The notes under the pieces are model-generated. The model was not told the DNA's origin. It saw nothing but the letters and a program-made list of their open reading frames with translations, and searched no databases. Of a stretch of DNA of 64,000 nucleotides, positions 1 through 64,000 are shown piece by piece; positions within the stretch are counted from its first letter, which is position 1, and every line of letters starts with the position of its first letter. A program made the position numbers and the translations under genes. This stretch comes from Escherichia coli O157:H7 (GTDB lineage Bacteria > Pseudomonadota > Gammaproteobacteria > Enterobacterales > Enterobacteriaceae). The stretch is from assembly GCF_013167455.1 (NCBI RefSeq), contig NZ_CP038328.1. The stretch is one strand, 5' to 3'.

Positions 1-764
<764 letters not shown>

Positions 765-787
765 GGCATGCTCCAGGCCGAAAAAGC

Positions 788-1444
788 CTAGCGTAATGGA
801 ATGATATCGCCTTGCCAACCCTGTGATGAACGCTGACCGACTAACAATAATGAACCACGATCGGCGCGAACGATGAGACGACCATGTTCATCCCATAGTG
901 CACTGTTACCACGGGCATTTGCCATCAGCACAGCAATCGAGTACTGATGTGAAAAAAATTGTAAGCGACGGGCCGATGCCAGCAGGTCGGGTTCTCCCAG
1001 ACATTGCCCTGTCGTAAACAGTGAACAGGTCGGGTCCATATCCATACCTTGCGGTTGTTCATCGACCACCGTGATGGTTCTGGAACGACGGCCCAGACAT
1101 GCACCATGACTCTGATGGTAGATCCCAGGCGTTTTTCGCCACGGTGCGAACACCGCAATTCCACGAATAAAGCGATCGTTATATTCAACGGGAAGGCCGG
1201 CAATGATGGTCATTCGCCAGGTCGTTGCGGCATAACAAAGCGGGTCTAACAGTGAGAGATCGGGTGGGGCAGGAAGGGCACGTCGCGAATAATCACACCC
1301 CAGTAAAGAAAGCGATGGAAAAACTAACAGCTGACATTGTTGCCTGGCGGCGGCCCTCACAAACTCCAGATGATGAGCTACCTGTTCGGTGAGTGAGGTT
1401 TTACGAGGCTCATATTGCGCTGCTGCAACTTTCCAGAACGACAT
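788..1444 (-). CDS. yobB: C-N hydrolase (nitrilase superfamily) protein
   Basis: 218 aa track ORF; K-12 position between exoX and holE. Confidence 0.85.
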   Translation of the reverse strand: MSFWKVAAAQYEPRKTSLTEQVAHHLEFVRAAARQQCQLLVFPSLSLLGCDYSRRALPAPPDLSLLDPLCYAATTWRMTIIAGLPVEYNDRFIRGIAVFAPWRKTPGIYHQSHGACLGRRSRTITVVDEQPQGMDMDPTCSLFTTGQCLGEPDLLASARRLQFFSHQYSIAVLMANARGNSALWDEHGRLIVRADRGSLLLVGQRSSQGWQGDIIPLR

Positions 1445-1545
1445 AATGACTTCCTTTTCAAAATGACTGCAAATTATGGGTGCGGTTTAGAAAATACTCA
1501 TAATTTAGCAGGCGTTATGTAAGAAAGTGTAACTCTGTATAAGTT

Positions 1546-1776
1546 TTATTTAAGTTTGGGCTCGTAAGGTAAACGTGACAGATTGACCGAAGCCAAACGG
1601 TGGGCAATAAGCCGCTCGCGAAACCAGCTGCGCAAATGTTCAGGCTGTTCACGTTCAACCGCTTCAGCGATCACTGGCATATTGTAGCGTTCTTTAAATG
1701 CCACCCCGGCCGCCGCCAAATCGACATTCACTTTATCCATTTCTGTTTGATCCAGTTTAGCCAGATTCTTCAGCAT
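1546..1776 (-). CDS. holE: DNA polymerase III theta subunit
   Basis: Track ORF trimmed to ATG at 1776 ([35 protein letters not shown]..., 76 aa); GAGGAG Shine-Dalgarno upstream. Confidence 0.9.
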
Positions 1777-1914
1777 TCTTAATCTCCTCATCATTCGCGG
1801 GCAAAAGTTACTAAGAGTGAGCCTGGATGGCAAGCCGGAATTGATGATCCTCGACTCAGACATTAGACAAGGTTATGCTCTGTAAAAAAGTTATTACAAA
1901 AAGGAATAGATAAT

Positions 1915-2289
1915 ATGGCTTCAACTGCACGCTCCCTTCGCTACGCGCTGGCAATCCTGACCACTTCGTTGGTGACACCTTCCGTCTGGGCACATGCGCA
2001 TTTAACGCATCAGTATCCTGCGGCAAACGCGCAAGTGACAGCTGCACCGCAGGCAATCACTTTAAACTTCTCGGAAGGTGTTGAAACAGGATTCAGTGGT
2101 GCAAAAATCACGGGGCCAAAAAACGAAAATATTAAAACATTACCGGCGAAGCGAAATGAGCAGGACCAAAAGCGACTGATTGTTCCACTGGCCGATTCGC
2201 TGAAACCCGGAACCTACACCGTTGACTGGCATGTTGTTTCGGTGGACGGGCATAAAACGAAAGGACACTACACCTTTAGCGTGAAATAA
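1915..2289 (+). CDS. yobA: Periplasmic CopC-family copper-binding protein
   Basis: 124 aa with signal peptide followed by HAHL (CopC N-terminal His motif). Confidence 0.9.
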   Translation: MASTARSLRYALAILTTSLVTPSVWAHAHLTHQYPAANAQVTAAPQAITLNFSEGVETGFSGAKITGPKNENIKTLPAKRNEQDQKRLIVPLADSLKPGTYTVDWHVVSVDGHKTKGHYTFSVK

Positions 2290-2292
2290 ATC

Positions 2293-3165
2293 ATGCTGGC
2301 GTTTACCTGGATCGCGCTGCGATTTATCCATTTCACCTCGCTGATGCTGGTCTTTGGCTTCGCAATGTACGGTGCCTGGCTGGCACCCTTAACGATTCGT
2401 CGCTTGCTGACGAAGCGTTTTCTGCGTTTACAACAGCACGCTGCCGTCTGGAGTTTGATCAGTGCCACTGCAATGCTCGCCGTTCAGGGCGGGTTGATGG
2501 GAACGGGATGGAAAGATGTATTTTCGCCAAACATTTGGCAGGCTGTTTTGCAAACGCAGTTTGGTGGCGTCTGGTTATGGCAAATTGTTCTCGCCCTCGT
2601 AACGTTGATCGTCGCCCTTATGCAACCGCGGAATATGCCACGTTTGCTGTTTATGCTCACTACCGCGCAATTTATTCTGCTGGCGGGAGTGGGGCATGCG
2701 ACGCTGAATGAAGGGGTAACGGCGAAAATCCATCAGACTAATCACGCGATTCACCTGATTTGTGCGGCGGCGTGGTTTGGGGGATTACTGCCGGTGCTCT
2801 GGTGTATGCAACTCATCAAAGGCCGTTGGCGACACCAGGCTATTCAGGCGCTGATGCGTTTTTCCTGGTGCGGGCATTTTGCGGTGATCGGCGTACTGGC
2901 AAGCGGCGTGCTTAATGCATTGTTGATTACCGGATTTCCCCCCACGCTTACGACTTACTGGGGCCAACTCTTATTGCTCAAAGCCATCCTGGTGATGATT
3001 ATGGTGGTCATTGCGCTGGCTAATCGTTATGTTCTTGTACCGCGCATGAGGCAGGATGAAGATCGTGCGGCACCCTGGTTTGTGTGGATGACTAAACTCG
3101 AATGGGCGATAGGTGCGGTAGTGCTGCTGATCATCAGCCTGCTTGCGACTCTCGAACCTTTTTGA
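2293..3165 (+). CDS. yebZ: CopD-family inner-membrane protein
   Basis: 290 aa polytopic membrane protein starting 4 nt after yobA (operon). Confidence 0.9.
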   Translation: MLAFTWIALRFIHFTSLMLVFGFAMYGAWLAPLTIRRLLTKRFLRLQQHAAVWSLISATAMLAVQGGLMGTGWKDVFSPNIWQAVLQTQFGGVWLWQIVLALVTLIVALMQPRNMPRLLFMLTTAQFILLAGVGHATLNEGVTAKIHQTNHAIHLICAAAWFGGLLPVLWCMQLIKGRWRHQAIQALMRFSWCGHFAVIGVLASGVLNALLITGFPPTLTTYWGQLLLLKAILVMIMVVIALANRYVLVPRMRQDEDRAAPWFVWMTKLEWAIGAVVLLIISLLATLEPF

Positions 3166-3177
3166 TGGATTACGAAA

Positions 3178-3519
3178 ATGATGAAAAAAAGTATTCTGGC
3201 GTTTCTGTTACTCACCAGTTCTGCAGCGGCGCTGGCTGCACCGCAGGTGATTACCGTCAGCCGTTTTGAAGTGGGTAAAGACAAATGGGCGTTTAATCGC
3301 GAAGAGGTGATGCTGACTTGCCGACCGGGTAATGCTTTGTATGTCATCAACCCAAGTACCCTCGTGCAGTATCCTTTAAACGATGTCGCACAGAAGGAAG
3401 TTGCCAGTGGGAAGACTAAAGCCCAACCCATTTCGGTGATTCAGATTGATGATCCCAACAATCCCGGCGAAAAAATGAGTCTGGCACCGTTTATAGAACG
3501 AGCTGAAAAACTCTGTTAA
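3178..3519 (+). CDS. yebY: Secreted DUF2511-family protein
   Basis: 113 aa with signal peptide; third gene of the yobA-yebZ-yebY operon. Confidence 0.85.
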
Positions 3520-3548
3520 TTACCTAAAATAGCCTTTTGATTTCCAAT

Positions 3549-3591
3549 AAAAAAACCGCCTCAGTTCTTTCACCAGAACGGGCGGTTTTTA
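3549..3591. terminator. Bidirectional intrinsic terminator downstream of yebY
   Basis: Hairpin AACCGCC...GGCGGTT flanked by an A-tract on the 5' side and a T-tract on the 3' side, so it is terminator-like on both strands. Confidence 0.6.
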
Positions 3592-3639
3592 ACATTTAAG
3601 CTGATGACCACCGCGCTTTTTATTGACCATTTTGCACGC

Positions 3640-3677
3640 AAACTGGAAAACCTGGCGTCGTCATCTATTCTTAAAGG
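3640..3677 (+). promoter_or_regulatory. Sigma-S-type promoter of sdsR
   Basis: TCTATTCT (-10 TATTCT with upstream C) ending 6 nt before the SdsR 5' end. Confidence 0.45.
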
Positions 3678-3780
3678 GCAAGGCAACTAAGCCTGCATTA
3701 ATGCCAACTTTTAGCGCACGGCTCTCTCCCAAGAGCCATTTCCCTGGACCGAATACAGGAATCGTGTTCGGTCTCTTTTT
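3678..3780 (+). ncRNA. sdsR: Small regulatory RNA SdsR (RyeB)
   Basis: Sequence GCAAGGCAACTAAGCCTGCATTAATGCC...GTTCGGTCTCTTTTT matches remembered SdsR; ends in a hairpin (GACCGAA/TTCGGTC) plus T-tract; lies in the yebY-pphA intergenic region as in K-12. Confidence 0.75.
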
Positions 3781-3914
3781 ATCTGTTAAAAGCCAGAAGC
3801 ATTTCCTTCGCTGACTTTATAGTCAACCATAACACACACTCTACTGTCTGAGTCCAGCGTTTTTTAACATTCTTGTTAAGATTATGTGATCTTTAGCGCG
3901 GGAGGAAAATATTG

Positions 3915-4571
3915 ATGAAACAGCCTGCGCCCGTTTATCAGAGAATTGCGGGTCATCAATGGCGACATATCTGGCTTTCTGGCGATATACACGGTTGTCT
4001 TGAGCAGTTGCGCCGCAAATTATGGCATTGTCGTTTTGATCCGTGGCGAGATTTACTTATCTCAGTGGGAGACGTTATCGATCGTGGGCCGCAAAGTTTA
4101 CGTTGTCTGCAGTTACTGGAACAACATTGGGTTCGTGCGGTAAGAGGCAATCATGAACAGATGGCGATGGATGCGCTGGCATCCCAGCAGATGTCTTTGT
4201 GGTTGATGAATGGCGGCGACTGGTTTATTGCGCTGGCAGATAATCAACAGAAACAAGCGAAAACGGCGCTGGAAAAATGTCAGCATTTGCCCTTTATTCT
4301 TGAAGTACACAGCCGCACCGGCAAACATGTTATTGCTCATGCCGATTATCCAGATGATGTTTATGAATGGCAAAAGGACGTTGATTTGCATCAGGTCTTG
4401 TGGAGCCGCTCGCGATTAAGTGAACGCCAAAAAGGGCAGGGAATTACAGGTGCTGATCATTTCTGGTTTGGTCATACACCGTTGCGCCATCGCGTGGATA
4501 TTGGCAACCTGCATTATATTGATACCGGCGCTGTCTTTGGGGGCGAACTGACTTTCGTGCAATTGCAATAA
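3915..4571 (+). CDS. pphA: Serine/threonine protein phosphatase 1 (metallophosphatase)
   Basis: Motifs GDIHG, GDVIDRG and GNHE in the translation; 218 aa from the second ATG. Confidence 0.9.
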   Translation: MKQPAPVYQRIAGHQWRHIWLSGDIHGCLEQLRRKLWHCRFDPWRDLLISVGDVIDRGPQSLRCLQLLEQHWVRAVRGNHEQMAMDALASQQMSLWLMNGGDWFIALADNQQKQAKTALEKCQHLPFILEVHSRTGKHVIAHADYPDDVYEWQKDVDLHQVLWSRSRLSERQKGQGITGADHFWFGHTPLRHRVDIGNLHYIDTGAVFGGELTFVQLQ

Positions 4572-4763
4572 TTAAAAATCACCATACTCCTGTGCTGGTC
4601 GCCAGAAACCATCTATAAAATCCTCAATCGGAAAACAACCGCCATGACGGATCCGTTGATCGCTCATAGAATAAAGACACTGCTGTTCCGTGTTGTAGAC
4701 ATCCACAACAATATCTTCACAACCGCCATCCAGGTAGCAAACAAAAAGTACCAGCGCGAACAT
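4572..4763 (-). CDS. yebW: Uncharacterized small protein YebW
   Basis: Track ORF trimmed to ATG at 4763 (MFALVLFVCYLDGG..., 63 aa); stop abuts pphA stop. Confidence 0.7.
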   Translation of the reverse strand: MFALVLFVCYLDGGCEDIVVDVYNTEQQCLYSMSDQRIRHGGCFPIEDFIDGFWRPAQEYGDF

Positions 4764-4867
4764 TTCATCCCCGAAGTGTGGTGCCGTACCGTTAAGTTTA
4801 GGAGAGATTTTACAACGGGGGAATAACCAGGACAAATAACCCGCCATGCCGACGGGTTCTTTTTGGA

Positions 4868-5104
4868 TCAGGCAAGACGCATAATCCAGGCATCAGATTG
4901 TTGATCGTAACGGGTACGGTAAAGGACAGAGTGTTCGCCATTTAGCAGGGCAGGGATACTGGTTTCAGCATCCCAGGCATCCAGTTGCATACATAAATCG
5001 GGGTCTGATTTACAAGGAATGGTTAACGTTCGATCACCCGGCGATTCACCGTGTAATTCGCCGTCGTCGATTTCAAAAGCGCCTATGCGCACACTGGTTT
5101 TCAT
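4868..5104 (-). CDS. yebV: Uncharacterized protein YebV
   Basis: Track ORF trimmed to ATG at 5104 (MKTSVRIGAFEIDDGELHGE..., 78 aa). Confidence 0.85.
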   Translation of the reverse strand: MKTSVRIGAFEIDDGELHGESPGDRTLTIPCKSDPDLCMQLDAWDAETSIPALLNGEHSVLYRTRYDQQSDAWIMRLA

Positions 5105-5221
5105 CTTCGTGCTCTCCATTTAGCTGCCGGTTGTGGTACGACCAGTCCGATCGCACCATTTTTCAGCCTAGTTGAGGCCGCCGAATGTGCCAGTCAAAAA
5201 GTGCGCTTTTTTTGTGCGCTG

Positions 5222-6661
5222 TCATGCGTTACTGGTAAAAAGTTTCCCGTCCCGCACCAGTTCACGCGGGTAGCTGTTTTTCAGTCGCGAACCAATCCGT
5301 TTGGCTAAACCAATCGGCTGATGCTGGAAAGTAACCAACACGTCATCCGCCACTGGCGCGGCTTGCGGGTAAACATCGCGCCCGCGATACCACTCCTCCG
5401 CTTCTTGCGGTGTCAGTTCAAAAGCGTTCTCGTTGTCGGGGGAGGCAAGGGCAATAACCGCTTCATGCTGCCAGCGATAACCTTTGTTGTGCGTTTCGGC
5501 AAGTTTAATCCCCAGGCGAGAAAATCGGACTTTACCGATCAGGGCTTCAATGCCTACCGGAAACAACCACACTTCTTTGTCGCGCTGCCAGAGTCGCAGG
5601 TTTCCATCCCAGTTTAAGCCAACACTTGCAGCCGCCTGACGAATTTGTGCGGCTTCGCGATCTTTCACCGGGCTGAACGGGAAATTGCCCACTTTGTATT
5701 TTGGGGTGGGTAAGGCGGGAATGGCCTGAGTTTTACGCAGACGAGCAACGAAGAAGCCTTCGCAGTCGTAAATTTGTGGGAAAACATGCAAAAAGCCTTC
5801 TTCGGTCAGCGCTTTGTTTGCACCAGGGAAGAGATCGCCAAGTGGTAAAAACTCTACTGCGTCGGGGTAAGTCTCTTTAAGCCACAGGCAAACGGATTCG
5901 TTTTCTTCCCGGTTTAAGGTACAGGTCGAGTAAACCAGTGTACCGCCAGAGCGTAATGCATGAAAGGCACTGTCGATCAGTTCCCGTTGGGTAGCTGCGA
6001 TTTCCTGATTGCTTTCTGGTGACCAATTTTTTAGCGCATCGGGATCTTTACGCACCACGCCTTCGCCGGAGCAGGGAGCGTCCAGCAAAATGGCATCGAA
6101 CATTTCTGGCAATGCCGCACCAAACACGCGGCCATCAAAATGTGTGAGCGCAACATTACTGATACCACAGCGGCTGATATTGGCATGTAACACTTTTACC
6201 CGACTGGCGGAAAACTCATTGGCAAGGATTGCCCCTTCGTTATTCATCCGCGCGGCAATTTGCGTCGTTTTGGAGCCTGGCGCAGCAGCGACATCCATCA
6301 CCCGCTGTGGTGCATTACCGTCAGCAAACAAGGCGGCGACGGGCAACATTGAACTGGCTTCCTGAATATAAAACAGGCCACTTAAATGCTCGGCGGTACT
6401 ACCCAATGGCAATGCATCTTCATCGTCGCGTTCAATCCAGAAACCTTCTTCACACCACGGAATTGGCGTAAGCGTCCAGCCATAAGGAGCGGTTAATCGC
6501 AGGAAATCAGCAACGGAGGTTTTCAGCGTATTAACGCGAATGCTGCGGCGCAACGGGCGCTGACAGGCGGCAAGAAAATCATCAAAAGAGAGCGTCGAAG
6601 GCATTGCTTCGCGCATTTGCGTCAGAAAGGCGTCCGGGAAATAAACGGTGTGTTGGGCCAC
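5222..6661 (-). CDS. rsmF: 16S rRNA m5C1407 methyltransferase (NOL1/NOP2/Sun family)
   Basis: SAM-methyltransferase motifs [10 protein letters not shown] and DAPCSGEG; start set at GTG 6661 for the recalled 479 aa (ATG at 6667 is an alternative); track ORF is over-extended upstream. Confidence 0.85.
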
Positions 6662-6741
6662 GAGCATATACCACTGGCAAAAAAAACAGGCGCGCAGTTT
6701 AGCATAAACGCTCCGGCGCAGGCACGCCGGAGCAGTGGGCA

Positions 6742-9375
6742 TTATTTGGGAAGCGCAGTTCCCCATTCACGCCACTCTTTCGGTTCACTTTCCTGCAACA
6801 GGAAGTGCTTGCCTTCCTGGGCTTTCGGTGCCAGTGGCGTACCCGGAGGCGTGGCGAAGGCGATGCCGCCACGGATAAACTGGTTAAAGGTGCCGGTTTT
6901 CACTACGCCGCCCGTCAGACCAAAGTCCAGACTGTAACCCGATGCCAACCAGAAGACGGAATTGTTACGCACCAGGTGTTGATAGCGTTTACTGATGCGC
7001 ATCGCAATCATCACGCGATCTGACAATGTCCCCAGCGTCATTCCGGTAACCGTACCGACTTCCAGACCACGGAACAGCACAGGCGTACCGATGCCTAACG
7101 AACAGGCTTCCGGCGCTTCAACAATAATGCTTAAACCATCCAGGTAACGCGAATCAGTAATGGTGGCCTCTTGTAATTCAAAGTCGCGACGAGGATTGCC
7201 ACGGCCTGGTTCGACGTTGATATACGGCTGGAGGATAGTATCAAGATGCTCAACGCCAGCTGCCGAAATTTGCGGTGTGACCACTGAGAAGCGCGTACCA
7301 CCGCGAGCAAAGGTCTGGACATATTCCGGATAGAGCACCGCCTTTGCCTGTACTTCATTGCGCGCGGTAATCAGATCCAGCGTCTGGATTTGCCCGATAT
7401 CAATACCGAGATAGCGAATTGGCATCCCGACCGCCAGTTTTCCGGCATCGAAAGCATGAAGCGTAATCTGCCCGCCAACCGCACGGGCCGCTGTTTCGGA
7501 AGCATACAGAATACGCTTATCGCCTTTACGCTGACTGGCGCTGGCACCGCTGAGGTTATCGAAGCTAATGGCTCCCTTTAATGCTCTGGAGAGTGGGGAT
7601 GCCTGTACGGTCAGGCCACTACCATTCAGCTGAACTTTCGCCCCGCCTTCTGCCCAGAACACGCTATTGTTGGTCAGAAGGTTGCGATACTCCGGCTTAA
7701 TATGCAGATCGATATCAAACGCGTTAGCTCGCGGACGCACGGTAATAACTTCACCAACTTCAAATTTACGGTACAGCACTACCGATCCTGCCTGCACATC
7801 CGGCAGCGTCTCTGCACTCAAACTCACGGTTGTGGTGGGTAAATCGCTAAGGCTGTTCTCCAGCGCTTTTTCCAGATTGGCATACAGTGGATAGCTGGCT
7901 TTCATCTCACCTTTATCGCCCGGCAGAATACGTATCCCGCCATTGATCCATTCTGAGGCGCTGGCACCGAGAAACTCAACGCCATCCAGCCCCACCTTCA
8001 CATCGACACGGCTGTTGACGACAAATTTGCTATCGCCTTTTACCAGTTCGCGATGCTGAGGCTCAATGGCGACGGTAAAGGTAACGCCTTTGCTGGTGAG
8101 TTTACGATCAATAACCTGGCCTACCTGCACGCCGTGAAGAATGAGCGGCTGACCAGCATCAATACCGTAACTTTCCGGTGCTGTCAGGGTCAGTGTCAGA
8201 ACATCAGGTTCATGCAGCAGTGCTTTTTCGCCTGGCACAACAACGAACTCTTTGCGTGGCTCGCCATCGCCAGGCACCAACTCAAAGGTTTTTCCGGTCA
8301 GCAGGGCGCTGAGATTGGCATCGCTAAGGGATAATTTCGGGTTGCGTAATTCGATGCGGGTATTTTCCCGTAACAGCGTAACGACGCTGGGATCAACGGT
8401 CATTTCTCCGGTGACTTTACCACCAGGATTTAAATCCAGTTTAGTCAGCTGTCCGACTTCCAGCCCCTGATACATTAACGGCGTCGAGTCGGCGGTTAAT
8501 CCGGCCCCACTCGGCAGTTCCAGTTTTATTATTACGCCACGCTGGCTGTGGGCCAGATCTTCATACAGACCAAAGGTATCTTCCGCCTCGGCAGGTTTCG
8601 ACTCTTCTGGTGAATCGAAGGCAATCGCACCGTTAACCAGTGCCGCCAGACTTTCCAGTTTCACCTTCGCGCCACTGATACTGACGTTGGCATCAACGCC
8701 TGAAACGTTCCAGAAACGGCTACCTTTTTTCACCAGGTCGGTAAAACGCCGCTCGATCAGGACATCAATCACCACGCCTTGTTTATTGGGATTGATGGCA
8801 TAGTCGTAGACTTTTCCCACCGGGATCTTGCGGAAATAGACCAATGAACCGCTGTTCAGCGAACCGAGATCGGGAGCTTGCAGGTGGATCATCAGATCGC
8901 CGTTATCCAGCCGATACTTCGGTTGGGTATCGAGCGCGACAAAGTGATCCTGCTCTTTACCTTTACCTGGCATCATGCCGATATAGTTACCACCGACGAG
9001 GGCGTCCAGCCCGGAGACACCTGCCAACGATGCTTTTGGCGTCACCAGCCAGAACTGAGTCTCTTCGCGCAGCGCATCTTTCATATCGGACTTGATGCTG
9101 ACCTTGACTTCAATCTTACGAAGATCGTCGCTGAGGCTGATATCCTGCACTGTTCCGACTTCAACGCCCTGATAACGAACAGGCGTACGGCCCGGGACAA
9201 TACCATCCGCCGACATAAAGTCGATGGTGACGGTATTACCCCGGTCCTGATAACTGTCCCAAATCAGCCAACCGGCAATCATTAGCGCGATGAACGGCAG
9301 CAGCCAGAAAGGTGAGATACGGCGTTTATTTTTAATCTGCGCTTCAGTCGTCGAAGCGGGCGTTTCCTGACTCAT
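6742..9375 (-). CDS. letB: Periplasm-spanning multi-MCE-domain lipid transport protein LetB (YebT)
   Basis: 877 aa from ATG 9375 ([28 protein letters not shown]...), one N-terminal TM then long repetitive beta-rich body; overlaps letA stop by 32 nt. Confidence 0.9.
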
Positions 9376-10627
9376 GTGCATCCCAAAGTAAGCGGCTGTC
9401 CAGCCATTCCACAGCAAGAATAGTCAAAATTACCGCTGCGCCGAAATAAAACGCAGCCGGTCCCATAGTAAAAGCGAGGATCTGATCGCGATTAATCAGC
9501 GACATGGTTAAAGATATGACAAACAGGTCGAGCATCGACCAGCGACCAATCCAGGTCACCATCCGCAGTAACAGAATGCGTGTGCGTAAACCTTGCTGGC
9601 ATTTAAAATGAATGCTCAACAGTAAAGTGAACATGACGATCACTTTAGTAAACGGTACCAGAATACTGGCGATAAACACGATTCCTGCAACCGCAATGTT
9701 GCTACTTGCCAGCGACATAATTCCGGAAAGAATTGTATCTTCCTGCCGTCCTCCGTTCAGATAAATGATAGAAATAGGCAACAGGTTGGCAGGTAACAAT
9801 AAAACGATTGACGCTAACAGCGCCGCCCAGCATTTTTGCAGACTATGACGGCGACGCAGGCGTAGCGGAATATGACAACGCGGGCAGCGACCACGCTGAT
9901 CAGGATAGCCGGTAAAATGGCACCCAAGACAGACACGAAGTTTCTCGTCCCTACGCGTAGCGGGGCGCTGCGGATAAAATCGCTCCCACAGCTCCTCGAC
10001 ATTAAGATGTGACAACGTCACCGTCGTTAAAATCACCAACGCCACAAAAGAGAACAAGCCGACACCCGCCTGGATATGGGCATAATCCTGTACCTTTATA
10101 GAAGCAACGCCAATGCCGACCAGGTAGATATCGAGCATTACCCACTCTTTAAGTCGCTCAAGCATCAGCAGTACCGGGCGTAGATTCATTCCCAGTCGGT
10201 TACCAAACCATAAATAAGCTATGGAGGTCACCAGAATGAGCGGGGCACCAATAACGCAGAAAAAGACCATCGACCCCGTTATCGCATCGCCCTGTTTGGT
10301 CATTTGCCAGATGCCTTGCATAACGTTGGCGTCAATACGAATGCCTAACAGCCAGATATGCAACAGCGGTTCGCCCCAGGCAAACGGCATCAGCAACAGC
10401 ATGGTGAAGGCCATTGCCGCCAGGCGCGTTAGCGACCAGTCGCGCCCGTCACGAATTTTTGCCTGACAGCGCGGACAATAGGCACTTTGATGAGAATTTA
10501 TCTCGGGCAGGCTAAACAGCATGTCACATTGCGGGCAACGTTGGTAATCACCACGCGGCAGTTCCTCGCCGATTGCCCTCACTGTTATCTTTTTTGTCGG
10601 CGTAATTTGTGGTGTGTTAAGAGCCAT
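9344..10627 (-). CDS. letA: PqiA-family inner-membrane protein LetA (YebS)
   Basis: 427 aa; two CxxC pairs (CPQCD...CPRC, CLGCH...CPRCH) and polytopic TM segments. Confidence 0.9.
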
Positions 10628-10756
10628 GACGTGCCAAATGTAATAAGAATTAACATTAATCTTAACCCATGATGGGAATGATCTTGAGCATTAACGCATT
10701 TAATGCTTATTTTAATAGGCTGGCAGTTCCAGGTAAGACAACCAAGTGATTATATA

Positions 10757-11254
10757 ATGAACAAAACAGAATTTTACGCGGATTTAAATCGCGACTTTAA
10801 CGCGCTGATGGCGGGAGAAACCAGTTTTCTGGCAACGCTTGCGAACACCAGTGCGTTGTTATATGAGCGTCTCACTGACGTAAACTGGGCAGGTTTTTAT
10901 TTGCTTGAGGACGATACACTGGTGCTCGGACCATTTCAGGGCAAAATTGCCTGTGTCCGGATACCCGTCGGGCGTGGCGTGTGCGGCACTGCGGTTGCCC
11001 GCAATCAAGTGCAGCGTATCGAGGATGTTCATGCGTTTGACGGGCATATTGCCTGTGATGCGGCGAGTAATTCTGAAATTGTTCTGCCGCTGGTGGTGAA
11101 AAATCAGATTATTGGTGTTCTCGACATCGATAGTACCGTCTTCGGTCGCTTTACAGACGAGGACGAGCAAGGCTTACGTCAGCTTGTGGCACAGCTTGAA
11201 AAAGTGCTTGCAACGACGGATTACAAAAAATTCTTTGCGAGCGTCGCAGGATAA
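10757..11254 (+). CDS. msrC: Free methionine-(R)-sulfoxide reductase (GAF domain)
   Basis: Track ORF trimmed to ATG 10757 (MNKTEFYADLNRDF..., 165 aa). Confidence 0.85.
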   Translation: MNKTEFYADLNRDFNALMAGETSFLATLANTSALLYERLTDVNWAGFYLLEDDTLVLGPFQGKIACVRIPVGRGVCGTAVARNQVQRIEDVHAFDGHIACDAASNSEIVLPLVVKNQIIGVLDIDSTVFGRFTDEDEQGLRQLVAQLEKVLATTDYKKFFASVAG

Positions 11255-11350
11255 TCAACGGATAACGTAGCATTTACTGATAGCGTCATTATAATGACGC
11301 CTGTTCATGCCTGCGCTTGTTGGCTACGTCCGTTGTAATCAGGAAATTTC

Positions 11351-12049
11351 ATGGAAAATCAACCTAAGTTGAATAGCAGTAAAGAAGTAATCGCGTTTCT
11401 GGCCGAACGTTTTCCCCACTGTTTCAGTGCGGAAGGTGAAGCGCGTCCGCTGAAAATCGGTATTTTTCAGGATTTGGTCGATCGTGTTGCCGGGGAAATG
11501 AACCTGAGCAAAACGCAATTACGATCCGCTTTACGTCTCTACACTTCGAGCTGGCGTTACCTTTACGGTGTTAAACCCGGCGCAACGCGTGTCGATCTTG
11601 ACGGCAACCCATGCGGTGAGCTGGACGAGCAACATGTAGAGCATGCTCGCAAGCAGCTTGAAGAAGCGAAAGCGCGTGTTCAGGCACAGCGTGCTGAACA
11701 GCAAGCGAAAAAACGCGAAGCTGCCGCAGCTGCTGGTGAGAAAGAAGACGCACCGCGTCGCGAACGCAAGCCACGTCCGACCACGCCACGCCGCAAAGAA
11801 GGCGCTGAACGTAAACCTCGTGCGCAAAAGCCGGTAGAGAAAGCGCCAAAAACAGCAAAAGCACCTCGCGAAGAACAGCACACCCCAGTTTCTGACATTT
11901 CAGCTCTGACTGTCGGACAAGCCCTGAAGGTGAAAGCGGGTCAAAACGCGATGGATGCCACCGTATTAGAAATCACCAAAGACGGCGTCCGCGTCCAGCT
12001 GAATTCGGGTATGTCTTTGATTGTGCGCGCAGAACACCTGGTGTTCTGA
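11351..12049 (+). CDS. proQ: RNA chaperone ProQ
   Basis: 232 aa; FinO-like N-terminal domain, K/A/R/E-rich linker, C-terminal domain; followed by prc. Confidence 0.95.
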
Positions 12050-12068
12050 AACGGAGGCCGGGCCAGGC

Positions 12069-14117
12069 ATGAACATGTTTTTTAGGCTTACCGCGTTAGC
12101 TGGCCTGCTTGCAATAGCAGGCCAGACCTTCGCTGTAGAAGATATCACGCGTGCTGATCAAATTCCGGTATTAAAGGAAGAGACGCAGCATGCGACGGTG
12201 AGTGAGCGCGTAACGTCGCGCTTCACCCGTTCTCATTATCGCCAGTTCGACCTCGATCAGGCATTTTCGGCCAAAATCTTTGACCGCTACCTGAATCTGC
12301 TCGATTACAGCCACAACGTGCTGCTGGCAAGCGATGTTGAACAGTTCGCGAAAAAGAAAACCGAGTTAGGCGATGAACTGCGTTCAGGCAAACTCGACGT
12401 TTTCTACGATCTCTACAATCTGGCGCAAAAGCGTCGTTTTGAACGTTACCAATACGCTTTGTCGGTACTGGAAAAGCCGATGGATTTCACCGGCAACGAC
12501 ACTTATAACCTTGACCGCAGCAAAGCGCCCTGGCCGAAAAACGAGGCTGAGTTGAACGCGCTGTGGGACAGTAAAGTCAAATTCGACGAGTTAAGCCTGA
12601 AGCTGGCAGGAAAAACGGATAAAGAAATTCGTGAAACCCTGACTCGCCGCTACAAATTTGCCATTCGTCGTCTGGCGCAAACCAACAGCGAAGATGTTTT
12701 CTCGCTGGCAATGACGGCGTTTGCGCGTGAAATCGACCCGCATACCAACTATCTTTCCCCGCGTAATACCGAACAGTTCAACACTGAAATGAGTTTGTCG
12801 CTGGAAGGTATTGGCGCAGTGCTGCAAATGGATGATGACTACACCGTTATCAATTCGATGGTGGCAGGTGGTCCGGCAGCGAAGAGTAAAGCTATCAGCG
12901 TTGGTGACAAAATTGTCGGTGTTGGTCAAACAGGCAAGCCGATGGTTGACGTGATTGGCTGGCGTCTTGATGATGTGGTTGCCTTAATTAAAGGGCCGAA
13001 GGGCAGTAAAGTTCGTCTGGAAATTTTACCTGCTGGTAAAGGGACCAAGACCCGCACTGTAACATTGACCCGTGAACGTATTCGTCTCGAAGACCGCGCG
13101 GTTAAAATGTCGGTGAAGACCGTCGGTAAAGAGAAAGTCGGCGTGCTGGATATTCCTGGCTTCTATGTGGGTTTGACAGACGATGTCAAAGTGCAACTGC
13201 AGAAACTGGAAAAACAGAATGTCAGCAGTGTGATCATCGATCTGCGTAGCAATGGTGGTGGGGCGCTGACCGAAGCGGTATCGCTCTCAGGTCTGTTTAT
13301 TCCTGCGGGTCCTATTGTTCAGGTCCGTGATAACAACGGTAAAGTTCGTGAAGACAGCGATACCGACGGACAGGTTTTCTATAAAGGCCCGCTGGTGGTA
13401 CTGGTTGACCGCTTCAGTGCTTCGGCTTCAGAAATCTTTGCCGCGGCAATGCAGGATTACGGTCGTGCACTGGTTGTGGGTGAACCGACGTTTGGTAAAG
13501 GCACCGTTCAGCAATACCGTTCATTGAACCGTATTTACGATCAGATGTTACGTCCTGAATGGCCAGCGCTGGGTTCTGTGCAGTACACGATCCAGAAATT
13601 CTATCGCGTTAACGGCGGCAGTACGCAACGTAAAGGCGTAACGCCAGACATCATCATGCCGACGGGTAATGAAGAAACGGAAACGGGTGAGAAATTCGAA
13701 GATAACGCGCTGCCGTGGGATAGCATTGATGCCGCGACTTATGTGAAATCAGGCGATTTAACGGCCTTTGAACCGGAGCTACTGAAGGAACATAATGCGC
13801 GTATCGCGAAAGATCCTGAGTTCCAGAACATCATGAAGGATATCGCGCGCTTCAACGCTATGAAGGACAAGCGCAATATCGTTTCTCTGAATTACGCTGT
13901 GCGTGAGAAAGAGAATAATGAAGATGATGCGACGCGTTTGGCGCGTTTGAACGAACGCTTTAAACGCGAAGGTAAACCGGAGTTGAAGAAACTGGATGAT
14001 CTACCGAAAGATTACCAGGAGCCGGATCCTTATCTGGATGAGACGGTGAATATCGCACTCGATCTGGCGAAGCTTGAAAAAGCCAGACCCGCGGAACAAC
14101 CCGCACCCGTCAAGTAA
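12069..14117 (+). CDS. prc: Tail-specific periplasmic protease Prc (S41, PDZ)
   Basis: Track ORF trimmed to ATG 12069 (MNMFFRLTALAGLLAIAGQTFA signal peptide), 682 aa. Confidence 0.95.
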   Translation: MNMFFRLTALAGLLAIAGQTFAVEDITRADQIPVLKEETQHATVSERVTSRFTRSHYRQFDLDQAFSAKIFDRYLNLLDYSHNVLLASDVEQFAKKKTELGDELRSGKLDVFYDLYNLAQKRRFERYQYALSVLEKPMDFTGNDTYNLDRSKAPWPKNEAELNALWDSKVKFDELSLKLAGKTDKEIRETLTRRYKFAIRRLAQTNSEDVFSLAMTAFAREIDPHTNYLSPRNTEQFNTEMSLSLEGIGAVLQMDDDYTVINSMVAGGPAAKSKAISVGDKIVGVGQTGKPMVDVIGWRLDDVVALIKGPKGSKVRLEILPAGKGTKTRTVTLTRERIRLEDRAVKMSVKTVGKEKVGVLDIPGFYVGLTDDVKVQLQKLEKQNVSSVIIDLRSNGGGALTEAVSLSGLFIPAGPIVQVRDNNGKVREDSDTDGQVFYKGPLVVLVDRFSASASEIFAAAMQDYGRALVVGEPTFGKGTVQQYRSLNRIYDQMLRPEWPALGSVQYTIQKFYRVNGGSTQRKGVTPDIIMPTGNEETETGEKFEDNALPWDSIDAATYVKSGDLTAFEPELLKEHNARIAKDPEFQNIMKDIARFNAMKDKRNIVSLNYAVREKENNEDDATRLARLNERFKREGKPELKKLDDLPKDYQEPDPYLDETVNIALDLAKLEKARPAEQPAPVK

Positions 14118-14122
14118 TATCA

Positions 14123-14153
14123 ATCAGGCACAAGAAATTGTGCCTGATTTTTT
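14123..14153 (+). terminator. Intrinsic terminator after prc
   Basis: ATCAGGCACAA-GAAA-TTGTGCCTGAT hairpin followed by TTTTTT. Confidence 0.65.
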
Positions 14154-14308
14154 AACAGCGGCAAGATGCCGTAAATCAGATGCTACAAAATGTAAAGTTG
14201 TGTCTTTCTGGTGACTTACGCACTATCCAGACTTGAAAATAGTCGCGTAACCCATACGATGTGGGTATCGCATATTGCGTTTTGTTAAACTGAGGTAAAA
14301 AGAAAATT

Positions 14309-15190
14309 ATGATGCGAATCGCGCTCTTCCTGCTAACGAACCTGGCCGTAATGGTCGTTTTCGGGCTGGTACTGAGCCTGACAGGGATACAGTCGAGCAG
14401 CGTTCAGGGGCTGATGATCATGGCCTTGCTGTTCGGTTTTGGTGGTTCCTTCGTTTCGCTTCTGATGTCCAAATGGATGGCATTACGATCTGTTGGCGGG
14501 GAAGTGATCGAGCAACCGCGTAACGAAAGGGAACGTTGGCTGGTCAATACTGTAGCAACCCAGGCTCGTCAGGCGGGGATCGCTATGCCGCAAGTGGCTA
14601 TCTACCATGCGCCGGACATCAACGCTTTTGCAACCGGTGCGCGCCGTGATGCCTCTCTGGTTGCTGTCAGCACCGGTTTGCTGCAGAACATGAGCCCGGA
14701 TGAAGCCGAGGCGGTAATTGCTCACGAAATCAGCCACATCGCCAATGGTGATATGGTCACCATGACGCTGATTCAGGGCGTGGTGAACACCTTCGTTATC
14801 TTTATTTCCCGTATCCTGGCGCAGCTTGCCGCGGGTTTTATGGGCGGAAATCGTGATGAAGGTGAAGAGAGCAACGGCAACCCGCTGATCTACTTTGCGG
14901 TTGCAACGGTTCTGGAACTGGTGTTTGGTATTCTGGCGAGCATTATCACCATGTGGTTCTCGCGTCATCGTGAATTCCATGCTGATGCCGGTTCGGCAAA
15001 ACTGGTTGGTCGCGAGAAAATGATTGCCGCGCTGCAGCGCCTGAAAACCAGCTATGAACCGCAAGAAGCAACCAGCATGATGGCTTTCTGCATTAACGGT
15101 AAGTCGAAATCGCTCAGTGAGTTGTTTATGACTCACCCGCCGCTGGATAAACGTATTGAAGCTCTGCGTACGGGTGAATACCTGAAGTAA
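14309..15190 (+). CDS. htpX: Membrane zinc metalloprotease HtpX
   Basis: 293 aa; HEISH zinc-binding motif and N-terminal TM helices. Confidence 0.95.
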
Positions 15191-15205
15191 TATGAAGTAA
15201 ATACT

Positions 15206-15237
15206 AAAAAGCGCGTCCTGCTCGACGCGCTTTTTTT
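15206..15237. terminator. Bidirectional intrinsic terminator between htpX and yebQ
   Basis: AAAAA-GCGCGTC-CTGCT-CGACGCGC-TTTTTTT; the T-tract overlaps the yebQ stop codon. Confidence 0.65.
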
Positions 15238-16609
15238 ATGCCCTGGATCTTGGCTGAGTGATACGTAACCCACTGATACAGGCAGCAATCACTGCCAGAA
15301 TAGCCGCAGCCATCAGCGAGACGTGTGTACCATTATCTCCAAACTGATTTAGCATCAGCGCCACCAGCGCCGCGCCGCTACTCTGACCCAGTAGACGAGC
15401 CGTTCCTAACATGCCACTGGCTCCACCGCTACGTTCGCGAGGCGCGGAGGTAATAATGGTGTGGTTATTGGGTGACTGGAACAAGCCAAATCCAGCGCCA
15501 CATAAGATCATCGGCCAGATAATATTGATATCCGCAGGTGACGCGGGCAGCAGAACCAGGGAAAAAAGCCCCGCAGCCATGATGAATAATCCTAAAGCAC
15601 CCAGCAATCCTGCATGTACGCGTTCAATCAAATAGCCTGCCAACGGAGCCATCACCATCGTTGCTAACGGCCACGGTGTCAGAAGTAAACCTGTTTCGAC
15701 TTCACTACGCCCGAGCACGGTTTGCAGGTAAAAGGGCAGGGAAACCATTGCCAGCATTTGTGCGCAGAAAGAGCAAACAGATGTGCAAATAGAAAGTGAA
15801 AACAGCGGGATACGCAGTAAATCCACCGGTAGCAGCGGTACTGGAAGAGAAAGCTGGCGGCGAATAAAGAAAATACCAACGACAACCATTACAACCAGTT
15901 CCGCAGCAATTAACGTCAGCGATTGCCCCTGAGCGAAACCACTCAACGCAGTGATAAGCAGGCCGAAGGTTAACGCGTTCATCACGGCGCTGGGCAGGTC
16001 GAAACGGGGTTTACTGGCGCGAGAACCATTGGGTGGCAGAAAACGCATCGCCAGAAGCAGGGCGATAATACCCAACGGTACGTTGATTAAAAATAACCAT
16101 TTCCAGGATGCGATGGAGAGGATTGCTGCAGCAATTGTCGGCCCGGCAGCAGAAGAGACGGCAACAATAAACGAGTTTATGCCCATCCCTCTACCCAGAA
16201 AACGTTGTGGATAGATCAGGCGGATAAGGGCGGTATTAACGCTCATCAACGCTGCACCGCCGAAACCTTGTATGACACGCGCAAGGGTGAGTATTTGCAG
16301 CGAATCAGAAAGGGCGCAGAACAGTGAAGACAACAGAAAAACGACCAGACCGCATTTATAAATACGTCGATAGCCAAACATATCACCCAGAAACGAAAAC
16401 GAGAGCAGGGAGATGACAATGGCGATTTGATAGGCGTTCACTACCCAGATGGAACTGGCTGGCGTGGCATGAAGGTCCGTGGCGATTGTTGGCAGGGCGA
16501 CGTTGGCGATTGCGCCGTCAAGGACAGCCATCGAAATACCAATCACAATGGTTAATATCGCACCGTATCGCTGGGGCAATGGCAGGCCGTCGGCCTGAAC
16601 TTTTGGCAT
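15236..16609 (-). CDS. yebQ: MFS transporter YebQ
   Basis: Track ORF trimmed to ATG 16609 (MPKVQADGLPLPQRYGAILTIVIG..., 457 aa); about 14 TM segments. Confidence 0.85.
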   Translation of the reverse strand: MPKVQADGLPLPQRYGAILTIVIGISMAVLDGAIANVALPTIATDLHATPASSIWVVNAYQIAIVISLLSFSFLGDMFGYRRIYKCGLVVFLLSSLFCALSDSLQILTLARVIQGFGGAALMSVNTALIRLIYPQRFLGRGMGINSFIVAVSSAAGPTIAAAILSIASWKWLFLINVPLGIIALLLAMRFLPPNGSRASKPRFDLPSAVMNALTFGLLITALSGFAQGQSLTLIAAELVVMVVVGIFFIRRQLSLPVPLLPVDLLRIPLFSLSICTSVCSFCAQMLAMVSLPFYLQTVLGRSEVETGLLLTPWPLATMVMAPLAGYLIERVHAGLLGALGLFIMAAGLFSLVLLPASPADINIIWPMILCGAGFGLFQSPNNHTIITSAPRERSGGASGMLGTARLLGQSSGAALVALMLNQFGDNGTHVSLMAAAILAVIAACISGLRITQPRSRA

Positions 16610-16785
16610 AGGAATTTTAAATCTTTGGTGAATAATCAACAGGGGTATGATTCTAGCACTGATATTCACGGTGGATGTCGCAGAATTGTAACTAACCGGC
16701 AAAAGATGGATTGCGACCACCCTGGTGCGAAATTATAATAAAAAACAGTTCTGATTTTTATAAAACACTCGCAATGAGGTGATAA

Positions 16786-17577
16786 ATGGCTAACGCAGAT
16801 CTGGATAAACAGCCTGATTCTGTATCTTCCGTGCTAAAAGTTTTTGGCATTTTGCAGGCGCTGGGTGAAGAGCGCGAAATAGGGATAACCGAGCTGTCGC
16901 AGCGCGTCATGATGTCAAAAAGCACCGTTTATCGCTTTTTACAGACCATGAAAACCTTAGGTTATGTGGCGCAGGAAGGGGAGTCGGAGAAATATTCCCT
17001 GACCCTGAAATTGTTTGAACTGGGCGCTCGCGCGTTACAAAACGTCGATTTAATTCGTAGCGCAGATATCCAGATGCGTGAGATCTCCCGCCTGACCAAA
17101 GAAACTATCCACCTCGGCGCACTGGACGAAGACAGTATTGTTTACATTCACAAAATTGACTCTATGTACAATTTGCGCATGTATTCACGGATTGGGCGTC
17201 GTAATCCACTGTACAGCACCGCGATTGGTAAGGTACTGCTGGCATGGCGCGATCGCGATGAAGTGAAGCAAATTCTTGAGGGCGTGGAGTATAAACGCAG
17301 TACCGAGCGGACCATCACCAGTACAGAAGCGTTATTACCGGTTCTGGACCAGGTGCGCGAGCAGGGGTATGGCGAAGATAACGAAGAGCAGGAAGAAGGG
17401 CTGCGATGCATTGCGGTTCCGGTATTTGATCGCTTTGGCGTGGTCATTGCCGGTTTGAGCATCTCCTTCCCGACGTTGCGTTTCTCTGAAGAGCGTTTAC
17501 AGGAATATGTCGCAATGTTGCATACCGCAGCGCGCAAAATTTCTGCCCAAATGGGTTATCACGACTATCCGTTCTGA
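16786..17577 (+). CDS. kdgR: IclR-family transcriptional repressor KdgR
   Basis: 263 aa; N-terminal helix-turn-helix (ITELSQRVMMSKSTVYRFLQTM) and IclR effector domain. Confidence 0.9.
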   Translation: MANADLDKQPDSVSSVLKVFGILQALGEEREIGITELSQRVMMSKSTVYRFLQTMKTLGYVAQEGESEKYSLTLKLFELGARALQNVDLIRSADIQMREISRLTKETIHLGALDEDSIVYIHKIDSMYNLRMYSRIGRRNPLYSTAIGKVLLAWRDRDEVKQILEGVEYKRSTERTITSTEALLPVLDQVREQGYGEDNEEQEEGLRCIAVPVFDRFGVVIAGLSISFPTLRFSEERLQEYVAMLHTAARKISAQMGYHDYPF

Positions 17578-17585
17578 TGAGAGTA

Positions 17586-17624
17586 AGAACCTGTCGGAAT
17601 ATCAAACAGACAGGTTCTTTATTT
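17586..17624 (+). terminator. Intrinsic terminator after kdgR
   Basis: GAACCTGTC...GACAGGTTC hairpin followed by TTTATTT. Confidence 0.6.
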
Positions 17625-17720
17625 AGCATGAGAAAAATAAAGTTGAAGGTGGCGTTAGATTAAACGCAGTTGATATAAGAATATTTTACTCATGAGTGAG
17701 AATCTGGTTATTTATTACAC

Positions 17721-17960
17721 TTAACCATTATCGACCACGATATTGCTTTTGCGTAACAGCGGGCAATCTGTTATCCCCAAAAAACCACTTTTAGTGTGCA
17801 AGTATTGTACCGTGCTGGTGCCTCTGGCAGTCAGATAGGTACATTGCAAACCTAATTCTGCGGCATTCTCTTTGCTTCCAATCAAAACGCCATATCCGCT
17901 GAGTAATAATCCTATCCATACCAGTGCTATCAGCATAACTGTGCGAATGATGAATCGCAT
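17721..17960 (-). CDS. yobH: Small membrane protein YobH
   Basis: 79 aa with N-terminal signal/TM segment. Confidence 0.75.
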   Translation of the reverse strand: MRFIIRTVMLIALVWIGLLLSGYGVLIGSKENAAELGLQCTYLTARGTSTVQYLHTKSGFLGITDCPLLRKSNIVVDNG

Positions 17961-18119
17961 TACAACCTCTTCTCTTTTTTATGTTCGCTTAATCGTAGCG
18001 GCAATATGCGCTGAAGCAAGCGACTCATTCCGAAAAAGCACGAATATCGACATAGTTAGACGCTGTTTAACTAACGCATGGTAGTTTAATGACATAAGGT
18101 AGGTGAAACGGAGATTGGA

Positions 18120-18263
18120 GTGAAAAAGTTTCGATGGGTCGTTTTGGTTGTCGTGGTGTTGGCTTGCTTGCTGCTTTGGGCGCAGGTATTCAACATGATG
18201 TGCGATCAGGATGTACAATTTTTCAGCGGAATTTGTGCCATTAACCAGTTTATCCCGTGGTGA
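18120..18263 (+). CDS. mgrB: PhoQ-inhibiting small membrane protein MgrB (47 aa, GTG start)
   Basis: Not in ORF track (<60 aa); read directly: [51 protein letters not shown] Shine-Dalgarno upstream. Confidence 0.9.
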
Positions 18264-18337
18264 TATCATTTTTTCAGCACTAGATTTTCTTCCTCTCCAG
18301 CAGTGGTAGAATAGCGCCTCTACTCAGAGGTGGTGAA

Positions 18338-18625
18338 ATGAACGAAGTTGTAAATTCAGGCGTGATGAACATTGCGTCTTTGGTTGTATCGGTGGTGGTT
18401 CTTCTTATCGGGCTCATCTTGTGGTTTTTTATTAATCGTGCCAGTTCTCGGACTAACGAACAGATTGAACTGCTTGAGGCGTTGCTGGATCAGCAAAAAC
18501 GTCAAAATGCACTGTTACGTCGTTTGTGCGAAGCAAACGAACCAGAGAAAGCAGATAAAAAGACTATTGAGAGTCAAAAATCGGTTGAAGACGAAGATAT
18601 TATTCGCCTGGTCGCCGAACGATAA
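18338..18625 (+). CDS. yebO: Small membrane protein YebO
   Basis: 95 aa with one N-terminal TM helix and a charged C-terminal tail. Confidence 0.8.
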   Translation: MNEVVNSGVMNIASLVVSVVVLLIGLILWFFINRASSRTNEQIELLEALLDQQKRQNALLRRLCEANEPEKADKKTIESQKSVEDEDIIRLVAER

Positions 18626-19293
18626 TCCTTCCTCAATCTTGAGTAACCCCGTCGTTGAAGGGTTACTCAATTCATCCTGATTATACGCACTGTCATGGTG
18701 CAACTGCTTCAAATTAAAACTCTGGTCTGACTTCAAATAATTATCATATTATTTATTTGCGTAACGGGATATCAGAAAAAGATATTTACCCCATTAATTT
18801 ATTAGGATGTTTACATCGGATTTGTGATTAAGCGTGGTATTATTTATTAGCGAAACGTTTCTCTCTTGATTTTTTTTGCTTATTCATCAATTTTTCTTAT
18901 TTTAAATTTCCAATTCCTTTGGGATTGACTTCTCTTTGGGGTGATTGAGAGCCGTTAACTGCCTGTTTTATGAGAAAAAGTGATATAACTTTTTATTCAT
19001 TGCATAGCAGAAAATGTGATATTGCACGCACTATGTAATAACTTCTCCCACTGACCTGGAACAACTGAACTTATTGAACTATGTTAGAAACTACGTCAGT
19101 TTAAGTATCTGCGGAACTGACAAGGTTAAGCACAATGATATATCGGCGCGTATTCCGTTGCATAAGTGTGCAAAAAAAGTGGAAGACGTATCGAGATTTG
19201 TGCGTCTGATCGAGACATGTTTAAAAATGGCTTGCCATAATTAACGTTGTATGTGATAACAGATTTCGGGTTAAACGAGGTACAGTTCTGTTT

Positions 19294-19437
19294 ATGTGTG
19301 GCATTTTCAGTAAAGAAGTCCTGAGTAAACACGTTGACGTTGAATACCGCTTCTCTGCCGAGCCTTATATTGGTGCCTCATGCAGTAATGTGTCAGTTTT
19401 ATCTATGTTATGCCTGCGGGCGAAGAAAACAATCTAA
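19294..19437 (+). CDS. yobF: Small protein YobF (47 aa)
   Basis: Read directly: [47 protein letters not shown]; stop 12 nt before cspC start (yobF-cspC operon). Confidence 0.8.
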
Positions 19438-19449
19438 GGAATTTTTCAA

Positions 19450-19659
19450 ATGGCAAAGATTAAAGGTCAGGTTAAGTGGTTCAACGAGTCTAAAGGTTTT
19501 GGCTTCATTACTCCTGCTGATGGCAGCAAAGACGTGTTCGTACACTTCTCCGCTATCCAGGGTAATGGCTTCAAAACTCTGGCTGAAGGTCAGAACGTTG
19601 AGTTCGAAATTCAGGACGGCCAGAAAGGTCCGGCAGCTGTTAACGTAACAGCTATCTGA
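19450..19659 (+). CDS. cspC: Cold-shock-domain protein CspC
   Basis: 69 aa [20 protein letters not shown]... with RNP1/RNP2 motifs. Confidence 0.95.
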
Positions 19660-19703
19660 TCGAATCCACTGATCTGAAGTGTGAATACGCTTCAATCTCG
19701 CTA

Positions 19704-19731
19704 TAAAGCCTCGTCGAATGCGAGGCTTTTT
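19704..19731 (+). terminator. Intrinsic terminator after cspC
   Basis: AAAGCCTCG-TCGAAT-GCGAGGCTTT hairpin followed by T-tract. Confidence 0.7.
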
Positions 19732-19824
19732 ACTATGCTTTATCTTCGCTCCTGGCGTTCGGATATTTGCCCGCCGCGTGATTCGCGTTACACTTGCGGC
19801 CTTTAGTATCCTGCCGGAGTTGTC

Positions 19825-20634
19825 ATGTCGTTTTCCTGTCCACTTTGCCATCAGCCTCTTACGCGTGAAAAAAACAGCTATATCTGTCCCCAACGACATC
19901 AGTTTGATATGGCGAAAGAAGGGTATGTCAATCTGCTGCCCGTTCAGCATAAACGGTCTCGTGATCCGGGCGACAGCGCGGAAATGATGCAAGCACGCCG
20001 CGCATTCTTAGATGCCGGACATTATCAGCCGCTGCGTGATGCAATTGTCGCCCAACTGCGTGAACGGCTTAATGAAAAGGCCACGGCGGTGCTGGATATT
20101 GGCTGTGGTGAAGGGTATTACACACACGCATTTGCCGATGCGTTGCCCGAAATCACCACGTTTGGTCTGGATGTTTCGAAGGTAGCGATAAAAGCGGCGG
20201 CGAAACGCTATCCGCAGGTCACTCTTTGTGTCGCTTCCAGCCACCGTTTGCCGTTTTCCGATACCAGTATGGACGCCATAATACGTATTTACGCGCCGTG
20301 TAAAGCAGAAGAATTAGCACGAGTAGTGAAGCCCGGCGGCTGGGTCATTACTGCCACGCCGGGACCGCGACATTTGATGGAGCTGAAGGGGCTGATTTAC
20401 AATGAAGTACATCTTCATGCACCTCATGCAGAACAACTGGAAGGTTTTACATTACAGAAGAGTGATGAGTTGTGTTATCCGATGCGTCTTCGCGGTGATG
20501 AAGCCGTCGCATTATTGCAGATGACGCCGTTTGCCTGGCGTGCGAAGCCAGAAGTCTGGCAAATACTGGCAGCAAAAGAAGTGTTCGACTGCCAGACGGA
20601 CTTTAATATTCACCTCTGGCAGCGTTCTTATTAA
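19825..20634 (+). CDS. rlmA: 23S rRNA m1G745 methyltransferase RlmA
   Basis: 269 aa; N-terminal Cys4 zinc finger (CPLCHQ...CPQRH) and SAM-methyltransferase fold; stop overlaps mntP stop. Confidence 0.9.
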
Positions 20635-21197
20635 CCGTGGAAGTGCGTCCAGAGGATCTGGACGCCGATGCCGATCAGCACCAGCCCGCCGAGAATTTCC
20701 GCTTTTTTCCCAATAATTGAGCCGATAAAGCGACCAACCATCATCCCTAATGTCGACATAATCAAGGTTGCACAACCAATGGCCAATGCGGTCGCGATAA
20801 TGTTGACCTGAAGGAAAGCAAGACCAACACCCACAGCCATGGCATCCAGGCTGGTGGCAATCGCGGTGGTTACCAGTAGCCAGAAACCGTGCCGACGGCG
20901 CGGCTCTTCATCTTCATCATCTGCGCCACGAAAACCCTCAATAATCATTCGCCCGCCGAGGAATATCAGCAGCACAAACGCAATCCAGTGATTCCATTCA
21001 AGGACAAACCGGCTGGCTAACATGCCCATTCCCCAGCCGATCAGCGGCGTCAGGGTTTCGACGGCACCAAAAATAAGGCCGGTTCGCAATGCTTCAGAAA
21101 ATTTCGGTTTATGGAGGGTGGCACCTTTACCGATTGATGCAGCAAATGCATCCATCGACATACCAAACGCAAGAAGAACAGTAGCAGTGATATTCAT
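20631..21197 (-). CDS. mntP: Manganese efflux pump MntP
   Basis: Track ORF trimmed to ATG 21197 ([25 protein letters not shown]..., 188 aa); the upstream in-frame extension is leader RNA, not protein. Confidence 0.9.
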
Positions 21198-21432
21198 GAC
21201 AACGTCCTGACCGGGGTATCCATAAAACACATCATCGCCCCCAGCAAACATGCATACATGAACAACAAGCCGCGATGGGTTTTCGCGTTCATGCAGGCAT
21301 AGCGATTGATGTGCATATGGTCTCGCCTGACTGAAAGTCTTCAGTCCGTACGTGCCACGTTTTGCAACGAGTATGTTGACACGTACATTTCCGGAATCTG
21401 GAAATTGGCTACTCCCCAAATGAGGGCGCAAC
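21198..21432 (-). promoter_or_regulatory. mntP 5' leader containing a yybP-ykoY-class Mn2+ riboswitch
   Basis: Minus strand reads TTTGGGGAGTAGCC (plus 21405-21418) and a downstream GGCGAGACC element, the hallmark conserved loops of this riboswitch class, in the long leader of a Mn exporter. Confidence 0.65.
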
Positions 21433-21626
21433 CTTAACATATTTTGAGAATATAAAACAACTGTTGGAATATATTATTTTATTGCTTTGTTGATAACGAT
21501 TTTCATTTAGATTTATATATCAATGAAACGTTATAATAAATAACAAATAAGGGAAGAGGTAATATAGCCTAAGCTATGTCTGATTATTAAAAATACACTA
21601 AACATAGCTTTGGCTAAATTAATAAC

Positions 21627-22085
21627 TCATTGAGTTGAAACGAGAAGTTTATAAATTCTTTCCAGATCGTCGATATTTCGAACGCGGATTAACAGCCGAC
21701 GCTGTTCTAATTGCATCACCAACACGCCATCTTCCGACAAGTTCATCGCTTTGATTCGGCTATATTCAATCCAGACATTGGCGAAGAAAAAACCTTTTTG
21801 TTTAAAGATGATCTTCGGAACGCGGATCCAGAATATATAAAAACCCATCAGAGCCAGTGCGCTTAATAACCATGTCGTTATTAACGCACCATGATTCGTG
21901 ACGTTGTTATAGATAAGAATGACAATCAATCCGACGAAGATAACGCTATCGATGCGACCACGCCGGAGCAAAGGAATTGCCAGCAGGGTGGGGCCGTTAC
22001 GGCGGGGCATGATGAACTGATCGTAGATCGCGAAGGCCAGGAGTGCGGCGATGAAAAGAATCAGTACCAGGTCCGTGATTGTCAT
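21627..22085 (-). CDS. yobD: UPF0266 inner-membrane protein YobD
   Basis: 152 aa, 3-4 TM helices; K-12 position between mntP and manZ. Confidence 0.85.
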
Positions 22086-22096
22086 TAATCCTCCAG

Positions 22097-22124
22097 ATAA
22101 AAAAACGGGGCCAAAAGGCCCCGG
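22097..22124 (-). terminator. Intrinsic terminator after manZ
   Basis: Minus strand: CCGGGGCC-TTTT-GGCCCCG followed by TTTTTTT. Confidence 0.65.
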
Positions 22125-22139
22125 TAGTGTACAACAGTC

Positions 22140-23000
22140 TTACAGTCCCAGCAGGCCGCAAGCGTAACCAGCGATACCGATGACGAAGAAGCCAACGATG
22201 ATCCACAGCGGGTTAACTTTTTTGCGCAGTAGCCACATACAAGCAAAGGTCAGCAGCAGTGGTACCAGGCCTGGCATTAACTGGTCCAGAATAGTCTGGA
22301 CAGTAGTAACGTGTTCTTTGCCCGTCTGGTCAGTAATGCGAGAGACAACCAGCGGGATGTTGACATGTGTCCACTTGTTAACCAATGCCCCCATGACAAA
22401 CAGGCCGAGGATAGACGCCCCTTCCGTCAGTTTTTGCAGGAAGCCACCACCCATATCTTTAACGATATCGATACCTTTGGAGTAACCATACGCTACGCCG
22501 TAGTAACGGGTTGCCAGACGCACCAGGTTAAACAGGATGAAGAACAGCAGCGGACCTAACAGGCTGCCGCTCATCGCGATACCGGCACCCAGTGCTGCAA
22601 ATACCGGACGTACGGTTCCCCAGAAGATCGGGTCGCCTACACCAGCCAGCGGCCCCATCAAACCGACTTTGATACCGTTGATAGCACCGTCGTCGATCTC
22701 TGCGCCATTAGCACGCTGTTCTTCCAGCGCCAGGGTTACGCCGAGAATCGGCGCAGCCACGAACGGCTGGGTGTTAAAGAACTCCAGGTGACGGCGAATA
22801 GCTTGTTTACGAGCTTCGTTGTTCTCAGGGTAGAGGCGACGAATTGCCGGTACCATAGAGAAGCAGAAACCCAGTGCCTGCATACGTTCGAAGTTCCATG
22901 AACCCTGGAAGAGGTTAGAACGCAGGAAGACGCCACGAATATCACTTTGAGTGAGTTTTTTCTCGGTGGTAGTTTGAGTTGTATCAACCATTTCGCTCAC
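22140..23000 (-). CDS. manZ: Mannose PTS EIID component
   Basis: 286 aa track ORF (MSEMVDTTQTTTEKKLTQSD...); last gene of manXYZ. Confidence 0.95.
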   Translation of the reverse strand: MSEMVDTTQTTTEKKLTQSDIRGVFLRSNLFQGSWNFERMQALGFCFSMVPAIRRLYPENNEARKQAIRRHLEFFNTQPFVAAPILGVTLALEEQRANGAEIDDGAINGIKVGLMGPLAGVGDPIFWGTVRPVFAALGAGIAMSGSLLGPLLFFILFNLVRLATRYYGVAYGYSKGIDIVKDMGGGFLQKLTEGASILGLFVMGALVNKWTHVNIPLVVSRITDQTGKEHVTTVQTILDQLMPGLVPLLLTFACMWLLRKKVNPLWIIVGFFVIGIAGYACGLLGL

Positions 23001-23003
23001 CTG

Positions 23004-23804
23004 TTAGTCCAGTTCGTTATCGAGATCGTTGTTACCAGCTGCCTGAGCAGGCGCACCGGCTACGCGGTTGTATTTCGGGCTAAGTTGGATGTAGAGCACT
23101 GCCATAACAGTACCAATCACACCCAGAGCAACCAGGTTAAAGTTGGTGAATGCTGCGGTTACGAAGCCGAGGTAGAAGAACGGCATCAGGTAGCCAGCAC
23201 GCATCATGTTGATAACCATCGCATAACCAACCACCACGATCATGCCACCGGCGATATTCAGACCATTGGTCACCACTTCCGGAATCGCATTCAGCATGTT
23301 CTGTACTTCGCTGGTACCTACAGACAGCGCAACGATGACGGCCGGAATAGCCACACGCATTGCTTGCAGGAACAGAGAAGAAACGTGGATCCAGGAAATC
23401 GCTGTCAGGTTGCCGTTATCAGCAGCCTTATCCGCAGCGTGCTGGAAAGCAACGGTAATAGTACGAACGATGATGGTCAGTACCTGGCCCGCAGCGGCCA
23501 GAGGGATTGCCAGTGCAATACCTGCACCAATGCTCTGATGACCTGCGATAACCAGAATGGTAGAAATGATAGATGCCAGAGCGGCGTCAGGCGCAACTGC
23601 AGCACCGATGTTCATCCAGCCCAGCGCGATCATTTCCAGCGTACCACCGATAATAATACCGGTTTTCATATCCCCAAGAACGATACCCACCAGGGTACAC
23701 GCGATTAGCGGACGGTGAAACTGAAATTCATCGAGGATTGATCCCATACCTGCGATACAGGCTACGATAAATACCAGCACAATTTGAAGAGTGGTAATCT
23801 CCAT
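23004..23804 (-). CDS. manY: Mannose PTS EIIC component
   Basis: 266 aa polytopic membrane protein between manX and manZ. Confidence 0.95.
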   Translation of the reverse strand: MEITTLQIVLVFIVACIAGMGSILDEFQFHRPLIACTLVGIVLGDMKTGIIIGGTLEMIALGWMNIGAAVAPDAALASIISTILVIAGHQSIGAGIALAIPLAAAGQVLTIIVRTITVAFQHAADKAADNGNLTAISWIHVSSLFLQAMRVAIPAVIVALSVGTSEVQNMLNAIPEVVTNGLNIAGGMIVVVGYAMVINMMRAGYLMPFFYLGFVTAAFTNFNLVALGVIGTVMAVLYIQLSPKYNRVAGAPAQAAGNNDLDNELD

Positions 23805-23866
23805 TGTACTTCTCCTGTTTACGTATGACTAAAGTGTGAAAACTGACTGATAATCAACACAATACG

Positions 23867-24838
23867 TTACTTATCGATTTTGCTGATCAGATCCATCATT
23901 TTCAGTTTCGGATCGGTGGAAACCTTACGGACTTCCAGCTCAATACCGCGTGCATTCAGTTTTTTGAACGCCTCGATATCTTTTTCATCAACCGAAACCG
24001 CGTTATTCACTTGGGTTTTACCCTGACGGAATGCCATACCACCGACGTTAACAGAGGTGATTTTCACGCCGCCTTCAACGAGACGCTCTACATCTGTTGG
24101 GTTGGTAAATAACAGCATTACACGTTCGCCAGCATATTTCGGGTTGTTGTAGACGCGAATCATTTTGGCAACATCAACTACGTGTGCTGTTACGCCCGGA
24201 GGTGCAACCTGGGTGAGCAGTGTCTTACGAACAGTATCCGCAGCCACTTCATCACTAACAACAATAATACGGGAGACATTGGTTTCTTTGGTCCAGCGGG
24301 TGGCGACCTGACCGTGAATCAGACGGTCGTCGATACGCGCAAGGCCAATAACCATGTAGTCGTTTGGCCCCATTGGTTTTGCCGGAGTTGGAGCCGCTTT
24401 GGGTGCTGCGGCAGCGGGTGCTGGCGCGGCTTTTTCAACCGGTTTGGCTTTCAGTGCTTTCACGCCTTCACGGCCTGTTTCTACTGCCAGCGCAACCAGT
24501 TCATCAAAGCTTGGGTCATCATCACGAGCCATTAACGTTTCCACGAGCATTGGAATGTTAACGCCTGCAATGACTTCATAATGCTCTTTGTCGACGACAA
24601 TGCGGCTGGCAGCATTGAACGGGCTGCCTCCCCATGTATCAACGAGAAACAGCACGCCTTTAGTGGTGTCGAGTTTTGCCAACTGAGCGTTGTACTTTTC
24701 AATCAGCGTTTCGGCATTTTCACCTGGAACGAAATCGATCCAGCCGACGTTTTCCTGCTCGCCTAACAGCATTTCTGCCGTTTTAAGCAACTGCTCTGCA
24801 GCCCAACCATGTGTGCCTATAACAATAGCAATGGTCAC
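23867..24838 (-). CDS. manX: Mannose PTS EIIAB component
   Basis: 323 aa with A domain, Ala/Pro-rich linker (KAAPAPAAAAPKAAPTPAKP) and B domain. Confidence 0.95.
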   Translation of the reverse strand: MTIAIVIGTHGWAAEQLLKTAEMLLGEQENVGWIDFVPGENAETLIEKYNAQLAKLDTTKGVLFLVDTWGGSPFNAASRIVVDKEHYEVIAGVNIPMLVETLMARDDDPSFDELVALAVETGREGVKALKAKPVEKAAPAPAAAAPKAAPTPAKPMGPNDYMVIGLARIDDRLIHGQVATRWTKETNVSRIIVVSDEVAADTVRKTLLTQVAPPGVTAHVVDVAKMIRVYNNPKYAGERVMLLFTNPTDVERLVEGGVKITSVNVGGMAFRQGKTQVNNAVSVDEKDIEAFKKLNARGIELEVRKVSTDPKLKMMDLISKIDK

Positions 24839-25300
24839 TTGCTACCTCCTTTATTATCGTTAACACCTCAACGTGCCAGATGTATTTTTGAATCGTCGTC
24901 CACAATCGAATCGATTCAGATAAGGGCTACAACCAAAAACCCCTGCGTTTCGCGATTTATTTTAGATATCGAAAAAATTATTTTATGTGATGAAGATCCG
25001 TAATTTAACTTTCGATTAGCAGAAATTTCGAAAGGTAAAATATCCTTGTCACATTCGTTTGCAAAGGAAGGTAAATCTTTGCCAAATCAGAGGCGTCTCT
25101 GATATGTTTAACTCCCGTTTAACAATCATGGAGTATAGGGCAGTAGCCCGCAGTATGGATCGTCACCGACGTCATTTCAGCATCAGGCCTTTTAACGCCT
25201 GCCTTTCTGGCACTCTATGCCGCACCTTTCGTTTGCATTTTGTCGTTACGCCTGCATTATTTCTGGCGTCGAATAGCTATTCCTTAAGCAGGAGCTTGTC

Positions 25301-26857
25301 ATGGAATTCTTAATGGACCCCTCAATTTGGGCGGGGCTACTCACGCTTGTTGTTCTCGAAATTGTGCTGGGTATCGATAACCTGGTCTTCATCGCCATTC
25401 TTGCTGACAAACTGCCGCCAAAACAACGCGATAAAGCGCGTTTGCTGGGGTTATCACTGGCGCTGATTATGCGTCTGGGGCTGCTGTCGCTGATTTCATG
25501 GATGGTCACGCTGACCAAACCGCTATTTACCGTCATGGATTTCTCCTTCTCCGGACGCGACCTGATTATGTTGTTCGGGGGGATATTCTTGCTGTTCAAA
25601 GCAACAACCGAACTGCATGAACGGCTGGAAAACCGCGATCATGATTCCGGCCACGGTAAAGGCTACGCCAGTTTCTGGGTGGTCGTCACACAGATTGTCA
25701 TCCTTGACGCCGTCTTCTCGTTGGATGCGGTAATTACTGCAGTAGGGATGGTTAACCATCTGCCGGTGATGATGGCGGCGGTAGTGATTGCGATGGCGGT
25801 TATGTTGCTGGCATCCAAACCGCTGACGCGATTCGTTAACCAGCACCCCACGGTGGTGGTGCTCTGTCTGAGCTTCCTGTTAATGATTGGTCTGAGTCTG
25901 GTGGCAGAAGGTTTCGGTTTCCACATTCCGAAAGGTTACCTGTATGCCGCGATTGGCTTCTCGATCATCATCGAAGTGTTTAACCAGATTGCGCGTCGCA
26001 ACTTTATTCGTCACCAGTCGACTTTGCCGCTGCGAGCGCGTACTGCCGATGCCATCCTGCGTTTGATGGGCGGGAAACGTCAGGCCAATGTTCAGCACGA
26101 TGCCGATAACCCGATGCCGATGCCGATCCCGGAAGGTGCATTTGCCGAAGAAGAACGTTACATGATTAACGGCGTACTGACGCTGGCGTCGCGTTCTCTG
26201 CGCGGGATCATGACGCCGCGCGGTGAAATAAGCTGGGTTGACGCTAATCTCGGGGTCGATGAAATCCGCGAGCAGCTGCTCTCCTCACCGCACAGCCTGT
26301 TCCCGGTATGTCGCGGTGAACTGGATGAAATCATCGGAATCGTACGTGCTAAAGAACTGCTGGTGGCGCTGGAAGAGGGCGTTGATGTGGCGGCGATTGC
26401 TTCGGCGTCTCCGGCGATTATCGTCCCTGAAACCCTCGATCCGATCAACCTGCTGGGCGTGCTGCGTCGTGCTCGCGGGAGCTTTGTTATCGTGACCAAC
26501 GAGTTTGGTGTGGTACAAGGCTTGGTCACGCCGCTGGATGTGCTGGAAGCCATTGCGGGTGAATTCCCGGACGCTGACGAAACGCCGGAAATCATTACTG
26601 ATGGTGACGGCTGGCTGGTAAAAGGCGGTACAGATTTGCATGCCTTGCAGCAGGCGCTTGATGTTGAGCACCTTGCCGATGACGATGATATCGCGACGGT
26701 CGCGGGCCTCGTGATCTCGGCAAATGGTCACATTCCCCGTGTGGGCGATGTGATTGATGTAGGGCCACTGCATATCACCATCATTGAAGCCAATGATTAT
26801 CGTGTTGATCTGGTTCGCATTGTTAAAGAGCAACCGGCGCACGATGAAGATGAGTAA
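25301..26857 (+). CDS. yoaE: Inner-membrane protein with TerC-like N-terminus, CBS pair and CorC/HlyC C-terminal domain
   Basis: 518 aa; membrane N-terminal half followed by a soluble CBS/CorC-like half. Confidence 0.9.
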
Positions 26858-26860
26858 GCG

Positions 26861-28459
26861 TTAACGTAACGGCATAATGGGCGTGATATGTCCATTATGC
26901 CGGGCGGGCGGCGGTTGGCTGCCCGCCAGCCATTTGGGAAAATCACGTAGCGGCATCGGCTGTGCGTACAAATACCCTTGCAAAATATGCACGCCATGAC
27001 GGCGCAAATACTTCGCCTGTTCTTGCGTTTCCACGCCCTCCGCCACCAGTTCAATATTCAGTCTTTGCCCCAGCGCGATGATGATATCGGTCACCGTCGA
27101 GTTAACCGCGTCAGAACCTATAGCTGCGGTAAATGACTTATCAATTTTCAGCACGTCAGGACGTAATGTTTCAAGCCAGGAAAATGAACTGTTGCCGGTG
27201 CCGAAGTCATCAATCGCCAGTTTGACGTTTTTACGATGTAGCTCGCGGGCAATCCGATAATCAACATCCAGTAAGGCATCGCGTTCGGTGATTTCGAGGA
27301 TCAGTTGCTGAATCGGGTGAGCGCTAAACCAGTACTGATTGAGATCTTTTATCAGCACACCACGGCGAAAATGGCTGGGTGCGACGTTAATGCCAACATG
27401 AAACTGACTACTCATCGGGAAAACATGGCGCTGACGAATGGTTTCTGCCATCACATAGCGGGTCAGTGGCACAATTAAATGATGTTCTTCCGCGATAGGA
27501 ATAAACACATCCGGTGAAATCCAGCCCTGACGCGGATTGTTCCAGCGCAGCAAAATCTCTACACCAATACATTGCTGGCTGCGCGCATTAAGCAAAGGCT
27601 GACAGAACAATTCGAACTCATGTTGCGCCAGGCCCAGATTGATTTCGCGGGAAAAGCTCATTCGGTAAGCGGTCGCCAGCCAGGCGATGTAGCCCACCAG
27701 TAAACTTAGCAGTACCGCCAGCGGTAATTGTGTTGGAAGATAGTGCCATGCCAGCGCCGGAGCCCCCGGACCATTAACGTTAATGGTAAAAGAAAAGCGT
27801 TGCGAAGAAACCTGATAGTTTTCATTGTCTTCAGGTTGTGGAAGGGAATCTACCAGCCCATTACCATAGAGCAAATGCCGTTTGTCCACCGTCAGGCTGG
27901 CGCTACTGATTTGCGGCAGTTGTGGCTCAAGCAGCATTGCCGTCAGTAAGTCGATGTTAATCATCTCCATGACCCCAGCATTGCTACTGCTCGCTGCAGG
28001 CGTCCATTGAATCAAAACCGGACTGCCTTTAATCAGGACACGGTCGGTCGTCAGGCGTAAAAGTGGTTGCGGTGCAGGAAGTTCAGCCAGAATGTCCACG
28101 ACGGGCACATTGCGATAACCAAAAATGCTGGAGCAATAAAGTGTGCCGTCTTGCACCAGGCCAATGGATCGCACAGTTTGGAGTTTTGCCGCCTGTTTAC
28201 GTAATGGCAAATGGGCGACAGAGCAGGGCAGACCAATCAGCGGAAGCAAGACTTCGCTACCTGCCTGTAGGGGAAGCAGTACTTTATCTAATTCCTCTAC
28301 AGCGTGATTGGCGAATTGTACTACCCGTTGTTGATTTAAGTTACGCTGTGAAATAAATCGCACGCTCAGGGTCGAAGCGAGCGTAACGAGTGCGCAAATC
28401 GTACAAACAATCATTCGATTACGGCGATAGGTTTTAATGATCCGTTGTGCTTTTTGCAT
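26861..28459 (-). CDS. pdeD: CSS-domain c-di-GMP phosphodiesterase PdeD (YoaD)
   Basis: Track ORF trimmed to ATG 28459 (MQKAQRIIKTYRRN..., 532 aa); periplasmic CSS motif (LYCSSIFGYRN), TM2, EAL domain (FELFCQP..., EILLRW). Confidence 0.85.
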   Translation of the reverse strand: MQKAQRIIKTYRRNRMIVCTICALVTLASTLSVRFISQRNLNQQRVVQFANHAVEELDKVLLPLQAGSEVLLPLIGLPCSVAHLPLRKQAAKLQTVRSIGLVQDGTLYCSSIFGYRNVPVVDILAELPAPQPLLRLTTDRVLIKGSPVLIQWTPAASSSNAGVMEMINIDLLTAMLLEPQLPQISSASLTVDKRHLLYGNGLVDSLPQPEDNENYQVSSQRFSFTINVNGPGAPALAWHYLPTQLPLAVLLSLLVGYIAWLATAYRMSFSREINLGLAQHEFELFCQPLLNARSQQCIGVEILLRWNNPRQGWISPDVFIPIAEEHHLIVPLTRYVMAETIRQRHVFPMSSQFHVGINVAPSHFRRGVLIKDLNQYWFSAHPIQQLILEITERDALLDVDYRIARELHRKNVKLAIDDFGTGNSSFSWLETLRPDVLKIDKSFTAAIGSDAVNSTVTDIIIALGQRLNIELVAEGVETQEQAKYLRRHGVHILQGYLYAQPMPLRDFPKWLAGSQPPPARHNGHITPIMPLR

Positions 28460-28589
28460 GCGGGCCACTCTGTAAGCGTATGGCGACAAACGCCTGACGC
28501 AACAGTGGAAGTGTAGTGGGGAATATTACAGCAGACGAGAAAGCGGGGATAAATTCGCCCATCCGTTGCAGATGGGCGAGTAAGAAGTA

Positions 28590-29954
28590 TTAGTCACACT
28601 GGACTTTGATTGCCAGACCACCGCGTGAGGTTTCGCGGTATTTGGCGTTCATGTCCTTACCGGTTTCGTACATCGTTTCGATGACCTTATCCAGCGAGAC
28701 GCGCGGTGCACTGGTGCGGCGCAGAGCCATCCGTGCGGCGTTAATCGCCTTCACAGAGGCAATGGCATTACGCTCAATGCACGGCACCTGAACCTGCCCT
28801 GCAACCGGGTCGCAGGTTAAACCAAGGTTGTGTTCCATGCCAATTTCCGCCGCCACGCAAACCTGTTCCGGGCTACCGCCCAGCAGTTCTGCAAGACCCG
28901 CAGCAGCCATTGAACAGGCAACACCCACTTCGCCCTGGCAACCAACTTCCGCACCGGAAATAGAGGCGTTCATTTTATACAATGCACCAATCGCGCCCGC
29001 TGCCATAAAGTAACGGGTATAGATGTCCGGGCTGACCGATTCAATAAAGTGGTCATAGTAAGCCAGCACTGCCGGAACGATACCGCAGGCACCGTTGGTT
29101 GGCGCAGTTACCACACGACCACCGGCGGCGTTTTCTTCGTTAACTGCCAGCGCAAACATGTTTACCCAGTCAATGACATTCATCGGATCGTTAGACAGTT
29201 TATCGCTGGAAACCAGCATCCGGCGCAGGGCAGACGCACGACGTGGCACGCGCAGCGGGCCTGGCAGTACACCTTCGGTGTTCATCCCGCGATCGATACA
29301 TGCCTGCATGGTTTGCCAGACATGCGCGAAATACTCGTCGATCTCTTTCTTGCTGTGCAGCGCCAGTTCGTTCTGCATAGCGAGACCAGACAGCGAATAG
29401 CCGGTTTCATTACAGTACGCGAGCAGTTCGGTGGCAGATTTGAACGGATACGGCACGCTCACTTCGTTGGCAGTATCCTGACCAAAGTGTTCTTCATCGA
29501 CGATAAAACCGCCGCCGATGGAATAATAAGTTTTGCTGTAGACGACTTCATCGCCGTTATAGGCGTGGATTTGCATACCGTTTTCATGCAGCGGCAGGTT
29601 GCCGTTATGAAAACGCATCCCGTTGTCGCGCGGGAAATCCACTTCATGCCGTCCCTGTGCCAGCAGCAGACGTTCGCGCTCTTCTACGTCGCGAATAAAA
29701 CCGGGAATACTGTCGATATCCACGGTGGCAGGTTCGTTACCTGCAAGACCCATAATAATGGCGATATCGGTGTGGTGGCCTTTACCCGTCAGCGACAGTG
29801 AACCATAAACGTCCACGGCAACGCGAGTAACGCTATCCAGTAAGCCTTTTTCGACCAGATCATCGACGAACTGTTTACCCGCCTTCATAGGCCCTACGGT
29901 ATGGGAAGATGAGGGACCAATCCCCACCTTAAACATGTCGAATAGACTAATCAC
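28590..29954 (-). CDS. sdaA: L-serine dehydratase 1
   Basis: 454 aa; Fe-S L-serine dehydratase alpha/beta fusion. Confidence 0.95.
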
Positions 29955-30137
29955 GATAATACTCCTGACAAGGTGACTGGACTTCCAGTAACGAACTAAT
30001 AACAGCGCATAGTGTAAGAGGGAACGCGGCGACTGGCTTAACTATTCACATGAATTAAACTAATCAAAAACCGCGATTTAACTAATATTGCGATGATTGT
30101 CTCAAGTAGTGTTTTGTAGATGTAAAGATAAGTATAG

Positions 30138-30716
30138 TCAGGGTTTCACACCAATTTGCAGCGCCAGCTCACGAATTATGCCTGCGGTCATTCCCCATAC
30201 AAAATACTGTTCGTACCAGGATAGCCATACCCGATGTGAATCGCCGCGGCGGTAGATATCTAAAGGGTGATAACGACCCAGATGTAATGCCTGGGCGAGC
30301 GGCATTTCAAACACAGCGGAAACTTCATCTTCACTGGCGCGATACGGCAGATCGGGCGGGATAATGCCGACCACTGGGGTTACCTGGTAGCCAGTTACGC
30401 TATCGACGGGCGGCAGCACGCCGATAACTTCAACGGCGGAAGGCGGTATAGCAACCTCTTCTTCAGCTTCGCGCAGCGCGGCGGCGATAACTGATGCGTC
30501 CGTGTCATCGACTGCACCTCCAGGGAATGCCACTTGTCCAGCGTGTTTACGCAGATGAATTGAACGCTGAGTCAGCAACAACCCCGGTTGCGGTCGACGG
30601 ACGATGGGGATTAACACGGCAGCCTGACGATGATTTAGGGTTTCCCGGTTAATTTGCGGGCGCAAAAGTTGAAAGCGCGATAAAAAATCATCAAGCGTCA
30701 GGCTACGGTATTCCAC
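30138..30716 (-). CDS. nudL: Nudix CoA pyrophosphatase NudL (YeaB)
   Basis: 192 aa; Nudix box [25 protein letters not shown]. Confidence 0.9.
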
Positions 30717-30719
30717 GTC

Positions 30720-32081
30720 TTACTTCTCCAGTTGGCGTAATATCTTATTAACTTTATCAAAAGTTTCCTGATATTCCGCTTCTTCCTGGCTATCGGCGAC
30801 AATTCCACCTCCCGCAGAGCAGTATATTTGTCCGTTAATGGCAGTCAGCGTGCGGATAGTAATGCTGGTATCCATGTTGCCGCAAAAGCTCAAATAGCCA
30901 ATGCTGCCGCACCAGGCATTACGTCGCTGCGGTTCCAGTTCGTCGATAATTTCCATAGCCCGTACTTTCGGAGCCCCGGTTATTGAGCCACCAGGAAAAG
31001 CTGCGCGCAGCAGATCGCTGGCGTGTAACTGTTCTGGTAGTTGCGCCGTTATGGTGCTGACCAGATGATGCACGGCAGGGAAGGGTTCCACCACGAACAG
31101 CTCTGGTACTTTTACCGAACCTGCTACGGCAACACGACCGATATCATTACGCATTAAATCGACAATCATCAGATTTTCGGCACGATCTTTCGCTGAGTTC
31201 GCCAGTTTTTCTGCTTGTTTGCTATCTTCCTGAGGAGCGGGCAGGCGTGGTAGCGTGCCTTTAATCGGGCGGGTCTGGATTTCACTATTATCACAAAGAA
31301 TAAACCGCTCTGGCGAAAGGCTTAAAATTGCACCCTGTTCAAGACGTAAAAAAGCGCTAAATGGCGCGCGGTTGGCCTGATTAAGCTGAAGGAATGCCTG
31401 CCATTCATCGCCAGAATAGGTCGCATGAAAACGCTGGGCGAGATTCACCTGATAGCAATCACCGCTGTGCAGATATTCCTGTACCCGGCGAAATTTTTCG
31501 CCGTACTGCTCGCGGGTCATATTGGATTGCCAGTCGGAAGTGAGCGTGAAATCTTCCTGCGGTGAGAATTGCTGGCTTTCCAGCCAGGCCCGACGGGCAT
31601 TGACATCATTATGACTCAGCAAAGAAACTGTATGACGCTGGTGGTCGACAATGAGCGCCCAATCGTAGATACCCACTGCCATATCCGGCAGAACGATATC
31701 TTGTTCCGCAATTTCTGGCAGTGACTCAAAACGGCGGCCCAGATCGTAGCCAAACAACCCCAGTGCGCCGCCCTGAAATGGCAAATCTTCGTTATGCGTT
31801 GGGCGAATGTCTGCGCGATCCAGCACCTGCTGGAGCACCTGTAGCGGGTCATCAGTGGTCGTTGTGCGTTTTTCGCTTTCACTAACAACGGTTTCTTTAC
31901 CTAAAGTGGTTAAAGTGCAAATCGGATCGGCGACCACAATATCAAAGCGGCTATACGGATGATCGGCATAGCCGGAGTGTAAAAGCATCGCCCACGGCAG
32001 GTGGCTTAAGCGGGAGAAATAAAATTCAGCGGCGTCCTGACGCCAGGGTAAAGTAATCACAGCGGGAGATAACGTCTTCAT
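30720..32081 (-). CDS. pabB: Aminodeoxychorismate synthase component I
   Basis: 453 aa chorismate-binding enzyme; 3 nt upstream of nudL. Confidence 0.95.
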   Translation of the reverse strand: MKTLSPAVITLPWRQDAAEFYFSRLSHLPWAMLLHSGYADHPYSRFDIVVADPICTLTTLGKETVVSESEKRTTTTDDPLQVLQQVLDRADIRPTHNEDLPFQGGALGLFGYDLGRRFESLPEIAEQDIVLPDMAVGIYDWALIVDHQRHTVSLLSHNDVNARRAWLESQQFSPQEDFTLTSDWQSNMTREQYGEKFRRVQEYLHSGDCYQVNLAQRFHATYSGDEWQAFLQLNQANRAPFSAFLRLEQGAILSLSPERFILCDNSEIQTRPIKGTLPRLPAPQEDSKQAEKLANSAKDRAENLMIVDLMRNDIGRVAVAGSVKVPELFVVEPFPAVHHLVSTITAQLPEQLHASDLLRAAFPGGSITGAPKVRAMEIIDELEPQRRNAWCGSIGYLSFCGNMDTSITIRTLTAINGQIYCSAGGGIVADSQEEAEYQETFDKVNKILRQLEK

Positions 32082-32154
32082 CAGTCCTGACTCTACTGGC
32101 TATGTGCCGGGTAGCATGAAATAATTAGCGCCAACAATTTAGCAGGAGTTAACA

Positions 32155-32334
32155 ATGTTTGCAGGTTTACCTTCACTCACCCATGAACAGCAGCAAAAAG
32201 CTGTCGAGCGGATCCAGGAACTGATGGCACAAGGGATGAGCAGCGGCCAGGCAATCGCGCTGGTGGCAGAAGAGCTGCGTGCCAACCACTCCGGCGAGCG
32301 AATCGTGGCGCGTTTTGAGGATGAAGACGAGTAA
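32155..32334 (+). CDS. yoaH: UPF0181 small protein YoaH (59 aa)
   Basis: Not in ORF track (<60 aa); read directly: [64 protein letters not shown] Shine-Dalgarno 7 nt upstream. Confidence 0.8.
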
Positions 32335-32453
32335 CACACTAATCCGTATCGATTTCGTTATAGAAGCTGATGATTATTTGATTGTGAGAAAAAGGACGCT
32401 TTTTATATGTGATTAAAAGCGTCCTGACCCATTTATGCTGATATAAATTTAAC

Positions 32454-32753
32454 TCAGACCAGTGCTTTTAGTTCTTCCTGCATATATGTTGAAAAGTACT
32501 CAGGATTTTTAATCACAGAGCGTTCACCTGTCTCCATTTTTTTTGCCCATCCAACCATTTTTTCCGTGAACCCAGGGTTCCAGCCTTCCTGGTCAGCTCG
32601 CGCCGTAATATCAGCGGCACTCGCGGGTACTCCCAGTTCTTTTAAATATTTAAAGATTCCCTTCGCCGTGCTTTCATTCATCGAACTTGGTGTTGGCGCT
32701 GATACATCCATGGCACCAATGAAATCCAGGGCTTTATCTATTACAGCAGGCAT
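32454..32753 (-). CDS. yoaC: DUF1889-family protein YoaC
   Basis: Track ORF 119 aa; start set at internal ATG 32753 (MPAVIDKALDF...) for the recalled 99 aa. Confidence 0.7.
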   Translation of the reverse strand: MPAVIDKALDFIGAMDVSAPTPSSMNESTAKGIFKYLKELGVPASAADITARADQEGWNPGFTEKMVGWAKKMETGERSVIKNPEYFSTYMQEELKALV

Positions 32754-33174
32754 ATTCTTATCCTTAAAATTAACCATGTTATCGATAAGGCTATATATGA
32801 CCTTAATTTGCATCTAATATCAAAGGGATTATAACGATATGGCACGAGTTAACCTGTTGATATTCAGGTGTTTTAAAGGTAGCAGCTCATGGTGTGTTAT
32901 CCAGTAAGATGGAGAAAATTAACGGTCAGTCCGCACGCTATAACCAGATTGTTCAGCTAAGAAAGAAAACCAGAGTTGCTAATCAAAGGGCGAACACAAC
33001 GGCATGGTTATGTTTATTTATATAGTTAGTTTTATAGATAAAATTGAAATTATAAAAATAAATAATGAATTAGCAGAAGCATCAACAGTAATATCTTATT
33101 CTCTGGTCGATTTATGTATAACCGACCAGTATTATCGATAAATTATCGTCTGACTTATTTTGCTTCGATAAAGC

Positions 33175-33519
33175 TTACACCGCAGCCACAATCTTAATTT
33201 CAACTTTATACTTCGGGTTCATCAAACCCGCTTGTACCGTGCAGCGCACCGGCGCATGACCCGCGACAACCCAGGCATCCCACGCTTTATTCATCGCCGC
33301 GAAGTCGTTTTTATCGGCCAGGAAAATGGTGGCATCCAGAATGCTCGATTTATTGCTGCCCTGTTTTTCCAGCACGGCGTCAATCTGCGCCAGGGTGTTG
33401 GCGGTTTGCTCAAAGGCATCGGCGTCGAGGTTTTCCGGTACACCAGTGTAGTAGAGCGTGTTGTTGTGGATTACTACATCAGACCAGCGGGCTTCAGCAT
33501 CGATACGAACGATAGTCAT
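33175..33519 (-). CDS. yoaB: RidA/YjgF-family protein YoaB
   Basis: Track ORF trimmed to ATG 33519 (MTIVRIDAEARW..., 114 aa). Confidence 0.85.
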   Translation of the reverse strand: MTIVRIDAEARWSDVVIHNNTLYYTGVPENLDADAFEQTANTLAQIDAVLEKQGSNKSSILDATIFLADKNDFAAMNKAWDAWVVAGHAPVRCTVQAGLMNPKYKVEIKIVAAV

Positions 33520-33650
33520 CATTTTATCCTCATTATCCTTCCATTTTCGTGCTGCAAAGACTGCCACAATGTGAGGTCGCCGTCACCACTTCAACTGGCG
33601 AAAGCGCCCTCATCCTGACATAATCCCTGTTCAAATCAACAGGGGGTAGT

Positions 33651-35561
33651 GTGACGGACGATTTTGCACCAGACGGTCAGCTGGCGAAAGCGATACCAGG
33701 CTTTAAGCCGCGAGAACCACAGCGACAGATGGCGGTAGCCGTCACCCAGGCGATAGAAAAAGGCCAGCCGCTGGTGGTGGAAGCAGGAACCGGTACGGGC
33801 AAAACCTACGCTTACCTGGCCCCTGCGCTGCGGGCGAAAAAGAAAGTCATTATCTCGACCGGCTCAAAAGCGTTGCAGGATCAGCTCTATAGCCGCGATT
33901 TGCCGACGGTCTCAAAGGCGTTGAAATACACGGGCAACGTGGCGTTGCTGAAAGGGCGCTCAAACTACCTCTGCCTCGAACGTCTCGAACAGCAGGCGCT
34001 GGCGGGGGGCGATCTTCCGGTACAAATATTAAGCGATGTGATCCTGCTGCGCTCCTGGTCTAATCAAACAGTCGATGGTGATATCAGCACCTGCGTCAGC
34101 GTGGCGGAAGATTCGCAGGCGTGGCCGCTGGTCACCAGCACCAACGACAACTGTCTTGGCAGCGACTGCCCGATGTATAAAGATTGCTTTGTGGTCAAAG
34201 CACGTAAAAAAGCGATGGACGCCGATGTGGTGGTGGTAAACCATCATCTCTTTCTGGCGGATATGGTGGTTAAAGAGAGTGGATTTGGCGAGTTGATCCC
34301 GGAAGCGGACGTCATGATCTTCGACGAAGCCCACCAGCTACCGGACATTGCCAGCCAGTATTTTGGTCAGTCACTCTCCAGTCGACAACTGCTCGACCTG
34401 GCAAAAGACATCACCATCGCCTACCGCACCGAATTAAAAGACACCCAGCAGTTACAAAAGTGCGCTGATCGTCTTGCCCAGAGTGCGCAGGATTTTCGTC
34501 TGCAACTCGGTGAACCAGGTTATCGCGGTAACCTGCGTGAGCTGTTAGCTAATCCGCAAATTCAGCGGGCATTTTTACTGCTCGATGACACCCTGGAACT
34601 TTGTTATGACGTGGCGAAACTGTCACTGGGGCGTTCCGCCTTGCTGGATGCGGCATTTGAGCGCGCCACGTTGTATCGCACACGGCTGAAGCGGCTAAAA
34701 GAGATCAATCAGCCGGGCTACAGCTACTGGTACGAATGCACTTCGCGCCATTTTACTCTGGCTCTCACGCCGCTCAGCGTGGCGGATAAATTCAAAGAGT
34801 TAATGGCGCAAAAGCCCGGTAGCTGGATCTTCACCTCAGCAACGCTGTCGGTAAACGACGATCTGCATCATTTCACCTCGCGGCTTGGGATAGAACAGGC
34901 GGAGTCGTTGCTATTGCCAAGCCCGTTTGATTACAGCCGCCAGGCGTTACTCTGTGTGCCGCGCAACCTGCCGCAAACCAATCAACCGGGTTCCGCGCGG
35001 CAACTGGCGGCTATGCTGCGCCCGATCATCGAAGCTAACAACGGTCGCTGTTTTATGCTTTGTACCTCGCACGCCATGATGCGCGATCTGGCCGAGCAGT
35101 TCCGCGCTACCATGACGCTTCCCGTATTATTGCAGGGGGAAACCAGCAAAGGGCAACTGTTGCAGCAATTTGTCAGTGCCGGTAACGCGCTTCTTGTGGC
35201 AACCAGTAGTTTCTGGGAGGGGGTGGACGTGCGTGGCGATACATTGTCATTGGTGATTATCGACAAATTGCCGTTTACCTCGCCTGATGATCCATTGTTA
35301 AAAGCGCGCATGGAAGATTGCCGTTTGCGCGGTGGCGACCCGTTCGATGAAGTACAACTGCCGGATGCGGTGATTACTCTCAAGCAGGGAGTCGGGCGAC
35401 TGATTCGCGACGCCGACGATCGCGGGGTTTTGGTAATTTGTGACAATCGGCTGGTGATGCGTCCTTACGGCGCGACGTTTCTCGCCAGTCTGCCGCCCGC
35501 GCCACGCACCCGTGACATTGCCCGTGCGGTTCGTTTCCTTGCGATACCATCCTCCAGGTAA
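33651..35561 (+). CDS. yoaA: DinG-family ATP-dependent DNA helicase YoaA
   Basis: 636 aa; Walker A AGTGTGKT, DEAH-like FDEAHQL, Fe-S cysteines (CLGSDCPMYKDC). Confidence 0.9.
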   Translation: MTDDFAPDGQLAKAIPGFKPREPQRQMAVAVTQAIEKGQPLVVEAGTGTGKTYAYLAPALRAKKKVIISTGSKALQDQLYSRDLPTVSKALKYTGNVALLKGRSNYLCLERLEQQALAGGDLPVQILSDVILLRSWSNQTVDGDISTCVSVAEDSQAWPLVTSTNDNCLGSDCPMYKDCFVVKARKKAMDADVVVVNHHLFLADMVVKESGFGELIPEADVMIFDEAHQLPDIASQYFGQSLSSRQLLDLAKDITIAYRTELKDTQQLQKCADRLAQSAQDFRLQLGEPGYRGNLRELLANPQIQRAFLLLDDTLELCYDVAKLSLGRSALLDAAFERATLYRTRLKRLKEINQPGYSYWYECTSRHFTLALTPLSVADKFKELMAQKPGSWIFTSATLSVNDDLHHFTSRLGIEQAESLLLPSPFDYSRQALLCVPRNLPQTNQPGSARQLAAMLRPIIEANNGRCFMLCTSHAMMRDLAEQFRATMTLPVLLQGETSKGQLLQQFVSAGNALLVATSSFWEGVDVRGDTLSLVIIDKLPFTSPDDPLLKARMEDCRLRGGDPFDEVQLPDAVITLKQGVGRLIRDADDRGVLVICDNRLVMRPYGATFLASLPPAPRTRDIARAVRFLAIPSSR

Positions 35562-35618
35562 TTTGTTACGGAGTATGGTATGATGCGCGCCTTTTTATTG
35601 ATCTAAGCACGAAGACCC

Positions 35619-36314
35619 ATGCGAATTCTGGCTATCGATACCGCGACAGAGGCCTGCTCTGTCGCCCTGTGGAACGACGGTACTGTCAACGCTCATTTTG
35701 AGCTTTGCCCTCGTGAACATACTCAACGAATCTTACCGATGGTGCAGGATATCCTGACCACCAGCGGAACTTCCCTGACTGATATTAACGCTCTGGCTTA
35801 CGGGCGCGGCCCCGGTAGCTTTACAGGCGTGCGCATTGGTATTGGCATCGCGCAAGGGCTGGCGCTTGGCGCGGAATTACCGATGATTGGCGTCTCCACG
35901 CTAATGACGATGGCGCAAGGGGCGTGGCGCAAAAACGGCGCAACACGCGTGCTGTCAGCCATTGACGCGCGAATGGGCGAAGTTTACTGGGCCGAATATC
36001 AGCGTGATGAAAACGGTATCTGGCACGGTGAAGAAACCGAAGCCGTACTCAAACCCGAACTCGTTCATGAACGAATGCAACAGCTTTCCGGGGAATGGGT
36101 GACGGTAGGTACAGGCTGGCAAGCCTGGCCGGATCTCGGTAAAGAGAGCGGACTGGTTTTGCGCGACGGAGAAGTTTTACTGCCCGCTGCAGAAGATATG
36201 CTGCCGATTGCTTGTCAGATGTTTGCCGAGGGTAAAACGGTGGCGGTGGAACATGCCGAACCGGTTTATTTACGTAACAACGTCGCATGGAAGAAACTTC
36301 CGGGCAAAGAATGA
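35619..36314 (+). CDS. tsaB: tRNA t6A37 biosynthesis protein TsaB (YeaZ)
   Basis: 231 aa; Kae1/YgjD-like inactive paralogue N-terminus ([17 protein letters not shown]). Confidence 0.9.
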
Positions 36315-36353
36315 ATCTTAAGAGTATGCCCTGAGAAAAAAAGGAGTCGCATC

Positions 36354-36935
36354 ATGGCGGTTCAAAAGAATGTTATCAAAGGCATACTGGCAGGTACGTT
36401 TGCGCTAATGCTGAGCGGTTGTGTCACTGTGCCGGACGCCATTAAAGGCAGCAGTCCCACGCCGCAACAAGATTTAGTTCGGGTGATGAGTGCGCCGCAG
36501 CTGTACGTTGGTCAGGAGGCACGCTTTGGTGGCAAAGTGGTTGCGGTACAAAACCAGCAAGGGAAAACCCGCCTGGAAATTGCTACCGTACCGCTGGACA
36601 GCGGAGCCAGACCGACGCTGGGAGAACCTTCTCGCGGTCGCATTTATGCCGATGTGAACGGTTTTCTGGACCCGGTGGATTTCCGTGGACAACTGGTTAC
36701 GGTAGTCGGGCCAATCACTGGTGCGGTTGACGGAAAAATCGGCAACACGCCCTATAAATTTATGGTGATGCAGGCAACAGGTTACAAACGTTGGCATTTA
36801 ACCCAGCAGGTGATTATGCCGCCTCAGCCGATTGATCCCTGGTTTTATGGCGGTCGTGGCTGGCCCTATGGCCACGGCGGATGGGGCTGGTATAATCCCG
36901 GCCCCGCGAGAGTACAAACAGTTGTAACTGAATAA
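36354..36935 (+). CDS. yeaY: Slp-family outer-membrane lipoprotein YeaY
   Basis: 193 aa; lipobox LSGC after signal peptide. Confidence 0.85.
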
Positions 36936-37139
36936 TTGCTTGTTTTTAAAGAAAAAGAAACAGCGGCTGGTCCGCTGTTTCTGCATTCTTACGGTAAAGA
37001 TAAAAATAAATAGTGACGCGCTTCGCAACCTTTTCGTTGGGTAATTATCAAGCTGGTATGATGAGTTAATATTATGTTAACGGCATGTATATCATTTGGG
37101 GTTGCGATGACGACGAACACGCATTTTAGAGGTGAAGAA

Positions 37140-38825
37140 TTGAAGAAGGTTTGGCTTAACCGTTATCCCGCGGACGTTCCGACGGAGATCAACCCTGACC
37201 GTTATCAATCTCTGGTAGATATGTTTGAGCAGTCGGTCGCGCGCTACGCCGATCAGCCTGCGTTTGTGAATATGGGGGAGGTGATGACCTTCCGCAAGCT
37301 GGAAGAACGCAGTCGCGCGTTTGCCGCTTATTTGCAACAAGGGTTGGGGCTGAAGAAAGGCGATCGCGTTGCGTTGATGATGCCTAATTTATTGCAATAT
37401 CCGGTGGCGCTGTTTGGCATTTTGCGTGCCGGGATGATCGTCGTAAACGTTAACCCGTTGTATACCCCGCGTGAGCTTGAGCATCAGCTTAACGATAGCG
37501 GCGCATCGGCGATTGTCATTGTGTCCAACTTTGCTCACACGCTGGAAAAAGTGGTCGATAAAACCGCAGTTCAGCACGTTATCCTGACCCGTATGGGCGA
37601 TCAGCTTTCCACAGCGAAAGGCACACTGGTTAACTTCGTTGTTAAATACATCAAACGTCTGGTGCCGAAATATCATCTGCCAGATGCCATTTCATTTCGT
37701 AGCGCCCTGCACAACGGCTACCGTATGCAGTATGTCAAACCTGAACTGGTGCCAGAAGATTTAGCCTTCCTGCAATACACTGGCGGCACCACAGGTGTGG
37801 CGAAAGGCGCGATGCTGACTCACCGCAATATGCTGGCGAACCTGGAACAAGTTAACGCTACGTATGGGCCTCTGCTGCATCCGGGCAAAGAGCTGGTGGT
37901 GACGGCGCTGCCGCTGTATCACATTTTTGCACTGACCATTAACTGCCTGCTGTTTATCGAACTGGGTGGGCAGAACCTGCTTATCACTAACCCGCGGGAT
38001 ATTCCGGGGCTGGTCAAAGAGCTGGCGAAATATCCGTTTACCGCTATCACCGGCGTAAACACCTTGTTCAACGCGTTGCTGAACAATAAAGAGTTTCAAC
38101 AACTGGATTTCTCCAGTCTGCACCTTTCTGCAGGCGGTGGGATGCCTGTTCAGCAAGTGGTGGCAGAACGCTGGGTGAAACTGACCGGACAGTATCTGCT
38201 GGAAGGTTATGGCCTGACCGAATGTGCGCCGCTGGTCAGCGTGAACCCCTATGATATTGATTATCATAGCGGTAGCATTGGTTTGCCGGTGCCGTCGACG
38301 GAAGCCAAACTGGTGGATGACGACGATAATGAAGTATCGCCAGGTCAGCCAGGTGAACTTTGCGTCAGAGGTCCACAGGTGATGCTGGGCTATTGGCAGC
38401 GTCCGGATGCTACCGATGAAATCATCAAAAACGGCTGGTTACACACTGGCGACATCGCGGTAATGGATGAAGAAGGATTCCTGCGCATTGTCGATCGTAA
38501 AAAAGACATGATTTTGGTTTCCGGTTTTAACGTCTATCCCAACGAGATTGAAGATGTCGTCATGCAGCATCCTGGCGTACAGGAAGTCGCGGCTGTTGGT
38601 GTACCTTCCGGCTCCAGTGGTGAAGCGGTGAAAATCTTCGTAGTGAAAAAAGATCCATCGCTTACCGAAGAGTCACTGGTGACCTTTTGCCGCCGTCAGC
38701 TCACGGGCTACAAAGTACCGAAGCTGGTGGAGTTTCGTGATGAGTTACCGAAATCTAACGTCGGAAAAATTTTGCGACGAGAATTACGTGACGAAGCGCG
38801 CGGCAAAGTGGACAATAAAGCCTGA
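37140..38825 (+). CDS. fadD: Long-chain fatty acyl-CoA synthetase FadD (TTG start)
   Basis: AMP-binding motif [12 protein letters not shown]; start at TTG 37140 preceded by GAGGTG Shine-Dalgarno gives the recalled 561 aa ([14 protein letters not shown]...); track ATG 37074 is an over-extension. Confidence 0.9.
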
Positions 38826-38842
38826 GCGTTAAGTCAGTCGTC

Positions 38843-38870
38843 AGACGCCGGTTAATCCGGCGTTTTTTTT
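38843..38870 (+). terminator. Intrinsic terminator after fadD
   Basis: ACGCCGG-TTAA-TCCGGCGT hairpin followed by TTTTTTTT. Confidence 0.75.
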
Positions 38871-38894
38871 GACGCCCACTAAAGAGAAAACAAT

Positions 38895-40022
38895 TTGAAT
38901 TACCAAATGATTACCACGGACGATGCGCTGGCTTCTTTGTGTGAAGCCGTCCGTGCCTTTCCGGCGATAGCCCTGGATACTGAATTTGTTCGTACGCGCA
39001 CTTATTACCCGCAGCTGGGGTTGATTCAACTTTTCGATGGCGAGCATCTGGCGCTAATTGATCCTCTCGGGATCACCGACTGGTCACCGCTGAAAGCGAT
39101 CCTGCGCGATCCGTCCATCACAAAATTTCTCCATGCAGGCAGTGAAGATCTGGAAGTGTTCCTCAATGTCTTTGGCGAATTACCACAACCCCTGATTGAC
39201 ACGCAAATCCTTGCTGCCTTCTGCGGACGCCCGATGTCATGGGGTTTCGCTTCCATGGTGGAAGAGTATTCCGGCGTTACGCTGGACAAGAGTGAATCGC
39301 GCACCGACTGGCTGGCCAGACCGCTGACCGAACGTCAGTGTGAATATGCAGCGGCGGATGTCTGGTATCTGTTACCGATCACCGCCAAGCTTATGGTAGA
39401 AACGGAGGCCTCCGGCTGGCTACCAGCGGCGCTGGATGAATGTCGCCTGATGCAAATGCGTCGTCAGGAAGTCGTTGCGCCGGAAGATGCCTGGCGTGAT
39501 ATCACCAATGCCTGGCAATTACGCACACGCCAACTGGCCTGTCTGCAACTGTTAGCCGACTGGCGACTGCGCAAGGCGCGAGAGCGCGATCTGGCGGTGA
39601 ACTTTGTCGTGCGTGAAGAGCATTTGTGGTCGGTAGCGCGTTATATGCCGGGAAGTTTAGGCGAACTGGACAGCCTGGGTTTATCCGGTAGCGAAATCCG
39701 CTTTCACGGTAAAACGCTGCTGGCGCTGGTGGAAAAAGCGCAGACATTGCCGGAAGAGGCCTTACCGCAGCCGATGCTTAACCTGATGGACATGCCGGGT
39801 TATCGTAAAGCGTTTAAAGCGATTAAGTCGCTGATTACTGACGTGAGCGAAACGCACAAGATCAGCGCCGAATTGCTGGCATCGCGTCGGCAAATCAACC
39901 AACTGCTGAACTGGCACTGGAAACTGAAACCGCAGAACAATTTGCCGGAGCTGATTTCCGGCTGGCGTGGTGAGCTGATGGCGGAAGCATTACACAATTT
40001 ATTGCAGGAATATCCGCAGTAA
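38895..40022 (+). CDS. rnd: Ribonuclease D
   Basis: 375 aa; DEDD exonuclease domain (IALDTEF) plus HRDC domains. Confidence 0.9.
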   Translation: MNYQMITTDDALASLCEAVRAFPAIALDTEFVRTRTYYPQLGLIQLFDGEHLALIDPLGITDWSPLKAILRDPSITKFLHAGSEDLEVFLNVFGELPQPLIDTQILAAFCGRPMSWGFASMVEEYSGVTLDKSESRTDWLARPLTERQCEYAAADVWYLLPITAKLMVETEASGWLPAALDECRLMQMRRQEVVAPEDAWRDITNAWQLRTRQLACLQLLADWRLRKARERDLAVNFVVREEHLWSVARYMPGSLGELDSLGLSGSEIRFHGKTLLALVEKAQTLPEEALPQPMLNLMDMPGYRKAFKAIKSLITDVSETHKISAELLASRRQINQLLNWHWKLKPQNNLPELISGWRGELMAEALHNLLQEYPQ

Positions 40023-40028
40023 AATTTT

Positions 40029-40071
40029 CCGAAGCCGGACTGGGCGCGCTCAGCGCCACATCCGGCTTCGG
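40029..40071. terminator. Extended perfect hairpin between convergent rnd and yeaX (bidirectional terminator candidate)
   Basis: 11-bp perfect inverted repeat CCGAAGCCGGA...TCCGGCTTCGG enclosing an inner GGCGC/GCGCC palindrome; no strong T-tract on either side. Confidence 0.5.
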
Positions 40072-40075
40072 CAAA

Positions 40076-41041
40076 CTACAAATCCAACACCAGGCGTTTA
40101 CCCTTCGCACGCGAACAACAGATCAACATACTTTGCTGGCTGGCACGCTCTTCATCGCTAAAATACTGATCCCGATGGTCAGCTTCACCTTCCAGTATTG
40201 CCGTTTCGCAGGTTCCGCATACCCCTTCACGACATAAACATTCCACTTTCGCGGCTTTATTATTTTCAATAACCTGCAAAATAGTCATCTCTTCCGGCAC
40301 CACAAACTCTTTTCCGGAACGGGCAAGCACCAGGGTAAATGCATCGCCGGTTTTGTCTTCGATAGCAAATTGCTCAAAGTGCAGCGTATCGGCAGCGATG
40401 TCCAGACGCGCAGCTTCACTTCTTACCGCTTCAATTAGCGCCTCGGGGCCACAGGTATAAACGTGTGTGCCAGGTTCGATATCCGCCAATAATCGCGCTA
40501 ATTCCAGTCGTGTTCCGGTCGATGATTGATGCAAATGGACTTTCTCAGCCTGCGGATGCTGGACTAGCTCATCACGAAATGCGCAACTTTCTGGATTTCG
40601 CGAGCAGTAATGTAGCTGCCAGTCGACGTCGCTGTGTTGCAACTCTGCCATGTGCGACAGGAAAGGGGTGATACCAATACCGCCCGCGATAAACAGATGC
40701 TTTCTGGCTGAGGGAATTAGCGCAAACAGGTTATTAGGCGTTGAGATCGTTAACCGATCGCCCACTTTTACCTGCTGATGCAAAAAGCGGGAACCGCCGC
40801 GCGAGTTTTCTTCCAGTCGAACGGCAATCTGATAACTAGAGGTGTTATGCGGTGAACTCAGTAGTGAATACGCATTACTGTACTGGTTATCACCATCGCT
40901 CATCTGCACTATGATGTGACTTCCTCCGGTGAACGCAGGCAGCGGTTTGCCATCGGTTGCCACCGGCGTGAAGCGTTTCACCTGTTCGGTAAGCGGTTCC
41001 ACCTGACTCACCTGTACTTCAAACATTTGATAGTCTGACAT
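40076..41041 (-). CDS. yeaX: Carnitine monooxygenase reductase subunit (ferredoxin-NAD(P) reductase with C-terminal 2Fe-2S)
   Basis: 321 aa; C-terminal plant-type ferredoxin cysteines (CREGVCGTCE). Confidence 0.9.
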   Translation of the reverse strand: MSDYQMFEVQVSQVEPLTEQVKRFTPVATDGKPLPAFTGGSHIIVQMSDGDNQYSNAYSLLSSPHNTSSYQIAVRLEENSRGGSRFLHQQVKVGDRLTISTPNNLFALIPSARKHLFIAGGIGITPFLSHMAELQHSDVDWQLHYCSRNPESCAFRDELVQHPQAEKVHLHQSSTGTRLELARLLADIEPGTHVYTCGPEALIEAVRSEAARLDIAADTLHFEQFAIEDKTGDAFTLVLARSGKEFVVPEEMTILQVIENNKAAKVECLCREGVCGTCETAILEGEADHRDQYFSDEERASQQSMLICCSRAKGKRLVLDL

Positions 41042-41096
41042 TGCTGTACTCCATCAAAAATCAGCCCGGCGGCGGAAAATACCGCCGCCGATGTCA

Positions 41097-42221
41097 TTAG
41101 TCCTTAAATACCTGCGCCAGCAGATTATGGAAATGGGCGATACCATGTTCGGAAATGCCGCTACCGCTACTGTCGGCCATGATGCGCCCCTGACCACGAT
41201 AGCCACGCGATTTCAGCCCTTTCTGTACGCTTTCAACCAGACGTAAATCTTCCGGACGGAACACATCGCGATACCACTCAATCAGCGATTTTTGCTCGTC
41301 GGTTAACTCTTCATTGGTGAAGTAAATATCGTAGTTTTGCAGGGTAGTTTCAGAATCCACCGGGAATTCATAAATGACCGTCATCATCCCTTTGATCGGG
41401 GTGACATTCAGCATCGTGCACGGCCACAGCCAGAAACCGTGGAATGCCGCATCCGTACCCTCTTCAAATTTAAACGACTGTTCGGACGGTTTGGCGAAAC
41501 CGTATTGCAGCGTCCAGTTACCGTGCATGGTGTGCCAGTAACGATCAACCTGTACGGAGTCGGAGAAACCTGGATGCGCCGGACCACAGTGATAGCACTC
41601 GAGATAGTTATCGACAATGTTCTTCCAGTTGGCAGGCGTGCGGGTGGTAAAGCGGGCCGCCAGTTTCAGATCGTGGACTTCCGGGCAGGCTTCCAGCACT
41701 TTCGCGCCCAGACCGGGTAACTGATCTTCTACGCTGGTGGCGTTGGGGTCCATGTTGATGAAGACGAATCCGGCATATTCTTCCAGACGCACCGGAACCA
41801 GTTGCGCTTTGTCGCTATCGAAATTGGCGACGTTTTCGCAGTTACGTGCATGGGCCAGATTGCCATCGAGTTTGAATGCCCATGCGTGATATGGGCAGGT
41901 AATCACATTTTTTGCTTTTCCTTCACCGCTCAACAACTGATGACCACGGTGCGGACACACGTTATAGAACGCGCGCAAAACCTTATCACGACCGCGTACC
42001 AGCACGATGCTTTCGCCAATGATCTCACGCGTCACATAATCATTGGCATTCGCCAGTTCGCTGCTGTGAGCGACGCAAATCCAGCTTTTGGCGAAGACGT
42101 TCTCTTTTTCGTGTTCAAAGGCGTTCTGATCGGTATAAAAACGGGCAGGAATGGTCCACGCCTCTTGCGGGTTAGCGCAAAAATTTTCGGGTAGTACAAA
42201 GTCAGGGCTCAGATTGCTCAT
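41097..42221 (-). CDS. yeaW: Carnitine monooxygenase oxygenase subunit (Rieske non-heme iron)
   Basis: Track ORF trimmed to ATG 42221 (MSNLSPDFVLPENF..., 374 aa); Rieske motif CPHRGH...CPYHAW. Confidence 0.9.
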   Translation of the reverse strand: MSNLSPDFVLPENFCANPQEAWTIPARFYTDQNAFEHEKENVFAKSWICVAHSSELANANDYVTREIIGESIVLVRGRDKVLRAFYNVCPHRGHQLLSGEGKAKNVITCPYHAWAFKLDGNLAHARNCENVANFDSDKAQLVPVRLEEYAGFVFINMDPNATSVEDQLPGLGAKVLEACPEVHDLKLAARFTTRTPANWKNIVDNYLECYHCGPAHPGFSDSVQVDRYWHTMHGNWTLQYGFAKPSEQSFKFEEGTDAAFHGFWLWPCTMLNVTPIKGMMTVIYEFPVDSETTLQNYDIYFTNEELTDEQKSLIEWYRDVFRPEDLRLVESVQKGLKSRGYRGQGRIMADSSGSGISEHGIAHFHNLLAQVFKD

Positions 42222-42252
42222 AGGGATACCTTTATCGTTAGGATGATGGCGC

Positions 42253-43863
42253 TCAGTTGTCGCCTTTGAATACGGTTCCCGCAGGGAGCACTGGTGTTTT
42301 TTCCAGGGCTTCAACCGGTGTCTGCGGGAGATAATGTTCAACTTGATGAGCCGGAATGTCGGCGTAATCCTGTTTCAGCCAGCGAATAAATCCGCCGACT
42401 TTCACCAGTAAAATGACGAGGAAGGGAAGGGCTGTGAGCACGACGGTGGTTTTCATCGTTTCCAGCGAAGCACCGGTAAACAAGATGGAAAGCGGGATCA
42501 GAGTGATCACCACGCACCAGAAAAGACGCAGCCCACGGTCAGGATCGTCACCTTCCTGGAGATTACGCGTACTGGTCGCCGCCATGGTGTAGGCCACTGC
42601 ATCCATATGCGAGGCAAGGAAAATAATCATCACGCCCAGGTATGCGGCGAGGAACAATTTACCGGCTGGCAACGACATCAGAACTTGCTGTACAGCTGTT
42701 TCGCCGCCCAGAGTTTCCAGCACCTGTGGGACGTTGATTACGCCATTGATAAACTGATGAATGGCATAGCTTTCCATTACGCCGAAGAAGAACCAGCAAC
42801 CGACGGTGCTGCCGAGGATCAGTCCCCAGATAACTTCTTTAATCTTACGACCGCGGGAAACGCGGGTGACAAACATTGCTACGCCAGGGGTGTATGAGAT
42901 CCACCACAGCCAGTAGAAAACGGTCCAGTTGCGGGTAAATGAACCATCGCCAAGCGGATCGGTGAATAAGCTCATTTGCAGGAAGTTTTGCGTGGTCAGG
43001 CCGATGGCATTGATGATGCTGTTGGTAATAAATTCGGTTGGACCGACAATCAGCACCAGTAATGGCAGCAGGAACGCGCCCCAGCCAACCATTTTGCTCA
43101 GACGTTGCAAACCGTTGTTGATACCAATCCATGAGCTTAGGCAAAAAATGCCGCCGGAAAGCAGGATCACAAATGCCTGCACGGTGAAGTTATCGGGTAA
43201 ACCGGTCAGTGCGGAAAGTCCACGAGTAAAGGTTGCTGCGGTGACAACAAGGGAAATAGTCAGTGCGCCGACAGTGGCGATCAGGAACATCAAATCAACC
43301 AGTTTTCCCCATGGGCCTTGCGGGCGAACGCCGGTAATCGCGGCAATAATGCCGGAAAGACTCAGACCTTTGTTTTTCCGCACATGAAAGTGATAAGCCA
43401 TGATTAATGAGGCCAGCGTATAAGTTGCCCAGGCGCTGATGCCCCAGTGGAAGAAGGAGTAAGGGACGCTAAATTCGAGTGCCTGTTGTGAACGCGGTGC
43501 GATATTTAATCCAGGCGTTTGATAATAATAGGCCCATTCAGCAACCCCCCAATAAAGCGTAGAAGAACCTAAACCGGCACAAATAAACATAAACAGCCAG
43601 GAGAGCGTGCTGTATTCCGGTTTTCCTTCGCCAAGACGAATATTGCCGTATTTACTGGTGGCTAAATAAATCACTAGTCCCATTGCCAGCAAAACCAATA
43701 CCTGTACTGCGGAACCTAACGTACGCGTAACAAAAGTGTATATTGCGTTGGCCGCGTCGGCCGATTGTTGTGGGAAAAGGCTTAATGCAGCTGCGATGAA
43801 AAGAATGGCCACCAGGCTGATGCTTATCAGCGGCACATCTTTTTTCTTAACATTGCTCATCAT
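42253..43863 (-). CDS. yeaV: BCCT-family transporter YeaV; full 536-codon ORF reported, an internal TTG at 43698 would give 481 aa
   Basis: ATG 43863 is preceded by AGGAGA with 7-nt spacing, and the extra N-terminal segment encodes a hydrophobic helix ([19 protein letters not shown]). Confidence 0.8.
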
Positions 43864-44059
43864 GAGTCATCTCCTGGGCATAAAAGCCCGTCTCTGGCTT
43901 TTGCCAGTTGTAATTATTTGCAGGGTAATGAGTTGTATGTCGTGTTTAACGAATTGATTATTTGCATGTTACATAAATTAAACAATTAAGAATACGGAAA
44001 GCCATAAAACACGAAACGGAAACAATAAAAGGTGAAATGACGCAGGTTATTAACTGCAA

Positions 44060-44094
44060 AGAACGAATAACAAAACCGCGTCAGTGACGCGGTT
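44060..44094 (-). terminator. Intrinsic terminator after dmlA
   Basis: Minus strand: AACCGCGTCA-C-TGACGCGGTT perfect inverted repeat followed by TTTTGTTATT. Confidence 0.55.
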
Positions 44095-44113
44095 CAAATA
44101 AACTGGTTTGACC

Positions 44114-55069: not shown

Positions 55070-55249
55070 GATAAATGGCACTCCTTCGGTTAGTGAAACG
55101 AGAAAACCAGATAAAGTTCGATTGCGGCCTGGCACAGGGGCGCTAATTATACTCATCTCTGCGCCGCTGGGGAGGGGAAATTTAGGGGTAATAGTAATAA
55201 ATTGTATGCAAAAGCCACGCAAAAAGCATGGCTCTGAATATTTTTGCAC

Positions 55250-56593
55250 TTAAATATGATGAATAATCACTTTGTTGCCCCCCTCGCTTTTCGCTTCGCG
55301 TAAGGCTTTATCTGCTTCCGTCATGACAAGCGAGATATTACGCGTGTCACCCGTTGAAAAAACTGTGCCAATACTGATGGTCATTTGTTCAGGAACATCA
55401 TATCTGTTACTAAAGCCGGTCAGGAGTTCGACATTTTTACGCATACGTTCCGCAATGATTTTTGCCTGGGCACTATTGAGTTCGGTAAATAGCAAGCCAA
55501 ACACCTCACCCTCCAGTCGCGCTAAAATATCATCGGGGCGGATGCTTTGCTGGATAATATCGACAATTGAAACCAGCACTTTATCACCCACACGATGTCC
55601 CCATTGGGCATTGATGCGTTTGAACTGATTAATATCAACCAGCATGACACAGAAGTCCTTAACAACAGGTCGCGACAATAATGACTCTACGCTGTTGAAA
55701 AAGTAGCGCCGATTATAAATATTGGTCAGCACATCATGAACTGCCAGTTTGCTGGAGAGTTGCAGCTCCTGAAAAATGTTATAAATCAGAAAAGACACAA
55801 CAAACAGTTTACTGGAGACTTCAATCCCGCGACTGATATACCAGATGGTATAATTATACTCATCCAGAGTCAGTAGAAGTAAGTTGCAGCATAGCGATGC
55901 CAGACATAATAATGCTATTAACGGCCATAGTTCGCTGGCTAATCGTGTACGCATGATAATAAAGAACAGTAAAAATGCCCACAGACAAACCAATATTTTT
56001 GTATAGTTGATTCCCCAGGTCGCAGTATGATTGTCCGGACAGTAATCGACGACATACAAAGAATAGTCAGCGTTATAACTGCTCAGATTGTGTGCCAGAA
56101 GGGGAAAAACTAAAAAAGGGATCAGCGCCAGCAACAGAATGCCAGTTTTTTTCTTATTGTTGTCAAGGATGTTGTCTTTTCCATAACAAAAGAGCGCCAG
56201 CGAGGTTAAACAAATAAAACTGAGTTGGCGGAAAATATAGAAAATAGAAACATCATTCGACTTTGTCTGGATCAGTGTACTGCCGTTAATTGGTTTATGG
56301 ATAATTACAATGGTTTCAACTAAATAGATAAGGCCACTTAAAAATGCAAGGCTTAAAATGAGTGTTGGTAAAATTTGTTTGTTAGTGAAATATTTCATTA
56401 ACATGAAAAGAAAAATGACGGCGTTAAGGAAAAACAAAGCCACAACAACCATCAGGTAATTCATCTGTGGGATGAGTTTTACATTTGTGTTTTCGTTATA
56501 TAAGGTAGTAATGCAAAATAAAATTAACGTCAGCAATAAACTGAAAATAAAAAAGCTTTGAGCTTTTAATTTTTGTGTACCCATAGAAACCAT
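55250..56593 (-). CDS. cdgI: Degenerate-GGDEF membrane protein CdgI (YeaI); 447 aa from the first ATG
   Basis: Eight predicted TM helices followed by a GGDEF-like domain whose signature is EGEVF; the frame is open for about 70 codons upstream with no ATG, GTG or TTG, and the ATG at 56593 has a poor Shine-Dalgarno. Confidence 0.75.
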   Translation of the reverse strand: MVSMGTQKLKAQSFFIFSLLLTLILFCITTLYNENTNVKLIPQMNYLMVVVALFFLNAVIFLFMLMKYFTNKQILPTLILSLAFLSGLIYLVETIVIIHKPINGSTLIQTKSNDVSIFYIFRQLSFICLTSLALFCYGKDNILDNNKKKTGILLLALIPFLVFPLLAHNLSSYNADYSLYVVDYCPDNHTATWGINYTKILVCLWAFLLFFIIMRTRLASELWPLIALLCLASLCCNLLLLTLDEYNYTIWYISRGIEVSSKLFVVSFLIYNIFQELQLSSKLAVHDVLTNIYNRRYFFNSVESLLSRPVVKDFCVMLVDINQFKRINAQWGHRVGDKVLVSIVDIIQQSIRPDDILARLEGEVFGLLFTELNSAQAKIIAERMRKNVELLTGFSNRYDVPEQMTISIGTVFSTGDTRNISLVMTEADKALREAKSEGGNKVIIHHI

Positions 56594-56871
56594 AAAAAGG
56601 AGAGCAATGTGAGTGCTGGATTTTATTGATGGCAGAGATATATAGTTTTGACCAGGATCAATTTTCGTTAACGATAAAAAATATTTAAAGAATAACCCCA
56701 GGGAAATACGTGTTGACAGAATAATTTTTCCGAATGATTGTTTTCTGGAACTAAATTGTGTAAAGGTTATGCTGTCATATTTAAAGCGATTGTAAGCTAA
56801 TGTATGTAATAAATGAGATAACTTACAGTGAGCTAAAAATCAGCCAGGCGATAATGACCCGGCTGATAGTT

Positions 56872-58167
<1,296 letters not shown>

Positions 58168-58267
58168 CTACATTTGCCAACTGTATGCTACGCCTGTGTT
58201 GCCATTTCTCTGGCCCACGGTTCGCTGTCGTTGTAGGCCCGGTAGCATGTGTACCGGGCCAGGGTTG

Positions 58268-60202
58268 TTAAGACGATTTACGTACGCGCAAATACCATTC
58301 GCACAGTAAACGCACCTGTTTACGGGTGTAGCCTTTTTCCATCATACGGTCGACAAAGTCGTCGTGTTTCTTCTGCTCGTCGGTTGACGTTTTGGCGTTA
58401 AACGAGATAACCGGCAACAGCTCCTCGGTATTGGAGAACATTTTCTTCTCGATAACCGTGCGCAGTTTTTCATAGCTGGTCCAGTTCGGATTGCGTCCGC
58501 TGTTATTGGCTCTGGCGCGCAGTACGAAGTTAACAATCTCGTTGCGGAAATCTTTTGGATTACTGATCCCCGCCGGTTTCTCGATTTTCTCCAGCTCGGC
58601 GTTAAGAGACTCGCGGTCAAACAGCTGCCCGGTATCCGGATCGCGATACTCCTGATCCTGAATCCAGAAATCCGCGTAGGTAACATAACGGTCGAAAATG
58701 TTTTGCCCATATTCGGAATAGGATTCAAGGTAGGCCGTCTGGATCTCTTTGCCAATAAACTCGGCATATTTCGGGATCAGATAACCTTTCAGGAACTCCA
58801 GATAGCGTTCTGCCTGCTCTTGTGGGAACTGCTCGCGCTCGATCTGCTGTTCCAGGACGTAGAACAGATGGACCGGGTTTGCCGCCACTTCTACATGATC
58901 GAAGTTGAACACGCGGGAGAGGATCTTAAACGCAAAACGCGTCGACAGACCGTTCATACCTTCATCGACACCGGCGTAGTCACGATATTCCTGATACGAC
59001 TTGGCTTTGGGATCGGTGTCTTTCAGACTTTCGCCATCATAAACCCGCATCTTTGAATAAATGCTGGAGTTTTCTGGCTCTTTCAGGCGCGAAAGAATGG
59101 AAAAACGTGACAGTGTTTCGAGAGTGCCAGGGGCGCATGGGGCGTGAGTCAATTCACTGTGATTAAGCAATTTCTCGTAGATTTTGATCTCTTCGGAAAT
59201 GCGCAAGCAATACGGCACCTTCACGATGTAAACACGATCGAGGAAGGCTTCGTTGTTTTTGTTATTACGGAAAGTGACCCATTCGGACTCGTTCGAGTGG
59301 GCAAGAATAATCCCGTTGAACGGCAGGGCGGAGATACCTTCCGTCCCGTTGTAGTTACCTTCCTGAGTGGCGGTTAACAAGGGATGCAGCACTTTTATCG
59401 GTGCTTTAAACATCTCGACAAATTCCATGATCCCTTGGTTGGCGCGGCACAGCGCACCGGAATAGCCGTAGGCGTCCGGGTCATTCTGCGCGTAATGTTC
59501 GAGTTTACGAATATCGACTTTCCCAACCAGCGCGGAGATGTCCTGGTTGTTCTCATCACCGGGTTCCGTTTTGGCGATAGCAATTTGTTGCAGAATTGAC
59601 GGCCAGACCTTCACTACCCGGAACTTAGTGATATCGCCACCAAATTCATGCAGGCGTTTTGCCGCCCACGGCGACATGATGGTGCCGAGATAACGGCGAG
59701 GAATGCCATACTCTTTTTCCAGAATCTGCGCATCTTCCTGCGGATTGAAAAGACAGAACGGATGATCGTTGACCGGGCTACGCTCACCGTTGGCGCTCAA
59801 TACATAAATCGGTACGAGCTGCATTAATGATTTCAGTCGCTCAGCAAGCGATGATTTACCCCCACCCACAGGCCCCAGCAGATACAGGATTTGTTTCTTC
59901 TCTTCCAGCCCCTGAGCCGCGTGTTTCAGATAAGAGACAATCTGTTCAATCGCGTCTTCCATGCCGTAAAACTCTTCAAACGCCGGATAACGTGCAATGA
60001 CCCGGTTAGAAAAGAGTCGAGAAAGTCTGGGTTCCTGGGCTGTATCGACCATGACAGGCTCACCGATAGCCATCAATAGCCGCTCAGCCGCGTTGGCATA
60101 AGCACTGCGATCTTGCCGACAAGTGGTAAGAAACTCCTGCAGTGTGAACTCTTCGTCCTTGGCAGCTTCATATCGCTGGCGATAGTGATCGAATATATTC
60201 AT
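58268..60202 (-). CDS. yeaG: PrkA-family serine protein kinase YeaG
   Basis: 644 aa; Walker A GPVGGGKSS in the N-terminal AAA-like domain. Confidence 0.9.
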   Translation of the reverse strand: MNIFDHYRQRYEAAKDEEFTLQEFLTTCRQDRSAYANAAERLLMAIGEPVMVDTAQEPRLSRLFSNRVIARYPAFEEFYGMEDAIEQIVSYLKHAAQGLEEKKQILYLLGPVGGGKSSLAERLKSLMQLVPIYVLSANGERSPVNDHPFCLFNPQEDAQILEKEYGIPRRYLGTIMSPWAAKRLHEFGGDITKFRVVKVWPSILQQIAIAKTEPGDENNQDISALVGKVDIRKLEHYAQNDPDAYGYSGALCRANQGIMEFVEMFKAPIKVLHPLLTATQEGNYNGTEGISALPFNGIILAHSNESEWVTFRNNKNNEAFLDRVYIVKVPYCLRISEEIKIYEKLLNHSELTHAPCAPGTLETLSRFSILSRLKEPENSSIYSKMRVYDGESLKDTDPKAKSYQEYRDYAGVDEGMNGLSTRFAFKILSRVFNFDHVEVAANPVHLFYVLEQQIEREQFPQEQAERYLEFLKGYLIPKYAEFIGKEIQTAYLESYSEYGQNIFDRYVTYADFWIQDQEYRDPDTGQLFDRESLNAELEKIEKPAGISNPKDFRNEIVNFVLRARANNSGRNPNWTSYEKLRTVIEKKMFSNTEELLPVISFNAKTSTDEQKKHDDFVDRMMEKGYTRKQVRLLCEWYLRVRKSS

Positions 60203-60637
60203 GGTATGCCGTCCTTTCGTTTTTTAGCACAGGTTAAGAGCCGTTCATATGAATAGTAGAGGCTCCCGGAAGAGGTAAACTGAACGACGTCTCTTGCTAA
60301 AACACAGCAACTCTCATGCCATTTTATCGACGATGAGAACAACGTGCCCGGTGATACACCTTCAAAATTAAGCGTAGATGGCAAATGGAAAACTTGCCTA
60401 CACGGCTTTCTTAATTTCAATGGCATATCAACAACTCATCCATAAATTTTGCATAATTAATGTAAAGACCAGGCTCGCCAGTAACGCTAAATTCATTTGG
60501 CTGTAAGCGCGGTGTCATCCGCGTCAGGAAAATTAAACAGTTACTTTAAAAAATGAAAACGTAAAAAGGTTGGGTTTCGATGTATTGACGGGTAAACTTT
60601 GTCGCCCGCTAAACATTTGTTTAAGGAATGATTAATT

Positions 60638-61384
60638 GTGACCAAACTCAAACTTCTGGCACTTGGAGTGCTTATCGCAACGTCTGCAGGCGTAGCGCAC
60701 GCTGAAGGTAAATTTTCCCTGGGCGCAGGCGTAGGTGTCGTTGAACACCCATATAAAGATTACGATACCGATGTTTACCCAGTACCGGTAATCAACTATG
60801 AAGGCGATAACTTCTGGTTCCGTGGCTTAGGTGGTGGTTACTACCTGTGGAATGACGCAACGGATAAACTTTCAATTACCGCTTACTGGTCGCCGCTTTA
60901 CTTCAAAGCTAAAGACAGTGGCGATCACCAAATGCGTCACCTGGATGACCGTAAGAGCACCATGATGGCTGGTCTGTCTTATGCTCACTTTACCCAGTAC
61001 GGTTACCTGCGTACCACCCTGGCTGGCGATACCCTGGATAACAGCAACGGCATCGTCTGGGATATGGCCTGGTTGTATCGTTACACCAACGGTGGCCTGA
61101 CCGTGACTCCGGGTATTGGTGTGCAGTGGAACAGCGAAAACCAGAACGAATACTATTATGGCGTATCGCGCAAAGAGTCCGCTCGCAGCGGTCTGCGTGG
61201 CTATAACTCGAACGACAGCTGGAGCCCTTACCTGGAGCTGAGCGCCAGCTACAACTTCCTCGGCGACTGGAGTGTTTACGGTACCGCGCGCTACACCCGT
61301 CTGTCTGATGAAGTTACTGACAGCCCGATTGTGGATAAATCCTGGACTGGCCTGATTTCTACCGGGATCACCTACAAATTCTGA
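60638..61384 (+). CDS. mipA: MltA-interacting outer-membrane protein MipA (GTG start)
   Basis: 248 aa; signal peptide ending AHA; beta-barrel ending in F. Confidence 0.9.
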   Translation: MTKLKLLALGVLIATSAGVAHAEGKFSLGAGVGVVEHPYKDYDTDVYPVPVINYEGDNFWFRGLGGGYYLWNDATDKLSITAYWSPLYFKAKDSGDHQMRHLDDRKSTMMAGLSYAHFTQYGYLRTTLAGDTLDNSNGIVWDMAWLYRYTNGGLTVTPGIGVQWNSENQNEYYYGVSRKESARSGLRGYNSNDSWSPYLELSASYNFLGDWSVYGTARYTRLSDEVTDSPIVDKSWTGLISTGITYKF

Positions 61385-61413
61385 TAATGCATCTTTCCAG
61401 GGCATTTTGTGCA

Positions 61414-61441
61414 TAAAAACAGGGCGTCACGCCCTGTTTTG
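61414..61441 (+). terminator. Intrinsic terminator after mipA
   Basis: AAAACAGGGCG-TCAC-GCCCTGTTTT hairpin with T-run. Confidence 0.7.
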
Positions 61442-61473
61442 CATTACGGTGGTGCAATACCTGGGAGGAAACA

Positions 61474-62328
61474 ATGCAACAAAAAATGATTCAATTTAGT
61501 GGCGATGTCTCACTGCCAGCCATAGGGCAGGGAACATGGTATATGGGCGAAGATGCCAGTCAGCGCAAAACAGAAGTTGCTGCACTACGCGCGGGCATTG
61601 AACTCGGTTTAACCCTCATTGATACCGCCGAAATGTATGCCGATGGCGGTGCCGAAAAGGTGGTTGGGGAAGCATTAACCGGTCTGCGAGAGAAGGTCTT
61701 TCTCGTCTCTAAAGTCTATCCGTGGAATGCTGGCGGGCAAAAAGCGATAAATGCATGCGAAGCCAGTTTACGCCGTCTCAATACTGATTATCTCGATCTC
61801 TACTTATTACACTGGTCTGGCAGTTTCGCTTTTGAAGAGACTGTTGCAGTGATGGAAAAATTGATCGCCCAGGGAAAAATCCGCCGCTGGGGCGTTTCGA
61901 ACCTTGATTATGCTGATATGCAGGAACTCTGGCAGCTGCCGGGGGGAAATCAGTGTGCCACTAATCAGGTGCTTTACCATCTCGGTTCACGAGGGATTGA
62001 GTACGATCTACTCCCCTGGTGCCAGCAACAGCAGATGCCGGTGATGGCTTACAGTCCGTTAGCCCAGGCCGGGCGGTTGCGCAATGGACTGTTAAAAAAC
62101 GCGGTAGTCAACGAAATTGCACATGCTCACAATATCAGCGCGGCGCAAGTATTGTTGGCGTGGGTAATCAGCCATCAGGGTGTGATGGCGATTCCAAAAG
62201 CGGCCACGATTGCCCATGTCCAACAGAATGCGGCTGTGCTTGAGGTCGAACTTTCGTCAGCGGAATTAGCCATGCTGGACAAAGCGTATCCGGCACCAAA
62301 AGGAAAAACTGCGCTGGATATGGTGTGA
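61474..62328 (+). CDS. yeaE: Aldo-keto reductase YeaE
   Basis: 284 aa; AKR fold. Confidence 0.9.
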   Translation: MQQKMIQFSGDVSLPAIGQGTWYMGEDASQRKTEVAALRAGIELGLTLIDTAEMYADGGAEKVVGEALTGLREKVFLVSKVYPWNAGGQKAINACEASLRRLNTDYLDLYLLHWSGSFAFEETVAVMEKLIAQGKIRRWGVSNLDYADMQELWQLPGGNQCATNQVLYHLGSRGIEYDLLPWCQQQQMPVMAYSPLAQAGRLRNGLLKNAVVNEIAHAHNISAAQVLLAWVISHQGVMAIPKAATIAHVQQNAAVLEVELSSAELAMLDKAYPAPKGKTALDMV

Positions 62329-62337
62329 TGTTGATAC

Positions 62338-62362
62338 GTGCCGGATGCATCGCACCCGGCAC
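62338..62362. repeat. REP-like palindromic element between yeaE and yeaD
   Basis: GTGCCGG-ATGCATCGCAC-CCGGCAC inverted repeat resembling the GCCGGATG core of REP elements. Confidence 0.35.
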
Positions 62363-62378
62363 ACAACATTGACGCAAA

Positions 62379-63263
62379 TTAACGTTTGGCAACGCGAATG
62401 GATTGCGCCAGATGTGCAGGTTTTTCTTTGGTCACTTTTTGCATTTCTGAGGCGTAAGCTGTTTCTACACAAACAAAGGTCTTGTAGCCATCGTCCGGCA
62501 TGTCGCCCATGCTAACTGAAAGCGCCGGTCCCGGGTTCCAGCCTACAACGTTCAGATGATGCTGGTGGCCTACGGCGATAATACGATTCAGCGCTTCATC
62601 ATTAATCACGCTGCAATCTTGCGGATTCAGATACACGCGATCGGTACGGTCAGGGAAGGTCTGAATACCGTCGGTCAGTACATCTTCTTTCGCGTCATTT
62701 ACTTTATCAATGAAGCGATCGCCCAGCCCACTGACGCTTACCTTAGCGATATCACCCACGTTAAAGTAGGTATGCAGGGCAGAGGTGGTTTCAAATTCGC
62801 CGTGTGCTTCAAGATCGATTTCACAGTTTTTATCCACGCGGAAATGCGCTAACAGAGTAAAGTCGTGCAGCCAGAATTTTTTCGTCTCTTCGCTTTGTGT
62901 CAATTCAAAAGTCAGCGCTACGCCATTAGCATCTTCACGATGTGATTTCAGCGTCCACGGCAGGTTGCGGGCAAAACCGTGCGCAGGCAGGCCTTGTTGT
63001 GCCGCCGGACCAAACCACGGCCAGCAAACCGGTACGCCACCGCGAATAGCAACGCCATTTTTGAACGGTGTGTTGTTGCTCAACCACAGAACTTCTTCTT
63101 CACCTGCAGGTTTCCACGAGAGAAGGTGTGCGCCCTGTAATGCAAAAGAGGCTTTTACCTGGGGATGATCGACTACAATGAGGTCCAGTTCATCCAGTTT
63201 ACGACGGGAGAGGACAGGGGAGATTTGTTCGATGACCGGAAGGGCAAAAATTTTCTTAATCAT
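62379..63263 (-). CDS. yeaD: Putative glucose-6-phosphate 1-epimerase (aldose-1-epimerase family) YeaD
   Basis: Track ORF trimmed to ATG 63263 (MIKKIFALPVIEQ..., 294 aa). Confidence 0.85.
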   Translation of the reverse strand: MIKKIFALPVIEQISPVLSRRKLDELDLIVVDHPQVKASFALQGAHLLSWKPAGEEEVLWLSNNTPFKNGVAIRGGVPVCWPWFGPAAQQGLPAHGFARNLPWTLKSHREDANGVALTFELTQSEETKKFWLHDFTLLAHFRVDKNCEIDLEAHGEFETTSALHTYFNVGDIAKVSVSGLGDRFIDKVNDAKEDVLTDGIQTFPDRTDRVYLNPQDCSVINDEALNRIIAVGHQHHLNVVGWNPGPALSVSMGDMPDDGYKTFVCVETAYASEMQKVTKEKPAHLAQSIRVAKR

Positions 63264-63292
63264 GACGCAGTCCTTTAACTTCATTTTATCAG

Positions 63293-63325
63293 GTAAAAAA
63301 AAGAGCGACCGAAGTCGCTCTTTTT
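63293..63325 (-). terminator. Intrinsic terminator after gapA
   Basis: Minus strand: GAGCGAC-TTCG-GTCGCTC followed by TTTTTTTT. Confidence 0.7.
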
Positions 63326-63346
63326 AGATCACAGTGTCATCTCAAC

Positions 63347-64000
<654 letters not shown>

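What the first reader, a model, noticed from the sequence alone, without database searches (positions are those of the whole stretch)
3549..3797. SdsR/RyeA sense-antisense sRNA pair between yebY and pphA
An SdsR-like transcript (3678-3780) is readable with a sigma-S-type -10 (TCTATTCT) and its own terminator. The only strong minus-strand terminator nearby is the bidirectional hairpin at 3549-3591, consistent with a longer antisense RyeA ending there. This is a described locus, but it is the main non-coding content of the window.
Basis: partly seen in the sequence, partly recalled or inferred. Interest (0 to 1): 0.35.

Follow-up and report, generated by a model that had tools for sequence, protein, structure and literature searches.

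The report
Known SdsR/RyeA antisense small-RNA pair

Summary
Confirmed and already known. Rfam models hit SdsR_RyeB at 3681-3780 (+), 114 bits, and SraC_RyeA at 3784-3640 (-), 175 bits. The window matches E. coli K-12 with no indels and 2 SNPs over 3500-3930. K-12 annotation and published end-mapping therefore transfer:

- **SdsR:** 3678-3780 (+). It has a sigma-S promoter (-10 TATTCT at 3666-3671, -13C at 3665) and its own terminator at 3746-3780.
- **RyeA:** 3818 to about 3549 (-).

In 116 sequences from Enterobacterales, Shewanella and Paraglaciecola, the -13C and three -10 bases never change, and two SdsR helices covary. The RyeA-only parts are conserved only in E. coli.

The most likely mechanism comes from the K-12 and Salmonella literature. 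SdsR is an Hfq-dependent stationary-phase repressor. RyeA antagonises it through duplex formation with RNase III cleavage and through transcriptional interference. Read-through past the SdsR terminator drives pphA.

Side observation: the SdsR terminator (3750-3781) is an empty prophage attachment site, occupied in 228 of 5,426 complete E. coli genomes.

The parts
3178..3519 (+). yebY coding sequence, the upstream flank. sdsR lies downstream of yebY in enterobacteria.
   Evidence: ORF. RefSeq annotation on 100%-identical DNA. K-12 annotation. Synteny statement in PMC3333887.
3549..3591 (.). Two-way intrinsic terminator: A-run 3549-3555, stem-loop 3556-3585, T-run 3586-3590. It ends yebY transcription on the plus strand and RyeA on the minus strand.
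   Evidence: Folds at -19.8 kcal/mol (+) and -20.0 kcal/mol (-), z -6.7 and -5.1. First strong minus-strand terminator after the RyeA start. RyeA 3' RACE ends +261 to +270 map to 3558-3549, and termination is Rho-independent in vitro in K-12. Sequence identical to K-12.
3644..3649 (+). Putative sdsR -35 hexamer TGGAAA, 16-bp spacer to the -10.
   Evidence: My inference from spacing. Positions -34 to -28 are 90-97% conserved in 116 sequences. PMC3333887 describes a 16-bp spacer.
3664..3671 (+). sdsR extended -10, TCTATTCT: hexamer TATTCT at 3666-3671, sigma-S hallmark C at -13 (3665), T at -14, C at -8, followed by the A/T-rich discriminator TAAA.
   Evidence: C-13, T-12, A-11 and T-7 are invariant in 116/116 sequences, and C-8 is present in 113/116. 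Replacing TATTCT with CTCGAG abolished SdsR in K-12 (primer PM_SdsRR). Only the sigma-S holoenzyme transcribes it efficiently in vitro.
3678..3780 (+). SdsR (RyeB) small RNA. Start at 3678; mapped 3' ends at 3777-3779; annotation runs to 3780.
   Evidence: Rfam RF00111 at 114.4 bits. K-12 annotation mapped with no indels. Primer extension and RACE. Fold -34.8 kcal/mol, z -4.4. Median 95% identity across 106 Enterobacterales species.
3678..3696 (+). SdsR 5' stem-loop (helix 1). With the following single-stranded stretch it forms the first target-pairing region, which is lost from the processed form.
   Evidence: MFE fold. 5 of 6 pairs show changes on both sides across species. Pairing regions described in PMC11979758 and PMC5137417.
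3708..3709 (+). RNase E processing site. The short form SdsR+32 begins at 3709 (AAC|UUUUAGCG).
   Evidence: Monophosphate 5' ends at +31, +32 and +34 in K-12 RACE. A processed form lacking the first 31 nt is described in PMC11979758 and PMC5137417. The position here follows from sequence identity.
3720..3737 (+). SdsR central stem-loop (helix 2): GGCUCU-CUCCCA-AGAGCC.
   Evidence: Rfam consensus structure and MFE fold. It is invariant in my alignment, but my search pattern required it, so this is no independent test.
3746..3780 (+). SdsR Rho-independent terminator (helix 3, 11 pairs, loop AGGAAUC) plus U-tail. It is leaky, and read-through feeds pphA.
   Evidence: Scanner hit. -15.8 kcal/mol. 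5 of 11 pairs show changes on both sides, 99.8% paired. Read-through and the sdsR-pphA transcript in K-12. Terminator-loop function in fepA control.
3750..3781 (.). Unoccupied prophage attachment core (attB) inside the SdsR terminator.
   Evidence: The 32-bp core is repeated at both ends of a ~43 kb prophage in NZ_CP148440.1. The SNP pattern places the crossover between 3755 and 3765. The same junction occurs in 228 of 5,426 E. coli genomes. There is a single copy in this window. The Salmonella precedent is summarised in PMC7380047.
3549..3818 (-). RyeA (SraC) antisense RNA, about 270 nt. It covers all of SdsR (3780-3678) plus 38 nt upstream and about 129 nt downstream of that overlap on its own strand.
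   Evidence: K-12 ryeA 1923066..1923337 maps to 3818-3547. Start sites and 3' ends; my coordinate mapping agrees with that paper's construct numbering. Rfam RF00101 covers 3784-3640 at 175.1 bits, but that model is largely the mirror of SdsR. Fold -87.8 kcal/mol, z -3.3.
3826..3834 (-). ryeA sigma-70 promoter -10, read on the minus strand as TGT-TATGGT (extended -10). There are three start sites, the most downstream at 3818; the other two lie 1-2 nt upstream by inference.
   Evidence: Mutagenic primer PM_RyeAF replaces plus-strand ACCATA (3826-3831) with CTCGAG, and this abolishes RyeA. Only the sigma-70 holoenzyme transcribes it in vitro. Identical to K-12. The TGn reading is my inference. 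No convincing -35 was found.
3915..4571 (+). pphA (protein phosphatase 1), the downstream flank. In K-12 it is transcribed mainly by read-through from the sdsR promoter.
   Evidence: ORF. Annotation. Read-through data in PMC6610125.

Best explanation
The interval is the E. coli sdsR/ryeA (ryeB/sraC) locus: two small RNA genes on opposite strands, one nested inside the other.

**SdsR (3678-3780, +).** It is made in stationary phase and under stress from a near-consensus sigma-S promoter. It ends at its own intrinsic terminator, binds Hfq, and represses many mRNAs in trans by short base-pairing. The published targets are tolC, mutS, yhcB and fepA in E. coli, and ompD, crp and stpA in Salmonella. 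RNase E trims it at about nt 31 to a shorter form with a narrower target set.

**RyeA (3818 to about 3549, -).** It is made in growing cells from a sigma-70 promoter just downstream of sdsR. It reads through the whole of sdsR and its promoter, and stops at the two-way hairpin behind yebY. It holds SdsR down in two ways. The two RNAs form a perfect duplex of about 100 bp that RNase III cuts, so each destroys the other. [quoted passage not shown]

**pphA.** Some polymerases read through the SdsR terminator and transcribe pphA, so pphA follows the same promoter logic but is not affected by RyeA RNA supplied in trans.

**What is shown and what is transferred.** Shown here: the sequence features, their positions, their folding, their conservation and covariation, and base-for-base identity with K-12 across SdsR, both promoters and both terminators. 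Taken from K-12 and Salmonella experiments and transferred by identity: expression pattern, sigma-factor dependence, transcript ends, Hfq dependence, targets, RNase III cleavage, interference and pphA read-through.
For: - Rfam hits far above threshold on both strands.
- No indels and 2 SNPs against K-12 over 3500-3930; both SNPs (3598, 3613) lie in RyeA's 3' part, outside SdsR.
- The K-12 RefSeq record annotates ryeA and sdsR at the corresponding positions.
- Transcript ends, sigma-factor specificity, Rho-independent termination, mutual degradation, interference and pphA read-through are reported in PMC6610125.
- The sigma-S promoter features and conservation are reported in PMC3333887. I re-tested them: -13C, T-12, A-11 and T-7 are invariant in 116/116 sequences.
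- Covariation: 98.7% of cells are paired, against 20-45% when the partner is slid. 10 pairs show changes on both sides, and 0 of 500 shuffles reach the observed values.
- Both terminators fold well.
- ryeA-ryeB was the top stationary-phase RNase III-cut dsRNA cluster overlapping a small RNA captured by p19 (PMC7373196).
- Target and processing data come from PMC5137417 and PMC11979758.
- The locus is present in 5,425 of 5,426 complete E. coli genomes.
Against: - No expression data exist for this particular strain. Everything about transcripts is transferred from K-12 by sequence identity.
- The Rfam RyeA hit is not independent of the SdsR hit. The same model also scores on the antisense of SdsR in Shewanella and Paraglaciecola.
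- The RyeA-only segments and its promoter are conserved only within E. coli, with median identity 0.24-0.45 elsewhere. RyeA is therefore a lineage-specific layer, not part of the conserved core.
- The 'toxin/antitoxin' label rests on SdsR overexpression, according to the authors' own description.
- mutS did not respond as a primary target would in the promoter mutants.
Confidence: 0.95

Rival explanations
1. Only SdsR is a functional gene. RyeA is a by-product of a lineage-specific antisense promoter, and what matters is the act of transcription (interference with sdsR and pphA), not the RyeA RNA itself.
For: The RyeA 5' part and promoter are not conserved outside E. coli, which agrees with PMC3333887. 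Deleting the sraC promoter raised SdsR only about 1.5-fold. pphA repression needs ryeA transcription in cis, not RyeA supplied in trans. The ryeA promoter mutation changed only a few genes. The Rfam RyeA hit mirrors SdsR.
Against: Co-expression assays showed mutual degradation of the two RNAs. The pair forms abundant RNase III-cut duplexes in vivo. SdsR appears earlier in the ryeA promoter mutant. The RNA-level and transcription-level effects are not mutually exclusive.
Confidence: 0.2
2. RyeA is a primary transcript of about 145 nt with the Rfam model boundaries (3784 to 3640), not a ~270-nt RNA ending at the yebY hairpin.
For: The Rfam SraC_RyeA model spans exactly 3784-3640. A ~150-nt SraC species is seen on Northern blots.
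Against: No terminator-like structure lies near 3640 on the minus strand. The SdsR terminator read in reverse has no U-run and folds weakly, at -11.1 kcal/mol, z -1.7. Mapped ends are 3818 and 3549-3558. The ~150-nt species depends on RNase III, so it is a processing product.
Confidence: 0.03
3. The region encodes a small protein, either the 63-codon ORF at 3623-3814 (+) or the 38-codon ORF at 3686-3570 (-), and the RNA structure is incidental.
For: Both ORFs exist in the window.
Against: No reading frame stays open across SdsR in most species: at best 43 of 111. The plus-strand ORF varies from 29 to 68 codons. There are 1-3 nt indels in the helix-1 loop. Substitutions are compensatory in the stems. 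The ORF start lies in unconserved sequence.
Confidence: 0.02

Closest known systems
SdsR / RyeB (Rfam RF00111), the sigma-S-dependent Hfq-binding core sRNA of enterobacteria
   Same: Full-length model match. Position downstream of yebY. Sigma-S promoter with -13C. Three helices and an intrinsic terminator. 100% identical to the K-12 gene.
   Different: Nothing detectable. This is the same gene in another E. coli strain.
SraC / RyeA (Rfam RF00101), the antisense partner of SdsR in E. coli
   Same: Same promoter -10, same start region and same terminator as mapped in K-12.
   Different: Two SNPs in the 3' part (3598, 3613). The Rfam model (145 nt, 3784-3640) covers only the middle of the mapped ~270-nt RNA. 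According to PMC3333887, Salmonella and Shigella RyeA start about 35 nt further upstream.
The PhiW104 attachment site within the last 23 bp of ryeB in Salmonella (Balbontin et al. 2008, as summarised in PMC7380047)
   Same: Prophages integrate in the 3' end of SdsR and rebuild it, while cutting RyeA off from its own 5' part and promoter.
   Different: Here the site is empty. In E. coli lysogens I measured a 32-bp repeated core (3750-3781), and pphA also ends up about 43 kb from sdsR. The regulatory effect in E. coli was not tested.
CJnc190/CJnc180 of Campylobacter (PMC8687705) and similar sRNA pairs with a cis-encoded antagonist
   Same: A trans-acting sRNA opposed by an RNA from the opposite strand, with RNase III cutting the duplex (title and abstract).
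   Different: Unrelated sequence and organism. In that system RNase III matures the sRNA; here it is reported to degrade both partners.
Type I toxin-antitoxin systems (for example hok/sok)
   Same: An antisense RNA neutralises a growth-inhibiting product of the opposite strand. The authors of PMC6610125 use this language.
   Different: The 'toxin' is itself a non-coding RNA acting through repression of yhcB. There is no toxic peptide, and no conserved ORF is present.

Membership tests
SdsR/RyeB (RF00111) | Covariance-model score above the curated gathering threshold over the full model | tested here: met
   114.4 bits against 38, model positions 1-100 of 100, E=1.8e-21.
SdsR/RyeB (RF00111) | Located downstream of yebY on the same strand | tested here: met
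   yebY is at 3178-3519 (+) and SdsR at 3678-3780 (+). The synteny rule comes from PMC3333887.
SdsR/RyeB (RF00111) | Sigma-S-selective promoter: C at -13, T or G at -14, C at -8, A/T-rich discriminator, 16-bp spacer | tested here: met
   All of these are present at 3644-3675. -13C is invariant in 116/116 sequences and -8C is present in 113/116.
SdsR/RyeB (RF00111) | Three helices ending in a Rho-independent terminator, supported by covariation | tested here: met
   Fold z -4.4. Helices 1 and 3 each have 5 pairs changed on both sides. Helix 2 is uninformative because my search pattern fixed it.
SdsR/RyeB (RF00111) | RpoS-dependent accumulation in stationary phase, and Hfq binding | not testable with these tools
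   Shown for the identical K-12 sequence and for Salmonella in PMC3333887 and PMC6610125.
SraC/RyeA (RF00101) | Covariance-model score above threshold on the strand opposite SdsR | tested here: met
   175.1 bits against 37. This is weak as evidence, because the model also scores opposite SdsR in Shewanella and Paraglaciecola.
SraC/RyeA (RF00101) | Own sigma-70 promoter downstream of sdsR on the minus strand | tested here: met
   The region 3781-3930 is 100% identical to K-12, including the -10 (3826-3831) that was mutated in PMC6610125.
SraC/RyeA (RF00101) | Termination at the yebY-proximal hairpin, giving a ~270-nt RNA | tested here: met
   Hairpin with a 7-U tail on the minus strand, -20.0 kcal/mol. 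K-12 3' RACE ends map to 3549-3558.
SraC/RyeA (RF00101) | Expression in exponential phase, reciprocal to SdsR, with RNase III-dependent processing | not testable with these tools
   Literature only.
sRNA toxin / sRNA antitoxin pair (as proposed by Choi et al.) | Growth inhibition by SdsR through yhcB repression, relieved by RyeA | not testable with these tools
   The authors' statement in PMC6610125. yhcB is not in the window.
Prophage attB in the sdsR 3' end | Core sequence identical to the repeat that flanks integrated prophages at this locus | tested here: met
   The core 3750-3781 matches the attL and attR repeats of NZ_CP148440.1, apart from the SNPs that mark the crossover. There is a single copy in the window, so the site is empty.

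The most novel reading that the evidence does not exclude
The SdsR terminator is also a prophage landing site. About 4% of complete E. coli genomes (228 of 5,426) carry a ~43 kb prophage there. That prophage leaves SdsR intact but moves the RyeA promoter and pphA about 43 kb away. In those strains SdsR would lose its antisense brake and pphA would lose its sigma-S promoter. This window shows the ancestral, intact circuit. The structural part is shown here. The regulatory consequence in E. coli is inferred from the K-12 circuit and from the Salmonella PhiW104 precedent.
Probability: 0.5. Interest if true: 0.3.

Novelty: already known. Interest (0 to 1): 0.1.

Why it matters
For a genome scan, this is a true positive and an annotation point rather than a discovery. 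SdsR is a core stationary-phase regulator linked in the literature to drug efflux (tolC), mutation rate (mutS), envelope biogenesis (yhcB) and iron uptake (fepA).

Two practical points follow:
- RefSeq records other than K-12 list no feature over this stretch, so automatic annotation misses it.
- The Rfam RyeA model should not be read as giving the transcript's ends, or as proof that RyeA exists in a given species.

Tried and rejected
1. The generic promoter/terminator scanner found only the SdsR terminator. It missed the 3549-3591 hairpin, whose stem has an internal loop, and both mapped promoters. I replaced it with folding and my own T-run-plus-hairpin scan.

2. I first treated the RyeA Rfam hit as independent support. 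I rejected that after the same model scored on the antisense of SdsR in Shewanella and Paraglaciecola.

3. I tested coding potential of the overlapping ORFs and rejected it.

4. From memory I expected a G-to-A difference from K-12 in the terminator (GUAUUC), and different K-12 coordinates for sdsR. The alignment and annotation showed both recollections were wrong: K-12 also has GUGUUC.

5. I looked for a convincing ryeA -35 hexamer and found none better than 4 of 6 at a 19-bp spacing. I report only the extended -10.

6. Searching the prophage arm against the phage collection gave a single, oddly labelled hit. That did not help to name the prophage.

7. Helix 2 of SdsR could not be tested for covariation, because my collection pattern required it.

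Full report
**What is in the sequence**

Between a 113-codon ORF (3178-3519, +) and a 218-codon ORF (3915-4571, +) lies a 395-bp spacer. RefSeq records with 100%-identical DNA name the two ORFs yebY and pphA.

A scan of the whole window against Rfam gave four hits above the curated thresholds. Two fall in this spacer:
- SdsR_RyeB at 3681-3780 (+): 114.4 bits, E=1.8e-21, full model.
- SraC_RyeA at 3784-3640 (-): 175.1 bits, E=2.9e-40, full model.

There are no tRNA genes in the window.

**Transfer of the K-12 map**

The K-12 MG1655 RefSeq record annotates ryeA at 1923066..1923337 (+) and sdsR at 1923104..1923207 (-), between pphA and yebY. The window aligns to K-12 with no indels over 3500-3930. 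There are two substitutions, at 3598 and 3613.

The annotation therefore maps directly:
- sdsR = 3677-3780 (+)
- ryeA = 3818-3547 (-)

SdsR, both promoters, both terminators and the RyeA 5' part are base-for-base identical to K-12. The two SNPs lie in RyeA's 3' part, outside the overlap with SdsR.

**Published end-mapping** (PMC6610125)

- Primer extension puts the SdsR start 1 nt downstream of the older annotation, at 3678.
- SdsR 3' ends are at +100 to +102, which is 3777-3779.
- RyeA has three start sites. The most downstream is the previously predicted end, 3818.
- RyeA 3' ends are at +261 to +270, which is 3558-3549.
- In vitro, sigma-S holoenzyme makes SdsR and sigma-70 holoenzyme makes RyeA. 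Both stop by Rho-independent termination.
- The mutagenic primers identify the two -10 hexamers: TATTCT at 3666-3671 for sdsR, and TATGGT on the minus strand (3831 to 3826) for ryeA.
- As a cross-check, the paper's construct end at '+132' in sdsR numbering equals '+10' in ryeA numbering. That holds only if the starts are 3678 and 3818.

TCTATTCT occurs once in the window, at 3664-3671. As a bare 8-mer it is not significant: 70 of 100 shuffles contain at least one copy. Its meaning comes from its position and its conservation.

I collected 120 loci from one genome per species using a pattern in the centre of SdsR, and aligned 116 distinct sequences. C(-13), T(-12), A(-11) and T(-7) are invariant in all 116, including six from Shewanella and Paraglaciecola. 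C(-8) is present in 113.

The SdsR terminator (3746-3774 plus T-run) is found by the scanner and folds at -15.8 kcal/mol.

The hairpin at 3549-3591 folds at -19.8 kcal/mol (+) and -20.0 kcal/mol (-), with 5 and 7 U after it. A custom scan shows it is the first strong minus-strand terminator downstream of the RyeA start. The SdsR terminator read in reverse has no U-run and folds weakly, so RyeA should pass through it.

**Structure**

SdsR folds at -34.8 kcal/mol (z -4.4) into three helices. Across the alignment:
- 98.7% of cells form standard pairs, against 20-45% when the 3' partner is slid by 1-3 columns.
- Ten pairs show changes on both sides.
- None of 500 shuffles reaches the observed values.

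Helices 1 and 3 carry the covariation. Helix 2 is invariant, but my search pattern required it, so it is untested.

No reading frame stays open across SdsR in most species, and the overlapping 63-codon ORF varies from 29 to 68 codons. A coding explanation is therefore rejected.

**What is conserved and what is not**

Against 106 Enterobacterales loci, median identity to the window was as follows:

| Segment | Median identity |
|---|---|
| SdsR | 0.95 |
| sdsR promoter | 0.86 |
| RyeA-only 5' part | 0.24 |
| ryeA promoter | 0.45 |

Only the E. coli representative matches the last two segments. This reproduces the conclusion of PMC3333887 that SdsR is the conserved gene and SraC/RyeA is variable.

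It also means the Rfam RyeA hit is not independent evidence. The same model scores above threshold opposite SdsR in Shewanella and Paraglaciecola. Its high score here comes partly from the antisense of the conserved sdsR promoter. Its boundaries (3784 and 3640) match neither mapped end. The ~150-nt SraC species seen on blots depends on RNase III.

**How it most likely works**

These steps come from the K-12 and Salmonella literature and are transferred to this window by sequence identity.

- Sigma-S drives SdsR in stationary phase and under stress.
- SdsR binds Hfq. It represses targets through two pairing regions in its 5' half. RNase E removes the first 31 nt, so the short form starts at 3709 and has a narrower target set.
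- Its terminator loop also contributes to fepA repression, by a route that is not direct pairing.
- RyeA, from a sigma-70 promoter, covers all of SdsR.
- The two RNAs degrade each other, and RNase III is implicated.
- Their duplex was the top stationary-phase dsRNA cluster overlapping a small RNA that p19 captured.
- ryeA transcription also interferes in cis with sdsR transcription, and with read-through into pphA.

**Corrections to the finding**

The span 3549-3797 is 249 nt, which is the RyeA length quoted in older literature. This may or may not be a coincidence.

The window also holds a cspA-type leader hit on yobF-cspC and an sroD hit.

**Side observations**

The locus is present in 5,425 of 5,426 complete E. 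coli genomes but is interrupted in 237. In 228 of these, the SdsR 3' end abuts the integrase arm of a prophage.

In NZ_CP148440.1 a ~43 kb prophage sits between SdsR and pphA. It carries int, xis, ralR, recT, recE, kil and tail genes. It is flanked by a 32-bp repeat equal to window 3750-3781. The SNP pattern places the crossover between 3755 and 3765. The core occurs once in this window, so the site is empty. This matches the Salmonella PhiW104 case (Balbontin 2008, via PMC7380047).

One genome has IS1 inserted near 3685, inside SdsR.

**Verdict**

The locus is real, was correctly interpreted, and is already known. Interest is low.

Noticed in passing
window 3750-3781; L123 4001-4400; L125 160-330 and 43230-43510: The SdsR terminator is a prophage attachment site. 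It is empty here. In 228 of 5,426 complete E. coli genomes a ~43 kb prophage sits there. SdsR is rebuilt at attL, while the RyeA promoter and pphA are displaced to attR. This is known for Salmonella PhiW104. The regulatory effect in E. coli was not tested.
   Followed up: partly
L124 3249-4000 (NZ_CP065613.1): In strain FDAARGOS_944 an IS1A element is inserted at about window position 3685, a few nucleotides into SdsR. This separates the sRNA body from its sigma-S promoter. copD next to it is annotated as truncated.
   Followed up: partly
L025, L044, L056, L059, L110 (Shewanella); L100 (Paraglaciecola): SdsR homologues score above the Rfam threshold (62-88 bits) outside Enterobacterales. They keep the -13C/-10 promoter positions and have a covarying terminator. 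In L044 the gene lies just downstream of rsmF rather than yebY. rsmF is also a near neighbour in E. coli (window 5222-6766, minus strand).
   Followed up: partly
window 3640-3784 (-); L025, L044, L056, L059, L100, L110: The Rfam SraC_RyeA model (145 nt) covers only the middle of the mapped ~270-nt RyeA. It also scores wherever SdsR occurs, even in genera where the RyeA-specific parts and promoter are not conserved. A hit to it says little about whether RyeA exists.
   Followed up: yes
window 3547-3860; RefSeq records H1-H55: RefSeq annotation of non-K-12 E. coli genomes lists no feature over sdsR/ryeA ('none' under the match). Only the K-12 record carries the two ncRNA features.
   Followed up: partly
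window 19274-19734 (+): An Rfam 'cspA thermoregulator' hit (136.9 bits) lies over a 47-codon ORF (19294-19437) and a 69-codon cold-shock-domain ORF (19450-19659). From memory these look like yobF and cspC. The hit is therefore on a cspA paralogue, not on cspA itself.
   Followed up: partly
window 38784-38869 (+): An Rfam sroD hit (115.2 bits, full model) overlaps the 3' end of a 583-codon ORF (37074-38825) and sits just upstream of a 375-codon ORF (38895-40022). This is consistent with the known sroD position between fadD and rnd; that identification is from memory.
   Followed up: no
L123 4236-4420; PP818812.1 46302-46485: The integrase-side arm of the E. coli prophage at the sdsR site has only one match in the phage collection, at 96.7% identity. 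That record is labelled Actinobacillus phage vB_Apl-pPE4, an unexpected host label for an E. coli-type sequence.
   Followed up: no
window 3598 and 3613: These are the only two differences from K-12 across the locus (A for C, and G for A). They fall in RyeA's 3' part, at about +221 and +206, outside the SdsR overlap. No effect is predicted.
   Followed up: partly
window 3503-3530 (+): The scanner's only sigma-70-like promoter hit (CTGAAA-16-TAAAAT) spans the yebY stop codon (3517-3519) and the first bases after it, about 150-175 bp upstream of the sdsR start. That is close to where the older literature placed a heat-shock pphA promoter, which PMC6610125 questions.
   Followed up: no

Follow-up and report, generated by a model that had tools for sequence, protein, structure and literature searches.

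The start codon of letB in Escherichia coli O157:H7 lies 32 nt inside the 3' end of letA, and letB probably initiates autonomously at this codon (ATG 9375), its start site being housed in a dispensable 3' tail of letA. In the mechanism that we propose, the ribosome-binding site and start codon of letB would both fall within the last 14 letA codons, and ribosomes would begin LetB at ATG 9375 via a weak SD-like GGGA provided by the conserved LetA codons for W415 and D416. The letB start would work autonomously, by de novo initiation, which would let LetB exceed LetA, as the LetA1:LetB6 complex requires. The short, disordered and mutation-tolerant C-terminal tail of LetA would read through the letB start to the next stop and thereby create the 32-nt overlap; selection would fix the position of the start, while the length of the overlap would drift between lineages. 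Ribosomes that have completed letA may contribute some letB initiation, either by re-initiation or by local unwinding, albeit letB would not depend on them.

The letA-letB locus

The window, i.e., the whole stretch of 64,000 nt analysed here (GCF_013167455.1, NZ_CP038328.1), carries the following features at the letAB locus.

9344-10627, minus strand: letA (yebS) coding sequence, 427 aa; ATG at 10627, stop TGA at 9346-9344 (ORF listing and translation)
6742-9375, minus strand: letB (yebT) coding sequence, 877 aa; ATG at 9375-9373; N-terminal TM helix and seven MCE domains
9344-9375, minus strand: dual-coding overlap of letA and letB, 32 nt; LetA residues 418-427 plus the stop, LetB residues 1-11
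6709-6734, minus strand: stem-loop after the letB stop, 11-bp and GC-rich, in the 80-nt gap before rsmF; terminator-like, with a poor T tract

Across the overlap, letB is read in the +1 frame relative to letA. An earlier note on this DNA had placed the letB start at 9375, 32 nt inside the 3' end of letA, and this position was borne out to the base by the ORFs, by RefSeq and by K-12. RefSeq carries the same 32-nt overlap in O157 genomes and in K-12 MG1655, where letA occupies 1916258..1917541 and letB 1917510..1920143 (b1833-b1834). The 3886-nt letAB region showed 100% identity to many O157 chromosomes and was found in 5424 of 5426 complete E. coli genomes. Between O157 and K-12, a single nucleotide differs in the junction ±150 nt. 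LetA is 100% identical both to K-12 LetA and to chain A of PDB 9n8w, and LetB, which matches chain B of the same entry over residues 1-877, differs from its K-12 counterpart at three of the 877 residues (S35G, S569N and G758C).

The two proteins had been described in the same note as a PqiA-like membrane protein and an 877-aa MCE protein, and both identities hold up against Pfam and PDB 9n8w. LetA matched Pfam PqiA (PF04403, E=1e-81) in two stretches (modules), as a polytopic inner-membrane protein of the PqiA family; its zinc-ribbon CxxC pairs and the stretch G361-R-W-S-M-x-D-x-F369 were invariant in the alignment, which places it among the LetA-type members of that family. LetB matched MlaD/MCE (PF02470, E=8e-84) in seven stretches. 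With 877 aa, seven MlaD stretches and a gene directly downstream of letA, the protein belongs to the LetB-type MCE tunnels.

The best explanation of this arrangement is a compact two-gene operon, in which the letB start site is embedded in letA. We failed to find a recognisable SD upstream of the letA start. A promoter and terminator scan gave nothing beyond shuffle expectation except the stem-loop after letB, and an Rfam scan of positions 5000-12500 returned no RNA family.

The overlap itself is an ordinary feature that is already known, being both annotated and published. Santarossa et al. (Nature 2026, PMC13017536) state the 32-bp overlap of letA and letB and used a functional "deoverlapped" plasmid; their PDB entries 9N8W and 9N8X comprise LetA and the 877-aa LetB. 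The E. coli K-12 letA-letB of that study (PMC13017536), annotated in RefSeq and EcoCyc, is the same locus with the same 32-nt overlap, and only strain-level substitutions distinguish it from the O157 locus. Our literature search found no paper analysing the translation of the letA-letB junction. The comparative evidence alone is mildly new, namely that from Enterobacterales to Pasteurellaceae the ATG is fixed in nucleotide sequence, and so is its spacing to the W-D codons, while the overlap length and LetA residue 418 vary. The significance beyond housekeeping is small; the structural literature on LetAB treats the overlap as a cloning nuisance, which was removed without loss of function.

Conservation of the letB start position

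The sequence that would serve as the ribosome-binding site of letB is as follows.

9380-9385, minus strand: SD-like UGGGAU, LetA codons W415-D416, 4 nt upstream of the letB ATG

Pairing of its GGGA with the anti-SD is weak (about -4 kcal/mol, spacing 4). We surveyed the junction in 79 LetA/PqiA loci from GTDB species representatives. The letB ATG stands exactly 4 nt after UGGGAY or UGGGAA (the W415-D416 codons) in 45 loci of Enterobacterales and Pasteurellaceae, 36 of which have an overlap of exactly 32 nt; other Pasteurellaceae show the equivalent geometry with UGGAAA, 4 nt and ATG. In the 45 loci, residue 418 of LetA is His, Tyr or Asp by lineage, and its codon is invariably NAT followed by G. 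As NAT+G is kept throughout despite the change of residue, the letB ATG is conserved at the nucleotide level.

LetAB junctions differ considerably in length between lineages.

Brenneria: 50-nt overlap
Edwardsiella: 41-nt overlap
Mangrovibacter and Acerihabitans: 29-nt overlap
Providencia and Moellerella: 26-nt overlap
Most Pasteurellaceae: 14-35-nt overlap
Haemophilus, Aggregatibacter segnis and Rodentibacter rarus: 146-179-nt overlap, the usual letA stop being missing
Pectobacterium: 2-nt gap
Dickeya: 16-nt gap, with its own AGGGUAA SD

Three of these arrangements occur side by side in the Pectobacteriaceae alone, and 16 nt was the widest separation of letA and letB among the LetAB loci surveyed. 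The locus of Yersinia aldovae (L046), a candidate for an in-frame LetA-LetB fusion, was rejected as such: a 1-nt frameshift lies inside letA, which is thus a pseudogene or misassembled, and the junction is of the normal 32-nt type.

The best-supported reading of these alignments is that the position of the letB start is what has been conserved, and that the length of the overlap is a by-product which changes readily in evolution. The letB start would be anchored just past the FDxRLxWD that closes the conserved LetA/PqiA core, from which a variable LetA tail would run to the next stop. The cryo-EM structure resolves neither LetA residues 419-427 nor residues 1-13 of LetB (PMC13017536). The LetA positions of low tolerance in deep mutational scanning (DMS) lie in the periplasmic pocket, the polar network and the zinc ribbons, with the exceptions of A128, I131, F141 and A272, and none is named in the C-terminal tail (PMC13017536).

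Autonomous or coupled translation of letB

The capacity of isolated start sites to initiate can be read from INRI-seq (Hör et al., NAR 2022, PMC9825163), in which a synthetic RNA pool is translated in the PURE system with retapamulin. The template for each E. coli gene comprises only 30 nt of upstream sequence and 153 nt of coding sequence (PMC9825163). The values for the genes concerned are the following (PMC9825163).

yebT (letB), start 1917510: 29.8, 49.1, 35.1, 61.8 and 69.1 CPM (five replicates); template 59 CPM
yebS (letA): 6.3-7.9 CPM; template 541 CPM
pqiA: 56-79 CPM; template 75 CPM
pqiB: 0-14 CPM; template 89 CPM
pqiC: 203-301 CPM; template 56 CPM

An initiation peak was present at the annotated yebT start in all five replicates, about 7-fold over yebS (PMC9825163), and the yebS signal was the lower of the two despite an about 9-fold excess of its template (PMC9825163). 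Since the isolated yebT fragment initiates, the letB start can recruit ribosomes de novo without letA translation in vitro; the assay uses short, denatured RNAs, and thus speaks for the capacity to initiate alone rather than for initiation on the full-length mRNA in cells. For Ribo-RET in vivo, the INRI-seq table (PMC9825163) quotes 0 CPM for both yebS and yebT.

The earlier note had taken the overlap to suggest coupled translation. If so, letB output would track that of letA, as ribosomes terminating on letA would either scan back 32 nt and re-initiate, or open local structure for a 30S subunit. We consider this unlikely, albeit several features of the junction agree with it: the co-directional overlapping arrangement, the tight junction kept across about 45 LetAB loci, the weak SD of letB, and the precedent of RNA phages, for which coupling is documented at -38 and -50 nt (review PMC12548453). 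Nevertheless, the isolated letB start initiates in vitro without any translation of letA and far above the letA start, coupling efficiency falls sharply with stop-start distance (PMC12548453), and relatives tolerate both gaps of 2-16 nt and overlaps of up to 179 nt. The stop-start spacing of -32 nt is beyond the -4/-1 motifs or the very short spacer of the termination-reinitiation type, and letAB does not belong to that class.

Local RNA structure also bears on coupling. One hairpin is predicted at the junction.

9340-9358, minus strand: predicted 7-bp hairpin CGCUUCG/UGAAGCG, spanning the letA stop (+17 to +35 of letB)

A ribosome terminating on letA would melt this hairpin, as coupling through local structure would require, but the significance of the prediction is doubtful, its stems being invariant only in Enterobacteriaceae and showing no covariation. 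No unusual structure sequesters the letB start. The fold of the 121-nt junction RNA gave an MFE z-score of -0.45, i.e., it is not unusually structured, and the energy needed to open letB -18 to +12 (in a ±100-nt context) was 10.3 kcal/mol, ranking 40th among the 60 annotated genes in the window. With such a start region, letAB is not a member of the RNA-unfolding type of coupled pairs either.

The composition of the complex and the weak start of letA argue in the same direction. The LetAB complex contains one LetA and six LetB (chain counts of PDB 9n8w), a ratio beyond re-initiation alone, which yields 1:1 at most. In addition, letA lacks an SD and its INRI-seq signal is very low; so weak a start would leave few terminating ribosomes available for re-initiation. 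Finally, the de-overlapped LetA-LetB construct is functional, another argument against dependence of letB on letA translation. It is listed in the preprint plasmid table of the LetAB study as the 'LetA-LetB (deoverlapped) complementation vector', and it served as the wild-type reference for DMS (PMC13017536). The overlap is thus dispensable for function under those conditions, which are permissive, as complementation proceeded under leaky multicopy plasmid expression.

Two observations count against autonomy. The spacing of -32 nt falls within the range of phage coupling, as at the coat-lysis junctions of fr (-38) and MS2 (-50) (PMC12548453), and so tight a junction (16 nt apart at most) is in keeping with proximity having some selective value. 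On balance, obligate coupling of letB to letA is not supported, and a modest contribution of coupling in vivo is possible. We infer that autonomous initiation is dominant in vivo, and that the LetA:LetB stoichiometry would be set in this way. A 6:1 complex made from an overlapping gene pair is a reminder that overlap need not mean equimolar coupled synthesis.

Comparison with pqiABC and RNA phages

The junction of pqiA and pqiB had been suggested as a comparison for that of letA and letB, and it resembles the latter in part. As in letAB, the E. coli pqiA-pqiB-pqiC genes place a gene for a PqiA-family membrane protein directly before one for a hexameric MCE protein, and PqiA and LetA both end their conserved core with FDxRLxWD. 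The likeness extends to the ribosome-binding site of the MCE gene, which in both systems is embedded in the 3' end of the PqiA gene (GAGGAG within pqiA). It does not extend to the overlap, as a 4-nt gap lies between pqiA and pqiB, whereas pqiB-pqiC shares 4 nt (ATGA). Among PqiAB-type loci (B protein of about 540-590 aa) from alpha-, beta-, gamma- and deltaproteobacteria, an 8-nt overlap together with a strong SD is the most frequent arrangement. The isolated starts also behave differently in INRI-seq, where pqiB is weak relative to pqiA, the reverse of what is found for letA and letB (PMC9825163).

E. coli pqiA has an in-frame upstream ATG in its 3' end, and we considered whether the letB ATG, which lies in the 'CAT GAG' (His-Glu) codons of letA, is homologous to it. 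This was rejected: PqiA tails past WD vary freely in length and sequence elsewhere, so the alignment of the two H-E pairs is probably fortuitous. INRI-seq detected no initiation at that in-frame upstream ATG of pqiA.

The coat-lysis junctions of the RNA phages fr and MS2 share with letAB a downstream start that is out of frame and lies tens of nucleotides before the upstream stop (PMC12548453). The phage start, however, stays silent unless there is translation or termination upstream, whereas the letB start is active in isolation in vitro and is not unusually structured.

A more elaborate reading assigns the overlap itself a role. The letB start would be hard-wired into letA across two gammaproteobacterial orders, with the W-D codons acting as the SD-like element and codon 418 kept as NAT+G purely for the letB ATG, and ribosomes crossing the final 11 codons of letA may either occlude the letB start or assist initiation there, and so help to set the 6:1 ratio. 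It is attractive to speculate along these lines, since a long overlap would then tune stoichiometry, unlike simple 1:1 coupling, but we regard the scheme in its entirety as doubtful.

The start codon of letB and dual coding in the overlap

Autonomous initiation at ATG 9375 presupposes that this codon is the genuine start. The letB frame is open further upstream, back to TTG 9417, and contains another ATG there (9381-9379); both escaped the earlier note.

9379-9381, minus strand: alternative ATG, 6 nt upstream of the letB start; M-H-M start, 38-nt overlap; unconserved

LetB made from this ATG, alone or together with that at 9375, would be an 879-aa protein beginning MHMSQ and would extend the overlap to 38 nt. 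This is very improbable, although the window, K-12 and many Enterobacterales all carry ATG 9381. The codon exists only if D416 is encoded by GAT and codon 417 starts with G, and Enterobacter, Kluyvera, Pluralibacter, Siccibacter, Pseudocitrobacter and the E. coli species representative (L004) all lack it. Its patchy occurrence among relatives stands against the invariance of ATG 9375, no SD-like sequence lies upstream of it at a usable distance, and Table S3 of INRI-seq lists no non-annotated initiation site for yebT. The TRAINSPOTTER N-terminomics supplements contain no yebT/letB entry. To judge from the comparative data, the letB start is ATG 9375 rather than ATG 9381. Initiation of LetB at a downstream ATG, which the earlier note had named as the observation that would overturn its proposal, is ruled out as well. 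The next in-frame ATG, GTG or TTG after 9375 is that of M33, within the TM helix, and LetB expressed untagged from a His-LetA/LetB plasmid has TM residues 14-45 in the cryo-EM model (PMC13017536).

The overlap is a case of true dual coding, more than chance or an annotation artefact, since wobble positions are suppressed in both frames. We compared wobble entropy among 35 distinct sequences of related species with the 32-nt arrangement. Third positions of letA fell from 1.15 bits upstream to 0.33 bits in the overlap (Mann-Whitney p=4.7e-4), and those of letB were at 0.36 bits in the overlap vs 1.30 bits downstream (p=5.2e-4), both p-values being only indicative because of the phylogenetic relatedness of the sequences. 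Conservation also extends to the two peptide ends, LetA finishing with WDAH[EA][ST]GNA[RED][FY]xD before its stop and LetB opening with M[SQ]QETP. With the entropy drop in each frame and the conserved tails, letA and letB qualify as an overlapping, dual-coding, co-directional pair. A slippery motif for a programmed LetA-LetB frameshift fusion was not evident by eye in the overlap.

That the overlap is an annotation artefact, with LetB starting beyond the letA stop or LetA ending earlier and no dual coding at all, has a negligible chance of being right and is effectively refuted by the conservation data: long overlaps frequently stem from mis-annotated starts, and more than 80% of overlapping gene pairs share <30 bp (PMC12548453), but the next start codon, M33, would cut into the TM helix seen by cryo-EM, and both the suppression of wobble and the conserved LetA tail and LetB N-terminus contradict it. 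In the native context, mutations in LetA 415-427 also change the letB ribosome-binding site or the LetB N-terminus.

Start sites in the pqiABC operon and overlaps in the window

As a candidate for genuine translational coupling, pqiA-pqiB looks stronger than its paralogue letA-letB. In the INRI-seq assay of K-12, which measures initiation in vitro on isolated start regions, the pqiB start was weak, yielding 0-14 CPM as compared with 56-79 CPM for pqiA and 203-301 CPM for pqiC. The K-12 pqiA-pqiB junction is a 4-nt gap, in contrast to the 32-nt letA-letB overlap; every other co-directional overlap among the ~70 genes of the window is shorter. The K-12 locus is listed below, together with the remaining overlaps annotated in the window.

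L002 (K-12 locus) 1002-4460: pqiABC
Window about 25300-25313: yoaL/yoaE overlap, co-directional, 13 nt
Window about 52310-52355: nimR/yeaL overlap, convergent, 44 nt

A hairpin is predicted at the letA-letB junction.

Window 9340-9358, minus strand: predicted hairpin of 7 bp across the letA stop codon, letB nt 17-35

Within Enterobacteriaceae the stem bases do not vary, whereas in Yersiniaceae and Erwiniaceae they do; no covariation was found in the predicted stem.

letA-letB junctions in relatives

The letA frame lacks its usual stop in Haemophilus haemolyticus (L052), H. seminalis (L053), Aggregatibacter segnis (L057) and Rodentibacter rarus (L049), and runs 146-179 nt into letB, whereas sister species, such as R. 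ratti, carry 26-nt overlaps. The junctions lie near locus position 5200-5400, and the read-on, which crosses the codons of the LetB TM helix, would add an out-of-frame tail of ~40-50 aa to LetA. The letA gene of Yersinia aldovae ATCC 35236 (L046) is frameshifted by 1 nt near codon 295 (locus about 4880-4900), which points to a pseudogene or to an error in the assembly; its junction with letB is of the normal 32-nt type.

Sequence downstream of letB and strain differences

The 80-nt gap between letB and rsmF contains a stem-loop directly 3' of the letB stop.

Window 6709-6734, minus strand: GC-rich stem-loop of 11 bp, arms TGCTCCGGCG...CGCCGGAGCG

Given its poor T tract, the stem-loop may terminate transcription weakly, stabilise the mRNA or be a REP-like element.

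LetA is identical between O157 and K-12, while O157 LetB (window 6742-9375, minus strand) carries three substitutions relative to K-12, of which S35G lies in the TM helix; the others are S569N and G758C. Compared with strain FORC_044, the window shows single-base indels at about 2290-3165 (plus strand), about 25.55 kb and about 58.15 kb. The first interval corresponds to copD (yebZ), which the window carries as an unbroken ORF of 290 aa, and the second indel lies within yoaE; both genes are annotated as frameshifted in FORC_044.

Follow-up and report, generated by a model that had tools for sequence, protein, structure and literature searches.

A degenerate PhoP box in 11-bp register, 12 nt before the -10 hexamer, probably directs transcription of mgrB in Escherichia coli O157:H7

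MgrB is an inhibitor of PhoQ, and its gene is a textbook PhoP target whose promoter, PmgrB, is in wide use as a PhoP/PhoQ reporter. The closest described system is the same gene in Salmonella, there called yobG (Lippa and Goulian, 2009). Its promoter has been footprinted and S1-mapped, and consists of a direct PhoP box, ACAGTTACTCCTGGTTTAA, placed 12 nt before a -10 hexamer TAATTT; +1 follows this -10 at a distance of 5 nt, and the leader is 26 nt long (Zwir et al., 2012, PMC3335776). A second box, GTTTTTAGGAATGATTCAC, lies in reverse orientation at -62, which assigns the promoter to architecture II, and the transcript was seen in the wild type at low Mg2+ only (Zwir et al., 2012, PMC3335776). 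Promoters with the box 12 nt from the -10 are treated as class II, with PhoP-P contacting sigma and, at mgtA, a dispensable alpha-CTD; the sigma contact of this type was demonstrated for mgtA only (Zwir et al., 2012, PMC3335776). The architecture I promoters (mgtA, phoP, yrbL, slyB, and yoaE) likewise carry a direct box 12 nt before the -10, in place of a -35, and are class II. Their boxes have two good half-sites, whereas that of mgrB has a degenerate upstream half, xAGTTA.

In E. coli, a PmgrB-yfp fusion is PhoP-regulated and brighter than any other PhoP reporter, and MgrB exerts feedback on PhoQ (Lippa and Goulian, 2009). PhoP-P gel-shifts the E. coli mgrB promoter, which served as a positive control in Shi et al. 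(2021). The PhoP box of E. coli mgrBp is credited, where it is mentioned in PMC8355897 and PMC2789325, to Kato et al. (1999) and Minagawa et al. (2003); a position for it is not given in Harari (2010), in Perez (2009) or in two recent papers on E. coli.

We examined this promoter in a window of 64,000 nt from E. coli O157:H7 (NZ_CP038328.1). Positions 17700-18700 matched O157-like E. coli chromosomes at 100%, and among 5,426 complete genomes of E. coli, 5,423 contained this segment. The local genes are as follows.

yebQ, minus strand, a neighbor in the local gene order
16786-17577, plus strand, kdgR
17721-17960, minus strand, yobH, divergent from mgrB
18120-18263, plus strand, mgrB, 47 aa with a GTG start, identified from the open reading frame list and from the RefSeq name 'PhoP/PhoQ regulator MgrB' in identical genomes
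18338-18625, plus strand, yebO

An initial annotation of this DNA had proposed an mgrB promoter under PhoP control, and locus identity, conservation among orthologues and the published gel shift, footprint and reporter work all agree with this. It had built the promoter from two PhoP-like half-sites, TGTTTA (18064-18069) and AGTTTA (18083-18088), followed by TAAGGT (18095-18100) as a -10. All three hexamers are present at these positions, the first two 19 bp apart from start to start. The arrangement that we favor instead, with a probability of about 0.93, is a single PhoP-dependent sigma-70 promoter with its box at 18053-18069, its -10 at 18082-18087 and its start at A18094. Its elements, with percentages taken over 112 orthologous promoters, are listed here.

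18053-18069, plus strand, proximal PhoP box TAGTTA-GACGC-TGTTTA, at -41 to -25, a direct repeat in 11-bp register
18079-18080, plus strand, probable extended -10 TG at -15/-14 (T 97%, G 98% conserved)
18082-18087, plus strand, -10 hexamer TAGTTT at -12 to -7, exactly 12 nt after the box and ending 6 nt before the start
18094, plus strand, transcription start +1 A, mapped from K-12 to the window (A 86% conserved)
18094-18119, plus strand, 26-nt 5' leader, holding TAAGGT (18095-18100, +2 to +7) and GGAG (18110-18113)
18110-18113, plus strand, Shine-Dalgarno GGAG of mgrB (96-100% conserved)

The start site comes from K-12, where it was placed at 1906816 on the minus strand from 46 reads, with a 5'UTR of 26 nt and without low-Mg2+ induction (Kim et al., 2012, PMC3415461 Table S1). 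The '-50 + TSS' 51-mer given there for mgrB is ATATCGACATAGTTAGGCGCTGTTTAACTAACGCATGCTAGTTTAATGACA, ending in ...TAGTTTAATGACA, and when K-12 was mapped onto the window its final A fell at 18094, equivalent to NC_000913.3 1908792. Between positions 18000 and 18125 the K-12 promoter differs from the window by two SNPs only, at 18060 (A/G, in the box spacer) and at 18081 (G/C, the n of TGn); both are at non-conserved positions, the start is the same, and no functional difference is expected. The spacing of 6 nt from the -10 to the start is within the 5-7 nt of architectures I and II, and the S1-mapped +1 of Salmonella, a C, is equivalent to 18093, one base before A18094. No second mgrB start, and none for K. 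pneumoniae mgrB, was found among the rows listed from the Kim et al. (2012) supplement (PMC3415461 Table S1).

Since TAAGGT lies inside this transcript, it cannot be the -10 as which it had been annotated. A scan with the sigma-70 consensus gave no promoter upstream of mgrB, as expected of an activator-dependent promoter that lacks a -35.

Comparison with Salmonella yobG supports the upstream half of the box. The gene and its intergenic region are orthologous in the two organisms, and the boxes, ACAGTTACTCCTGGTTTA in Salmonella and ATAGTTAGACGCTGTTTA in the window, align column by column, as was also seen for the DNase-footprinted ACAGTTACTCCTGGTTTAA in the rows of the 112-promoter alignment, where the -10 hexamers share columns too. 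Both promoters have 12 nt to the -10 (TAATTT vs. TAGTTT), a leader of about 26 nt and a homologous reverse box that is 15/19 identical. They differ at 18064, which is T in E. coli and not G, and at four positions of the distal box, where the changes leave both half-sites weaker in E. coli. Within the proximal box the downstream half, TGTTTA, is perfect, and the upstream half, TAGTTA, is degenerate (xAGTTA, submotif S2 of Zwir et al.). The footprinted Salmonella box has the same degenerate S2 pattern, and the gap of 12 nt (18070-18081), the direct orientation and the location over the -35 position are those of the promoter-proximal boxes of architectures I and II. From homology to Salmonella, conservation and geometry we infer that the E. 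coli box is at 18053-18069. Because TGTTTA has this partner upstream at 11 bp, the non-canonical 19-bp spacing of the initial annotation does not exist. The degeneracy of the upstream half explains how the box was missed there, as it is by strict-consensus searches, and likely also why mgrB is absent from screens of that kind. One such screen, in Shigella, recovered yoaE, phoP, mgtA, and yrbL, and mgrB is absent from the whole main text of that report (Lin et al., 2018, PMC5775216).

Conservation of the promoter was then measured across the family. Orthologues were found by scanning a one-genome-per-species collection with a degenerate nucleotide pattern that encodes CDQDVQFF, a motif of MgrB, and from each one the 160 nt before the start codon were taken. 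Two false hits (Parachlamydiales L089 and Pseudoalteromonas L102) and one frameshifted sequence (L113) were dropped, and the alignment then held 112 distinct promoters, which represent about 30 genera of Enterobacteriaceae. In the upstream half of the box G18055 and A18058 were conserved in 100%, T18056 in 97% and T18057 in 85% of these. In the downstream half GTTTA (18065-18069) was invariant in 112/112, which upholds the reading of TGTTTA as a true PhoP half-site, and position 18064 held G (72%) more often than T (22%). In the raw, unaligned sequences a [T/C]AnnnT hexamer followed GTTTA at exactly 12 nt in 111 of the 112 promoters, and TG stood at -3/-2 of that hexamer in 108 of the 111. The presence of TG at -15/-14 in nearly every promoter suggests that the -10 is of the extended type. 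This would fit a promoter without a -35; we noticed no mention of this element of mgrB in the literature examined.

The same alignment bears on AGTTTA, which overlaps the -10 hexamer. Here T18082 (92%), A18083 (100%), and T18087 (100%) are kept; at 18084-18086 and 18088 the E. coli base is found in just 13-30% of the promoters. Most genera have TAACCT or TAATTT as the hexamer, and the commonest sequence at 18083-18088 is AACCTG, part of TAACCT. A half-site NGTTTA at the +19 offset was found in two promoters only, both from Escherichia (the window and Escherichia sp. E1V33). The conservation at 18083-18088 is, judged from these sequences, the signature of a -10 element and not that of a PhoP half-site.

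The arrangement first annotated would have PhoP on TGTTTA and AGTTTA, 19 bp apart, with RNA polymerase using TAAGGT as the -10. AGTTTA is indeed a half-site with one mismatch, and it is uncommon for two NGTTTA hexamers to lie on one strand no more than 30 nt apart, with five such pairs in the window. However, the mapped start A18094 is upstream of TAAGGT, a hexamer whose bases are each conserved in 38-69% and which is found intact in 3/112 orthologues, and the position of AGTTTA keeps T-A-n-n-n-T, the -10 signature. In addition, a spacing of 19 bp does not fit the phase of the 11-bp PhoP repeat. We regard this arrangement as extremely improbable. The odd spacing is a misreading, in which the sole perfect half-site was paired with a T-rich -10 look-alike; the pair is slightly out of the ordinary, since it combines a real PhoP half-site with a -10 element.

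As AGTTTA occurs in the two Escherichia sequences alone among the 112 orthologues, a variant limited to this genus was also weighed. Here the -10, TAGTTT(A), would have drifted into a weak extra PhoP half-site, and high PhoP-P would block access to the -10 in part and put a ceiling on mgrB expression, a lineage-specific brake within the MgrB negative-feedback loop. Boxes that overlap the -10 are predicted to be repressive, for example at ugtL (Zwir et al., 2012, PMC3335776). However, AGTTTA stands alone, as neither side offers a second half-site at 11 bp (-2.64 bits for CTAACGCATGGTAGTTTAA, the PWM frame described below), and its helical phase is not that of the main box. PmgrB is also reported to be the strongest PhoP reporter (Lippa and Goulian, 2009), and a T-rich -10 simply accounts for the likeness. 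We consider such a brake very unlikely.

To return to the single PhoP-dependent promoter, the weight of motif matches was set against chance. The hexamer [T/G/A]GTTTA occurs 124 times on both strands of the window, about once per kb per strand, so a single PhoP-like hexamer is at chance level and carries no weight; same-strand pairs of it no more than 30 nt apart number five. A search for KGTTTA-N5-KGTTTA with up to two mismatches recovered TAGTTAGACGCTGTTTA at 18053-18069, both mismatches falling in the upstream half, among 33 matches in the window (16.9 expected). By itself the pattern match is no proof of a box; that comes from where it lies, how well it is conserved and what published mapping shows.

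A PWM was also built from 24 other activating footprinted boxes of Salmonella (Table 1 of Zwir et al.), with yobG excluded. It discriminates poorly and was used solely to compare alternative registers. The canonical 19-mer at 18052-18070 scored 8.77 bits, the best site in an activating position, yet it ranks 58th among the 19-mers of the window and is outscored by, among others, the T-rich 17975-17993. The other registers scored -2.09 bits (18063-18081, TGTTTA as first half), -2.64 bits (18071-18089, CTAACGCATGGTAGTTTAA, AGTTTA as second half), and -12.52 bits (18082-18100, AGTTTA as first half). Comparison with footprinted boxes, through this PWM and Salmonella yobG, lends no support to the frames that use AGTTTA and points to the upstream TAGTTA as partner. 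Of the initial annotation, TGTTTA is retained; the Salmonella footprint places the upstream half-site elsewhere, and the E. coli start does the same for the -10.

Further upstream, the counterpart of the reverse box of Salmonella adjoins the promoter of the divergent yobH gene.

18020-18038, minus strand, candidate distal PhoP box CTTTTTCGGAATGAGTCGC, reverse orientation, centred at about -65
17984-18019, minus strand, yobH promoter, with -35 TTGCTT (18019 to 18014), a 16-nt spacer and -10 TACGAT (17997 to 17992)

The distal element is 15/19 identical to GTTTTTAGGAATGATTCAC, and within it ATTC (18027-18030) and AAA (18033-18035) are conserved in 94-100% of the 112 orthologues. Its half-sites, TTTTTC and GAGTCG, are both weaker than those of Salmonella, and it adjoins the yobH -35. 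The yobH start of K-12 rests on 2 reads only, with a 51-mer that ends in TTGCTTCAGCGCATATTGCCGCTACGATTAAGCGA (Kim et al., 2012, PMC3415461 Table S1), and maps to about 17984/17985 of the window. In the yobH promoter TTG (18017-18019) is conserved in 96-99%, and TAnnnT (17997/17996/17992) in 84-89%.

This start, together with the conserved TTG and TAnnnT, would allow the whole conserved block at 18012-18038 to belong to the yobH promoter and not to a second PhoP box of mgrB. However, the counterpart of 18020-18038 was footprinted by PhoP in Salmonella (PMC3335776), both functions can overlap, and yobH of Salmonella is apparently not PhoP-regulated (PMC6726612). We hold this attribution to be possible but doubtful; it concerns the distal element alone and is compatible with the promoter proposed for mgrB.

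Relative to yobH the distal box is direct and lies 23 nt upstream of the yobH -10, a geometry like that of rstA. That it makes yobH PhoP-dependent was considered and rejected, given the apparent lack of PhoP regulation of yobH in Salmonella (PMC6726612).

A further PhoP promoter in the window lies upstream of yoaL and yoaE, the latter encoding a CNNM/CorC-type cation transport protein.

25105-25146, plus strand, yoaL-yoaE PhoP promoter, with TGTTTA-ACTCC-CGTTTA (25105-25121), 12 nt and TATAGG (25134-25139), upstream of the yoaL start at 25155

The K-12 start of yoaL-yoaE, 1899764 with 34 reads (Kim et al., 2012, PMC3415461), falls at G25146 of the window. This is a textbook architecture I promoter and is already known; for Shigella flexneri, PhoP binding to the identical site has been demonstrated by gel shift and DNase footprinting (Lin et al., 2018, PMC5775216).

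Two other PhoP-like boxes with one mismatch were seen. One, TGTTTAGTGTATTTTTA, lies at 21588-21604 on the minus strand in the gap that separates yobD from the mntP leader. The start of mntP, on the same strand, follows about 390 nt downstream. This box has the top PWM score of the window (14.9 bits); it may be due to chance in AT-rich DNA. The other, TGTTTAAGGAATGATTA (60618-60634, plus strand), overlaps the translation start of mipA (at about 60632). It is not in the position of an activating site and is probably a chance match.

In the mechanism that we propose for mgrB, PhoP-P would bind TAGTTA-N5-TGTTTA (18053-18069) as a head-to-tail dimer, presumably with contacts to E. coli DNA like those at the Salmonella box. 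The box would stand in for the -35 hexamer, its distance of 12 nt to the -10 TAGTTT being one turn of the helix. Given this location over the -35 position, PhoP would act as a class II activator and recruit RNA polymerase to a promoter without a usable -35, probably through contact with sigma, by analogy with mgtA. The extended -10 TG (18079-18080) may reinforce TAGTTT, and the weaker reverse box (18020-18038) may boost activation, as in architecture II of Salmonella. Transcription from A18094 would give the 26-nt leader with its Shine-Dalgarno GGAG and GTG start, followed by the 47 codons of mgrB, and MgrB would then inhibit PhoQ and close the negative feedback loop.

The start codon is itself well kept, being GTG in nearly all of about 115 Enterobacteriaceae orthologues and preceded by an invariant or near-invariant GGAG. 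Such strict keeping of a weak start suggests that the translation rate of MgrB, as a feedback inhibitor, is tuned. A few Pluralibacter-like orthologues encode an MgrB with one extra N-terminal codon.

Downstream, yebO has a K-12 start of its own (1906591, 32 reads, 19-nt leader; Kim et al., 2012, PMC3415461 Table S1), which sits behind an extended -10, TGGTAGAAT, at about 18305-18313, directly after the mgrB stop. A simple scan of the mgrB-yebO spacer (18264-18337) found no intrinsic terminator, and it is therefore possible that transcription from PmgrB runs on into yebO.

The mgrB promoter is already known, and we found no departure from the known system here. The main value of this analysis is corrective, and it carries little weight as discovery. 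What the footprint over 112 species adds is a compact picture of the promoter, with an invariant GTTTA, a fixed 12-nt gap, a near-universal TG, and a conserved GTG. For isolates resistant to colistin or trimethoprim, this could aid the annotation of mutations in the mgrB promoter and of IS insertions.

Follow-up and report, generated by a model that had tools for sequence, protein, structure and literature searches.

What fills the long stretch between yebO and the yobF-cspC operon in Escherichia coli: promoters, a leader, a small gene or debris? CspC is an RNA chaperone. We analyzed a 64,000-nucleotide stretch of DNA (here called the window, to which all positions refer unless stated otherwise) from E. 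coli O157:H7, with 100% identity to several O157 genomes, in which the genes are ordered kdgR, yobH, mgrB, yebO (18338-18625), yobF (19294-19437), cspC (19450-19659), rlmA and mntP. With the end of yebO at 18625 and the first base of yobF at 19294, the spacer between them (18626-19293) measures 668 bp. A sequence-only reading had described it as an AT-rich region of ca. 670 bp upstream of yobF-cspC, and this was correct: its GC content was 35.5%, versus 49.6% for the whole window, placing it among the lowest 1% of 668-bp windows, and the core (18700-18950) reached 29.9%. The K-12 and O157 RefSeq records annotate no feature inside it. We give a probability of about 80% to the reading that the spacer consists of a multi-promoter control region serving yobF-cspC, together with a short stretch left over from a gene that has been lost.

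Composition and variability of the spacer

The same reading had called the A/T tracts of this region typical of curved, nucleoid-protein-bound DNA. Runs of at least 5 nt were in weak excess (7 versus 3.4 expected from composition; P of ca. 0.04), while those of at least 4 nt stood at expectation (11 versus 10.1), so that the remark on tracts holds only weakly. AA/TT autocorrelation in the spacer at lags of 10 and 11 bp was ≤0.04, i.e., there was no A-tract phasing at ca. 10.5 bp and, thus, no sequence evidence for intrinsic curvature; this part of the description finds no support in A-tract phasing. Binding by H-NS would fit the high A+T content and a single "HNS" flag on the yebO-yobF spacer in the Shimada 2014 table. 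Overall, the earlier reading of promoters and H-NS was largely right.

Of the 30 spacer sites that varied among E. coli strains, 13 were located in positions 18876-18975. When a segment of 121 bp (18940-19060) was compared with 5,419 E. coli genomes, 4946 were found in the 95 to 99% identity band and 162 in the 90 to 95% band. Most other E. coli are 3 to 5% off the O157 sequence in this segment, which may be high for core E. coli DNA. The yobF coding region was invariant among the six E. coli strains compared. No Rfam family matched inside 18626-19273 of the window at E values of up to 1, and none matched the spacers of eight other genera at the gathering score.

Conserved islands and a putative gene relic

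Eighty Enterobacteriaceae loci were fetched via YebO, and the yebO-to-cspC interval was extracted from 77 of them. The interval spanned 600 to 900 bp in 46 loci (Escherichia, Salmonella, Citrobacter, Klebsiella, Raoultella, and some Enterobacter) and 1610 to 1740 bp in the remaining 31, where an ORF of 331 to 341 aa with a metallo-beta-lactamase fold (PF12706; E value, 8e-42) lies directly after yebO, between this gene and yobF. The PF12706 gene is present in Lelliottia, Kosakonia, Leclercia, Phytobacter, Buttiauxella, Cedecea and some Enterobacter and absent from Escherichia, Salmonella, Citrobacter and Klebsiella. Gene-bearing loci retain ca. 520 bp between the PF12706 ORF and yobF, which indicates that yobF was already preceded by a long regulatory region in the ancestral state.

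4308-5303 of locus L010 and 4310-5335 of locus L031: examples of the PF12706 gene, with 29 other loci likewise
18780-18789, no strand assigned: relic ATATTTACCC, likely the 3' end of the lost metallo-beta-lactamase-fold gene

Against the 73 non-Escherichia loci, the sequence could be aligned in all 73 from ca. 19195 on (proximal promoters, leader and yobF). Upstream of this point, only islands were alignable, and the DNA between them is fast evolving. In a 31-genus alignment, the islands were located at 18848-18861, 18884-18903, 18997-19021, 19056-19090 and 19160-19172.

The last codons of the PF12706 ORF read ...CAATATTTATCCCTGTGA (ATATTTATCC). A position-anchored search for the relic 10-mer (≤1 mismatch) 45 to 110 nt upstream of the RbsR-like box described below detected it in 12 of 40 gene-less loci, versus 0.37 expected; in the window it lies at -71 from the box, and the 10-nt relic is also found in Citrobacter. 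A C-terminal remnant of the ORF was visible by tblastn in E. hormaechei, and the same kind of search for a lost-gene remnant in E. coli gave nothing even at E values of up to 10, E. hormaechei being the sole source of clear remnants. Together, the E. hormaechei remnants and the 10-nt relics point to repeated loss of the PF12706 gene and, given that its last codons stand at the expected distance in those gene-less loci, the first quarter of the spacer in E. coli (its 5' part) probably represents the remains of a deletion.

The surroundings of the operon differ among genera on the other side as well. Salmonella, Citrobacter, Klebsiella and others have ca. 2 kb between cspC and rlmA (L084 2086-3144; L006, L007, L012 and many more loci), which in the Salmonella locus contain a gene for a 581-aa penicillin-binding protein (PBP_dimer and Transpeptidase domains); the two genes are adjacent in Escherichia. 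Further along the window, two neighboring features were noted at 21329-21425 (minus strand) and 21550-21631. A manganese riboswitch upstream of mntP scored 40.1 versus an Rfam gathering threshold of 45. Beside it, a stretch of 28 to 29% GC gave weak palindromic matches to microRNA-precursor models on both strands and may form a long AT-rich hairpin.

The 3' end of yebO

18639-18670, plus strand: hairpin after yebO, a perfect 11-bp inverted repeat (I3) with arms TTGAGTAACCC and GGGTTACTCAA

This hairpin, kept in other Escherichia, is followed by AATTCATCC with no U-run, and a simple terminator scan did not call it. SMRT-Cappable-seq has described a "novel" yebO-yobF-cspC unit that begins at the yebO start, with RNA crossing the spacer, and this read-through agrees with a hairpin devoid of a U-run. 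The structure is a leaky 3' end that fails the test for an intrinsic terminator on both grounds, the missing U-run and the reported read-through.

Proximal promoters and the yobF leader

The sequence-only reading had taken the spacer for a promoter region, which was borne out and had already been published as several RNA-polymerase peaks "within 670 bp spacer". Shimada 2014 records multiple RNA-polymerase peaks in the yebO-yobF spacer, RpoS and RpoN holoenzyme SELEX peaks lie inside it, and a sigma-S run-off array yielded a signal from the yebO-yobF spacer probe. A sigma-54 promoter at the RpoN SELEX peak was rejected, the GG-N10-GC arrangement being absent.

19232-19268, plus strand: proximal promoter a, TTGCCA (19232-37), 17 nt, TG-n-GATAAC (19252-60), start G19268
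19212-19246, plus strand: proximal promoter b, GAGACA (19212-17), 18 nt, TG-n-CATAAT (19233-41), start at ca. 19246
19268-19293, plus strand: yobF leader, 26 nt, with Shine-Dalgarno GAGG (19277-80)

For promoter a, the Shimada 2014 table gives TTGCCA-17-GATAAC. SMRT-Cappable-seq found a yobF-cspC unit with start 1907617 and end 1907153 under two conditions, and sigma-S ChIP-seq a peak over yobF with table position 1905641 (old coordinates). Positions 1907617 and 1905641 both correspond to G19268, which follows GATAAC (19255-19260) by 8 nt and precedes the yobF ATG by 26 nt. Thus, according to the published SMRT-Cappable-seq and sigma-S ChIP-seq data, G19268 is the main E. coli start of yobF-cspC, with a 26-nt leader. 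The promoter a motif was found in 73/77 loci, and it passed the sigma-70/sigma-S test (hexamers at 17 ± 1 bp and a start mapped 5 to 9 nt after the -10). Promoter b was found by a promoter scan and is invariant across genera; the 5' UTR insert of the Salmonella yobF::sfgfp fusion begins with GTTGTATGTGATAAC, corresponding to 19246, and from this first cloned base we derive a start ca. 48 nt before yobF.

According to published work, two small RNAs, OxyS and CyaR, pair with this short leader. The Rfam model of the cspA thermoregulator (RF01766) aligned end to end with 19274-19734, over yobF and cspC, with 136.9 bits, and the transcript of the -26 start is therefore a cspA-type mRNA.

The opposite strand of the same DNA carries an antisense ORF (19126-19332, minus strand; 68 aa in E. 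coli) that runs over the proximal promoters and the yobF start. In Lelliottia (L010 5501-5863), it encodes 120 aa with an N-terminal peptide similar to that of E. coli. Most likely, this frame persists only as a by-product of how strongly the nucleotides are conserved here. A sigma-S-dependent run-off signal from a CFT073 gene antisense to cspC and from the spacer probe "-f" has been reported (PMC3141248).

Predicted distal promoter and CRP site

19057-19092, plus strand: distal promoter, -35 TGGAAC (19057-62), 17-nt spacer, -10 TATGTT (19080-85)
19012-19032, no strand assigned: CRP site aaaTGTGAtattgcACGCAct, with its center ca. 69.5 bp upstream of the predicted distal start
19158-19173, no strand assigned: inverted repeat TTGCATAAGTGTGCAA of TGCA-N6-TGCA type, a candidate protein-binding site

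The island at 19056-19090 (CTGGAnnnn..TTGAnCTATGnTA) reads TGGAAC-17-TATGTT in E. coli and TGGAAG-17-TATGGT in Salmonella, with a predicted start at ca. 19092 (K-12, ca. 1907794) and a leader of ca. 202 nt. Its sigma-70 matrix score was 5.8 (the candidates here scored 5 to 7, comparable to validated promoters), and the pattern was present at the homologous place in 68/77 loci, passing the test of conserved hexamers at 17 bp. This promoter was predicted from conservation first, and the yobF-cspC start (SalComMac) given in a paper on Salmonella growing on succinate (PMC10965054), 1893683, then matched it exactly: it maps to A1298 of the Salmonella contig (L084), where TATGGT ends 7 nt earlier and the yobF ATG follows at a distance of 203 nt. 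The coordinate map was built from STsORF60 (1893550-1893642), located at 1339-1431 of that contig, and presupposes identical coordinates for strains 4/74 and SL1344 in this region; it agrees with the three transposon insertions of the paper, of which one is in cspC and the others are in the 5' UTR.

The E. coli SMRT-Cappable-seq tables contain no start at ca. 19092, the -26 start being the sole one for yobF-cspC there, and a single-copy reporter with 200 to 500 bp of upstream DNA reportedly showed no activity under the conditions of one study (PMC11429745). By its sequence, the distal promoter is conserved from Salmonella to E. coli, and it is predicted to be in use in E. coli as well. The long leader that had been proposed from the sequence is documented, at ca. 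200 nt, in Salmonella only; the main E. coli leader has 26 nt. Nothing other than the yebO read-through supports a leader of 670 nt.

A 2026 Footprint-seq preprint (PMC12871828) lists an in vitro CRP site, agTGCGTgcaataTCACAttt, upstream of yobF, and the 21-mer of this published footprint is identical at 19012-19032; yobF is also among the targets of CRP genomic SELEX. The site (TGTGAtattgcACGCA) has 8 of the 10 half-site bases of the TGTGA-N6-TCACA type and passed the CRP-site test. Its center lies 69.5 bp before the distal start, both as predicted in E. coli and as mapped in Salmonella, and CRP bound at ca. -70 would stand at an activating distance for the distal promoter.

The inverted repeat at 19158-19173 lies in the distal leader, ca. 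100 bp upstream of the proximal promoters, with a conservation of 0.8 across 31 genera; GCAT-N6-GC was found at this place in 65/77 loci. A similar motif, GCATAAnTATGCA, occurs at the third island, near 19000, in many genera, so that two copies flank the distal promoter. As for the proteins that might bind such motifs, we compared PhoB, CreB, TorR, KdgR, Fur, IHF, NtrC, ArgR, MarA and CytR with a TGTCAT-N5-TTTCAT repeat and the TGCA-N6-TGCA palindromes. No regulator fitted well enough, the Pho box and CytR half-sites being the nearest.

RbsR-like box and adjoining module

18849-18864, no strand assigned: box AGCGAAACGTTTCTCT, a palindrome like the RbsR operator, predicted site of a LacI-family regulator
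18866-18910, plus strand: module TGCCT..TGAnGCA nTGTCATnAAAnTTTCATTATTTTGGTGCA, degenerate in Escherichia and conserved in other genera

The most conserved of the upstream islands is a box with 15/16 positions identical to the palindrome AGCGAAACGTTTCGCT upstream of rbsD in K-12, which we take to be the RbsR operator (Mauzy and Hermodson 1992); it passed the operator-match test and was the sole match to the rbsD palindrome in the 64-kb window. The box showed no variation in five Escherichia sequences, and its core, CGAAACGTTT, was found in ca. 68/77 loci at 540 to 740 bp (mostly 550 to 620 bp) before cspC, with or without the extra gene between yebO and yobF. Beyond Escherichia, Salmonella and Citrobacter, conservation of its right half is weak, and the ca. 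235 bp to the nearest mapped start is an unusual distance for a LacI-family repressor. It is doubtful that the box is a working operator of RbsR, or of a close LacI-family relative, that would put yobF-cspC under sugar or nucleoside control. If it were, the box might act on the adjacent distal-most promoter or block read-through from the PhoP-driven mgrB-yebO unit. An RbsR operator would also link rbsR and cspC, both of which came out of one Salmonella succinate-growth screen; there, the RbsR and CspC hits were not linked, and the effect of RbsR was attributed to RpoS (PMC10965054).

A 20-nt direct repeat (18747-18766 and 18838-18857; TATTATTTATTTGCGTAACG versus TATTATTTATTAGCGAAACG) with 90% identity and copies 91 bp apart duplicates the left edge of the box; other Escherichia have not kept the upstream one.

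The adjoining module reads TTGAnG-17-CATTAT in other genera, with a sigma-70 matrix score of 6.6 (validated promoters here, 5 to 7), and TTTGCT-17-TATTTT in E. coli, with a score of 5.0 and a shifted -10; the promoter position conserved best lies on the plus strand. No other stretch is as polymorphic among E. coli strains, and the SMRT-Cappable-seq tables list no start site at 18866-18910. The module is a possible most-distal promoter. Other interpretations of the module were rejected. A minus-strand promoter scored lower, with a -10 that Citrobacter and Salmonella do not share; the TGCCT..AGGCA hairpin, whose stem is partly kept, has no adjacent U-run that would make it a terminator. Small ORFs over the module, such as the E. 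coli TTG frame at 18866-18928 (MIFFAYSSIFLILNFQFLWD) and ATG or TTG frames elsewhere, were discarded because of an in-frame stop from TGTCATTAA in several genera and the absence of the frame in other Escherichia.

Proposed organization and alternative explanations

Read from left to right, the spacer would begin with the leaky hairpin that closes yebO, followed by ca. 150 bp left after deletion of an ancestral metallo-beta-lactamase-fold gene. The remaining ca. 450 to 500 bp (ca. 520 bp in gene-bearing genera) would be the regulatory region proper, with sigma-70/sigma-S promoters in the same direction. Two overlapping proximal ones (26 and 48 nt before yobF) make the cspA-like mRNA, a distal one would start ca. 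202 nt before yobF with CRP at ca. -70, as expected for activation, and a candidate further promoter ca. 390 nt upstream would have been kept in other genera and decayed in Escherichia. Conserved protein-binding islands, one of them the RbsR-like box, would lie amid fast-evolving AT-rich DNA of the kind bound by H-NS. The E. coli start at -26, the Salmonella start at -203, CRP binding in vitro, the RNA-polymerase peaks and the yebO read-through are backed by data. Beyond these, we infer that E. coli uses the distal promoter, that CRP activates it, that some regulator has an effect at the RbsR-like box, that there is a fourth promoter and that a gene was lost.

Could the whole spacer instead be one long structured 5' leader, a riboregulator or thermosensor transcribed from a promoter near yebO? 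The read-through from the yebO start does cover the spacer, Salmonella has its 203-nt leader, YobF is regulated post-transcriptionally (PMC11429745 and others), and the distal leader folds slightly better than shuffled sequences (z = -1.8). That z value is weak and uninformative, however, and the main E. coli start leaves only 26 nt before yobF. In addition, the non-island sequence is unalignable between genera, the islands look like DNA sites (hexamers, CRP site and palindromes), no Rfam family lies in the spacer and cspA homology begins only at 19274, all of which makes a spacer-long leader improbable. The opposite extreme, with everything upstream of ca. 19190 being inert, AT-rich debris of gene loss silenced by H-NS and devoid of regulatory role, would account for a spacer that is mostly unalignable between genera, AT rich and flagged for H-NS, that contains the relic of a deleted gene and that shows -26 as its sole start in E. 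coli. Yet gene-bearing genera keep their ca. 520 bp with the same islands in the same order, these islands are conserved in 65 to 68 of 77 loci, one is a promoter mapped in Salmonella and another is a CRP site in vitro, and we consider inert debris to be hardly likely. Narrower in scope, the box and module (18849-18910) might, rather than acting on yobF-cspC, provide the operator and promoter for a small RNA or an antisense transcript that has escaped annotation. The module is promoter-like, E. coli has a terminator-like hairpin at 18911-18927, and the sigma-S run-off signal from the spacer probe "-f" possibly came from the strand opposite yobF. Nevertheless, genera differ in the sequence downstream of the module, other Escherichia lack the hairpin, and with no Rfam match, no listed start site and lower scores for a minus-strand promoter, such a transcript appears quite improbable.

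18970-19038, plus strand: 22-codon ORF, translation MRKSDITFYSLHSRKCDIARTM

This ORF had been singled out from the sequence as lacking a Shine-Dalgarno and being of unclear coding status. The translation was as stated, the 30 nt before its ATG are GGTGATTGAGAGCCGTTAACTGCCTGTTTT, and no AGGAGG-like stretch is present 4 to 15 nt before the ATG at 18970. It might encode a real small protein or act as a regulatory upstream ORF: it starts with ATG, could be carried on read-through RNA from yebO and was intact in six E. coli strains of different lineages, with only two differing sites (one synonymous and one R/K). But intactness within E. coli is expected at low divergence, and the frame was broken in 3/3 other Escherichia lineages, failing the frame-conservation test. 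Two of them have ATG AGA TAA, with a stop at codon 3; in E. albertii the ATG has become ATA, and the genus alignment contains a 1-nt, frameshifting indel. Its nucleotide conservation is explained by the CRP site inside it (19012-19032) and the conserved DNA island beneath, and the ORF lies upstream of all mapped start sites. The peptide is basic and nonhydrophobic and has no Pfam match; the inspected RefSeq E. coli records do not annotate it, the Salmonella small-protein census has no ORF at the homologous place, and it is absent from the 17 Mg-stress-induced small proteins analyzed in PMC11429745. With no Shine-Dalgarno, read-through as the only upstream start, no annotation and no Salmonella counterpart, the ORF is almost certainly a noncoding chance frame across the CRP site, and a coding or regulatory role is very improbable. 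The census (Venturini 2020) does predict another short frame in yobF leader/promoter DNA, STsORF60, a GTG-started ORF of 30 aa in the yobF 5' UTR. However, its frame corresponds to 19166-19240, over the proximal promoters, and not to 18970-19038, and the peptide is not conserved: in E. coli it has 24 aa and is unrelated, so this frame looks noncoding too.

Significance and comparison with known systems

Returning to the multi-promoter control region, its chief value lies in closing the small-ORF and giant-leader ideas, and it provides a base-level map for yobF-cspC in which a CRP site would be placed at an activating distance from a conserved distal promoter. Loss of CspC has been selected repeatedly, in aging colonies, in long-term stationary phase and in Salmonella on succinate (PMC10965054 for Salmonella), and how the operon is switched is thus of some practical interest. 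The RbsR-like box and the second palindrome are cheap targets for mutagenesis, with nothing surprising for specialists, and the box might be the only item worth a small experiment.

The control region is ordinary and already partly described; new from the 77-locus comparison are the RbsR-like box, the degenerate module, the second inverted repeat and the lost-gene relic, the last of these as a probable identification. It resembles the tandem-promoter regions of E. coli stress genes in its long AT-rich spacer with several promoters in the same direction, in the RpoD, RpoS and RpoN holoenzyme peaks and the H-NS flag and in a CRP site ca. 70 bp before the distal start. It differs from them in that the distal start has been mapped in Salmonella only, the DNA between islands is mostly unconserved and the regulators are putative, known from sequence and in vitro data. 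With cspA mRNA, the likeness is that the transcript of the -26 start fits the full RF01766 model; unlike a homolog of the whole region, though, this homology runs from the proximal start on and covers none of the spacer, and the counterpart of the cspA 5' UTR carries here the yobF reading frame. Finally, the box shares with the rbsD operator a 16-bp palindrome around a central CG, the same at 15/16 positions and with an exact left half (AGCGAAAC). The rbsD operator adjoins its coding region, whereas the predicted box precedes a candidate start by ca. 50 bp and the nearest mapped one by ca. 235 bp, and its right half varies between genera (GTTTCTCT, GTTTTGCT and GTTTTTAT).

Follow-up and report, generated by a model that had tools for sequence, protein, structure and literature searches.

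The window, as the whole stretch of 64,000 nucleotides analysed is called here, consists of E. coli O157:H7-type DNA; the 1.1 kb around the element described below is 100% identical to O157:H7 chromosomes, and the stretch is found in 5418 of the 5426 complete E. coli genomes. On the minus strand, manZ is followed by yobD (22085-21627), a 430-nt intergenic region and mntP, with rlmA converging from the opposite side. The stop codons of the convergent mntP (minus strand) and rlmA (plus strand) overlap by 4 nt at 20631-20634. The mntP leader lies between yobD and mntP, and comprises an aptamer (21423-21313) and an expression platform (21320-21198) that ends at the mntP AUG (21197), all on the minus strand. 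A preliminary description of this DNA had placed a riboswitch at 21198-21432, which corresponds to the entire leader plus about 5-9 nt 5' of the likely transcription start. Coordinates of the individual features are given in Table 1.

Table 1. Features of the mntP leader and its surroundings, in window coordinates.
Feature	Coordinates	Strand	Basis or remark
mntP CDS, regulated gene	20631..21197	-	188 aa; Pfam PF02659 Mntp 1.7e-55; RefSeq WP_001296134.1 manganese efflux pump MntP
Two MntR-type palindromes	21562-21579 and 21602-21619		ACATAGC-N4-GCTATGT, <=2 mismatches
Core promoter and transcription start, inferred	21423..21439	-	extended -10-like TGtTAAGGT 21439-21431; +1 between 21427 and 21423
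yybP-ykoY Mn2+ aptamer, four-way junction	21313..21423	-	RF00080 match, covariation, RNAalifold
P1.1 5' strand	21423-21416	-	aptamer
L1 5' side	21415-21410 (GGGGAGUAG = 21417-21409)	-	exact motif
P1.2 5' strand	21409-21407	-	aptamer
P2 hairpin	21405-21387	-	aptamer
P3.1	21386-21380 with 21354-21348	-	aptamer
L3	21379-21370 (UCAACAUACU) and 21357-21355	-	aptamer
P3.2 hairpin	21369-21358	-	aptamer
P4 hairpin	21346-21329	-	aptamer
P1.2 3' strand	21327-21325	-	aptamer
L1 3' side GAGA	21324-21321	-	aptamer
P1.1 3' strand	21320-21313	-	aptamer
Switch strand CCAUAUGCACAUC (P1.1 3' strand plus 5 nt downstream)	21308..21320	-	pairs with P1.1 5' strand or anti-switch strand
Variable body of platform hairpin	21234..21307	-	folding; strain and species alignments
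Apical stem-loop CGCG-AAAACCCAU-CGCG	21287-21271	-	polymorphic C-run 21279-21277
CUGGGGG tract, conserved, 5' strand of hairpin B	21244-21238	-	folding, alignment
Anti-switch strand GAUGUGUUUUAUGG	21220..21233	-	fixed ~23 nt 5' of AUG in every species
CCCCGG tract beside SD	21211..21216	-	pairs in hairpin B or helix C; gating role inferred
mntP ribosome-binding site	21195..21208	-	SD AGGA 21208-21205, 7-nt spacer, AUG 21197-21195
Other Rfam matches	3640-3784; 19274-19734; 38784-38869		Rfam gathering

The transcription start was placed from secondary sources, which disagree by ~4 nt. The UTR in K-12 is 229 nt long (PMC11647493), which, with the 1 nt added in this allele, gives +1 = 21427, and the A11/A48 numbering of PMC12153347 fits +1 = 21423. 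The -10-like site at 21439-21431 is not listed by the simple promoter scan. An ATG at 21440-21438, from which a longer reading frame runs into mntP (see below), is located upstream of the inferred +1.

Further upstream, in the region that separates the mntP promoter from the end of yobD, the window carries two MntR-type palindromes of the form ACATAGC-N4-GCTATGT. These are the only two matches in 64 kb with up to two mismatches (0.18 expected), and together they form a 20-nt inverted repeat, 90% complementary and 22 nt apart, about 140-195 bp upstream of +1. The MntR box with a 3-nt spacer has no match at the locus, and the form with a 4-nt spacer matches twice. The two palindromes are likely to be the sites from which MntR activates the mntP promoter, and they fit the reported activation of mntP by MntR (PMC8632737). 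Matches to mir-282, mir-355 and similar families at 21550-21631, on both strands, are artefacts of the inverted repeat. A Fur-box-like sequence upstream of the mntP promoter, CTAAATGAAAATCGTTATC (21492-21510, minus strand), agrees at 14/19 positions with the 19-nt Fur consensus, and is not distinctive, as the window offers seven other placements with an equal or better score.

The two sequence elements by which the yybP-ykoY class had been recognised in the preliminary description, GGGGAGTAG and GAGACC on the minus strand, are located at 21417-21409 and 21324-21319, respectively. GGGGAGTAG occurs twice in the 64 kb, where 0.19 occurrences would be expected. The second exact copy (62008-62016, minus strand) is attributed to chance, with no covariance-model match within 61800-62250. 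The covariance-model scan that had been suggested as a check gives a divided answer. No match to RF00080 is seen at the gathering threshold when the entire 64-kb window is scanned with Rfam 15, whereas with an E-value threshold on the 551 nt from 21100 to 21650 RF00080 is the top match (21425-21329, minus strand, 40.1 bits, E=1.8e-9; gathering 45). The Rfam 15 RF00080 'Manganese' model lacks the P1.1/P1.2 closing pairs, ends at P4 and has a long, poorly matching 3' segment. As the model ends at P4, the 3' strand with GAGACC gains no score. A scan of 20 orthologous leaders found RF00080 as the sole family at E < 0.001 in each of them, with scores of 35.5-57 bits; seven of the 20 reach at least 45 bits, and two Escherichia relatives score 41.9 and 35.5. 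The orthologous leaders thus straddle the 45-bit cut-off, and the sub-threshold score reflects how the model treats this clade and does not count against the element. The 45-bit gathering score serves as an operational limit and describes no biological property. Elsewhere in the window, gathering-level Rfam matches are seen to SraC/RyeA (minus) and SdsR/RyeB (plus), which form an overlapping antisense pair, to a cspA-thermoregulator-type element and to sroD. The cspA-thermoregulator-type match covers a csp gene at 19450-19659, which RefSeq labels cspE.

Species-representative genomes with MntP were scanned, giving 80 Enterobacteriaceae loci, 77 of them with enough upstream DNA. GGGGAGTAG is found 164-223 nt 5' of the mntP ATG in 76/77, and GAGACC is found 75-128 nt 5' in 76/77. 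The element is thus present 5' of mntP in 76 of the 77 species, and here it directly precedes this gene for a metal (Mn2+) transporter. An alignment of 72 distinct orthologous aptamer sequences was then used, onto which the canonical four-way junction (P1.1, P1.2, P2, P3.1, P3.2 and P4) was mapped. The junction is strongly supported in this alignment: 93.1% of cells are paired, and 18 of 35 pairs are changed on both sides (10.2+-1.3 in shuffles), with none of 500 shuffles reaching any observed measure. When the 3' partners are slid by 1-3 columns, pairing falls to 26-48%. Covariation is seen in all seven pairs of P4, in P3.1 GC is exchanged for AU and UA for CG, and the outer part of P1.1 is CAU/AUG in Escherichia and GUC/GAC elsewhere. 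The same helices are recovered by RNAalifold without an imposed structure. L1 (GGGGAGUAG with the 3' GAGA(CC)) is invariant across the 72 distinct leaders, and the columns of L3 (UCAACAUAC ... UGG) vary little or not at all; they align with high posterior probability to the model consensus GUCAACAUACU. We regard the identity and the structure of the aptamer as demonstrated by these data.

The motifs, the significant though sub-gathering RF00080 match, the covariation, the presence of MntP downstream and the 100% identity to E. coli all support the identification of the element as the published mntP Mn2+ riboswitch (PMC12153347, PMC11647493). The central proposal of the preliminary description, a yybP-ykoY Mn2+ riboswitch in the mntP leader, is therefore borne out, and we put at about 95% the probability that 21198-21432 on the minus strand is the E. 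coli mntP leader carrying a translational ON-type riboswitch of this class. This is already known, published biology: Mn2+ binding and raised expression have been reported for the K-12 allele (PMC12153347, PMC11647493, PMC9603457). In the present work the response to Mn2+ and the effects on translation and on Rho termination are all taken from the literature.

Among known Mn2+ riboswitches, the closest is that of E. coli K-12 mntP (yebN), with which the O157-type element shares the locus (yobD-mntP-rlmA), the P1.1 switch helix, the platform helix and the RBS. This K-12 element was reportedly described as a yybP-ykoY Mn2+ riboswitch by Dambach et al. in 2015 (cited in PMC11647493). The two aptamer sequences differ only by single bases, in the P2 junction and in the P4 loop, and overall the O157-type allele differs from K-12 by one extra C in the platform apical loop (21279-21277) and a few loop SNPs, which are expected to make no functional difference. 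The Mn2+/alkaline-pH riboswitch of E. coli alx (ygjT) is similar in its L1/L3 metal-sensing loops, its P1.1 switch helix and its translational control of a Mn exporter (PMC12153347). However, alx has a three-way junction, a multi-helix platform that includes an intrinsic-terminator stem, and pH dependence, whereas mntP combines a four-way junction with only one platform hairpin. Lactococcus lactis yoaB, Bacillus subtilis yybP/ykoY and the Xanthomonas oryzae element, whose aptamers have been crystallised, share the four-way junction, the conserved L1/L3 and ON-type regulation of metal exporters (PMC12153347, PMC8632737). The Firmicute members use intrinsic terminators and antiterminators, whereas mntP has no strong terminator and is controlled translationally with a Rho-dependent layer.

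Downstream of the aptamer, the body of the platform hairpin is hypervariable in both sequence and length, the distance from GAGACC to the ATG ranging from 75 to 128 nt between species. It is followed by an ATG-proximal block common to all species, which reads CUGGGGGC, (A/G)GUGAUGUGUnnUAUGG, 2-6 nt, CCCCGGUC, AGGAC, 7 nt and AUG. Within this block, AGGA/GGA and ATGAA are kept in 77/77 species, and the RefSeq MntP starts at the same AUG. In the unconstrained MFE structure of nearly every species, the 3' strand of P1.1 pairs with the AUGUGnnUAUGG strand ~23 nt 5' of the AUG, forming what is here called helix A. In a composite alignment, helix A has 13 pairs, with 96.6% paired and five pairs changed on both sides (for example CGCAU/AUGCG, CAUAU/AUAUG and CACGU/ACGUG). 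As helix A and P1.1 both use one strand, they are mutually exclusive, and we consider this mutually exclusive pairing to be demonstrated as well. When each state is forced in turn, the one with helix A is the more stable in all 75 leaders (means -81.0 vs -71.3 kcal/mol for P1.1), and it is usually the free MFE. A helix-A default is as expected for an ON switch that is stabilised by its ligand. In the coordinates used here, the anti-switch strand occupies transcript positions 191-204. The mutually exclusive pairing agrees with co-transcriptional probing, in which the aptamer is complete at ~124 nt, a single platform helix forms, and at ~205 nt strand invasion of P1.1 takes place if Mn is absent (PMC12153347).

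Two further pairings involve the CCCCGG tract beside the SD. Hairpin B, formed by CUGGGG and CCCCGG (21238-21244 with 21211-21216), is 99.3% paired with two covarying pairs, and in the Cedecea/Buttiauxella group it takes the compensatory form UUGGGG/CCCCAA. Since hairpin B crosses helix A, it is possible only in the aptamer state. Helix C, in which CCCCGG pairs with the freed 5' UUGGGG, is compatible with helix A and is 97.5% paired with no double changes; none are possible, as the 5' UUGGGG strand is fixed by the aptamer.

Taken together with the published work, these pairings suggest the following mechanism. The first ~111 nt of the transcript fold into the four-way-junction aptamer, in which L1 (GGGGAGUAG/GAGA) and L3 (UCAACAUAC) would dock and bind Mn2+, and their docking would stabilise the closing helix P1.1. 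Without Mn2+, GAUGUGUUUUAUGG, ~23 nt 5' of the start codon, would invade P1.1 and pair with its 3' strand as helix A, lengthening the platform hairpin into what is predicted to be the thermodynamically preferred fold. With Mn2+, P1.1 would hold, the invading strand would stay free, and the CUGGGG/CCCCGG tracts could close a local hairpin just 5' of the SD. mntP would then be translated, and the translating ribosomes would shield the transcript from Rho-dependent termination. Mn-dependent translational activation of mntP has been reported (PMC12153347), as has Rho termination in the mntP 5'-UTR and first 147 bp, where bicyclomycin raises mntP mRNA 20-fold and Mn gives partial relief, attributed to restored transcription-translation coupling (PMC11647493); mntP is listed accordingly for Rho termination in PMC12360218.

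The last step of this mechanism would be a change in the accessibility of the SD brought about by the toggle between P1.1 and helix A. Partition functions for the two forced states in 75 species give SD accessibilities of 0.52 vs 0.46, with ON exceeding OFF in only 40/75, and over -13..+3 there is no difference between the states. A duplex of the freed 5' strand with the SD region (helix C') is 79.7% paired, shows no covariation, does not exceed shuffled controls and was set aside as unsupported. Pairing of the SD with the 5' strand of P2, seen in the equilibrium fold of a single leader, was dropped as the partner of the SD is inconsistent across species. Thus, with SD accessibility alike in both states and the duplex at control level, gating at the RBS is not explained by secondary structure. 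Published probing likewise finds no Mn-dependent reactivity at the RBS and calls the region dynamic (PMC12153347). A tentative and rather doubtful proposal is that the final gating results from a three-way competition for the conserved CCCCGG tract, 2 nt 5' of the SD, instead of from sequestration of the SD in the classical sense. In the Mn2+-bound state this tract would be closed locally by the platform CUGGGG (hairpin B), and in the Mn2+-free state it would be captured by the freed 5' UUGGGG of L1/P1.1 (helix C). Such a capture, if true, would connect the RBS with the 5' end of an extensive closed domain, with initiation reduced or Rho favoured. No published description of the CUGGGG/CCCCGG element was found in the accessible mntP literature.

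The same step bears on whether the switch acts mainly on transcription, with the P1.1/helix A toggle directly altering Rho loading or RNA polymerase pausing and the change in translation being secondary. The action of Rho in the 5'-UTR and first 147 bp, with its 20-fold bicyclomycin effect and partial relief by Mn (PMC11647493), would fit such a scheme, as would the lack of a Mn-dependent change at the RBS both in the folding described above and in published probing, and the dependence of the response on the speed of the native polymerase (PMC12153347). However, in published work translational fusions show a response to Mn, and the relief from Rho was credited by its authors to restored coupling. 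We therefore consider a primarily transcriptional switch unlikely; it is compatible with the main explanation and concerns the last step only.

Two other alternatives would make the leader coding, and both turn on a single inserted nucleotide. O157-type strains carry one additional C in the loop at the tip of the platform hairpin (C-run 21279-21277, CCC vs CC); BL21, HM670, PAR and D8 are the four strains examined that lack it, and other Escherichia species lack the entire 13-14 nt tip of the stem-loop. The exact 61-mer of the window around the insertion is present in 919 of 5426 E. coli genomes. The stem-loop at 21271-21287, followed by GCUUGUUGUU, is also terminator-like in a simple scan (one found vs 0.6 expected). 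The preliminary description had noted that the six-frame track shows the leader as an 81-codon extension of MntP, and such an ORF is indeed present: 21440..20631 on the minus strand encodes 269 aa, 81 codons in frame more than the 188-aa MntP. If MntP really started at the ATG at 21440, the leader would encode an 81-residue N-terminal extension, and in this genome the frame is open from there to the mntP ATG. The frame is continuous only with the extra C, however, carried by a minority of E. coli, and BL21, HM670, PAR and D8 have 30 open codons upstream. In each of 76 other species the frame is closed, with an open in-frame stretch upstream of 3 to 86 codons, and the spacing between aptamer and ATG changes by lengths not divisible by three. 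Moreover, the extension has no Pfam match, its ATG would lie 13-17 nt 5' of the +1 that follows from the reported length of the UTR, MntP is 188 aa in RefSeq, and the pattern of conservation is that of paired RNA helices. Thus, a noncoding reading of the 81 codons is supported, and we give a translated extension practically no credence. Of the earlier view that the extension is a mis-annotation, the noncoding part stands, given the indel, the lack of conservation and the ATG 5' of the transcription start; the annotation part does not, as the extension is absent from RefSeq, where MntP has 188 aa. What RefSeq/PGAP does annotate, within the expression platform, is a 40-aa hypothetical protein (WP_000547919.1, 21316-21194, minus strand). 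This 40-codon ORF could be a real leader peptide with translation coupled to that of mntP, as PGAP calls it in those O157-type genomes that carry the extra C, its stop and the mntP start overlap as AUGA in the classical arrangement for coupling, and leader ORFs often modulate Rho, which acts on the mntP leader (PMC11647493). Nevertheless, in the four strains examined without the extra C the same ATG gives another product, of 27 aa, whose frame stops 34 nt short of mntP, and the PGAP annotation is absent from them. Outside Escherichia and a few Citrobacter the ATG is missing, other genera having CCATAGA or CCATAGG. In addition, the AUG falls in the 3' strand of P1.1 and is base-paired in both switch states, no SD is recognisable, the upstream bases being the conserved GAGA of L1, and the product has no Pfam match. 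A literature search found no link of any uORF to mntP. WP_000547919.1 is probably a spurious gene call, and a genuine coupled leader peptide appears very improbable. The leader of this allele is, on the comparative evidence, demonstrably noncoding; the 1-nt loop insertion in O157-type genomes creates long ORFs over it, one of which, of 40 aa, has been accepted by RefSeq.

RefSeq has no riboswitch feature at the mntP leader. Since RF00080 scores just under gathering there, default Rfam scans, and apparently PGAP too, leave the Escherichia mntP riboswitch unannotated. As a discovery the element is of small value, the mntP Mn2+ riboswitch having been characterised genetically, structurally and kinetically since 2015. 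The comparative data add covariation support for the switch helix, and the conserved CUGGGG/CCCCGG element could help to settle how the riboswitch gates translation.

What the first reader, a model, noticed from the sequence alone, without database searches (positions are those of the whole stretch)
26855..26930. Two tandem hairpins embedded in the last codons of pdeD, 14 nt after the convergent yoaE stop
A 10-bp stem (GGCATAATGG/CCATTATGCC) and a 7-bp GC stem (GGCGGGC/GCCCGCC) lie inside the pdeD 3' coding region. They likely act as the yoaE terminator while constraining the PdeD C-terminus.
Basis: seen in the sequence. Interest (0 to 1): 0.2.

Follow-up and report, generated by a model that had tools for sequence, protein, structure and literature searches.

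The report
yoaE mRNA 3'-end hairpins inside pdeD
Two strong RNA hairpins sit at the mapped 3' end of the E. coli yoaE mRNA and also encode the last ~20 amino acids of the convergent gene pdeD; this is an ordinary kind of mRNA-end structure, kept by selection across enteric bacteria.

Summary
Hairpin 1 (26870-26902, 11 Watson-Crick pairs, 15 with G·U) and hairpin 2 (26903-26927, 10 pairs) start 13 nt after the yoaE stop. They lie inside pdeD codons 511-530, past the EAL domain, which ends at residue 501.

They are not chance. The fold has z = -4.6. The structure persists in most of ~56 distinct Enterobacteriaceae sequences with compensatory changes. Native codons fold better than synonymous recodings (mean z = -2.7). 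Non-Watson-Crick pairs are G·U on the yoaE-sense strand 72:16. One species that lost pdeD kept hairpin 1 as non-coding DNA.

Published 3'-end mapping in K-12 (TRS, PMC10687069) places the primary yoaE terminus 1-10 nt after hairpin 2, giving an 81-nt 3'UTR.

There is no U-tract (3 U; weight 0.17 against 2.7-5.4 in the Klebsiella-type terminators at the same place), and the tail is not conserved. A bicyclomycin-sensitive Rho termination region lies ~180 nt downstream, preceded by a C-rich stretch.

Most likely Rho terminates downstream and exonucleases trim back to the hairpins, which protect yoaE mRNA. Weak intrinsic termination remains possible.

This is a new member of a known kind, of low to moderate interest.

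The parts
25301..26857 (+). yoaE coding sequence (CNNM/TerC-family membrane protein); stop TAA at 26855-26857
   Evidence: ORF list; RefSeq annotation of an identical record and of K-12
26858..26867 (+). Mini-palindrome GCGTTAACGC covering the 3-nt spacer and the pdeD stop codon; weak 3-bp stem in the predicted fold
   Evidence: Sequence; fold
26870..26902 (+). Hairpin 1 of the yoaE 3'UTR: 11 Watson-Crick pairs, 15 with G·U, 3-nt loop. On the other strand it encodes PdeD R520-H-N-G-H-I-T-P-I-M-P530.
   Evidence: Conserved with compensatory changes (7 of 15 pairs change on both sides). Kept as non-coding DNA where pdeD is deleted (L036).
26903..26927 (+). Hairpin 2 of the yoaE 3'UTR: 10 pairs (9 G-C/C-G, 1 G·U), 5-nt loop. 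On the other strand it encodes PdeD (L511)-A-G-S-Q-P-P-P-A519.
   Evidence: A GC-rich hairpin is kept at this place in different registers and sequences across genera.
26928..26937 (+). Experimentally mapped primary 3' terminus of yoaE mRNA (K-12 1,899,958-1,899,949, minus strand). Tail AGCCAUUUGG, longest U run 3.
   Evidence: TRS supplementary tables, PMC10687069; coordinate conversion checked on NC_000913.3
26960..27079 (+). C-rich, G-poor stretch on the yoaE-sense strand (peak 27020-27059, C/G 3.2); candidate Rho-utilisation region
Evidence: Composition scan.
27109..27109 (+). Reported peak coordinate of a bicyclomycin-sensitive Rho termination region, antisense to pdeD (K-12 1,899,777, minus strand). 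Its resolution is coarse (800-nt windows).
   Evidence: Adams et al. 2021 Supplementary file 2, PMC7815308; conversion
26861..28459 (-). pdeD coding sequence (CSS-motif + EAL c-di-GMP phosphodiesterase). The EAL domain ends at residue 501. Residues 511-530 of the 31-residue tail are encoded by the hairpins.

Best explanation
The two hairpins are a conserved RNA structure of the yoaE transcript. They form an 81-nt yoaE 3'UTR that is, on the other strand, the last ~20 codons of pdeD.

Proposed mechanism: RNA polymerase transcribing yoaE passes the stop codon and both hairpins into untranslated antisense-pdeD RNA. Rho loads on the C-rich stretch about 35-150 nt further on and terminates around 180 nt past the hairpins. 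3'-to-5' exonucleases then trim back until hairpin 2 stops them, with hairpin 1 behind it. This leaves the steady-state 3' end a few nucleotides after the stem and protects yoaE mRNA.

Because the genes are only 3 nt apart, this RNA structure dictates both the codons and part of the amino-acid sequence of the PdeD tail.

Shown: the structure, its conservation and strand bias, the 3' end, and the Rho-sensitive region. Inferred: the order of events and the protective role.
For: Structure and significance.

3' end: it maps 1-10 nt after hairpin 2 in at least two sheets of TRS Supplementary Data 2 and in one sheet of Supplementary Data 3, with an 81-nt 3'UTR and a longest U run of 3.

Rho: a termination region lies at window 27109 on the same strand. 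Reads upstream/downstream are 51/9 untreated and 103/100 with bicyclomycin, giving a Rho score of 5.5. A C>G stretch at 26960-27079 lies between the hairpins and that site.

No U-tract: the terminator scan does not call the site. T-tract weight is 0.17, against 2.7-5.4 for the Klebsiella/Raoultella terminators at the same place. Only 5 of 66 embedded-type loci have at least 5 T in 8 after a strong hairpin.

Match to a known class: Dar & Sorek 2018 describe stable stem-loops without a U-rich tail at Rho-dependent 3' ends, with rut sites just downstream.

Selection at the RNA level on the yoaE-sense strand:
- The + strand fold is more stable in 47 of 56 sequences.
- Transition-type mismatches in strand-neutral stems are G·U on + in 72 cases and A·C in 16.
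- Native sequences beat synonymous recodings in all 55 species tested, mean z -2.7.
- On a codon-anchored, gap-free alignment 77.6% of cells are paired, against 32-49% when partners are slid.
- Synonymous codon identity to E. coli is 61.6% in the tail against 46.5% in the gene body.

Independence from pdeD: Intestinirhabdus has lost pdeD but keeps hairpin 1. Two other pdeD-less species have other hairpins after yoaE.
Against: The dominant 3' ends (26934-26937) lie 7-10 nt after the stem, in or just after UUU. That is also where an intrinsic terminator would release.

The Rho data come from 800-nt windows with about 50-100 reads, in one experiment. Bicyclomycin also raises upstream antisense transcription, so equal reads up- and downstream do not prove that the hairpins let all polymerases through.

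Adams et al. did not list a curated Term-seq 3' end at the junction.

No exonuclease-mutant or half-life data were found for yoaE.

The strand asymmetry is partly compositional: shuffles of the + strand already fold about 8 kcal/mol better than shuffles of the - strand.

The species are related, so the counts are not independent events.
Confidence: 0.6

Rival explanations
1. Non-canonical intrinsic (Rho-independent) terminator. The very stable GC-rich hairpin 2, helped by hairpin 1 and perhaps NusA/NusG, makes polymerase release at AGCCAUUU(G). Rho acts only as a backstop for polymerases that read through.
For: 3' ends map 7-10 nt after the stem, at or after UUU. Hairpin 2 alone folds at -22.7 kcal/mol. 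Klebsiella, Raoultella and pdeD-less species have a canonical hairpin plus T-tract at the equivalent position, which shows that termination is wanted here.
Against: The U run is only 3 and sits in the distal part of the tail; T-tract weight is 0.17. The scan does not call the site. The UUU is the antisense of a Lys codon and is not conserved (CTG, GCG or GGC in other genera) while the hairpins are conserved. With bicyclomycin, downstream reads equal upstream reads. The held supplements of an intrinsic-terminator catalogue (TERMITe) have no yoaE entry, which is weak evidence.
Confidence: 0.25
2. The conservation is protein-level. The PdeD tail (…WLAGSQPPPARHNGHITPIMPLR) is a functional peptide, and the hairpins are a by-product of its codons.
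For: Tail amino-acid identity to E. coli (69.7%) is about the same as whole-protein identity (70.3%). The residues LR* outside the hairpins are often kept.
Against: For the same peptide, native codons fold far better than synonymous alternatives (E. coli -49.1 vs -32.1±4.6, 0/200). Synonymous sites are more conserved in the tail than in the body. Paired positions change together. The tail is replaced by unrelated sequences in Klebsiella, Raoultella and Kluyvera, where a separate terminator exists. Hairpin 1 survives loss of pdeD. The tail lies beyond the EAL domain.
Confidence: 0.05
3. The hairpins act in the pdeD-sense RNA, either as a 3' stabiliser or terminator of pdeD mRNA or as a translation-linked element near its stop codon. 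Alternatively they act on both strands as a bidirectional terminator for the convergent pair.
For: The complement also folds better than chance (-35.5, z -3.7) and better than synonymous recodings (mean z -2.2). pdeD-yoaE is listed among convergent pairs with overlapping transcripts.
Against: Wobble pairs favour the yoaE-sense strand 72:16, so several stems carry A·C mismatches in pdeD-sense RNA; in Cedecea-type sequences the fold is -26 against -42. No pdeD 3' end was found in the tables searched. There are no A/T tracts flanking the stems, as bidirectional terminators have. Ribosomes finishing pdeD 7 nt past hairpin 1 would melt it.
Confidence: 0.07
4. Chance inverted repeats, or a copy of a dispersed repeat (REP/BIME-like).
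For: None beyond GC-rich composition.
Against: 0/200 shuffles fold as well. The element is single-copy per genome. It is conserved across genera with covariation. There is no Rfam match apart from sub-threshold noise.
Confidence: 0.02

Closest known systems
[quoted passage not shown]
   Same: A stable stem-loop lies immediately upstream of a precise steady-state 3' end. It has no U-rich tail. C-rich sequence and a Rho-sensitive region lie just downstream.
   Different: There are two tandem hairpins rather than one. The whole structure lies inside the coding sequence of a convergent gene. Exonuclease dependence is untested for yoaE.
Canonical intrinsic (Rho-independent) terminators
   Same: GC-rich hairpin, with 3' ends 7-10 nt after the stem. 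Klebsiella and Raoultella have a true one at the orthologous position.
   Different: There is no U-tract (3 U; weight 0.17 vs 2.7-5.4). The tail is not conserved. Read-through is Rho-sensitive.
Convergent excludons / overlapping 3' ends of convergent genes (ExcludonFinder, PMC12288877)
   Same: pdeD-yoaE is listed among 165 convergent E. coli pairs with overlapping transcripts. The yoaE 3'UTR is fully antisense to the pdeD 3' coding region.
   Different: No evidence was found here for mutual repression or RNase III processing. The conserved feature is an intramolecular structure, not just overlap.
Bidirectional terminators at convergent gene pairs
   Same: A single palindromic region is shared by two convergent genes.
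   Different: It lacks the flanking A- and U-tracts. The strand bias of wobble pairs points to one strand. No pdeD 3' end is recorded.

Membership tests
Rho-dependent 3'-end protective stem-loop (Dar & Sorek class) | Energetically stable stem-loop immediately upstream of the steady-state 3' end | tested here: met
   Hairpin 2 ends at 26927 and the mapped terminus is at 26928-26937
Rho-dependent 3'-end protective stem-loop (Dar & Sorek class) | Stem-loop not followed by a uridine-rich sequence | tested here: met
   Tail AGCCAUUUGG, longest U run 3; T-tract weight 0.17; not called by the terminator scan
Rho-dependent 3'-end protective stem-loop (Dar & Sorek class) | Read-through downstream increases when Rho is inhibited | tested here: met
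   Published table: Rho score 5.5, p 1.2e-6, at K-12 1,899,777 (-) = window 27109. Low read counts and 800-nt windows.
Rho-dependent 3'-end protective stem-loop (Dar & Sorek class) | C-rich/G-poor (rut-like) sequence just downstream of the structure | tested here: met
   C>G from 26960 to 27079, peak C/G 3.2 at 27020-27059
Rho-dependent 3'-end protective stem-loop (Dar & Sorek class) | The 3' end depends on trimming by 3'-5' exonucleases (PNPase, RNase II), and the stem stabilises the mRNA | not testable with these tools
   No mutant data for yoaE found; the Dar & Sorek supplements are not held
Canonical intrinsic terminator | GC-rich hairpin | tested here: met
   Hairpin 2: 9 G-C/C-G pairs plus 1 G·U; -22.7 kcal/mol folded alone
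Canonical intrinsic terminator | U-tract (about 5 or more U in the 8 nt after the stem) | tested here: not met
   3 U. Absent in most orthologues: at least 5 T in 8 in only 5 of 66 embedded-type loci.
Canonical intrinsic terminator | Termination independent of Rho | tested here: inconclusive
   The bicyclomycin data suggest full read-through (103 vs 100 reads) but are coarse. No in vitro data.
REP/BIME or other dispersed palindromic repeats | Many copies per genome | tested here: not met
   Exactly one place per genome in 5,423 genomes
Bidirectional terminator of a convergent pair | Hairpin flanked by an A-tract upstream and a U-tract downstream, with 3' ends on both strands | tested here: not met
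   No flanking tracts; no pdeD-sense 3' end in the tables searched; wobble bias 72:16 to one strand
Convergent excludon | Overlapping transcripts of the two convergent genes | tested here: met
   Listed in Table 1 of PMC12288877; the 81-nt yoaE 3'UTR overlaps pdeD
Convergent excludon | Mutually exclusive expression, RNase III processing of the overlap | not tested
   No data found
Any Rfam family | Match at the gathering score | tested here: not met
   Only sub-threshold noise: mir-2001 at 22.4 bits against a cut-off of 74

The most novel reading that the evidence does not exclude
The tightly conserved arrangement (stop codons 0-6 nt apart in most Enterobacteriaceae) could be a cis-antisense control module rather than just a 3'-end structure. 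In this reading, the stem-loops of the yoaE 3'UTR and their exact complements at the end of pdeD mRNA meet through loop-loop contacts, form a duplex and are cleaved. Expression of the c-di-GMP phosphodiesterase PdeD would then be inversely coupled to the cation-transport protein YoaE. The PdeD tail would be a peptide with no function of its own, written by the RNA structure.
Probability: 0.1. Interest if true: 0.55.

Novelty: new member of a known kind. Interest (0 to 1): 0.3.

Why it matters
The locus is a clean natural example of one DNA segment under two readings. An mRNA-end structure for one gene sets the codons, and partly the amino acids, of the convergent gene's tail: R520/P530, H521/M529, N522/I528 and G523/P527 are antisense codon pairs.

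It warns against reading conservation of a C-terminal tail as evidence of protein function.

It adds a well-supported case, with comparative evidence, to the class of U-less stem-loops that mark Rho-dependent 3' ends.

It also shows that related genera solved the same need differently, with a canonical intergenic terminator in Klebsiella and Raoultella.

It does not change any general view of termination.

Tried and rejected
- RNAalifold on a plain MAFFT alignment of 56 junctions (A1) found only 5 pairs. Hairpin 2 sits in different registers in different clades, so a sequence alignment is not a structural one. I replaced it with a strand-neutral per-sequence stem finder and a codon-anchored gap-free alignment (A2).
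- The Rfam scan gave only noise.
- Supplements were not held for Dar & Sorek 2018, ExcludonFinder and the 3'-UTR valves paper.
- The held supplements of TERMITe have no yoaE entry.
- Adams et al. curated Term-seq tables have no 3' end at the junction.
- A literature search for yoaE together with ProQ/Hfq/RIL-seq returned no paper that mentions yoaE, so ProQ binding of this 3'UTR remains untested.
- I could not verify which sheet of TRS Supplementary Data 2 holds the second yoaE row. By sheet order it is probably the Dar & Sorek Term-seq re-analysis.
- Listing hairpins from a 130-nt global MFE fold missed some hairpins, for example L073 and L055, so its counts are approximate.
- The REP-repeat and chance explanations were rejected.
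Full report
**1. What is there.**
The window is E. coli: positions 26400-27400 are 100% identical to O157:H7 PV15-279, and 5,424 of 5,426 complete E. coli genomes have a match. RefSeq annotates yoaE at window 25301-26857 (+) and pdeD at 26861-28459 (-), convergent with 3 nt between the stop codons.

- Hairpin 1 has 11 perfect pairs (26870-26880 / 26892-26902), or 15 pairs with a 3-nt loop once G·U pairs on the + strand are allowed.
- Hairpin 2 has 10 pairs (26903-26912 / 26918-26927) with a 5-nt loop.

The yoaE-sense RNA 26850-26945 folds at -49.1 kcal/mol, against -32.5±3.6 for dinucleotide shuffles (z -4.6, 0/200). The pdeD-sense RNA folds at -35.5 (z -3.7).

No Rfam family matches, and the element is single-copy per genome.

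In PdeD the EAL domain ends at residue 501. The hairpins encode residues 511-530 of the tail …WLAGSQPPPARHNGHITPIMPLR*. The two arms of hairpin 1 are the codon blocks R-H-N-G and P-I-M-P, which are antisense to each other.

**2. Comparative evidence.**
Eighty yoaE loci from other Enterobacteriaceae were fetched. A convergent pdeD lies directly downstream in 77 of them. The two stop codons are 0-6 nt apart in most genera.

Nearly all these species have one or two strong hairpins in the first ~75 nt after the yoaE stop, but with different sequences. Hairpin 2, for example, is:
- GGCGGGCGGC/GCTGCCCGCC in Escherichia, Citrobacter and Salmonella
- GCTGGCGGGG/CCCCGCCAGC in Enterobacter
- TGGCAGGTGGC/GCCACCTGCCA in Atlantibacter
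- GAGGGGGA/TCCCCCTC in Buttiauxella

On a gap-free alignment anchored on codons rather than on structure (A2, 33 sequences), the E. coli structure is paired in 77.6% of cells. When the partners are slid by 1-3 columns this falls to 32-49%. The covariation score is 0.238 against 0.06-0.14, and 11 of 25 pairs show changes on both sides.

**3. RNA-level or protein-level selection, and on which strand.**
- *Synonymous recoding.* Recoding each species' own tail peptide gives less stable folds than the native sequence in all 55 species tested (mean z -2.7). For E. coli the native fold is -49.1 against -32.1±4.6, with 0 of 200 recodings as stable.
- *Synonymous sites.* Where the amino acid equals that of E. 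coli, the codon is identical in 61.6% of tail positions against 46.5% in the rest of pdeD.
- *Strand.* A stem finder that treats G·U and A·C alike finds 72 G·U against 16 A·C on the yoaE-sense strand within stems. The yoaE-sense fold is the more stable one in 47 of 56 sequences. Part of that asymmetry is compositional, since shuffles differ by ~8 kcal/mol between strands.
- *Loss of pdeD.* Intestinirhabdus alba has lost pdeD, so sdaA is now the convergent neighbour, yet it keeps hairpin 1 as a perfect non-coding stem right after yoaE. Two other pdeD-less species have different hairpins with T-rich tails.
- *Replacement.* In Klebsiella, Raoultella and relatives the genes are 13-57 nt apart (73-90 nt in Kluyvera). 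In the Klebsiella/Raoultella group a single hairpin with a true T-tract follows yoaE, and the PdeD tail after WLA is unrelated sequence. In Raoultella the ORF reads through that other hairpin.

Together these results show that the conserved object is an RNA structure belonging to yoaE, and that the PdeD tail follows it.

**4. Experimental data from the literature.**
Coordinates convert as K-12 = 1,926,886 - window, verified on NC_000913.3, which is identical over 26700-27184.

The TRS study (Bar et al. 2023, PMC10687069) lists a 'Primary' yoaE 3' terminus at 1,899,949-1,899,958 (-), with dominant positions 1,899,949 to 1,899,952. This is window 26928-26937, or 1-10 nt after hairpin 2. The terminus appears in two sheets of Supplementary Data 2 and in one sheet of Supplementary Data 3, which holds the authors' paired RNAtag-seq and Term-seq analyses. 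The 3'UTR is 81 nt and the longest U run is 3.

Adams et al. 2021 (PMC7815308) list a Rho termination region on the same strand at 1,899,777 (window 27109), antisense to pdeD. Reads upstream/downstream are 51/9 untreated and 103/100 with bicyclomycin, giving a Rho score of 5.5 (p 1.2e-6). Their curated Term-seq list has no 3' end at the junction.

ExcludonFinder (PMC12288877) lists pdeD-yoaE among convergent pairs with overlapping transcripts.

**5. Mechanism.**
The site lacks the U-tract of an intrinsic terminator:
- the scan does not call it;
- its T-tract weight is 0.17, against 2.7-5.4 for the Klebsiella-type terminators;
- the short UUU is the antisense of a Lys codon and is replaced by CTG, GCG or GGC elsewhere, while the hairpins persist.

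A C-rich, G-poor stretch (26960-27079, peak C/G 3.2) lies between the hairpins and the Rho region.

This is the anatomy Dar & Sorek 2018 described for Rho-dependent transcripts: precise 3' ends just after stable stem-loops without U-rich tails, rut sites just downstream, and the stem-loops protecting against PNPase and RNase II.

I therefore favour Rho termination downstream followed by trimming back to the hairpins (confidence 0.6). Weak intrinsic termination at AGCCAUUU, with Rho as backstop, remains a real alternative (0.25), because the dominant ends lie 7-10 nt after the stem. Taken together, the probability that the hairpins form or protect the yoaE 3' end is about 0.85.

**6. Verdict.**

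It is probably wrong in the strict sense of 'terminator'.

The element is a new, well-documented member of a known class. Its 3' end is already recorded in a high-throughput table. What is new is the comparative demonstration of dual coding. Interest is low to moderate.

Noticed in passing
window 26903-26912 (L002: NZ_CP041955.1): Some E. coli strains (e.g. EC2, H22; also H23) have a 4-nt deletion in the GGGC repeat of the hairpin 2 5' arm (GGGCGGGCGGCGG to GGGCGGCGG). pdeD is then annotated as a frameshifted pseudogene and hairpin 2 is weakened. 277 of 5,423 genomes fall in the 90-95% identity band for the 79-nt query; how many of these carry the deletion was not resolved.
   Followed up: partly
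window ~25155-25313 (+): A small annotated ORF, yoaL (52 codons), lies in the yoaE leader and overlaps the yoaE start by 13 nt. It is a possible upstream ORF controlling yoaE.
   Followed up: no
window 28443 (-) = K-12 1,898,443 (+): Adams et al. list a strong Rho termination region (Rho score 9.6) 17 nt inside the pdeD ORF on the pdeD-sense strand. This suggests that pdeD transcription is largely aborted in LB.
   Followed up: no
L004 (NZ_CM132949.1) 2248-4185: In E. coli strain 361 an IS1A element abuts a pdeD truncated at its C-terminus. The yoaE side of the locus, including the hairpins, is missing there.
   Followed up: no
L072 and L075 (Raoultella), ~20-55 nt after the yoaE stop: The pdeD ORF reads through a different, canonical terminator hairpin (tail …KTGRPPAETGRSV*). 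So the ORF has run into the yoaE 3' hairpin more than once in evolution.
   Followed up: partly
L043 (Klebsiella pneumoniae ATCC 13883), 40-90 nt after the yoaE stop: A CTCACT-type hexanucleotide repeat gives PdeD a SESESESE tail.
   Followed up: no
L036 (Intestinirhabdus alba) 4584-4620: pdeD is deleted and sdaA is the convergent neighbour, but a perfect hairpin-1 homologue (GGCATAGCGGAC…GTCCGCTATGCC) remains right after yoaE as non-coding DNA.
   Followed up: yes
window 26858-26867: The palindrome GCGTTAACGC covers the 3-nt spacer and the pdeD stop codon, directly after the yoaE stop. It forms a weak 3-bp stem in the predicted fold.
   Followed up: no
window 27006-26990 (-): A terminator-like consensus match (7-bp stem plus CATATTTTGC) lies on the pdeD-sense strand inside pdeD, ~130 nt before its stop. 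The number of such matches in the region equals the shuffle expectation, so it is probably chance.
   Followed up: no

Follow-up and report, generated by a model that had tools for sequence, protein, structure and literature searches.

The AT-rich yoaB-yoaC intergenic region of Escherichia coli O157:H7 as a candidate yoaC control region with H-NS-type sites

The high-affinity motif of H-NS is tCGATAAATT, and sites of this kind are found clustered in DNA that is rich in AT and often acquired (Lang et al. 2007, PMC2094087); the type example of these nucleation sites is the proU negative regulatory element (PMC2094087). The described targets of the LysR-type regulator YhaJ (yqjF, yhaK, yhhW and ybiJ) carry a TCA-N7-TGA box within a T-N11-A frame, usually at -65 of the proximal promoter (Palevsky 2016, Connolly 2019). 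ChIP-seq of YhaJ placed yoaC among five targets common to EHEC and UPEC (Connolly et al. 2019, PMC6765310). The EHEC peak at yoaC, fourth in the published table, has shape scores of 10.4 and 21.1 (p = 1.7e-99), and the UPEC (CFT073) peak has scores of 7.2 and 2.3 with centres at 2045445 and 2045463 (PMC6765310 SI). Other EHEC targets of YhaJ (ler, fimS, gadX and nleA) were linked by the same authors to H-NS (PMC6765310). ChIP-exo in K-12 places a further LysR-type protein, YeiE, on the upstream side of the RNA polymerase site at yoaC (Gao et al. 2018, PMC6237786), a case that these authors present as their example of upstream activation (PMC6237786). Given this published YhaJ and YeiE occupancy, the region upstream of yoaC is a documented regulator-bound region; it is already known from genome-wide binding studies and is an ordinary AT-rich control region.

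Other described systems also invite comparison. Bacterial 3' UTR stem-loops serve as intrinsic terminators or stabilisers. The OxyR-bound phase-variation operators of agn43/flu and cah have TTATCGAT...ATCGATAA words in common with the yoaC upstream region, and YhaJ ChIP also hits the cah versions. At flu, the operator consists of an interrupted inverted repeat of 27 bp with three GATC Dam sites; the yoaC palindromes described below have neither GATC nor a second half-repeat. In K-12 the flu operator reads TTATCGATCG-N7-CGATCGATAA (L037 434-463), and its right end, TCGATAAGCTAAT, resembles TCGATAAGGCTAT at the proximal yoaC palindrome described below, a likeness that may be a coincidence. For yoaC itself a boric-acid sensitivity phenotype has been reported (PMC11502571), and its protein and mRNA are readily detected, at a 2-fold higher level in stationary phase.

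The yoaB-yoaC intergenic region (hereafter the gap) was studied within a window of 64 kb, the whole stretch of DNA that was analysed. Its neighbourhood is arranged as follows.

30720-32081, minus strand: pabB
32155-32334, plus strand: yoaH
32454-32753, minus strand: yoaC (99 aa, DUF1889)
32754-33174: yoaB-yoaC intergenic region (421 bp, 32.5% GC, 67.5% AT)
33175-33519, minus strand: yoaB (RidA/L-PSP family)
33651-35561, plus strand: yoaA

The original prediction had described an AT-rich gap of 420 bp without an ORF of note, and both statements hold: the gap measures 421 bp, its GC content is 32.5% as against about 50-55% in the flanks, and its ORFs of 43 and 45 aa are not conserved. The first of these sits in the stretch of highest SNP density and the second is frameshifted in 3 of 11 strains, and both were rejected as small proteins. 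Upstream-extended yoaC ORFs (107 and 119 aa) were also discarded, as they meet an in-frame TAG in B. gaviniae and a 1-nt deletion in E. albertii. Neither the O157 nor the K-12 annotation places a feature in the gap, a covariance-model scan of 32000-34000 against Rfam gave zero matches at E<=1, and a tblastn search with all neighbouring ORFs of 8 related loci found no gene remnant in it. Searches with the gap region gave no phage matches, and the sole "plasmid" matches were mislabelled chromosomes. An origin as a MITE or IS remnant was rejected too: similarity does not extend past the 10-mer discussed below, the sequence occupies one place per genome, and phage and true plasmid matches are absent. 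A query of 1,114 bp that covers yoaC to yoaB matches strain PV15-279 at 100% identity and has a match in 5,425 of 5,426 complete E. coli genomes. Elsewhere in the window, strongly AT-rich patches lie at about 18800-19200 (35% GC) and 56400-56800 (31.5% GC). On the other side of yoaC, 32339-32416 (plus strand) holds a remnant of about 25 codons (TLIRIDFVIEADDYL...), kept in E. coli, of a gene for a pentapeptide-repeat protein of 150 aa, which is intact between yoaH and yoaC in cryptic-clade Escherichia (L004 2890-3342; Pfam Pentapeptide, E = 2.5e-20).

The palindrome TTATCGATAA and the ATTATCG direct repeat beside it, both reported in the original prediction, were recovered by sequence scan where it had placed them. 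A second, identical copy of the palindrome close to yoaC, two relatives and the match to the H-NS consensus had been overlooked. These words are distributed as follows.

33132-33141: distal TTATCGATAA, in the yoaB 3' UTR, 34 nt past the stop codon and 2 nt ahead of a hairpin
32779-32788: proximal TTATCGATAA, 26 bp ahead of the yoaC start codon and covering about +1 to +10 of the predicted yoaC promoter
33032-33041: TTATAGATAA, a 9/10 relative of the palindrome
33112-33121: TTATGTATAA, an 8/10 relative in the hairpin loop, found in this form only in O157
33131-33148, plus strand: ATTATCG direct repeat (33131-33137 and 33142-33148), 11 bp apart
33135-33144, plus strand: TCGATAAATT, an exact 10/10 match to the H-NS consensus, overlapping the distal palindrome and its 3' flank

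Word statistics were obtained from 5000 dinucleotide-preserving shuffles of the gap sequence. On average a shuffled gap contains 0.84 perfect palindromes of 10 bp, so that a single one is unremarkable. The same 10-bp palindrome occurs twice in 0.4% of shuffles, and the only two copies of TTATCGATAA in the 64 kb, where 0.08 would be expected, both lie in the gap. Four of the window's six matches to TTATNNATAA also fall there, against 0.097 expected, and none of the 5000 shuffles reaches four; CGATAA/TTATCG words number six against 0.38 expected (a 16-fold enrichment), a count likewise reached in no shuffle. The CGATAA-type word family is thus genuinely over-represented in the gap. In both copies of TTATCGATAA the dyad symmetry ends at 10 bp, short of the 14-20 bp of a typical operator, and a full-text literature search for it returned cloning primers and unrelated sequences only. 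We know of no E. coli regulator whose consensus matches the palindrome, and the Fur, DnaA-box, SlyA, MqsA, FNR/CRP and LacI-family consensus sequences did not fit when compared by eye.

The enriched word CGATAA is the core of the H-NS high-affinity motif. A comparison with known regulator sites had been proposed as a check on the original prediction: the H-NS high-affinity consensus coincides with the distal palindrome, and a canonical YhaJ box is absent. TCGATAAATT is the sole exact match to the H-NS consensus in the 64 kb and has the top matrix score (12.9 bits). A matrix derived from 11 footprinted sites (Lang et al.), which inherently favours AT-rich DNA, gives 12 matches of at least 7 bits in the gap, where the average for 421 bp of the window is about 1.5 (226 in 64 kb); the gap is the densest cluster of H-NS motifs in the window, above the window's other AT-rich patches. 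The gap resembles H-NS nucleation sites in its exact consensus with a central T-A step, in its surroundings of about 67% AT, in the clustering of further motif matches on both sides of the predicted promoter and in its setting in a lineage-specific islet. It differs from them in that yoaC is expressed, so that silencing would be at most partial, and in that the proximal palindrome is a weak match, with only 7.6 bits. The literature was searched for data on H-NS occupancy or hns-dependent expression of yoaC, and none were found.

The YhaJ peaks can be placed on the same coordinates. From the CFT073 coordinates of the yoaB end (2045383) and the yoaC start (2045805), the reported centres map to about 33113 and 33095 of the window.

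33095-33117: mapped YhaJ ChIP-seq peak centres (CFT073 at 33113 and 33095; EHEC at about 33112, from the motif offset), with a resolution of about +/-90 bp
33032-33047, plus strand: TTATAGATAAAATTGA, the motif called for YhaJ at yoaC, 65-66 bp from the peak centre (Connolly et al., PMC6765310)

The mapped centres coincide with the hairpin, at a distance of 20-40 bp from the distal palindrome, and precede the yoaC ATG by 340-360 bp. The canonical boxes at yqjF and yhhW lie 81-93 bp off their reported peak centres, so the proximity to the palindrome means little. The called motif TTATAGATAAAATTGA, whose first ten letters are the 9/10 copy of the palindrome, varies in 3 of 11 strains. On a symmetric matrix from 15 canonical YhaJ boxes, in which real sites score 9.6-17.6 bits, it reaches 4.1 bits; the best position in the gap scores 5.1 bits and the palindrome frames 0.3-3.6 bits. 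TCA-N7-TGA was found neither in the gap nor upstream of any yoaC orthologue examined, and the palindrome, being even-centred, does not fit the odd-centred T-N11-A boxes of LysR-type regulators. The gap is therefore like the described YhaJ targets in being occupied by YhaJ, with YeiE also upstream of yoaC, and unlike them in having no canonical box, in a called motif that is only a half-site match and in binding at about 340-360 bp upstream of the yoaC ATG instead of the usual -65. In CFT073 the peak occurs with an imperfect distal copy (TTATCGACAA). The lack of a canonical YhaJ box fits low-specificity binding to AT-rich DNA, as at the other EHEC targets of YhaJ that have been linked to H-NS. 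In the differential-expression tables searched for the yhaJ mutant, which are part of the published data, yoaC is absent (PMC6765310). The best canonical YhaJ-box match of the window (TCAAAGGCGTTGA, 13.8 bits) is at 33912-33924 inside yoaA, about 800 bp from the reported YhaJ peak centre; it is outside the peak window and has no peak of its own.

Closer to yoaC, the gap contains the following elements.

32756-32775, minus strand: 5' UTR block GGTTAATTTTAAGGATAAGA, including the Shine-Dalgarno, nearly invariant across Escherichia, Citrobacter, Lelliottia and Buttiauxella
32795-32823, minus strand: predicted yoaC core promoter, -35 TTGATA (32823..32818), spacer of 17-18 bp, -10 TCATAT or CATATA, start at about 32788
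32828-32833, minus strand: perfect TATAAT, unchanged among 7 Escherichia sequences; its -35 (CAGGTT) is poor
32852-32869: inverted repeat ACCTG-N8-CAGGT, Escherichia-specific, with its centre about 72 bp before the predicted yoaC start
33049-33085, minus strand: distal sigma70-like cluster, TTGATG or CTGCTA with TATAAT (33054..33049), start predicted at about 33042-33050 by consensus scoring only

The -35 and -10 regions of the predicted core promoter align across Escherichia and Citrobacter and, more loosely, Lelliottia and Buttiauxella. TTGATA-17-TCATAT scores 8.1 in promoter scoring and is absent from the list given by a simple consensus scan. The TATAAT at 32833..32828 may belong to a second, activator-dependent promoter. 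The inverted repeat ACCTG-N8-CAGGT stands at a typical activator position and is kept in most Escherichia, O157 having a private A in its spacer. The two best-scoring sigma70-like sites of the gap (33017-33044 and 33107-33135) are on the plus strand, opposite to yoaB and yoaC, and would fire towards, and antisense to, the 3' end of yoaB; the -10 of the second (TATTAT) overlaps the distal palindrome. The GGTTAATTTTAAGGATAAGA block is not coding, as shown by the in-frame TAG of B. gaviniae and the 1-nt deletion of E. albertii, and since it is conserved beyond what a Shine-Dalgarno needs, it may be a translational control element.

At the other end of the gap, the hairpin ahead of which the distal palindrome lies had been overlooked by the original prediction.

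33103-33129 (33129..33103), minus strand: hairpin CTGGTCGGTT...AAATCGACCAG, 46 nt past the yoaB stop codon

In nine Escherichia sequences its 7-bp outer stem is paired in 98.4% of cells, a figure that collapses when the partner columns are slid, and compensatory changes affect two pairs of this stem (GC to AU; UA to CG three times). The hairpin is followed by AGAGAAUAAG, without a U-tract, and a terminator scan of the gap found none; it is therefore a 3' stem-loop and not a canonical intrinsic terminator. It resembles bacterial 3' UTR stem-loops in its position past the yoaB stop and in a stem kept by compensatory changes, and differs in lacking the U-tract. It could act as an mRNA stabiliser, as a processing site or in Rho-dependent termination.

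The evolution of the region was studied in 19 yoaC loci, from one genome scanned per species. Only in Escherichia does yoaC lie between yoaB and yoaH. Its context differs by genus: it is found by fis and dusB in Buttiauxella, by fimbrial or diol-dehydratase-reactivase-like genes in Citrobacter, and in an unrelated context in Lelliottia too. Between genera, the alignable sequence is limited to about 75 bp before the yoaC ATG (the TTGATA -35, the -10 region and the GGTTAATTTTAAGGATAAGA block); the other 350 bp or so of the gap are Escherichia-specific. Judging from these comparisons, yoaC appears to be a small mobile, horizontally acquired single-gene islet with its own predicted core promoter. 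Within Escherichia, the length of the gap ranges from 271 to 473 bp and the two palindromes take the following forms.

E. coli proper: distal TTATCGATAA, proximal TTATCGATAA
E. albertii: distal TTATCGAAAA, proximal TTATCGATCA
Cryptic clades and E. whittamii: distal TTATCTAAAA or TTATCGAAAA, proximal TTATTGTTCA
Escherichia sp. MOD1-EC7003: distal ACTTGATAA, proximal TTATTGATTA
32881-33091: AT-rich middle of the gap, evolving fast (11.8 variable sites per 100 bp in 11 strains); most of it is deleted in Escherichia sp. MOD1-EC7003

Outside E. coli proper neither palindrome is perfect: both are degenerate in 5 other Escherichia lineages, the palindrome is absent upstream of yoaC in 14 loci from Citrobacter, Buttiauxella and Lelliottia, and TTATNNATAA was found upstream of yoaC in none of the non-E. 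coli loci examined. The proximal copy does not vary among 11 diverse strains of E. coli, and the distal one reads TTATCGACAA in 3 of them, CFT073 included. The same pattern is seen in the 5,426 complete genomes, where a 55-mer around the perfect distal copy is identical in 4,255 (about 78%), its counterpart with the TTATCGACAA variant is present in at least 835 (at least 15%) and a 36-mer around the proximal copy is identical in 5,379. In the 11 strains the density of variable sites is highest in the middle 211 bp, at 11.8 per 100 bp, and falls to 6.0 over the distal 83 bp and to 3.9 over the proximal 127 bp. The lack of conservation in related genomes that the original prediction had named as its refutation is thus observed: the palindrome is degenerate in other Escherichia and absent in other genera and is therefore not a conserved operator. 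From its distribution, TTATCGATAA is an E. coli-specific sequence word. The original prediction of a protein-binding site consequently stands for the gap, which is bound by YhaJ and YeiE in vivo according to the published data, and fails for the palindrome as such, which is degenerate or absent in relatives and polymorphic in E. coli.

Several scenarios may explain these words, and the one we prefer is that the gap is the control region of the acquired yoaC islet, combining a cluster of H-NS-type sites with LysR-type regulators, to which we give a probability of roughly 0.42. Read from yoaB, the gap would comprise a 3' UTR with a hairpin, an AT-rich (about 70%) upstream region, the core promoter and the 5' UTR, and its AT-rich, fast-evolving part would be the region bound in vivo by YhaJ and YeiE. 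H-NS (or StpA) would nucleate at the distal consensus and at weaker sites, including the proximal palindrome at the predicted transcription start, and would then spread or bridge across the AT-rich DNA, dampening yoaC and spurious promoters; LysR-type proteins in the distal half would counteract H-NS and activate yoaC. The sequence anatomy, the pattern of conservation, the motif statistics and, from the published ChIP data, the occupancy by YhaJ and YeiE are demonstrated; the H-NS occupancy, the positions of promoters and starts and the counter-silencing are what we infer. Given the motif matches, the history of the islet and its base composition, the word family is most economically explained by a nucleoid protein that nucleates there. 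As yoaC protein and mRNA are readily detected, any silencing would be partial. The palindrome itself is best, if tentatively, read as one of the cluster of H-NS-type sites, and its lineage-specific copies, the distal one polymorphic, form a pattern that degenerate sites for a nucleoid protein typically show and a dedicated operator does not. Nevertheless, the 0.4% figure for twin perfect palindromes is not specifically predicted by a model of degenerate sites.

That figure is also a difficulty for another explanation, in which the palindromes arose by chance as by-products of mutation in AT-rich DNA free of constraint and have no function of their own, the hairpin and the promoter-proximal 125 bp being the only functional parts. 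A perfect palindrome is expected nearly once per shuffled gap, and a single substitution separates either perfect copy from its E. albertii counterpart (distal TTATCGAAAA, proximal TTATCGATCA). Moreover, one of the few variable sites of the distal 83 bp falls inside the palindrome, the middle copy (33032-33041) is polymorphic as well and, in comparisons across genera, the proximal palindrome falls where conservation between the -10 and the invariant 5' UTR is lowest. Yet the repetition of the same palindrome, the counts of TTATNNATAA and CGATAA/TTATCG words, which 0 of 5000 shuffles match, and the experimentally demonstrated binding of YhaJ and YeiE to the region speak against chance, which we consider rather unlikely. 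Another reading would be that the twin palindromes are the operators of an E. coli-specific dimeric regulator which, 353 bp apart, form a repression loop. The two identical perfect copies, with no others in 64 kb, would agree with such a pair, as would the proximal copy, which occupies a classic repressor position at the predicted +1 to +10 within a 36-mer invariant in 5,379 genomes; the central CG of the palindromes also resembles the centre of LacI/GalR-type operators. However, their symmetry stops at 10 bp in both copies, the distal one is imperfect in at least 15% of genomes, neither is conserved in sister species, and the literature search yielded nothing but primers and unrelated sequences. 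The spacing of 353 bp corresponds to 33.6 helical turns and therefore puts the copies out of phase, and YoaC itself has no DNA-binding fold. An operator pair thus seems very improbable.

The occupancy by LysR-type proteins suggests another possibility, namely that the palindromes and their TTATCGAT relatives are non-canonical recognition elements of YhaJ (or YeiE). Such an element would explain how a strong ChIP peak can arise without a canonical TCA-N7-TGA box, but the palindrome is even-centred, in contrast to the LysR boxes, and its right half-sites are poor in the YhaJ-box frame (0.3 bits for the distal and 3.6 bits for the proximal copy). In addition, the CFT073 peak persists with an imperfect distal copy, the proximal copy lies outside the YhaJ peak window of about 420 bp, and peak centres can be up to about 90 bp off known boxes, as at yqjF and yhhW. 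Finding TTATCGAT at 2 independent loci among about 22 peaks does not, by our estimate, clearly exceed what chance would give in peak windows rich in AT, and we regard this explanation as unlikely. A broader version, improbable in our opinion, would see in the TTATCGAT(A/C) words a second, non-canonical binding mode of YhaJ, and perhaps of other LysR-type proteins, common to the yoaC upstream region and the OxyR/Dam phase-variation operators of cah and agn43. If true, it would explain several of the strongest YhaJ peaks that have no YhaJ box, and it would mean that E. coli recruited yoaC via de novo sites after its split from E. albertii.

A sequence-level anatomy is now available for a regulatory region that ChIP studies had flagged and not dissected. 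The motif assigned to YhaJ at yoaC is shown to be weak, and H-NS nucleation with LysR-type counter-silencing on a small acquired islet is offered as an alternative. Knowledge of how yoaC is controlled could help to find the conditions in which yoaC acts.
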